A stretch of 32,450 nucleotides of DNA from an uncultured bacterium (GTDB lineage: Bacteria > Latescibacterota > UBA2968): NCBI GenBank assembly GCA_964471275.1, contig CAYYGZ010000019.1, forward strand, positions 1 through 32,450. Reading direction: 5' to 3'. Every line of letters begins with the position of its first letter. Within the stretch, counting starts at the first letter, position 1. A model generated the notes under the pieces. It searched no databases. It was not told where the DNA came from and saw only the letters and a list, made by a program, of their open reading frames with translations. A program made the position numbers and the translations under genes. Shown piece by piece: positions 1 through 32,450 of the stretch.

Positions 1-962
1 ACCTGCATACTGAACACCAGTGCCGGCGCCGCCACAGCCTGATTCCGCACCGTCACCACTCGTGAGTGCAGCAGATTCATCGCATCCAGCGATATACCCG
101 TAATCTCGTTCGGATGGTTGAAGTGCGTGTGCAGTACCACTTCCTTGTTCATCGATCGTCCACGATCCACGACACCGATAAAGGCTTCTCTCCAGGCCTC
201 ATCGGTCAACAGCTTCTGCGGCATGACGGACGGTCCCTTGGTGCCAAAACGCATCCTCCGGATGTGCTCGATCTCCAGAAGTGAGTCGCCAATATAGGTG
301 ATGTGCTCGGGTCGCAGATTGTAGGTGTCACCGCCGCTGATCACGACATCCTCCAGATTCGGTGTCACCCGGATGTACTCGAATGCCCGATCCCAGCGTT
401 CGGTGTTGACGCTGAGATGTACCTTCTCGACCTCCTCGGTATCCAGGCCAACGGCATAGCTGCGGGTGCAGAAGCGGCAGTAGACCGGACACGTGTCCAG
501 CGTCAGAAAGAGCGCGCGGTCGTGGTAGCGGTGTGTCAGCCCGGGAACGGCAGCATCTGCCTGTTCGTGCAGCGAGTCGAGATGCAGTTCGGGATGATCG
601 GGCAGCGCTGATGAGCCAAGCGGCAGGAATTGCTTACGGATCGGATCCGTGTCAGGGTTACACCAGTCGATGAGAGAGACCAGATAGGGCGACAGACGTA
701 TACTCATGGGTGCGTGAGCGAGCCCTTCGCTCAGGTCATGGAAGAACCCCGGGCTGACGCGGTCACCCAGAACCGCCATCAGCTTGCCCACGGAGGTAAC
801 CGAGTTGCGCATCTGAAACGTATGCGTATGGAACGTCTCGGCCGTGACATCTGCGTAACCAGAGAGGACACGCCAGTATTCGTCTCGCCGAAACGATCGG
901 TGATCTTCCGAGGCCTCTGTACACGGAGGCTCGCTCGCTACACCGGGGCCCTGCATACTCAT
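1..962 (-). CDS. KamA-family radical SAM protein (lysine 2,3-aminomutase-like), 3' end outside window
   Basis: Not in ORF track. Manual translation from ATG 962 gives MSMQGPG...DPIRKQFLP...LDSLHEQAD...GLTHRYHDRALFLTLDTCPVYCRFCTRSYAVG (CxxxCxxC)...DVVISGGD...HTHFNHPNEIT...VRNQAV, all KamA-family motifs. ATG overlaps the ArsR stop (ATGA). Confidence 0.88.
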   Translation of the reverse strand, partial: MSMQGPGVASEPPCTEASEDHRSFRRDEYWRVLSGYADVTAETFHTHTFQMRNSVTSVGKLMAVLGDRVSPGFFHDLSEGLAHAPMSIRLSPYLVSLIDWCNPDTDPIRKQFLPLGSSALPDHPELHLDSLHEQADAAVPGLTHRYHDRALFLTLDTCPVYCRFCTRSYAVGLDTEEVEKVHLSVNTERWDRAFEYIRVTPNLEDVVISGGDTYNLRPEHITYIGDSLLEIEHIRRMRFGTKGPSVMPQKLLTDEAWREAFIGVVDRGRSMNKEVVLHTHFNHPNEITGISLDAMNLLHSRVVTVRNQAVAAPALVFSMQ

Positions 963-1300
963 GCATCCTCCTCGTCCGTGGTATCCCGTGTCAAAAGCTG
1001 ACTGTCAAGATGAGACAACGTACCCTGAAGCGCCTCGCGATCTACGTGGTAAAACGCGTATCCGCCCCTGCGCTGGCATCGGATCAGCCCGACTGATCTG
1101 AGCACCTTCAGATGATGGGAAGCATTGGGCTGTGATACGCCAAGCTGATTGGCCAGGTCACAGACGCACATCTCGCAAGGCGTCTCACCACACGGCAGCA
1201 TCCGCATCAACCTGAGCCGAATCGGGTCGGACAGGGCCTGCAGCACATCGGCCAGATTTTCGACGTCGCTCACATCATCCTCAGATGAAAGGATTATCAT
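959..1300 (-). CDS. ArsR/SmtB family transcriptional repressor
   Basis: ALSDPIRLRL, EMCVCDLA and LGVSQPNASHHLKVLR motifs. The true start may be GTG 1273, which has GAGGA upstream. Confidence 0.92.
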   Translation of the reverse strand: MIILSSEDDVSDVENLADVLQALSDPIRLRLMRMLPCGETPCEMCVCDLANQLGVSQPNASHHLKVLRSVGLIRCQRRGGYAFYHVDREALQGTLSHLDSQLLTRDTTDEEDA

Positions 1301-1355
1301 ATCGATATATTTAGATACGTTGATCCAACTATGGGGAAAATTCGTATCGTGTCAA
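1298..1355 (-). promoter_or_regulatory. Putative sigma70 promoter and ArsR operator
   Basis: Minus-strand TTGACA (1355-1350), 16 nt, CATAGT (1333-1328). An AT-rich imperfect palindrome CATATCGATATATTTAGATACG lies at 1298-1319, just downstream. Confidence 0.5.
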
Positions 1356-1466
1356 CATCGTCATTCGCAAGTTTCCCTGAATCGCCTTGTTCCCCCGCCA
1401 GCCCCCCTATACCTTAAGGTCTCTTTCCCCGGCTCGAACCCATTCAGTTCACACCTACGGATACAC

Positions 1467-4232
1467 ATGATCCAGCGTGGCTTTCTCTTGATGTTCTTGT
1501 TTATCGGCGCCGTCGTCGCTTTTACCGTCGCCAAGATCGGCGCTCACGTCATCACTGACTGGCTCTGGTTCGAGAGCCTCGGATACGCGTCGGCCTATAA
1601 AACGATGGCCTTCGCCCGCTTTGGATCGTTTCTCGGCTTCGGTCTGGCGTTTCTGATCATCGGGGCCGCCAATGTCGCGGTTGCCCGTCACTTTGGCCAG
1701 CGGACACGCGAGATGCCGCTTGAAGTGCTCGTTGGTGACGCGCCCCCCGTCGGCCTGGTCAAGTTCCAGCGTCAGCGCATCGGCTGGGTGCTCGCACTCC
1801 TCGGGGCGGCCTGTGTGATGGGGATCGGTGGCACGCCCGCCTGGACGAGCATTCTCCGGTTCGCCAATTCGACTTCCTTCGATCTCACCGATCCGATCTT
1901 CAACAACGATGTCGGCTGGTATGTCTTCAAGTTCCCGCTCCTCAACTTCATTTACTTCTGGCTGCTGGGGGCCGTCTGTGTCACAGGTCTGCTGGTCCTG
2001 ATCTCCTACTACAGAGACCAATCCATCCGGCACGAAGATGAACAGTGGCACGCGACGCCGTATGTACGCGCCCACTTCTCCGGACTCGGCGCGGGCTTCG
2101 CACTCATCCTCGGTTACGGCTACTGGCTGAAGATCTACGAAGTCTTGTATTCTTTCAGAAAACCGGCCTTCTTCGGGGCCGGCCACACGGACCTGACAGT
2201 ACAGGTGCTCGCCTATCAGTTGATGATCCTCCTGTCCGTCGCGTTGTGCGGTCTGCTTCTGTATAACCTCCGCTACAAGGGGTGGCGCTACCCACGCAAC
2301 GGCACGCTCGGCTACCTCGTCTCGATCGCCGTATTCAGCTGGATCGTACCGATGACGTATGAACAGCTTGTCGTAAAACCGAACGAGCTGAGCATCGAGT
2401 CACCCTACATCCGCCACACGATTGACTACACGCGGAAGGCATACGGGCTGGACAAGATCGAGGAAACGAACTTCCCTGCGGCAACGGGCCTGTCATCCGC
2501 AACCATCGGTCGAAACAGGGCGACACTGGCGAACATACCGCTATGGGACCGTCGGCCGCTGATGGATACATACAGCCAGCTGCAGGAAATCCGGTCCTAC
2601 TACGAGTTCTCAGGTATCGACGTCGATCGATACTTGATTGACGGCCAGGTCAGACAGGTGATGCTGGCGGCACGCGAATTTTCTCACACACAGCTGGCAC
2701 TGCAAAGCGAGACCTGGGTGAACCGCCACCTTGTCTACACACACGGTTACGGCATCTGTATGAGCCCGGCCAACCAGGCAGGACCTGATGGCCTGCCAAC
2801 TTTCCTCATCAGGGACATCCCCCCAGTTTCACCCACCGAGATCCCGATAGAACAGCCGGAGGTCTACTACGGCGAGGATATGCGTGATTACGTCATCGTG
2901 AAGACGAAGGCGCCCGAATTCGATTTCCCGAAGGGCGACGAAAACGTCTACACGGACTATGAGGGCACGGGTGGTGTCGCATTGAGTTCTTTCTTTAGGA
3001 AGCTGTTGTTCGCGCTGCGATTCACCGACCCCTTCGTCCTGGTCACTGGCAACCTGACAGATCAGAGCCGCATCATCTTCGACCGGCACATCGGCACGCA
3101 AGCCAGCGAAGTCAACCCCAGACGATTCTCGAAGATTGCACCCTTTCTCAAATTCGATTCAGATCCCTACCTAGTCGTGTCTGATGGCCGACTCAAATGG
3201 ATCCAGGATGCCTACACGGTCTCCAGCATGTTCCCCTACGCCGAACCATACGGCCGGCCGTATGTGCGAGAGCTAAACTACATTCGCAACTCGGTCAAAG
3301 CCGTGATGGACGCCTACGATGGGTCCGTGGATCTGTATGTGTGGGATGACCAGGATCCGATTATCCAGACCTACCAGGACATCTTTCCAGATCTTTTCAA
3401 ACCGGGCTCGGAACTGCCCGAGACACTTCGTGCACACATCCGCTACCCGATGGATCTGTTTCGCACACAGTCAAGCCTCTACAATTCGTATCACATGACC
3501 TCGCCACAGGTCTTCTACAACCGTGAAGATGTGTGGGAGCCCGCGACCGAGATCTACGGTGTGTCGGAGCGCACACTCGAAGTTCGCCCGTATTACCTGG
3601 TCACAAGACTGCCCGATTCCGACCGTGAAGAATTCGTACTGATGCAACCGACCACACCGCGCGGGAAGGCGAACATGATCGCCTGGTTGATCGCGAGGAG
3701 CGACGGGTCGGACTACGGCCGTCTGATGGCCTACAAGATGCCGAAGGAGAAGCTGATCTACGGTCCGATGCTCGTCGAGCGTCGAATCGATCAGGACACG
3801 GACGTGTCGCGCGAGATCACCCTGTGGAGTCAACGGGGATCGGACGTCATCCGAGGCAACCTTCTGGTCATCCCAATCGAAGACTCGTTCATCTACGTTG
3901 AACCGCTCTACCTCAGGGCGACGCAGGCCGGGATGCCCGAGCTCAAGCGTGTAATCGTGGTTCGAGGCGAGAAGGTGGCAATGGCCGAGAACCTCGATCG
4001 CGCGCTCCAGGAGGCTTTTTCGGGAGCAGATCAGGGACGTGTGTCACATCCCGTGGCTGCCGGACAACCGGTTCCGGACGTATCGATCGAAACCTTGACC
4101 AGACGGGCGATGGCTTCCTATGAGGAGTCTCAGAAGCGACTGAAGGCGGGTGATTTCAAGGGATATGGCGAGTCGATCGAGAAGCTGGGCAAGACGCTCG
4201 AGGAGCTGAATACGAGGTCACTTGGCAACTGA
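1467..4232 (+). CDS. UPF0182 family integral membrane protein
   Basis: TDWLWFESLGY, DPIFNNDVGWYVF, TRKAYGL, WVNRHLVYTHGYG, NYIRNSVKAV and FIYVEPLYL motifs. Probable start ATG 1467 (MIQRGFLL); the upstream extension overlaps arsR. Confidence 0.93.
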   Translation: MIQRGFLLMFLFIGAVVAFTVAKIGAHVITDWLWFESLGYASAYKTMAFARFGSFLGFGLAFLIIGAANVAVARHFGQRTREMPLEVLVGDAPPVGLVKFQRQRIGWVLALLGAACVMGIGGTPAWTSILRFANSTSFDLTDPIFNNDVGWYVFKFPLLNFIYFWLLGAVCVTGLLVLISYYRDQSIRHEDEQWHATPYVRAHFSGLGAGFALILGYGYWLKIYEVLYSFRKPAFFGAGHTDLTVQVLAYQLMILLSVALCGLLLYNLRYKGWRYPRNGTLGYLVSIAVFSWIVPMTYEQLVVKPNELSIESPYIRHTIDYTRKAYGLDKIEETNFPAATGLSSATIGRNRATLANIPLWDRRPLMDTYSQLQEIRSYYEFSGIDVDRYLIDGQVRQVMLAAREFSHTQLALQSETWVNRHLVYTHGYGICMSPANQAGPDGLPTFLIRDIPPVSPTEIPIEQPEVYYGEDMRDYVIVKTKAPEFDFPKGDENVYTDYEGTGGVALSSFFRKLLFALRFTDPFVLVTGNLTDQSRIIFDRHIGTQASEVNPRRFSKIAPFLKFDSDPYLVVSDGRLKWIQDAYTVSSMFPYAEPYGRPYVRELNYIRNSVKAVMDAYDGSVDLYVWDDQDPIIQTYQDIFPDLFKPGSELPETLRAHIRYPMDLFRTQSSLYNSYHMTSPQVFYNREDVWEPATEIYGVSERTLEVRPYYLVTRLPDSDREEFVLMQPTTPRGKANMIAWLIARSDGSDYGRLMAYKMPKEKLIYGPMLVERRIDQDTDVSREITLWSQRGSDVIRGNLLVIPIEDSFIYVEPLYLRATQAGMPELKRVIVVRGEKVAMAENLDRALQEAFSGADQGRVSHPVAAGQPVPDVSIETLTRRAMASYEESQKRLKAGDFKGYGESIEKLGKTLEELNTRSLGN

Positions 4233-5136
4233 CTCCTCCCACTGGGCCGGTCTGCTGACCGAACAGCGGAATCCGCGTTCTGAGAACTTCGACGCCCTGT
4301 CGACGTTCGAGGCGGTACAGCTCATGAACGATGAGGACCACTCCGTCCCGATCGCCGTGGGCACGCAGATCGAGTCGATTTCCGCCGCAGTGGATCTCGT
4401 GGCCACCGCTCTGAGGAACGGCGGCCGGCTCCTCTACGTGGGTGCGGGTACAAGCGGACGACTCGGGGTGCTGGACGCCTCGGAATGCCCGCCGACTTTT
4501 GGGACAGACCCCAAGATGGTCCAGGGAATCATTGCTGGCGGTTTGGAAGCCCTGGTTCGTTCGCAGGAAGGTGTCGAAGATGACCAGCAGAATGGCGAAG
4601 AGGAGATACGGGCCCTGCACATCTGCGAGCACGACGTCGTGATGGGAATCGCAGCGAGTGGCGTGACGCCCTTTGTTCACGGTGCACTGGAGGCGGCACA
4701 CGACGAGGGTGCGGGAACGATCTTCTTCACGTGCAACCCGGCATCCGCTGATCAGGTCAGCGTGGATGTCGTGATCGCGCCTCCGGTCGGCCCAGAACTG
4801 ATCACGGGGTCAACCCGTCTGAAGTCGGGTACAGCGACGAAGCTCGTGTTGAACACGATCTCGACCGTCGCCATGGTCCAACTTGGGAAGGTCTACGGAA
4901 ATCTGATGGTCGATGTCCAGCCGATGAGCGCCAAACTCCACGACCGCGCCCGGCGGATTCTTGGTGTGCTGACCGGACTGGGCGAGCAGGAAGCCGCTCT
5001 GGCGATCGCCAAGGCGGGAAATGACCTCAAAACCGCGATCGTACAGACAGAACGGGCCGTCTCAACAGAAACGGCCCGCGAACTCCTCGAGAAGCATCGT
5101 GGCGTCGTAAGAAACGCGCTCGAAGATCAGGATTGA
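4222..5136 (+). CDS. murQ: N-acetylmuramic acid 6-phosphate etherase
   Basis: LLTEQRNPRS, GAGTSGRLGVLDASECPPTFG, GSTRLKSGTATKLVLN, GKVYGNLMVDV. Confidence 0.96.
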   Translation: MATDSSHWAGLLTEQRNPRSENFDALSTFEAVQLMNDEDHSVPIAVGTQIESISAAVDLVATALRNGGRLLYVGAGTSGRLGVLDASECPPTFGTDPKMVQGIIAGGLEALVRSQEGVEDDQQNGEEEIRALHICEHDVVMGIAASGVTPFVHGALEAAHDEGAGTIFFTCNPASADQVSVDVVIAPPVGPELITGSTRLKSGTATKLVLNTISTVAMVQLGKVYGNLMVDVQPMSAKLHDRARRILGVLTGLGEQEAALAIAKAGNDLKTAIVQTERAVSTETARELLEKHRGVVRNALEDQD

Positions 5137-6650
5137 TTGTAGAAGGTCTTCACCAGAGTGTCCAGATGCTCCTTCGGCTTTTCCGCTGCATCCCTTGTGA
5201 TCTCGAATGACGGCTTACCCAGAAGCTTCAGCCCGTGACCGTAGTCACCGAAGCGCTGTGCGCACAACTCGTCCACCGTCATGCCCGCTGCCTCAGCCTG
5301 CTCCGCTAGGTAGCTCAGCGCGCCGTTCTCAAACGAGAGGGTGATCCCGTATGCCTTTTCGAAGGATGCCCTGAACGTCGTTACCTGTTGATCACCCAGC
5401 AGTCGGGTCAAACAACCGACCGGGTCGTCGACGATGTCCCTGCTCACCGTCAATGCTTTGACCTCTCGCGACGGCAATACCTTTTCGAACTTGAGCAGGA
5501 CACGCTCGGCAACACTGACCAGACTTCGCGCTCCGGTCTGCTCTTCGGCCGCGAGTTCTGCCATGCGTCGCAGGGCAGCATCCTCGAAGGACAGATCGAT
5601 CCCGTAGGCCTGAAAATCACGCTTCTTCCCCACCGTAACTGAACAGTTCGGATTTTGCAGAATCGTGTAAAGATCGTCGACCTTTAGCGGATCCAGAACT
5701 GCGGTCACCGGAAGACGACCCACAAACTCAGACTCGAACCCGAACTCGATCAGATCCTCCGAGCGCAGCTGCCTCAAATACGCGGTACGTTCTGTATCCA
5801 TCTCCTCGCTCGACGTCTTGAACCCGACACGCGTCTTGTTCAAACGTCGCTTGACCACATCTTCGAGTCCCGTGAACGCGCCGCTCACGATAAAGAGGAT
5901 ATTCCGCGTGCTGATCTTCTTCTTCTCCATCTTGCCGCTGCGCTGATACTGCATCATCGATTCCATCTGTGACGCCAGATCGTGCGGTGCCTTAAGATCG
6001 ACCTCCGTCTCCTCCATCAGCTTCAGCAGATTCCGCTGCACCCCGGTCCGGGATACATCGGGACCGCCCTGCTGACCGGTCGATGACGCGATTTTGTCGA
6101 TCTCGTCTATGTAGATGATCCCGTACTGTGCTTTCTTGATGCTTCCGTCGGCCTCACGGACAAGCTCCCGAACCAGATCCTCGACATCGCCGCCGACATA
6201 ACCCGTTTCACTGAATTTGGTCGCGTCACCTTTAACAAAGGGCACACCGATCCGATCTGCGATCAGCTTGATCAGGTAGGTCTTTCCCACACCAGTCGGC
6301 CCGATCAGCATGATGTTGTTCTTTATGTTTCCGATGAACCCGTTCTTGAAATCCGGATCCTCACGATCCAGCTTCATCCGGTTGTAGTGTGTGCAGATCT
6401 TGGTTGCCAGAATCTCTTTGGCCTCGCTCTGCCTCACCACATATTCGTTCAGAAACGCCTCGAGCTCGATCGGTTTCAGATCAAACTCGATGTTCTCCTC
6501 GACGGGTGCATCGTCGGTCGGCGGCCCCATCGACATCCCCTCGGGCTGCGAGTCCGGGAAGACAACCTGGGCGCCATACTTGTTCTCGATGAACTCTTTC
6601 AGGTCCTTCTGAATATCGGCCGGGTTGACCGGCTTCTGCTCGGACATCAC
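5127..6650 (-). CDS. ClpX-like AAA+ ATPase lacking the N-terminal zinc finger
   Basis: Walker A GPTGVGKT, DATKFSETGYVGGDVE, Walker B IIYIDEIDKI, pore-2-like DVSRTGVQ, IGF-like RVGF, EFVGRLPV, TGARSL. Confidence 0.85.
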   Translation of the reverse strand: MMSEQKPVNPADIQKDLKEFIENKYGAQVVFPDSQPEGMSMGPPTDDAPVEENIEFDLKPIELEAFLNEYVVRQSEAKEILATKICTHYNRMKLDREDPDFKNGFIGNIKNNIMLIGPTGVGKTYLIKLIADRIGVPFVKGDATKFSETGYVGGDVEDLVRELVREADGSIKKAQYGIIYIDEIDKIASSTGQQGGPDVSRTGVQRNLLKLMEETEVDLKAPHDLASQMESMMQYQRSGKMEKKKISTRNILFIVSGAFTGLEDVVKRRLNKTRVGFKTSSEEMDTERTAYLRQLRSEDLIEFGFESEFVGRLPVTAVLDPLKVDDLYTILQNPNCSVTVGKKRDFQAYGIDLSFEDAALRRMAELAAEEQTGARSLVSVAERVLLKFEKVLPSREVKALTVSRDIVDDPVGCLTRLLGDQQVTTFRASFEKAYGITLSFENGALSYLAEQAEAAGMTVDELCAQRFGDYGHGLKLLGKPSFEITRDAAEKPKEHLDTLVKTFYNQS

Positions 6651-6712
6651 GAGCTCCCATTTTACAAGTGCGTTTTAGCGAACTTATAGTACTTTATTGA
6701 GCTGACGTCGGA

Positions 6713-6741
6713 AGAATATCCGAACATCCAATACTTGTCAA
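6713..6741 (-). promoter_or_regulatory. sigma70-type promoter for the ClpX-like gene
   Basis: Minus-strand TTGACA (6741-6736), 17 nt, TATTCT (6718-6713). Confidence 0.65.
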
Positions 6742-6781
6742 GCCAGCGCGTCCCAAAGAAATATACGGATGGAGAGTGGAA

Positions 6782-7263
6782 ATGGAGACAAACCAGCTGC
6801 GTGAGATTATCCGCCGGATCCCTATCCTGCACGGATTCACTGACGACCAGATTGAGAAAGTTCTGGCGGCTTGCACGGAAGAGGAGTTCGATGAGGGTNN
6901 NNNNNNNNCGATGGAGATGAAGCCCTTGGTACCTACATCCTCCTCACCGGGCTCCTGCAAGTGCAAACACCGACCGGCGGCGAGATCGCGACGATCGGCG
7001 AAATGGGTGTTGTCGGAGAGATGGGTGCCCTGACGGGGCAGCCTCGAGCCGCGAGCGTCATTGCCCTGCGCAGCTCGAAGACGTTGTGTATCGGCAAGCA
7101 AGCCCTCTTCGCAATCATCGAGGCAGATAAGGACACGGGCTACAAGATCTACCAGAACGTGACGCATATACTCGCCGACCGACTCAGGGATAACAACATC
7201 CTGCTCGAGCAACAGTATCTCGTCCTCGATGATCTCGTCGGCGGAGGACGCGGCGGGGCGTGA
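6782..7263 (+). CDS. Stand-alone cyclic nucleotide-binding (CAP_ED) domain protein; apparent frameshift caused by the N gap at 6899-6908
   Basis: METNQLREIIRRIPILHGFTDDQIEKVL before the gap; LYILLTGLLQVQ...VVGEMGALTGQPRAASV after it. GE...PRAASV is the phosphate-binding cassette. Confidence 0.85.
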
Positions 7264-8952
7264 ACCTCAGCCACCTGACGCTCAGGCGTCTTGCTCGTGA
7301 CCTGGAGACGCTTAGCGGAGCGAGGATTCAGGATGCATCGCTCGCCCAGCCAAACGAGCTCATCCTGGACATCGCCCGACCGGGAGACTCCCCCGTCACC
7401 CGGGTCCTCGTTTCGGGATCCCGAGCACAATCTCGCATCTGCATCACCCAGCGCGACTTCCCGGCCAGACCGGATCGACCTCCTTGGGTCGAACGTTACC
7501 TCCTGAAGGCCGTCGTCCGGTCCATCGGCCTGCAGCCCGACGATCGGGTCATCACGCTCGATCTCGATAAGCAGGATCGAGTCGGTAGCCGCTATCCATC
7601 ACGCCTGATCATCGAAATGATGGGACGCGACAGCAATGCGGTCCTCATCGATGCTGACGGCAAGATCCAGGGCCTCCTGCGCAATCAGACGAGCGAACAC
7701 CGCCGGCTCCATCCCGGAGCCGTCTTTTCACCTGCTCGCCCCCAGGATCGTCGACTGCCCGTAGACATCTCGTCCGAAGATTTTAAAGCATCCCTGGCAT
7801 CGCTCAAAACCCCGCGTGATGCCCTGATGACGCTGTGTGCCGGGATGGATCGCTTCCTCGCCGAGGAACTCATCCACAGAGCCGCTGAAGCTGACGCTGA
7901 TCTCCTGACGACAACAAGGTCCTTCTACAGAGACCCCCCATTTGGTGAAGTGCCCGGATGTGTTCTGAAGGCACCCGGCGTGAGTGTGGCTGCTGTGGCC
8001 TTCGGACCCCGCCATCTCGATCCCAATCTGTTCGTGGAAGCGGATACAATCAGCGAAGCCATCGAACGAACCTTCGCGGACAACCTCAAGGGGCTGGAGA
8101 AGCAGGGAGGCAAGAAAGCCCTGCGAAAGGTCCTGATACGTGCGATTCGAACGGCCAACACAAAACGCGACCGGATCTCGGAAGACCTCGACAGGGCTCG
8201 AAGGGCGGATGAGCTCGAACAGAAGGGCAGCCTGATCCTGTCGAATCCGCAGAGCATCGAGTCAGGATCCGCCTCGGTCGAACTGGAAGACTTGTTCAGC
8301 GAACAGAAGAGCCTTGTCCAGATCGATCTGAATCCGAAGCTGACAGCCTCTGAAAACGGCCAGGCGTATCTGAAAAAGGCGGCAAAGGCGAGAAAGTCGG
8401 AACCTGTGCTGGGGAGACGGCTCGGTCAGGCGGGAGAGCGCATTACCGAGCTGGAGAAGCTGCTCGAGGAATTCGATGGACTTCCCGACTCGGACGACGG
8501 TGAAAGGTTCAGGCAAACGCTCGAACAGAAGGGACTCATCCGGCCGCAGAGAAAGAAGCAGAAGCAAGACCGGAAGGGCCCGTCAGGGCTGCACCCGAGG
8601 AGATACAGGACATCGGATGGATGGGAAGTGTGGGTAGGCCGAACCGACGCGGAGAATGACCGGATAACCCGGTCGGCCCCGAGAAACGCAATCTGGTTCC
8701 ACGCCCACGGCTGCCCCGGATCACATGTAGTCCTGAGACCCCGAGATCAGCGCGATCCCTCACCCGAGGCCCTCCACGACNNNNNNNNNNTGGAGCAAAG
8801 CTCGCGGTTCCAAGACCGCCCCGGTCAACTACACGGAAGCGCGCTACGTGCAGAAGCCAAAGGGTGCGCCTCCCGGCTTGGTGACCATCCGTCACGAGAA
8901 GACGCTCTTCGTGCCCCCGCGTGAAATCGACAAGTGGGATGCATCGGAGTAA
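7260..8952 (+). CDS. rqcH: NFACT family protein (RqcH/Rqc2/FbpA); N gap at 8781-8790
   Basis: DDRVITL, IEMMGRDSN, ENGQAYLKKAAKA, VGRTDAENDRIT, WFHAHGCPGSHVV. After the gap the correct frame reads WSKARGSKTAPVNYTEARYVQKPKGAPPGLV to TAA 8950-8952. Confidence 0.88.
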
Positions 8953-8964
8953 CCAGAGCCAGGA

Positions 8965-9750
8965 CTACAATCCCCGCAGAAGAATCACCCGCACTTCCTT
9001 CTCGGGACGCTGATTCCGCGTATTGTTCTCCAGCACATCTTTCAGGTCGAATTCGACTGCGAGCCGAGACCCGACCAGGATCCGTATCCCCAGATTCAGG
9101 TATCCTCTCCCCTTGCCCAGGGCCTCACCATCGTCGTCGTTGAAGGCGAAGAGATACTCGCCCAGGATCGCCACACCTCTGCCAAATTCGACGTCACTGC
9201 CGACAAATCCGGTCAGGGCGGCATCACCGTCAGAATCCTCCAGGCTACGATTCAGCCCAAAGTGTACGCCGCCTTGCCCCATCGGGTTTCTGTAGTTCCG
9301 GCTGAACACGGCGTAGATCCCAAGGGATTTCCGCTCGTATCGCTCGAGAGAATCATCGAAGCGTCCGTAGCCCTGGGATCGGAAGCCGATAGCGAAGGCG
9401 GGTCGGGTTGCCGTCTCGTTCAACACCCGAAGTCTTGCCGAGATGCCCGGATCCGGATTCCAGTCTGCCGGCAGATCGCCCAGCAGATTCTGCCCGCCGA
9501 AACTGGCGCTCAGTATTGCCCGGCTCCACAACCCGAGTTCGAACTCCGCAAGCACACTGTTCCCGCCGGCGAAACGAATGTCTGCCGCCAGCTGCTTCTG
9601 CGGCAGGACTCCGGCCGTCGGCACTTCGATCAACCAACGCGGCTCAAGTTGATCGGCACGCACGGTGCCGACACTCATCATCAGGCAGACCAGCAGCATG
9701 CAGGCCAGTCGACAGCCTGAAGAACGTCGGTAGCAGATCTCAGGCAACAC
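8965..9750 (-). CDS. Putative exported/outer-membrane beta-strand-rich protein (YjbH-like)
   Basis: Signal-peptide-like LACMLLVCLMMSVGTVRA, then LIEVPTAGVL and alternating amphipathic strands. Start uncertain (GTG 9750 overlapping the tsaE end). Confidence 0.6.
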   Translation of the reverse strand: MLPEICYRRSSGCRLACMLLVCLMMSVGTVRADQLEPRWLIEVPTAGVLPQKQLAADIRFAGGNSVLAEFELGLWSRAILSASFGGQNLLGDLPADWNPDPGISARLRVLNETATRPAFAIGFRSQGYGRFDDSLERYERKSLGIYAVFSRNYRNPMGQGGVHFGLNRSLEDSDGDAALTGFVGSDVEFGRGVAILGEYLFAFNDDDGEALGKGRGYLNLGIRILVGSRLAVEFDLKDVLENNTRNQRPEKEVRVILLRGL

Positions 9751-10210
9751 AGGACATCCTCCCCCAGGACACCCGAAAGTGCCTGCTGTCTTCGCCTGCG
9801 TGCTCGATCTGAATCGATGTGTGATCGGTCGGCAGGAGGCTACCCGCCATATCCGCCCATTCGACCAGACAAACACCCGATCCGTAGAAATAGTCCTCGC
9901 TGCCCAGATCCAAAAGCTCCTCTTCGCCCATCAGACGATACAGATCAAAGTGATAGATCGGGATCATCTTGCCCACAGGATCCCGACCGGCGTACTCGTT
10001 GATGAGAATGAAGGTGGGGCTTGTAACCGGACCGTCGACACCAAGGGCGTGGCAAATGGCTTGCACCAGACACGTCTTCCCGCTGCCGAGGTCACCGACA
10101 AGGCCGATGACGGTACCCGGCGTCAATCGCCTGGCAAGCTGATGACCGAAAGCGCGTGTCTCATCGACTGAATGCGTGGTAAACTGCTCTTCCTTCACAG
10201 GGCCAGGCAC
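9740..10210 (-). CDS. tsaE: tRNA t6A biosynthesis ATPase TsaE
   Basis: GDLGSGKT, VTSPTFILINEY, YHFDLYRL, LVEWAD. Confidence 0.96.
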   Translation of the reverse strand: MPGPVKEEQFTTHSVDETRAFGHQLARRLTPGTVIGLVGDLGSGKTCLVQAICHALGVDGPVTSPTFILINEYAGRDPVGKMIPIYHFDLYRLMGEEELLDLGSEDYFYGSGVCLVEWADMAGSLLPTDHTSIQIEHAGEDSRHFRVSWGRMSCVA

Positions 10211-11787
10211 TACTTCCCTTCCATCACGGCCACGGGCAGAATCATCTCCTCAAGCGAAATCCCGCCGTGCTGGAAGCTATTCGCATACTGACGCTGATAC
10301 TCATTGAACTTGGTGGGATACACGAAGTAGAAATCCTCCTTCGCGAAGATGAAATTCGTACCAACGCCAACGGTCGGCAGACCGAAATGGTCCGGGTCCT
10401 TCAGATGTACGGAGGATTTCCGGTCGCTCCGTAGGCTCTTCCCGAATTTGTAGCGCAGGTTTGTGGACGTGTCCCGATTCCCGTAGGCAACCGTTGCGTG
10501 CGACCCGAGCACACAGCCGTGATCGGTCGTCAGAACCACGACCGAATCCGTCTGTGCGAGCTTTCGGAGCATCTCAAACAGGGAGGAATGTGCGAACCAC
10601 GATCGAGTCAGCGAGCGAAAAGCGGACTCGTCCGGCGCCATTTCCTTCAGGATCTCCGATTCGGATCGACCGTGTGTGAGCATGTCGAGAAAGTTGTAGA
10701 CGACGGACATCAGGGGGAAGGCACGATAGGAATGCACCTTCTTGACCATATGGTTCCCTTCGGCGATATCGAGCACTTTGACATAACGGGTCTCCATCCG
10801 CAATGTCGGATCGATTTCGGCCAGCTGCCTGTCCATCAATTGATGCTCGTGACGGTTCCGGCTCCCCTCGTCGTCCCGAGCGGTCTTCCACTCGTCCGGA
10901 TACAGTTTCGCGATATCACACGGGAACAGACCGCTGAAAATCGCGTTCCTGGAGTAAGGCGTGGCCGTCGGCAGGATCGAGTAGTGATGTTGCATTCGGA
11001 TGTTGAAGTGCTCGGCCAGAAGCGGTTGGATCGCCATCCAATGGTCGAGACGCATGCAGTCGACGACGACGAAGAACACCTGGCGTCCCTCCAGCAGCGG
11101 CGGGGCAACGAATTCTGACACGATGTCGACAGAAAGGAGCGGCGAGTCCTCCTCGTCCTGGATCCACCGCTGATAGTGCTGTTCGACAAACCGGCCGAAC
11201 GCCTGGTTGCATGATCGTCTCAAATCGCGATGGATCTGGAGTAAACCAGGATCGTGAAACTGGTCGAGCTGGAGATCCCACTCCGAGCAGCGAACGTGGA
11301 TATCGGTCCAATCCTGCCACGTAGTCGCCTGGTTGACCTGCTCGCGCAGCCGGTTGGATGCCGCCACATAATCCTGACCCATTCTGTCCTTCAGAATCTG
11401 ACGCGCGTCCAGCAGCTTCTTGCAGGCCATCAGAATCTGGCTCGGGTTCACTGGCTTGGTCAGGTAATCGTCAATCCGGTGGCCGAGCGCCTGCTCCATC
11501 ACGCGTTCCTCTTCATTCTTCGTGATCATAATCACGGGAATATGGGGATTTATATCCTTGATCGCCTGGAGTGTCGTCAATCCGTCCTTACCGGGCATCA
11601 TCTCATCAAGCAAGACCACATCGGGTGCCTGTTTCTTGACTTCCGTAATCGCGTCGTCACCGTTCGTCACTGGCGACACGTTGTAACCGCGATCCTTCAA
11701 GAAGATCATGTGTGGTCGCAACAACTCAATCTCGTCGTCCGCCCACAGAACCTGCTTTTGGTCCATCTCTGTCTCTACAGTTGACAT
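10210..11787 (-). CDS. PorX-like response regulator with C-terminal PglZ/alkaline phosphatase-superfamily domain
   Basis: REC domain VLWADDEIELL...LLDEMMPG...DYLTKP; PglZ motifs VDCMRLD, LPTATPYSRNAIFSG, TTDHG, FQHGGISLEEMILP. Confidence 0.9.
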   Translation of the reverse strand: MSTVETEMDQKQVLWADDEIELLRPHMIFLKDRGYNVSPVTNGDDAITEVKKQAPDVVLLDEMMPGKDGLTTLQAIKDINPHIPVIMITKNEEERVMEQALGHRIDDYLTKPVNPSQILMACKKLLDARQILKDRMGQDYVAASNRLREQVNQATTWQDWTDIHVRCSEWDLQLDQFHDPGLLQIHRDLRRSCNQAFGRFVEQHYQRWIQDEEDSPLLSVDIVSEFVAPPLLEGRQVFFVVVDCMRLDHWMAIQPLLAEHFNIRMQHHYSILPTATPYSRNAIFSGLFPCDIAKLYPDEWKTARDDEGSRNRHEHQLMDRQLAEIDPTLRMETRYVKVLDIAEGNHMVKKVHSYRAFPLMSVVYNFLDMLTHGRSESEILKEMAPDESAFRSLTRSWFAHSSLFEMLRKLAQTDSVVVLTTDHGCVLGSHATVAYGNRDTSTNLRYKFGKSLRSDRKSSVHLKDPDHFGLPTVGVGTNFIFAKEDFYFVYPTKFNEYQRQYANSFQHGGISLEEMILPVAVMEGK

Positions 11788-11839
11788 CCTCTGGCCTCAA
11801 TCTCGTTTGAACGGCCTGCTCTTCTGGAACGCTCTTGCT

Positions 11840-13150
11840 CTACCTGATCGGCAGTGAAATCTGGAACGATGTCCCCTCATCCGGCACACTATCTACGACC
11901 TCTATCTTGCCTTTATGGTATTCCTCCACAATCCGCTTCACAAACGACAACCCCAGTCCCCACCCTCGTTTCTTCGTGCTGTATCCGGGTAAGAAGACCT
12001 GCTTCACTGCGTGCGGAAGGATGCCCTTCCCGTTGTCCTTGATCAGCACATCCACCCACTGTCCCTCCTCGCGGACCTTGGTCGACACCTGAATCTTGCC
12101 GCCGGGCCGGCCTTCCAACGCATCCGCAGCGTTCTTGAACAGATTTTCGAAGGCCCACCCGAGAAGTTCCCTGTTCATGGGAAGCGGCGGCAACGCACCC
12201 GGAGCATAGTCCAGATTCACATCGCTGGGCAGTCTGTTCCGCAGATAGTTGGCCGTATCTCCGATCACATCACCCAGGCTTCCGACCCTGAGCTCAGGGG
12301 TCGATCCGATCTGGCTGAATCGTGACGCGATCTTTGTCAGGCGGCTGGTATCGTTCTCCATCTCACGCACGATCTGGGTGAGGCGTGCTTCCAATTCGTC
12401 AGGCTTGGAATCGGACACGCGTTCGATCTCGCCCTTCAGCAACTCGTTCCATCCGGACAAGGAAGACAGGGGTGTACCCAGTTGATGCGCCGTCTCTCTA
12501 GCCATACCTACCCAGATCGAGCGCTGTTCACTGTTCTTGATGTGGCGGAATCCGCCGTAGCCAATCCCCACAAACAGTACGGTGACCATCAGGGCGACAA
12601 GAGGCAACCACGAAAGCCGGTCCAACAGGACGGAGTCACCGTAGTGAAGCACCAGGTCACCGATATAGGGCATCTCCATCGGCAACGGCTGATTTCCGAG
12701 GTCGAGCGCTTTCACAACCTCACGGACAGACTGGAGCGTCTCCGGGGTGTGCTCTTCGGGAGAGAGGCCGACGTTCTTCCACACCTGCGGATTCCCCTCG
12801 CCGTCGGTGATCACAACCGGAAAATCGCTCTGCTGTATCGTCTTGAAGATGATTTGAATATCACTGTCTGACTCTGCGACGATGACCGTGTCGAGCATCG
12901 CAAGCTTGTAGGAGAATGCATACAGCTCAATCATGTGCCGTGCCATCTGGCGAGCCGGCCGAACCACAAAAATCTGCGTGTAGATCAGAAAGGCGAGGAT
13001 GAGGATCGATGCAGACAGGAAGAAGTAAGCGCCAAACCGTTGACTGTTCGACACCACGACCCTGCGTATCCCACCCCAGCTTCGCGACCATCTCGAGTCA
13101 ACGACGGGCCCTCGGACACGTGGTCCACCAATGCTGTCTGTTATCGCCAT
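11840..13150 (-). CDS. Membrane-bound sensor histidine kinase
   Basis: Two hydrophobic segments; H box ETAHQLGTPLSSL, N box ENLFKNAADA, DNGKG, FLPGYSTK, GWGLGL. Start approximate (ATG 13150). Confidence 0.92.
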   Translation of the reverse strand: MAITDSIGGPRVRGPVVDSRWSRSWGGIRRVVVSNSQRFGAYFFLSASILILAFLIYTQIFVVRPARQMARHMIELYAFSYKLAMLDTVIVAESDSDIQIIFKTIQQSDFPVVITDGEGNPQVWKNVGLSPEEHTPETLQSVREVVKALDLGNQPLPMEMPYIGDLVLHYGDSVLLDRLSWLPLVALMVTVLFVGIGYGGFRHIKNSEQRSIWVGMARETAHQLGTPLSSLSGWNELLKGEIERVSDSKPDELEARLTQIVREMENDTSRLTKIASRFSQIGSTPELRVGSLGDVIGDTANYLRNRLPSDVNLDYAPGALPPLPMNRELLGWAFENLFKNAADALEGRPGGKIQVSTKVREEGQWVDVLIKDNGKGILPHAVKQVFLPGYSTKKRGWGLGLSFVKRIVEEYHKGKIEVVDSVPDEGTSFQISLPIR

Positions 13151-13220
13151 GTCCACCACATGTTCACAGGACTCATCATCGCAGGTTACACCCCCATGTC
13201 CACAGAAAGTTGCGATCGGC

Positions 13221-14182
13221 TCACACGGACGCCGATGGGGTCTCCGATTCCATCGCGTCCACATCCCCCTCGACTGCGGAGGTCACGAGGATCGCCGCAC
13301 CGATCGCAACGGCGAACCAGAGCGTACACGCTCGGATGACAAAAGTCGATGCAGCCGCATCGATGACCGAGACCCCCTGCAGGACCAACAGTCCCGTCAC
13401 GCTCCCTTCAGTCGTCCCAATACCGCCCGGGAGCAGGGTCACAGCGCCGAAGATCGTCGCAAACGCGTAGATGAAAGTAGCCGTCGCCACCACCACGTCT
13501 ATACCGAGCCCTTTGAGCACATAGTAGAAGCCGATACACACTCCGCCAACCACGCAACAACACCGATGGTGAGCCCTTTCAGCAATAGCCCTGGGGCAAG
13601 TAGACGCTTTGCGTTCGTGTAGGCATCGCGGGCAGGGCCCACCACTCGATGCAATCCCGGCACGCTCCCGACCAGACCCAGCAGATAGGGAACGGCACCC
13701 GGCACAAAGATCAGCAGGAACAGGCTTGCCGTGACCCCCGCTGCGATCCCGAGCGTCCATCCGCCCTGTTCGATCGAGTAGATACCCGCAGCACTCAGAA
13801 TTAGCAGGGCGACGAAGTCGGTCAGCCGTTCGGCGAATACAGCAGAAATACCGAGACCGATCGGCGCTCCCACCGATTTCCTCACCGTGTAGGCCTTGAC
13901 TAGCTCTCCTGCCTTTCCGGGCGTTACCGATAAAGCCAACCCGGACAAGAAGATGCGAAAGCTATCGATCGTCGGTATCAAAACATCAAGATGTCTGAGG
14001 TAGAGATGCCATCGCAGGAACCTTGCAAAGTAATTGACCGCTGCCAGCACAAGCGCGACCAGCCCGGCCACCCAGTCGAATCAGCCGAAAGCTTCAAACA
14101 ACAGGCCTGCGTCCAGATAGATGCCGAAGCCCAGGAATACAGCCGCCCCGAGACCTACAGAAAGGTATAGCTTCTTGAGCAC
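13221..14182 (-). pseudogene. Lysylphosphatidylglycerol synthase TM / UPF0104 flippase-like gene with an in-frame TGA and a frameshift
   Basis: Fragments join into one membrane protein (RFLRWHLYL, TPGKAGELVK, AERLTD, LPGGIGTTEG, RACTLWF). TGA at 14083-14081; 2-nt excess in GAGTGTGTATCGGC near 13540. Confidence 0.8.
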
Positions 14183-14459
14183 AGACCCCAATCGACCGTC
14201 CGGATCGTTTGACCCCGCAGCATAGTTGCCGAGGTCCCTGCGGCACGCGCAGCAAGCCGCACGATGAGCATTCTCGCCCGGCTCGTCATGAGACACGGGC
14301 ATTCTGGATCTTACGAACACTGCAGCAGACTGACGATGGGAAAAACCTTGCAGGCAACACCACAATCATCGCCAGACCGAGGATTTGGGAACCGGACAGG
14401 TGTCGGTTTGACTATATTCTGTGAGATTGTCTGGACCCCACTTCTCACGGAAGACGCGC

Positions 14460-15086
14460 GTGAACGCACTCGACATCGCATTGGTTGTTCTGCTCGGCTG
14501 GTCGACCTACCGAGGTTGGCAGACGGGTCTGCTCCGATCGCTCCTTGGGCTCGCAGGTCTCGTATTCGGCTATATCCTGGCACTTGCTTACGGTCAGCAC
14601 CTCGGTCTGGCCCTTATGGGCGACAATTCGACGCTCTGTGGTATCCTCGGCATCGTTGTTGTGTTCTTCGGAACCATCCTTGTCGTCCATTTTGTGGCGC
14701 GATTCGTGAAGGCCTTCCTGCACGCCACGCCGCTCGGCGCATTCGATGCGGCCGGCGGCGGGTTACTCGGCTTGGCGCAGGGGGTGCTTGCCTTCGGGCT
14801 GCTCCTCGTGCTTGCCTACAGCTACCCGATCCACAGCAAGATCCCCGAACAGATCGAAGGCTCTCGTCTGGCACGTCCGATTCAGTCGGGAGCCCTGGCT
14901 CTTGTCGACGCTATCAAGGTCATTCTGCCGAGTGTCAAAGAGGCCCTGGAAGATCTCGACATCAGAGGCCCTGATGACACGCCACCTGTTGTCGAAACCC
15001 TGAAGACGGGTGCCGATGCAGCCCGGCAGAAACTCGAATCCGTTGTCAAGGAGTCGAAGAAGCGCCTGGAAGATGCGACAAAATGA
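14460..15086 (+). CDS. cvpA: CvpA family (colicin V production) membrane protein
   Basis: (V)NALDIALVVLL..STYRGWQTGL, FDAAGGGLLGLAQG, SRLARPI. Stop overlaps mutS2 start (ATGA), a common cvpA-mutS2 arrangement. Confidence 0.85.
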   Translation: MNALDIALVVLLGWSTYRGWQTGLLRSLLGLAGLVFGYILALAYGQHLGLALMGDNSTLCGILGIVVVFFGTILVVHFVARFVKAFLHATPLGAFDAAGGGLLGLAQGVLAFGLLLVLAYSYPIHSKIPEQIEGSRLARPIQSGALALVDAIKVILPSVKEALEDLDIRGPDDTPPVVETLKTGADAARQKLESVVKESKKRLEDATK

Positions 15087-17461
15087 ACCTGAGTGCCGCC
15101 ACGATCCAGACGCTGGAGTTCGACAAGCTGCGCGAAAGCATCGCTCTTCGGGCCGGCTCTACGCTCGGCAAGGAGGAGATTCTCGCCATGCTTCCGTCGG
15201 CGGATCGAGAGACCATCAGAGTGCGGATGGCACCCGTCGTCGAGACTGTGAACGTGATCGCCTTCGACGATCCGGTATCGCTAAGCCGTGTACCGGACAT
15301 CCGATCCCCGCTTGGGGCGTGCCGGACTCCCTGCGCCATGCTCAACGTGCCGGAACTGCTCCAGATCGGCGAAGTTCTTTGCGGCGCCAGACGTCTGCGG
15401 GACTACGTGACCAAGCGCCGTAAAAAATATCCGGCCCTTTCCGAACTCATCGTCACCCTCACCCCGTGCCCTAACCTCGAAGAAGCGATCTCGAACGCAC
15501 TCGACCCGGGAACGGAGACCGTTCGAGACTCTGCGAGCTCCGAACTCCGACGCATCAGACGATCCATTGAGCAGCTTCGAGGAAGCATTCGCGAAAAAGT
15601 CGCGTCGCTTGCGGGGAACCTGCCGGACAGCGTCGTACAGGATCGGCTGGTCGCCCTGCGGAATGGCCGACACGTGATACCCGTGAGGGAGAGCCAGAAA
15701 GAGTCTGTTCAGGGCATCATCCACGACCAATCTGCGAGCGGACAGACCCTGTTCATCGAGCCAATGGTCTCCGTCGAACAGGGAAACCGGCTTCGCCAAC
15801 TCGAACACGAGGAGAAGCAGGAGGTCGATCGGATTCTGCAGCTTCTGACGAAATACGTCGCGGACGGGCACGACGAGATCCAGCAGAACCTGCGGACCCT
15901 TGCACAGTTCGATGCCATATATGCAAAGGCAATTTACTGCCGCGAACTGGACTGTACAGAGCCGCTCTTCAATGACCGGGGCCATTTCGAGCTTCGGGGA
16001 GCGCGTCACCCGCTTCTGGAAACTTTTTTGCGGGCGGCGGAGCGGGCCGAGGAGCTTGTCCCGCTCGAACTCTCTCTGGGCGGCGATGACTTCTGGACCC
16101 TCGTCCTGACCGGTCCGAATGCGGGAGGCAAGACCGTCGCGTTGAAAACGGTCGGTCTCCTATCGCTCATGGCACAGAGCGGATTACCCGTTGCCGCGAG
16201 AGAAAACTCGGAATTTCCGATTCTGTCTGGTGTATTCGCGGATATCGGCGACAAACAGTCGATCGAGAACGATCTCAGCACCTTTTCCTCCCACGCAACC
16301 AACCTCGGCGCCATCTGCGATCAGGCCGACAACACATCGCTCGTTCTGCTCGACGAAATCGGATCCAGCACCGATCCCGATCAGGGATCCGCTCTCGCTA
16401 TGTCGATGCTTTGCCTCCTGACCGACCGTGGAACCCGCACAATCGCCACGACCCACCACGGTGCTTTGAAGGCATTTGCCCACAGCACGACGGGAATCGA
16501 GAATGGCTCGATGGCCTTCGACGCCGAATCCCTGGAGCCGACATTCCAGCTGAGACAAAAGGTGCCGGGCAGCAGCTATGCCTTCGAGATCGCCAGGCGA
16601 TTCGGCGTGCCCGGTGACGTCGTCGACAGGGCCGTTGGTATCGCGGGTTCGGATGTCGGGCGTATAGAATCGCTAATTCAGGATCTCGACGAAACATACC
16701 GATCATACCGTGAACATGCGGAGAAGATCGTGATTGAACGAGAGGAAACGGAGGCTCAGAGGCTGACGTATCAGAAGCGGCTTGCCGAAGTCGAGGATCG
16801 AGAACGGAATCTCAAACGCTCAGCCGAGGAAGAAGCGAAACGTATCCTGGATGGAGCGAATGCGCTGATCGAAAGAACAGTACAGGACATCCGTCAAGGG
16901 AACGCAGACAAGGTTTCGATTCGCTCTGCACACAAAGGCATCGAGGCGGCGAGGGCAGATCTCAGGAAGTCACTCGAGGTGTCGGATGTTGGACCGGTTG
17001 TCGGGATCAGCGCGGGCGACAAGGTCTTCGTCAACAAACTGGGGAAAGAAGGTACGGTCATCAACGATCCGGGTAACTCGGGTCGATTACTCGTGGAAGT
17101 CGGGACCTTCCGTGTCGAAGTTGCGCCCAGAGAGGTAGAGATCCGTCAGAAAGTCGAAACGAGTACACCGCAAACTCCTCCGAAAGTAATGGTCGACCGA
17201 GATGAGTCCATCTCGATGGAGGTGGATCTGAGAGGGCTGACCTTCGATGAAGCATCTGATATCGTCGACAAGTATCTGGACGATCTGAGCACGGGCGGTA
17301 TGGAACGAGCGACCATTATCCACGGCAAGGGAACCGGCGTGCTTCGGCAGAAGATCGGTGATTTCCTGAAGAAGCATCCTCTGGTCCGTCGCCAACGTCT
17401 CGGTGGACCCGGCGAAGGAGGTGCGGGAGTAACGGTCGTCGAATTGGAACCCGGTAAGTAG
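15083..17461 (+). CDS. mutS2: Endonuclease MutS2
   Basis: LEFDKL, HDQSASGQTLFIEP, TGPNAGGKT, DIGDKQSIENDLSTFSSH, LLDEIGSSTDP; C-terminal Smr domain VDLRG...IIHGKGTGVLR...GGAGVT. Confidence 0.96.
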   Translation: MNLSAATIQTLEFDKLRESIALRAGSTLGKEEILAMLPSADRETIRVRMAPVVETVNVIAFDDPVSLSRVPDIRSPLGACRTPCAMLNVPELLQIGEVLCGARRLRDYVTKRRKKYPALSELIVTLTPCPNLEEAISNALDPGTETVRDSASSELRRIRRSIEQLRGSIREKVASLAGNLPDSVVQDRLVALRNGRHVIPVRESQKESVQGIIHDQSASGQTLFIEPMVSVEQGNRLRQLEHEEKQEVDRILQLLTKYVADGHDEIQQNLRTLAQFDAIYAKAIYCRELDCTEPLFNDRGHFELRGARHPLLETFLRAAERAEELVPLELSLGGDDFWTLVLTGPNAGGKTVALKTVGLLSLMAQSGLPVAARENSEFPILSGVFADIGDKQSIENDLSTFSSHATNLGAICDQADNTSLVLLDEIGSSTDPDQGSALAMSMLCLLTDRGTRTIATTHHGALKAFAHSTTGIENGSMAFDAESLEPTFQLRQKVPGSSYAFEIARRFGVPGDVVDRAVGIAGSDVGRIESLIQDLDETYRSYREHAEKIVIEREETEAQRLTYQKRLAEVEDRERNLKRSAEEEAKRILDGANALIERTVQDIRQGNADKVSIRSAHKGIEAARADLRKSLEVSDVGPVVGISAGDKVFVNKLGKEGTVINDPGNSGRLLVEVGTFRVEVAPREVEIRQKVETSTPQTPPKVMVDRDESISMEVDLRGLTFDEASDIVDKYLDDLSTGGMERATIIHGKGTGVLRQKIGDFLKKHPLVRRQRLGGPGEGGAGVTVVELEPGK

Positions 17462-17490
17462 CGTGTCGCCTCAGTGCAATAGGAGACCAG

Positions 17491-17551
17491 GGCTAGCCCT
17501 CACCCGTCTTGCTTGTGCAAACCGCCCTCTCCCGTTCATGGGAGAGGGATA
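17491..17551 (+). repeat. REP-like structured repeat, copy 1
   Basis: GGCTAGCCCTCACCCG-(TTGC/GCAA hairpin)-ACCGCCCTCTCCCG TTCA TGGGAGAGGGATA; matches the reverse complement of 19534-19595. Confidence 0.75.
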
Positions 17552-17570
17552 GATTCAAAGCACGATATTC

Positions 17571-19505
17571 ATGATTATGGACAAACTCACAGCACGGCAC
17601 TACTGCAACTCGACGACCGCCTACTCGCGATACGTAACGCGCGCAGTGGACGTTGGAGGCGTGCCGCTCGGCGGCGGCAATCCGATTCGTGTCCAGTCCA
17701 TGACAACGACAGACACGATGGACACGGAGGGAACGGTTCAGCAGTCTATCCGGATGATCGAGGCGGGATGTGAGTATGTGCGAATAACGGCCCCCAGTCA
17801 GAACGAAGCACGCAACCTCGAGCGCATTAAGGACGAACTCCGTAAGCGCGGTCACACCACCCCGCTCGTCGCCGACATCCATTTCACACCGAATGCGGCC
17901 GAAATCGCTGCTCAAATCGTCGAGAAAGTACGCATCAACCCCGGCAACTACGCGGATCGGAAGAAGTTTGACGTGTTCGAGTATACGGATGAGGAATACG
18001 CGCAGGAACTGGAACGCATCCGTGAGAAGTTTCTCCCGCTAGTCGAGATCTGCAAGGAACACGGCACGGCGATGCGGATCGGGACGAATCACGGGTCCCT
18101 CTCCGACCGGATTATGAACCGATTTGGAGACACCCCGGCTGGGATGGTCGAATCCGCTCTCGAGTTCGCCCGTATCTGCGGCGCCGCTGACTACCACGAC
18201 ATCGTCTTTTCCATGAAGGCAAGCAACCCGCAGGTCGTCATCCAGGCCTACCGACTCCTGGTCAATCGGATGGAACACGAGGGGATGAATTATCCACTTC
18301 ACCTCGGGGTCACAGAGGCGGGTGACGGTGAGGATGGACGGATCAAATCGGCTGTCGGGATCGGGGCACTGCTCGAGGATGGACTGGGTGACACGATCCG
18401 CGTATCCCTGACCGAGGATCCGGAAGCGGAGATACCAGTCTGCGTCAGCCTGGTGAATCGATACACTACCCGCCCGGGGCACCGGCCAATCCCGGAGGCT
18501 GAAAGCTGGCCGATCGATCCGTTTGCGCATCATAGACGGCAGACACGGGCTGTCGAACGCATTGGCGGTGATCAGGCCCCGGTCGTCGTTCTGTCTGCGC
18601 CGAAAGGTGCCCTGTCAGACGCCGCATCACTCACAGCGATCGGCTACAACTATGACGGGGAACTCGACAAATGGAGCATCGGGGATCAGGCTGCCGATTT
18701 CATCCACTCGGGCGTCGCGGACCTCGACTACTCGACGCCGGGAACCCTCTGCCGGATCATAGACGCTTCTGCGTGGAAGGGGCGCGACCAGACCTATCCG
18801 TTATTCAGCCTGTCCAAGTATATCTCGTCTTCAGACCGATCCAGCATAGTCAACTTTGTCGACATCCAGCTGTCCGACATCCTCTCCTCTTCTGCAGCCC
18901 CCCTCCTCGAGGACACGACGTGCGTCCTCGTCATCTCAACAGACAACAGTCACGCGATGGCTGAGCTACGCCGTGCGGCCATCGAACTTGTCAATCATGA
19001 CGTTACGAACCCGATCGTCTTTCGACGCCGCTTCGATCAGGGATCCCTGGACGAGGTCATGCTCTTTTCGGCTACCGACCTCGGTGGCCTTATCAACGAA
19101 GGTTTCGGTGACGGGATCTGGCTGGACGCTCCCGCGTTGGACTCAGAGACCGTCAACCGGATCGCCTTTGGGATCCTCCAGGCCACACGTACACGGATCT
19201 CCAAGACCGAATATATCTCCTGCCCCTCCTGCGGACGCACCCTGTTCGACCTCCAGGAGACAACCGCCCAGGTCCGGGCTCGAACCAGCCATCTCAAAGG
19301 TGTCAAAGTCGGCATCATGGGCTGCATCGTGAACGGACCAGGAGAAATGGCGGACGCCGACTACGGCTACGTCGGAAGCGGTTCCGGAATGATCACACTC
19401 TATCGAGGCCAAGAAGTCGTCAAACCGAACATCCCAGCAGAGAACGCCCTCGACGAACTGATCGACCTGATCCGCAGCGACGACAACTGGATCGATCCCG
19501 AATAG
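17571..19505 (+). CDS. ispG: HMBPP synthase IspG/GcpE, long form with insertion domain
   Basis: PIRVQSMTT, PLVADIHF, RINPGN, RIGTNHGSLS, PLHLGVTEAG, GDTIRVSLT, SCPSCGR, MGCIVNGPGE. Confidence 0.97.
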   Translation: MIMDKLTARHYCNSTTAYSRYVTRAVDVGGVPLGGGNPIRVQSMTTTDTMDTEGTVQQSIRMIEAGCEYVRITAPSQNEARNLERIKDELRKRGHTTPLVADIHFTPNAAEIAAQIVEKVRINPGNYADRKKFDVFEYTDEEYAQELERIREKFLPLVEICKEHGTAMRIGTNHGSLSDRIMNRFGDTPAGMVESALEFARICGAADYHDIVFSMKASNPQVVIQAYRLLVNRMEHEGMNYPLHLGVTEAGDGEDGRIKSAVGIGALLEDGLGDTIRVSLTEDPEAEIPVCVSLVNRYTTRPGHRPIPEAESWPIDPFAHHRRQTRAVERIGGDQAPVVVLSAPKGALSDAASLTAIGYNYDGELDKWSIGDQAADFIHSGVADLDYSTPGTLCRIIDASAWKGRDQTYPLFSLSKYISSSDRSSIVNFVDIQLSDILSSSAAPLLEDTTCVLVISTDNSHAMAELRRAAIELVNHDVTNPIVFRRRFDQGSLDEVMLFSATDLGGLINEGFGDGIWLDAPALDSETVNRIAFGILQATRTRISKTEYISCPSCGRTLFDLQETTAQVRARTSHLKGVKVGIMGCIVNGPGEMADADYGYVGSGSGMITLYRGQEVVKPNIPAENALDELIDLIRSDDNWIDPE

Positions 19506-19533
19506 CACCCGACCACTAGACGCTGACCGGCAT

Positions 19534-19595
19534 TATCCCTCTCCCGCCGACGGAAGAGGGCGGTCCACGCTTGCGCGGAGCGGATGAGGGCTGCC
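19534..19595 (-). repeat. REP-like structured repeat, copy 2 (inverted)
   Basis: Minus strand GGCAGCCCTCATCCG-(CCGCG/CGTGG hairpin)-ACCGCCCTCTTCCG TCGG CGGGAGAGGGATA. Confidence 0.75.
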
Positions 19596-19838
19596 TTCCG
19601 CGGCGCAGAACCTGCACAGGCCTCGACTCATCTGCAAGCAGGCGAAGTCCACCAGTTCATTCCTGAGCGCATTGACCCAAGAACCATACAGGCAAGAGCC
19701 CTCTCACATTCCCGTTTGGAACATTCCATCTTGTCGAATCTCCTCCTGATCATTAGCTTTCAGGCGTAGCTCCTCTCCCCAGAAGTTGTCTGTACCCCCA
19801 TCTCCTAGTTCTACCCGGCTCCCCGGGGGATAGGTTTC

Positions 19839-21725
19839 ATGCCTCGCATCCCTGAAGAAGCGATCGATCGCATCCGCGAATCGGTCGACATCGTCGAAGT
19901 CGTGTCGGAATACGCCCAGTTGACGGCCCGTGGCCGCAACCACGTTGGTCTATGCCCGTTCCACGACGATCACGACCCATCCTTCAACGTTTCACAGGAA
20001 AAGCAGATCTACAAGTGCTTCGTCTGCGGCGCCGGCGGCAACGTCTACACGTTTGTCCGGGAGATCGAGGGAATCAGCTTCGTCGAGGCAGTTCGCAAGG
20101 TCGCTGAGATTGGCGGGATGCCGGTTCCCGAACCCGATAAACGTATGCAGGCAAAGGAAGAGGCCTTCGACCCGCTGTACCAGTCTATGGATCTGGCTCG
20201 GAAATACTTCAACCATCTACTGACGGCGAAACCGGAGGGCCGGCAGGCACTGGACTACCTGTACGGGCGAGGTGTCGATGACGCCACGATCGAAGCCTTC
20301 TCATTGGGCTACGCACCGAATGCCTGGGATCACCTCCTGCGTGTCGCAACCTCGTCGAAACGAAAGGGCGGCGGCTTCAGCCCGCAGGTCCTCGAGAAAT
20401 CCGGGCTCGTTCTCGCACGCAACAACGGCAACGGATTCTACGATCGATTCCGGCACCGTGTCGTCTTCCCGATTCGCGCGCACACAGGACGCGTCGTCGC
20501 CTTCAGTGCACGCGCGCTCGATCCGAACGAACAGGCCAAGTACATCAACTCGCCCGAGTCCCCGATCTACCACAAGAGCTCGATCTTGCACGGCCTATAC
20601 GAAGGGCGTGACACGCTGCGCAAGCAGAAATGCGCACTGATCGTCGAAGGCCAGATGGATCACCTTTCGCTCTTCCAGTTCGGAATCGAAAACGTTGTAG
20701 CCACTTCGGGGACCGCGCTCACGATCCAGCAAGCCAAACTGCTGCGTCGATACGCCGAGCACGCCGTCCTCGTATTCGACGGCGACAAGGCCGGGATGTC
20801 AGCGGCCGTGCGCGGAATCGCCCCGCTCATCGAGTGCGGAATCGACGTGCGAGTTGTCTCGCTGCCCGATGGTCTGGACCCGGATACATTCATTCGAGAG
20901 CACGGCAAGGAAGCCCTCCTCGGTGTCGTCGAGGACAGCGTCCCACTCGTGGATTTCCTCGTCACCTGGGTCGGTACTCTCGAGGATCTCACAACCTCGG
21001 ATGGAAAGGCTCGCGCCACGCACCACATCGCTGACCTGATCCGCAGAGTGTCGGACGCGACGCTGAGACAGTTCCTGATACGCGATGCCGCCGAACGGAT
21101 AGGAATCGAAGAGGGAGTGATCATCCAGTCGGTACAGGATGCACAGAAGTCCCCCCGCCCCCAGCGCCGTGAAGCGCTGCGTGAAACAACGGTGAACGTG
21201 ACCGAGCAGTTTGACCCGCGCCCCAGACAGGAGCGCGAGCTCCTCATCCAGATGATGTCTGATAACGAGACGGCAGACCTAGCCCTGACCCAGATTCAGC
21301 CGGAGGACTTCACAAACAGCATCTACCGGCAGATCGCACAGATCGTCGCATCACAGCGAAACAATGGCTGGGGCAGTTCCGTCGCACATATTGTCGATTG
21401 TCTGACAGACGAGGGGCTGGCTCGCATCGTCAGCTCACTATCATTGGAAACAGGAATCAGTAATCCGGATCAGGTCGAGATACCCGTTGAGGACTACATC
21501 AATGCCTTCCATCTGCGTCGGGTTGACCGGCAGATTGAGGAACTGACGCTTCAGATGCGTAACGCGCCTCCGGATCAGCAAGCTACTCTGATGCAGATCC
21601 ACAAACAGCTCACCCTGGATCGCAAGGCGATCAAGGAGGGTGGGGCCTACATCGGCGACACGGCAGTCACTTCAATCGGTGAAGCGGCGTCGCAAATCGT
21701 CGATCGCGAACAAGGCATACCCTAG
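19839..21725 (+). CDS. dnaG: DNA primase
   Basis: Zn finger CPFHDD...CFVC, YDRFRHRVVFPI, KYINSPES, TOPRIM VEGQMD...FDGDKAG...DPD. Confidence 0.97.
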   Translation: MPRIPEEAIDRIRESVDIVEVVSEYAQLTARGRNHVGLCPFHDDHDPSFNVSQEKQIYKCFVCGAGGNVYTFVREIEGISFVEAVRKVAEIGGMPVPEPDKRMQAKEEAFDPLYQSMDLARKYFNHLLTAKPEGRQALDYLYGRGVDDATIEAFSLGYAPNAWDHLLRVATSSKRKGGGFSPQVLEKSGLVLARNNGNGFYDRFRHRVVFPIRAHTGRVVAFSARALDPNEQAKYINSPESPIYHKSSILHGLYEGRDTLRKQKCALIVEGQMDHLSLFQFGIENVVATSGTALTIQQAKLLRRYAEHAVLVFDGDKAGMSAAVRGIAPLIECGIDVRVVSLPDGLDPDTFIREHGKEALLGVVEDSVPLVDFLVTWVGTLEDLTTSDGKARATHHIADLIRRVSDATLRQFLIRDAAERIGIEEGVIIQSVQDAQKSPRPQRREALRETTVNVTEQFDPRPRQERELLIQMMSDNETADLALTQIQPEDFTNSIYRQIAQIVASQRNNGWGSSVAHIVDCLTDEGLARIVSSLSLETGISNPDQVEIPVEDYINAFHLRRVDRQIEELTLQMRNAPPDQQATLMQIHKQLTLDRKAIKEGGAYIGDTAVTSIGEAASQIVDREQGIP

Positions 21726-21858
21726 GGGACTCTCTATGGTGAAGCACACCTGTATGTCGCCACGCCCGATCCGGTGATGCATAGGCGGACTGCCACCGAT
21801 CTTTGAAAATCGCTGTCGGCAGAAACAGGAAATGAGTACATTATCACTCGTCTCTTCA

Positions 21859-21932
21859 GGGCCCATAGCTCAGTTGGTTAGAGCATCCGACTCATAATCG
21901 GCAGGTCGTAGGTTCGAGTCCTACTGGGCCCA
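21859..21932 (+). tRNA. tRNA with CAT anticodon, most likely tRNA-Ile2 (lysidine-modified); CCA not encoded
   Basis: Acceptor stem GGGCCCA/TGGGCCC, D arm GCTC/GAGC, anticodon arm CCGA-CTCATAA-TCGG, T arm GTAGG-TTCGAGT-CCTAC. Paired G1-C72 and no GGG/CCC anticodon stem exclude the initiator tRNA; resembles ileX. Confidence 0.93.
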
Positions 21933-21963
21933 CTACCAACTTACTGTTCCTAAGCCGCTTCCA

Positions 21964-21985
21964 GAGCCGCCCAACCGGGCGGCTC
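21964..21985. terminator. GC-rich hairpin after the tRNA (terminator or processing stem)
   Basis: GAGCCGCCC-AACC-GGGCGGCTC, 9-bp perfect stem; only a weak U tract follows. Confidence 0.5.
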
Positions 21986-22297
21986 CTTGCGTTTGGGGTC
22001 CAGTCAGCCCTGGCACTTGCGAGGGTGCCAGGATAGCGCAGGAGCTGCCGGTGTGACCACCGATCCCTGAACCCAGATTGAACCGGACCTACCCAGGCGG
22101 CGCTATCTGAAAACCAGTCTCTGCTGGTTGCCAAAAGGTCTCTTCACAATCCCGGAGAATCCTCCACGCCCGCGCTACTGGGCCCCGCTCGTGTTGACAC
22201 CACCCCACTCAGCGATGACAGTATATCGGTAGAACCTGGTCTTGAGCTCCCAGGGCGCTCCGTAGCCAGGGGATCCGGCATTGGGCGGGAAGGTCGT

Positions 22298-22807
22298 ATG
22301 CGTCACGTCACGATTCTATTTTTTATCTTCGCTGGCATCAGAGGCGCGAAACCTGGCGTCCACGCCGACACACTTCTCGGAAAGGATCAGAATGGTGCAG
22401 CTGTCGAACGGATCCGGGCATACGCCGGCCCGGACTCCGCCGATCTCTATGTATATGCCTCGTCAGAGGGTAAGGCCCTCATTCTGAAATCCTTCTGAGC
22501 GAACCGGAATCCCCTCATCTACCGTTACTACTATGGACTACAATTTGGGGCCCGGCAATACAGCATCTCTCACGCCTGGCTCAACGGCCACGATCTGGTA
22601 GCGTTCCCATTCGTCACGTGGTCCCCGACGGCTGATTCGGCAGTAATAGCGGAGGCCTGCAGGATCGTGAGCGGATGGGTTGGTGCGCGGCCCACAGACG
22701 CCATCGCGCGACGCGCCCTCGGATACCTCAGACTCGAACAAGGCCGGTGTGATGAGGCCGCTCACCACTTCGACAGAGCCATCAAGTTGTTCGATCGCGA
22801 TCCGTAA
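22298..22807 (+). pseudogene. Remnant of an exported TPR-containing protein gene with in-frame TGA at 22496-22498
   Basis: Signal-like MRHVTILFFIFAG. The frame stays open past the TGA for 102 codons and ends in the TPR-like PTDAIARRALGYLRLEQGRCDEAAHHFDRAIKLFDRDP before TAA. Confidence 0.55.
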
Positions 22808-22948
22808 AGGTGAAAGTGAGTCAAACGCATCACAGAGCTCAGCCTGCTTGGGCTCTGGCCTGTCCGGCTTCTCTCAGATACCGAATTCTCTGCCGCACCA
22901 CGCCCCTACGTAACCACCAAATCATCAGATACGTCCCTTGGGAACGGG

Positions 22949-22966
22949 GCCCAGACGGGCTTTTTT
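22949..22966 (+). terminator. Probable intrinsic terminator
   Basis: GCCC-AGAC-GGGC followed by TTTTTT. Confidence 0.55.
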
Positions 22967-22967
22967 G

Positions 22968-22996
22968 TTGACACCACCACGTCCATTAGATATTTT
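22968..22996 (+). promoter_or_regulatory. sigma70-type promoter of the ilv-leu operon
   Basis: TTGACA (22968-22973), 17 nt, TATTTT (22991-22996). Confidence 0.65.
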
Positions 22997-23050
22997 ACTG
23001 AATCTTGAAACGAATCTGGACTGAATTGATACCATCACCGTACTGAAGCA

Positions 23051-23224
23051 ATGCGCGAAATCGTGAACATCTTCTTCTATTTATTCCAGACACCTAACCT
23101 CGTTGTCGCGACGGTTCGGGGAGAAGTACGCGTTGCCCCTCCCGCTTCTGTGTTTTTGAGCACTCCTGTAGTAGCTTCGCTCATTATTGCGAGCCTTCTG
23201 GCCGTTCTTCTGGCCCTGCTCTAG
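23051..23224 (+). CDS. Putative Ile/Leu/Val-rich leader peptide (57 aa) of the ilv-leu operon
   Basis: MREIVNIFFYLFQTPNLVVATVRGEVRVAPPASVFLSTPVVASLIIASLLAVLLALL*; 12 of the last 18 codons are I/L/V; the stop overlaps an 11-bp hairpin. Confidence 0.55.
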   Translation: MREIVNIFFYLFQTPNLVVATVRGEVRVAPPASVFLSTPVVASLIIASLLAVLLALL

Positions 23225-23322
23225 GCTCAATTCCGACGATCCACACCTTTAGTCGCAATGAATTGAGCCTCTGGACAACCCAAAGGTAGCTCTTGTGATG
23301 TACGCCTCTTAAGGAATCGAAT

Positions 23323-23829
23323 ATGTTGAAACGACATACCATATCTGCCCTGGTCGAGAACCATTTCGGCGTTCTCTGCCGTATTGCCGGCTTATTTTCA
23401 AGTCGCGGCTTTAACATCGACAGCCTCTCGGTCGGGGAAACGGAAGATCCGAATATCTCTCGCATNNNNNNNNNNGTGAAGGGAGACGACCGGATACTCG
23501 AGCAGGTAGTCAAGCAACTGAATCGCCTGATCGACGTCATCAGGGTCATCGACATCACGCACGGCGCATTCGTTGAGCGTGAACTCGCGCTGATCAAGGT
23601 GAAATCCGACACCACCACACGGTCGGAGATCATCCAGATCTCCGAGGTCTTCAGGGCCAACATCGTCGACGTCAGCACGCATTCCCTGACGATCGAAGCC
23701 ACAGGCAGAGTCGACAAGATCAGCGCTATCATTGCGATGCTAGCTCAATATGGAATTACGGAAATGGCGAGGACGGGTAATGTGGCCCTCCTCCGGGACT
23801 CACAGCCCAAGCCCATAGACGCCGAATAG
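23323..23829 (+). CDS. ilvN: Acetolactate synthase small (regulatory) subunit
   Basis: [49 protein letters not shown]; in-frame 10-N gap. Confidence 0.96.
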
Positions 23830-24849
<1,020 letters not shown>

Positions 24850-24881
24850 ACCCTGAAAGGCACGAAAGGAGGTGATGCAGA

Positions 24882-25016
24882 GTGGATCTTGACCTTGGAG
24901 ACCAAGACCTTCAAGCTGAAGACAACATCGAATTAGAACTTAGCGAGCAGATGGAGTGCCTTGCCGGACAGATCCATCTGCACGACCCCGAATCCGACGT
25001 ACAAGGAGTGCTGTGA
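24882..25016 (+). CDS. Putative 44-aa acidic small protein or leader ORF
   Basis: SD AAAGGAGGTG upstream of GTG 24882; MDLDLGDQDLQAEDNIELELSEQMECLAGQIHLHDPESDVQGVL*; TGA overlaps the leuA ATG (TGATG). Confidence 0.55.
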   Translation: MDLDLGDQDLQAEDNIELELSEQMECLAGQIHLHDPESDVQGVL

Positions 25017-26572
25017 TGCCAGAGGGATCCGACGTAGATCGCGTATTCATTTTCGACACCACGCTGAGGGACGCAGAGCAGACACCTGGTTGCTCCCTCA
25101 CACCTCGAGAGAAGCTGGAAGTCGCGCAGCAATTGGCTCGACTGAACGTTGACGTCATCGAGGCCGGCTTCCCCGTCTCTTCGGACGAAGATTTCGAAGC
25201 CGTTCGCCGTATCGCCCAGGAAGTCGAGGGACCTAGCATTTGCGGACTCTCTCGAGCTGTGAACCTGGATATCGACAGAGCGGGCGAGGCACTAAAGGGT
25301 GCGCCAAACACACGCCTTCACACATTCGTAGGCACATCTCCCCAGCACATCGCGATGCTGCGGAAGGCCAAGGGGAACGACGATGTGCTGAAGATGGCCG
25401 TCGACGCTGTCGAGCGCGCACGCGGCCACTGCGAGGATGTCGAGTTCTCGGCGATGGATGCAGCTCGAACCGAACGGCAGTTCCTGTATGATATTGTGGA
25501 AGCGACGATTGCGGCTGGCGCCCGAACCATCAACATCCCGGATACTGTTGGTTACGCCATACCAGCAGAATTCGCACAGCTGATCTCTGACCTCCTGGCA
25601 AACGTACCCAACGTGGGCGAGGCAATCATCAGCGTTCACTGTCACAATGACCTGGGCATGGCGGTCACCAACACCCTATCCGCGATCAAGAACGGCGCAC
25701 GCCAGGCGGAATGCACGGTTAACGGACTGGGTGAGCGTGCGGGGAATGCCGCGCTGGAAGAGATTGTGATGGCGGTGAAGACCCGCGGTGACTACTTCGG
25801 CGTCGAAACATGCATCGAAGCCCGTGAGCTCATTCAGACAAGCCGTCTAGTCTCCCGTTTGATGAATGTATCCGTCCCACCAAACAAGGCTATCGTGGGT
25901 GCAAACGCCTTTGCCCACAGTTCCGGTATCCACCAGGATGGCGTGCTGAAGAACCGCGATACGTTCGAAATCATGGCTCCGGAAGACGTGGGGCTGGAAC
26001 AGACGCAGATCGTGCTGACGGCCCGTTCGGGACGACACGCCCTCAAACATCGCCTGGAGATTCTAGGCTACAGTCTGTCGGACAAGGACCTCAACAAAGC
26101 CTATGACCGATTCATAGCTGTCGCGGATAAGAAGAAGGAAGTCTTCGACGAGGACCTGGCTGCGATCGTCAGCGATGAGTTGACAGACATACCGGAAAAG
26201 TACGGTCTCGACTATCTGCACACCGTGAGCGGAACAGGAACGGTTCCGACCGCGACTGTCAGGCTGACGGTCGACGGCGAGGAATCTCAGGAATCGGCCT
26301 GGGGAGATGGACCTGTGGATGCTTCCTACAAGGCGGTCAAGAAAGCGGCGAGCACGCAGGCTCGCGTGGAGCAATATGCCATCCGGGCCATAACGAGTGG
26401 CGCGGAAGCTCTTGGCGAAGTTACGGTGCGCTTGAGCGACGAGGGTCTCGTCGCGACTGGCCGTGCGGTCTCCACCGACGTCATCGAAGCGAGCGTTAAG
26501 GCCTATCTCGACGGCCTGAATCGCCTGGCTGTCCAAGTGGGAATCGAGAAGCAGCGAGCAGAGGCCGTTTAG
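25016..26572 (+). CDS. leuA: 2-isopropylmalate synthase
   Basis: IFDTTLRDAEQTPG, IEAGFP, SVHCHNDLGMA, GERAGNAALEE, AHSSGIHQDG, regulatory domain GDGPVDA. Start ATG 25016 with AAGGAG RBS. Confidence 0.96.
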   Translation: MPEGSDVDRVFIFDTTLRDAEQTPGCSLTPREKLEVAQQLARLNVDVIEAGFPVSSDEDFEAVRRIAQEVEGPSICGLSRAVNLDIDRAGEALKGAPNTRLHTFVGTSPQHIAMLRKAKGNDDVLKMAVDAVERARGHCEDVEFSAMDAARTERQFLYDIVEATIAAGARTINIPDTVGYAIPAEFAQLISDLLANVPNVGEAIISVHCHNDLGMAVTNTLSAIKNGARQAECTVNGLGERAGNAALEEIVMAVKTRGDYFGVETCIEARELIQTSRLVSRLMNVSVPPNKAIVGANAFAHSSGIHQDGVLKNRDTFEIMAPEDVGLEQTQIVLTARSGRHALKHRLEILGYSLSDKDLNKAYDRFIAVADKKKEVFDEDLAAIVSDELTDIPEKYGLDYLHTVSGTGTVPTATVRLTVDGEESQESAWGDGPVDASYKAVKKAASTQARVEQYAIRAITSGAEALGEVTVRLSDEGLVATGRAVSTDVIEASVKAYLDGLNRLAVQVGIEKQRAEAV

Positions 26573-26740
26573 AGCGAACCAGCCGTGGGTTGGTGAAGTG
26601 CCAACTCCATCTCTCTGACCCCGCCGGGGTAGGGAGACACCATCGAGGCACCCGCACACACAGATCGCCATCAGCTGTCGCTCAGTGTGATGGCGATTCG
26701 TTCGCCACCCGAAGTTCAGTAGACACATTCAGGAGATAGT

Positions 26741-28144
26741 TTGATGGGTCAGAGTTTGTTTCAGAAGGTTTGGGATACCCATTCGGTCCGTACGCTTCCG
26801 TCGGGTCAGACCCAACTCTTCATCGGTCTCCATCTGATACACGAAGTCACGAGCCCGCAAGCATTTCAGATGATGCGTGAACTCAATCTGCAGGTCGCCT
26901 ATCCAGACCGCACCTTCGCAACTGTCGATCATATCGTCCCGACGGATGTGCGCACGCGCCCATTCGCGGATGAAATGGCCGAACAGATGATGGTAGCTAT
27001 TGAAGACAACACAGAAGAGTTCGACATTCCGCTCTATGACATGAACAATGAGAAACAGGGCATCGTTCACGTCATCGGACCGGAGCTTGGGCTTACACAG
27101 CCCGGAATGACCGTCGCGTGCGGGGACAGTCACACCTCTACACACGGTGCATTCGGTGCAATCGCCTTTGGGATCGGAACCTCTCAGGTGCGCGATGTGC
27201 TCGCCACACAGTGCCTGGCGATGGATCCTCTGAAGGTTCGCCAGGTTAAAGTGAACGGTGAATTGGGGAAAGGCGTATTTGCCAAGGACATCATCCTCAA
27301 CATCATTCGCCAGCTTGGCGTAAAGGGTGGTGTCGGCTTCGCTTACGAATTCGCAGGAGAAGCGATCAAGCGGCTCACGATGGAAGAGCGGATGACCATC
27401 TGTAACATGTCCATCGAGGGGGGGGCTCGGGCAGGATACATCAACCCGGACGAGACAACGTTTCAGTATCTCCGAGAACGTCAACACTGTCCGGATGGAG
27501 AAGCATTCGATCGGGCGGTCGACTGGTGGAAGTCGATGGCCTCAGACGAGGACGCGAATTACGACGATGTCTACGAGCTCGACGGCGCGATGCTGGAGCC
27601 AACCGTGACGTGGGGAATCACACCCAGTCAGGGGATCTATGTTTCGGAGAAGATCCCAACACTGGCGGACCTCCAAGTAGACGACCGTGATGCCGCAAGC
27701 GAGGCTTACGAATACATGGACTTCAAGCCCGGGCAGCCCATTGCTGGTACACCGATCGATGTCGCTTTTATCGGTTCGTGCACGAACAGCCGCATCTCGG
27801 ATCTCCGTGAAGCGGCGAGGATCGTGAAGGGTCAAAAGGCCTCCAACAAGGTCAAACCGCTCGTCGTTCCCGGATCTCAGGAGATCCAGAAGATCGCCGA
27901 GGCGGAAGGCCTACACGAGATCTTTGCTGAAGCCGGTTTCGAATGGCGCGAGGCGGGATGTTCCATGTGCCTCGCGATGAACCCGGATAAACTCGAGGGG
28001 CGTCAGCTGTGCGCGTCGTCCAGCAACCGCAACTTCAAGGGCCGGCAAGGCAGCCCGACGGGACGTACGCTCCTGATGAGCCCTGCCATGGTTGCGGCCG
28101 CAGCGATCGCTGGCGAAGTCGTCGACGTTCGCACGATGATGTAG
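26741..28144 (+). CDS. leuC: 3-isopropylmalate dehydratase large subunit
   Basis: [48 protein letters not shown]. Confidence 0.97.
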
Positions 28145-28154
28145 GAGGACGAGA

Positions 28155-28757
28155 ATGGCAGCTTCTTCAATAACCAAGATTGACGGGACCGGTATCGCCG
28201 TCCGCGGCAACGATATCGACACAGACAGGATCATACCCGCTCGTTTTCTTCGGATGATCACGTTTGAGGGACTTGGCGAATACGCCTTTGAGGACGATCG
28301 CAAATCCAATCCGGATCATCCGTTCAACAACGATACCTACAAGGGGGCGTCACTCCTGTTGGCCAACGGAAACTTCGGTTGTGGATCGTCTCGCGAGCAC
28401 GCTCCACAAGCCCTGAACCGCTGGGGTATCCAGGCCATCGTGAGCGAGTCGTTCGCCGAGATATTCCAGGGGAACTGTACGGCTATGGGCATCCCTTGTG
28501 TCACAGCCTCCCCTGCTGACGTAGCCAGGTTCCAGGACCATATCGAGGAGAATCCGGACGAGCCAATGACGCTCGACCTGACCAGGAAAACCCTTACCTC
28601 CGGGGATCTGAGCATCCCGGTCACACTCCCGGAGGGCAATCGCAAGTCGCTTCTCGAGGGGGCCTGGGACGCGACCGGTATGCTGATCGAGGGCGCCGTC
28701 GTAACAAGAGAGACTGCAGACAGTCTGCCGTATGTTAACGGTTTCCAGTCCAGCTGA
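28155..28757 (+). CDS. leuD: 3-isopropylmalate dehydratase small subunit
   Basis: IDTDRIIPARFL, NFGCGSSREHAP, SFAEIF. Confidence 0.97.
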   Translation: MAASSITKIDGTGIAVRGNDIDTDRIIPARFLRMITFEGLGEYAFEDDRKSNPDHPFNNDTYKGASLLLANGNFGCGSSREHAPQALNRWGIQAIVSESFAEIFQGNCTAMGIPCVTASPADVARFQDHIEENPDEPMTLDLTRKTLTSGDLSIPVTLPEGNRKSLLEGAWDATGMLIEGAVVTRETADSLPYVNGFQSS

Positions 28758-28820
28758 ACCACCCCGGAATCATCCAGCCGATACACGTCGGCATCATCAG
28801 ACTTAGTAACGGAGGAACCT

Positions 28821-29882
28821 TTGTCTCACAAAATCGCAGTCATTCCCGGTGACGGAACCGGTCCGGAAGTCGTCGCAGAGTCACTGAAGTGTCTCGAAGT
28901 CGCCGCGGACAAATTCGACTTCAAGTACGAAACAACTGAATTCGACTTCGGCGGCGAACGCTACAAGAGGACCGGCGAAACCCTCCCGGAAGGCGCCGTA
29001 GACGAGCTCAGACAGTTCAATACGATCATGCTGGGGGCCATCGGACACCCAGACGTCAAGCCGGGCATTCTCGAGAAGGGCATCCTACTCCAGGCGCGTT
29101 TCGATCTCGATCAGTATATCAACCTACGGCCTGTTAAGCTGTATCCCAACGTCGACTGCCCTCTCAAGGACAAGGGTCCCGATGATATCGACTTCGTTGT
29201 CGTCCGAGAGAATACCGAGGGCCTGTACGCTGGCGCGGGTGGCTACCTGAAGAAGGGCACCCCCGACGAGATCGCCGTTCAGGAATCCGTGAACACCCGC
29301 AAGGGTGTCGAGCGCTGCCTCCGCTATGCGTTTGAGCTCACACGCAAGCGCGACAAGGAGAAGACGCTCACGCTCTGCGGAAAGACCAACGTCCTCACCT
29401 TCGCCTTCGACCTATGGGAGCGCGCCTTCCACGAGATCGGCGAGGCCGAATATCCGGACATCAAGCGAGACTACGCCCACGTCGATGCAACCGTTATGTG
29501 GATGGTCAAGAATCCCGAATGGTTCGATGTCATCGTCACAGACAACATGTTTGGTGACATCATCACCGATCTTGGGGCCATGGTTCAAGGCGGGATGGGT
29601 GTGGCGGCAGGCGGAAACATCAATCCGGAGGGCGTCTCGATGTTCGAACCCATCGGAGGGTCAGCCCCGAAGTACACGGGCCAGGGCGTGATCAACCCGA
29701 TCGCCAGCATCGGGGCCCTTCAGATGATGCTCGAAACACTCGGTGAGGATGCCGCAGCCGACAAGGTTGGCGGGGCCATTGTCGAGGTTGTCGGCACAAA
29801 GCTCGAAAGCATGTCTGCCGGCCGGATGGGCTATTCCACATCTGAAGTCGGAGACCTGGTCGCTGAAGCAATCGCATCCTAG
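28821..29882 (+). CDS. leuB: 3-isopropylmalate dehydrogenase
   Basis: [54 protein letters not shown] start with GGAGG RBS; operon context. Confidence 0.93.
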
Positions 29883-29986
29883 GAGCAGTGAGGCTGCGGG
29901 TAGTGGGGCAACACACCTACCTCACTACCTGACAATTCACCGCAGTACAGTCACTTAGCGGATAGGGGAAACCAGGAGAAATGAGC

Positions 29987-30337
29987 ATGGCTGAAGTCAC
30001 CGTCTACCACAATCCTCAGTGAAGCAAGTCGCGTGGCGCGACGGACATCCTTCGCGAACGAAACGTCGAGTTCGGCGTGATCGAGTATATCAAAACACCA
30101 CCTAGCGAGTCCGAACTGAGAGGATTCCTTGGCCTGCTAGATGTTGACCCGAGAGATATGTTCCATCCCGGATCTTTCGAAAAACTAGGTCGAAATCTCG
30201 ACGATTTCACCACGCTGGATGATGTGGTCGGGCTGCTCCTTGAGCATCCGGAGGTCATGAACCGTCCCGTCTGCATCCGTGGAGGCAGGGCAGTGATCGC
30301 CCGACCGGCTGAACGGGTGAATAGCATCCTCGACTGA
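29987..30337 (+). CDS. arsC: ArsC/Spx-family (glutaredoxin-type arsenate reductase-like) protein, probable selenoprotein (TGA 30020-30022 = Sec12)
   Basis: AGGAG RBS 8 nt before ATG 29987; MAEVTVYHNPQ-[TGA]-SKSRGATDILRERNVEFGVIEYIKTPP...HPEVMNRPV...VIARPAERV. The TGA occupies the catalytic Cys of the YHNPxCSKSR motif. Confidence 0.88.
30020..30054 (+). promoter_or_regulatory. Putative bacterial SECIS element
   Basis: Upper stem GTCGCG (30028-30033)/CGCGAC (30037-30042) with TGG loop; lower stem TGAAG (30020-30024)/CTTCG (30050-30054). Confidence 0.6.
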
Positions 30338-30496
30338 GAACCAGAGAATCCATGGACTTCCACTATTACAACGTCGTAAGATCTGGAACCGAAGTGAGGT
30401 GGGATCATCCGGGCGGAGCCTTCCGCCCGGTCACCATTCTGAGCTGAGCCGAAGCCAACTCATTCAGGATATCCCAACCTTACAAAAGGAGCCACT

Positions 30497-32122
30497 ATGT
30501 CGAATGTAGTTCAGATCTACGACACCACTCTGCGTGACGGTTCTCAAGCAGAAGACATCGCCTTCTCCCTAGATGACAAGCTGTTGATCGCACAGCGATT
30601 GGACGATTTCGGGGTTGATTTCATCGAAGGCGGATGGCCCAACCCCACGAATCCCAAGGATCTCGAATTCTTCAAGCGTGCGAAAGCCGCGACCTTCAAG
30701 AACGCGAGTGTCACGTCTTTTGGGAGTACGCGGCGAGCGTCGACCAGACCGGAAGAAGACCCGACGCTCAACGCCCTGCTCAGCTCAGAGACCGAAACCG
30801 TCTGCATCTTCGGAAAATCCTGGACGCTCCACGTCACGGATGTACTCCGGATCGACCTCGACGAAAACGTCCGGTTGATCGAGGACTCGGTCGCCTACCT
30901 GCGATCCCGGGATCGAGACGTCATCTACGACGCAGAACATTTCTTTGATGGATACAAGGCCAACCCGGAATACGCCATACGGACACTAGAGGCCGCCGAG
31001 GCTGGTGGCGCGGGCTGTGTCGTGCTCTGTGACACGAACGGGGGTACGCTCCCGCTTGAGATGGCCGAAATCCTGAAAGATGTGAACGCGAGACTTGAAG
31101 GTCCCTTCGGCATCCACTCGCACAACGATGCGGGCGTGGGAGTAGCGAACGCCGTAGTCGCGGTCCAGGCGGGTGCGATCCAGGTTCAGGGAACCTTCAA
31201 CGGGTATGGGGAGCGGTGCGGGAACGCGAATCTCTGCACGGTTATTCCAAACATACAGCTCAAGCTGAACAAGCGGCTCAAGTCCGGTGAGAACCTTGAC
31301 GAACTGATGGAGTTCTCACGGTTCATCAGCGAGGTCGCCAATGTCTATCACGACCATCGGCAGCCTTACGTCGGCGAGAGCGCATTCGCTCACAAGGGCG
31401 GTGTACACATCGACGCCATGAGCAAGGCGCCCGCATCGTACGAACATTGTGAACCGGGCAGCGTCGGCAACCAGAGCCGGTTCCTTCTGTCCGAACAGTC
31501 GGGCACCGCCACAGTCGCGGCCAAACTCGATCACCTGCTGCCGGGTGTCGACAAACGAGACGCACGGGTCGTTGCGCTGCTCGACGAGGTCAAACGGCGA
31601 GAAAACCAAGGCTACATCTACGAGGGTGCCGAGGCATCGTTCGATATCCTCGCCAGGAGAGCGTTGCAGGGCTTTGAGGATCCGTTCAAGCTGATCGGCT
31701 TCCGGACCATCAACAGAAAGTCAGCCGAAGGAACAGAAGTCGAGGCAATCGTCAAGCTCGACGTAAACGGGGAACTCTGCCATACGGTCGCTGAAGGCGA
31801 TGGCCCCGTGAATGCCCTCGATGCGGCGCTCAGACTCGCTCTGGAGAACGAGTATCCTGTCATACAGACCGTCCGGCTTGAGGACTACAAGGTCCGTGTC
31901 CTCAGCAGCGGCGACGGGACGGCCGCCAAAGTTCGCGTTCTGATCGAGTCTTCCGACCGACATCGGGTCTGGAGCACGATTGGTGTGTCCGAGAACATCA
32001 TCGATGCAAGCTGGCTGGCCCTTGTGGACAGCCTCACTTACAAACTGCTGATCGACGGCGTGATCGGCGGCGAATCCGGTTCACCCACCGCGGACGTCTC
32101 TGACGAGAAGGCGATTGTCTGA
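30497..32122 (+). CDS. cimA: Citramalate synthase
   Basis: [81 protein letters not shown]. Confidence 0.92.
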
Positions 32123-32123
32123 A

Positions 32124-32450
32124 ATGCGTGTACTGTCTCGAAGATTGGAACGCCTCCCTCCATACGTGTTTCACGAGGTCAATGCCCTAAAGATAAAGCT
32201 GCGCCGTGAGGGTGTTGACATCATCGATCTGGGTATGGGGAATCCGGACCAGCCGACACCGGATCACATCATCGACAAGATGGTAGAGGTCGCTCACGAC
32301 CCGAAGGCACACGGATATTCCCCCTCGGCAGGCCTTCCGGCACTCAAGCGGGCTATCTGTCGTCACTACGATCGTCGGTTCGGGGTCTCGCTTGATCCAG
32401 AGACGGAGTCGATCGTCACGATCGGCTCTAAGGAGGGTATAGCCCACATC
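32124..32450 (+). CDS. Class I PLP-dependent aminotransferase (AlaC/LL-DAP aminotransferase-like), 3' end outside window
   Basis: Not in ORF track. [23 protein letters not shown]...[17 protein letters not shown]...HGYSPSAG...[20 protein letters not shown]. Confidence 0.9.

Follow-up and report, generated by a model that had tools for sequence, protein, structure and literature searches.

A gene in the window, the 32,450-nucleotide stretch of DNA analyzed here, encodes an ArsC-family protein of 116 residues in which an in-frame TGA takes the place of the catalytic cysteine codon, and the genomic evidence makes it almost certain that this UGA is read as selenocysteine (Sec). Sec-ArsC genes of this kind are already known and widespread. 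The new element is the sub-lineage to which the protein belongs, characterized by His60 and Cys96, and this sub-lineage appears to be undescribed. On balance, we favor a glutathione-independent selenol oxidoreductase that would share the role of the short orphan ArsC-like proteins and is probably not dedicated to arsenate.

The gene and its surroundings

Contig C19, which makes up the window, belongs to a 4.63-Mb genome with a completeness of 91.85%, and the best-matching sequencing runs are marine. When codon 12 is taken as Sec, the reading frame is open from ATG 29987 to a TGA stop at 30335-30337 and contains the motif HNPQ-U-SKS (Table 1). Under translation table 11 the ORF has 86 residues (30077-30337), and the protein-database entry (P0002) consists of the same 86 residues. 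A preliminary description, made from the letters alone, had considered this ORF to be the C-terminal part only and had placed a ribosome-binding site and ATG 29987 in the same frame. Both proposals are borne out by the open frame and by AGGAG 8 nt upstream of the ATG. A similar Shine-Dalgarno sequence occurs at the same position in most relatives. The second in-frame ATG, at 29981, is merely 2 nt from AGGAG.

Table 1. Features of the Sec-ArsC gene and their positions in the window
Feature	Position	Strand	Basis or remark
Shine-Dalgarno AGGAG	29974..29978	+	Spacing 8 nt to ATG 29987; sequence inspection
ArsC-family selenoprotein gene (predicted), 116 aa	29987..30337	+	Pfam ArsC, TIGR00014, predicted fold
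In-frame TGA, codon 12; predicted Sec at catalytic Cys12 position (His8-x3-Sec12-x2-Ser15)	30020..30022	+	51/51 orthologues; three studies
Palindrome GUCGCG-UGG-CGCGAC of the preliminary description, +9..+23	30028..30042	+	Exists; not favored, not conserved
Likely SECIS upper stem-loop, +17..+37	30036..30056	+	G24/G25 at 30043-30044; apical loop ~30044-30049; conserved pairing
His60 replacing Arg60 of the ArsC arginine triad, then one-residue deletion (HPGSF motif)	30164..30166	+	Alignment
Arg93 (= R773 ArsC Arg94), before conserved Pro94	30263..30265	+	Invariant, 107/107
Cys96, specific to the His60 clade	30272..30274	+	95/107 vs 0/167
Arg106 (= R773 ArsC Arg107)	30302..30304	+	105/107

The gene lies between leuB and a citramalate synthase gene and is enclosed by an ilv/leu cluster (23323-32450), in which these two neighbors are confirmed and the rest are named from their translations. 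Among 25 loci, this location of the Sec-ArsC gene is otherwise found only at L041 and L042. Consensus searches gave no sigma-70 promoter and no plus-strand terminator, and there are no Rfam matches within 22000-32450. The gap between the ArsC and citramalate synthase genes holds a G+C-rich inverted repeat of 9 bp (30409-30430), with no T run after it. For transcript support, no RNA run is listed, and one possible RNA run has no coverage of the TGA. Some 29 kb away from the Sec-ArsC gene, a segment truncated by the contig end (3-1300, minus strand) contains an ArsR-family regulator directly 5' of a KamA-family radical SAM gene.

TGA codon 12 is very probably read as selenocysteine

A search of the genome, proposed in the preliminary description as a check, found selA, selB, selC and selD, all above cut-off. 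One contig (C121) carries selA, selB and tRNA-Sec together, and selD bears an in-frame TGA of its own. With the full machinery in place, the proposal of a hidden UxxS selenoprotein, 116 residues long and belonging to the glutaredoxin-type ArsC family, stands.

The same TGA is found throughout the closest relatives. The Sec-ArsC protein is matched at E 1e-12 or better in 124 of 168 genomes of the phylum. All 51 matches of at least 56% identity have one TGA, and none of the weaker matches (32-42%) has any. These 51 orthologues (56-99% identity) share the TGA with conserved sequence on both sides of it, and selA is found in 49 of the 51 carriers, the two misses being genomes that are 80% and 91% complete. 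Homologues that alternate between Cys and TGA at this codon, for which the preliminary description had suggested looking, are abundant: codon 12 is TGA in 80, TGC in 81 and TGT in 29 of 190 readable loci (duplicates included; one contig-end locus skipped).

Independent support for the TGA comes from contigs of runs X1, X4 and X5, which belong to three studies (one possibly of the source sample) and span the codon with no other letters. This matters because stray stop codons do occur in the assembly at positions expected to hold Trp, Arg or Gln. Since the contigs of three studies and all 51 orthologues show the TGA, it did not arise from an assembly error. A broader alternative treats the codon as a genuine stop, as a lesion in a pseudogene, as an assembly error or as one read as Cys or Trp by another route, with a truncated product of 86-98 residues as the only one made. 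The stray stops of the assembly would fit it, as would the truncation of 50 of the 53 His60 database entries. However, the presence of the same TGA, with conserved flanks, in 51/51 orthologues and the agreement of three studies speak against it, and the truncated forms are missing the catalytic residue. TGA is also the stop codon of the ArsC gene itself, and the sole UCA-anticodon tRNA found is tRNA-Sec (27 tRNAs found, an incomplete set). We therefore regard this alternative as scarcely credible. For annotation, the consequence is that gene callers shorten the members of this clade and leave those 50 entries without the active site.

A likely SECIS element downstream of the UGA

Numbering from the U of UGA as +1, we consider the hairpin at +17..+37 to be the likely SECIS. 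Its stem-loop can lengthen to 30028-30064 in the source genome. The pair probability in the window is 0.91-0.95 for the stem +18..+25/+30..+37 and 0.06 for +9..+14/+18..+23, the pairs of the palindrome that the preliminary description had taken for a SECIS-like hairpin after the UGA. The palindrome is indeed in the sequence, but it was rejected as a SECIS, being improbable, poorly conserved (its pairs hold in 51.8% of cells among 47 distinct Sec 45-mers) and too close to the UGA, with a loop 11 nt past it that fails the published rule given below. The additional UGAAG/CUUCG arm contributes merely 1.5 kcal/mol.

The evidence for the downstream hairpin derives from the relatives and not from the fold of the window alone. 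Its stem, which has two registers, is paired in 80.9% or 87.9% of cells in the 47 Sec sequences, and the corresponding values for 100 Cys sequences are 27.6% and 40.8%. A pairing probability above 0.8 between nucleotide 19 and +32..+38 occurs in 42/47 Sec sequences and 1/100 Cys sequences. Synonymous-codon resampling gave a mean z of -1.9 in 27 Sec sequences (-2.5 for the window) and 0.0 in 62 Cys sequences. The fold of the window by itself is no better than dinucleotide shuffles (z -0.94; 33/200 as good).

The passages of PMC13188914 on the bSECIS rule call for a loop of 3-9 nt with a G among its initial two nucleotides, 16-37 nt past the UGA, on a stem of at least 4 bp with an energy of -7.5 kcal/mol or lower. 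The window has such a structure (loop +25..+30, -10.3 kcal/mol), but the minimum-energy fold, with the G-free loop ACAU, is more stable by 3.1 kcal. The downstream hairpin passes the rule in 43/46 clade members and 26/28 other Sec-ArsCs, compared with 36/127 Cys controls. The suggestion of an apical loop nearer to the UGA than that of the E. coli-type SECIS did not survive, as the loop of the conserved stem is near +25. This position is ordinary, since the loops of the SelD, FdhA and SelW-like genes of the same genome begin at +21 to +26. An RNAalifold consensus retained three pairs only, since there are two alternative registers in which the GCGC arms can pair. Covariation in the hairpin, another check put forward earlier, gave no real case: the changes are almost all one-sided and occur among related sequences.

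Family, fold and active site

The protein passes Pfam ArsC (PF03960) with 41.2 bits against a gathering cut-off of 24. With Cys in place of Sec it scores 87.4 bits with TIGR00014, below the cut-off of 106; the clade's members with Cys reach 85-88, and the Cys/Arg60 paralogue of the same genome scores 140.9. The UxxS motif (U12-S-K-S15) on a PF03960 protein places it in the Sec-ArsC 1 family as defined, that is 'Arsenate reductase (ArsC) 1', UxxS, COG1393/PF03960/TIGR00014. It resembles this family in the TGA at codon 12, the stand-alone ArsC of 113-119 residues, the HNxxUxxS motif, the downstream hairpin and Arg94/Arg107. In their catalogue entries, PMC1088965 (2005) reports 14 such sequences from the Sargasso Sea and PMC2398784 (2008) reports 77 from GOS; the family lists of PMC9312934 (2022) and PMC13188914 (2026) include it, with MBT3519430.1 as an example.

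An AlphaFold model made from 47 sequences (pLDDT 90.1) best matches short ArsC proteins and R773 ArsC, with TM 0.78-0.83. The agreement is close both with PDB 3f0i (Z 15.4, rmsd 2.3, 114 aligned) and with E. coli R773 ArsC (PDB 1i9d; TM 0.82, Z 14.1, rmsd 2.4, 114 aligned, ~30% identity). The alignment to R773 ArsC is ungapped through residue 60 and equates U12 with Cys12, H60 with Arg60, R93 with Arg94 and R106 with Arg107. Together with the frame, it confirms that the TGA is codon 12 at the catalytic cysteine. The preliminary description had also recognized the retained arginine motifs, NRP (Arg93) and ARP (Arg106), and had read H at the Arg60-like position; the alignment agrees on each, with identical numbering for residue 60. 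One MAFFT run moved the one-residue gap and set Arg60 opposite residue 61, but either way there is no Arg or Lys in residues 59-64.

His8, Asn9 and Ser15 are present, as is the Arg-Pro motif at 94-95, and His8, the residue 12 position, Ser15, Arg94 and Arg107 are shared with R773 ArsC. The arginine triad Arg60/Arg94/Arg107 is incomplete, with Arg93 and Arg106 present and His at 60. In R773 ArsC this triad binds arsenate, as stated in passages of PMC3169414 and PMC5593903, and Arg60 is listed as needed for resistance in a table of PMC5593903 and in a passage of PMC3169414. A protonated His60 beside the selenolate could stand in for Arg. The protein further differs from R773 ArsC in having Sec for Cys12, no C-terminal extension and a location outside an ars operon.

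The best structural and sequence matches are short orphan ArsC-like proteins (PDB 3f0i, 3rdw; VC2165), which are of equal length and also stand alone. Unlike the Sec12/His60 protein described here, they have Cys12 and Arg60. YffB/YusI and Spx/MgsR (PDB 1rw1, 2kok, 3gfk) have the same fold at 18-26% identity. In YffB, which passages of PMC3169414 propose to be a thiol reductase, the arginine triad is also incomplete. The Sec-ArsC protein differs from YffB and Spx in retaining the HN motif along with two arginines of the triad, and the genome has a separate YffB-like gene.

The His60/Cys96 clade

Among 288 distinct full-length sequences, residue 60 is His in 56 Sec loci and three database proteins, and Arg occupies it in 31 Sec loci and in 196 proteins with Cys; of two further proteins, read with W12, one has Arg and the other Ser. 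His60 is thus found in 56/56 Sec loci of the clade, and Arg60 in 31/31 Sec forms outside it. The 14 Sargasso sequences as published also have Arg60 (14/14, by eye), in contrast to the His60, one-residue deletion, usual Cys96 and frequent Asn16 of the clade. Cys96 is present in 50/59 clade members and in none of the Arg60 forms (0/31 Sec, 0/196 Cys; 0/227 combined). Arg16 is retained in just 25/59 clade members, with Asn16 often in its place, compared with 190/196 Cys forms. The clade is also more acidic, with a mean net charge of -7.0 vs -1.7. The 50 truncated database matches of the first search all have His60. In the best 150 cluster representatives at 50% identity, residue 60 is Arg in 144, His in five (all truncated) and Ser in one; fusion proteins among these 150 gave no functional clue.

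The His60 set forms one clade in FastTree trees from which truncated proteins were left out (support 0.984 and 0.999). Its branch arises within a set of Arg60 lineages, and several of these encode Sec and have a similar hairpin sequence. This nesting would fit a history in which Sec was inherited before the His60 change, but the nearest sister is mostly Cys, and supports are 0.28-0.93. The three His60 database proteins, two with Cys12 and one with Ser12 (P0009, P0012, P0006), are nested among the Sec forms and are natural comparators. Beyond Latescibacterota-type records, the one occurrence of the clade found is in a Gammaproteobacteria bin, on a contig of 2.7 kb (L047) that may have been binned wrongly. 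Arg60 forms of Sec-ArsC are frequent in Acidimicrobiales and in one Pseudomonadales family (L224-L280 for the two groups together), where Sec and Cys forms are interleaved; G169, of the Pseudomonadales family, has both forms. The literature examined here yielded no account of a Sec-ArsC with His60. Of the published sequences, the comparison covered the 14 from the Sargasso Sea, and unremarked His60 forms could be among the 77 GOS sequences or be represented by MBT3519430.1.

The acidic character of the clade bears on one alternative, a redox sensor or protein-binding switch of the Spx/MgsR type, in which Sec12 (with Cys96) would sense oxidants and there would be no turnover. The two share a superfamily (Spx Z 13.9, rmsd 2.4, 113 aligned), and the loss of basic pocket residues and the shift in net charge would suit a switch. 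Against it, CxxC is absent, UxxS standing in its place, and TIGR01617 (Spx/MgsR) gives 42.8 bits against a cut-off of 75, under the ArsC score, which leaves the protein outside that family. His8/Asn9/Ser15 and Arg106-Pro107 are kept here and are absent from Spx according to passages of PMC5593903. We consider such a switch very unlikely.

Arsenic and thiol genes in the genome and the phylum

No ars operon was recognized within 3 kb of the Sec-ArsC gene at 25 loci (from ORF clusters; three Pfam-scanned), and the neighbors within this distance differ among them. The source genome has arsR-acr3 on contig C148, with no arsC adjoining, and arsM on C301. It also has the Cys/Arg60 ArsC paralogue, above the TIGR00014 cut-off, on C338, the YffB-like gene on C32 and a glutaredoxin-like gene on C354. 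A thioredoxin-type ArsC (LMW-PTP fold; L215, C80:6014-6382, minus strand) has a premature TAA and a frameshift, from decay or assembly error, and no intact copy was found in the source genome.

Among the 51 carriers, acr3 was found in 16 and arsM in 11 (at most 14 arsM candidates scored per genome), and arsB was found in 0 of the 168 phylum genomes. All three are unmatched in 29/51 carriers (with the same limit for arsM; overlaps counted by hand), among them every one of the 21 genus g4 genomes, of which 13 are single-contig. Such absences mean that a gene was looked for and not found in genomes that are in part incomplete, and the counts are not independent because the genomes are kin. Arsenite can also leave the cell by other routes, such as aquaglyceroporins. 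The Cys/Arg60 copy is just as loosely linked to acr3 (0/15 in g7, 0/31 in g25). It accompanies the Sec form in just 8/51 carriers and is the sole copy in 73 genomes, which suggests that the two share one role.

R773 ArsC is coupled to glutathione and glutaredoxin. In contrast, no glutathione synthetase was found in the phylum sample: gshB and gshF were each found in 0/168 genomes, though the gshF model also had no positive above cut-off in control genomes, and uptake or other enzymes are possible. In the source genome, bshC was not found. The doubt over arsenate as the substrate, already voiced in the preliminary description, is strengthened by this gene context.

Proposed function

The alternative closest to the annotation is a Sec arsenate reductase with a retuned site, in which the more reactive selenolate would make Arg60 dispensable, His60 would supply the charge and thioredoxin or a thiol other than glutathione would donate the electrons. 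The nearest folds and sequences are ArsC, and the retained His8, Ser15, Arg93, Pro94 and Arg106 count against a substrate other than arsenate. The Sec form mostly replaces copies whose local representative passes TIGR00014. Furthermore, an arsenate reductase would be useful here, since the genome has arsR-acr3, arsM and a broken thioredoxin-type ArsC. However, Sec alone does not free position 60, since the other Sec forms, ours and those published, all keep Arg60, whereas this residue, listed as required for resistance, is His in every Sec locus of the clade. The frequent loss of Arg16, a TIGR00014 score below the cut-off that the Cys paralogue of the genome passes, the lack of a recognized ars operon nearby, the 29 carriers in which acr3, arsB and arsM are all unmatched and the failure to find gshB or gshF likewise argue against arsenate. 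In addition, passages of PMC9601151 report that VC2165, a short ArsC of V. cholerae with its catalytic residues intact, made no arsenite and did not reduce arsenate in vivo. Thus, we regard a retuned arsenate reductase as possible, but would tentatively decide against it.

We favor the selenol oxidoreductase over the arsenate reductase since a member of the triad is replaced, the usual reductant pathway was not found and the exporter is often missing. The host SelA, SelB, SelC and SelD system very probably translates UGA 12 as Sec, directed by the +17..+37 hairpin. Within the thioredoxin-like ArsC fold, the Sec12 selenolate would lie beside His8 and Ser15, with Arg93 and Arg106 forming an anion pocket. 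As a stand-alone cytoplasmic enzyme, the protein may attack an oxidized sulfur or an oxyanion-bearing substrate to give an Se-substrate adduct. Recycling without glutathione could then proceed through the thioredoxin system or a glutaredoxin-like protein, possibly via Cys96. The protein would take on the job of short ArsC-like orphans (YfgD/VC2165 type), which the Sec form mostly replaces in these genomes; this job is probably not arsenate detoxification.

Cys96, which is restricted to the clade, may be a resolving cysteine; its being missing in 9/59 members counts against such a role. A stronger proposal gives it a central part: a functionally new selenoenzyme that would have abandoned both arsenate and glutathione and would act on another substrate through a Sec12-Cys96 selenenylsulfide cycle. 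We think this unlikely, but if true, it would offer a clue to the job of orphan 'ArsC' proteins annotated as arsenate reductases in exporter-less genomes.

According to passages of the catalogue papers, what these predicted selenoproteins do is largely uncharacterized, and the notion of selenium in arsenate reduction rests on homology. The clade provides a clean natural test, with Sec or Cys at residue 12, Arg or His at residue 60 and Cys96 present or absent, in a phylum in which no glutathione synthetase was found (168 genomes) and an arsenite exporter is often lacking. If the substrate is indeed not arsenate, caution is needed when genes of this kind are taken as markers of arsenic resistance in metagenomes from the sea.

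Other candidate selenoprotein genes in the genome

A read-through scan of the genome gave likely selenoprotein genes on contigs C135, C100, C1, C22, C89, C29 and C58, which from their motifs we take to be SelD, FdhA, SelW-like, peroxiredoxin-like UxxC, BCP TxxU, deiodinase-like and sulfurtransferase genes. The FdhA gene has an E. coli-like SECIS. Contigs C68, C369, C35, C2 and C201 have in-frame TGAs where Trp or Arg is expected, along with a doubtful creatininase-like read-through candidate. Single-genome TGA calls need care because the assembly has background nonsense changes.

A further candidate is an M20 amidohydrolase (TIGR01891; C57:3178-4494, minus strand; L286, L288) with a TGA at the cysteine of its HG-C-GHN motif, presumably a metal ligand. 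The passages on selenoproteins in the 2026 review and the deep-Sep paper, and article titles, gave no match for an M20 amidohydrolase as a selenoprotein. Across the class (132 genomes), 55 orthologues have one TGA, and the orthologue of G154 has none. The hairpin is conserved, with its loop at +36..+39 in 24/25 loci.
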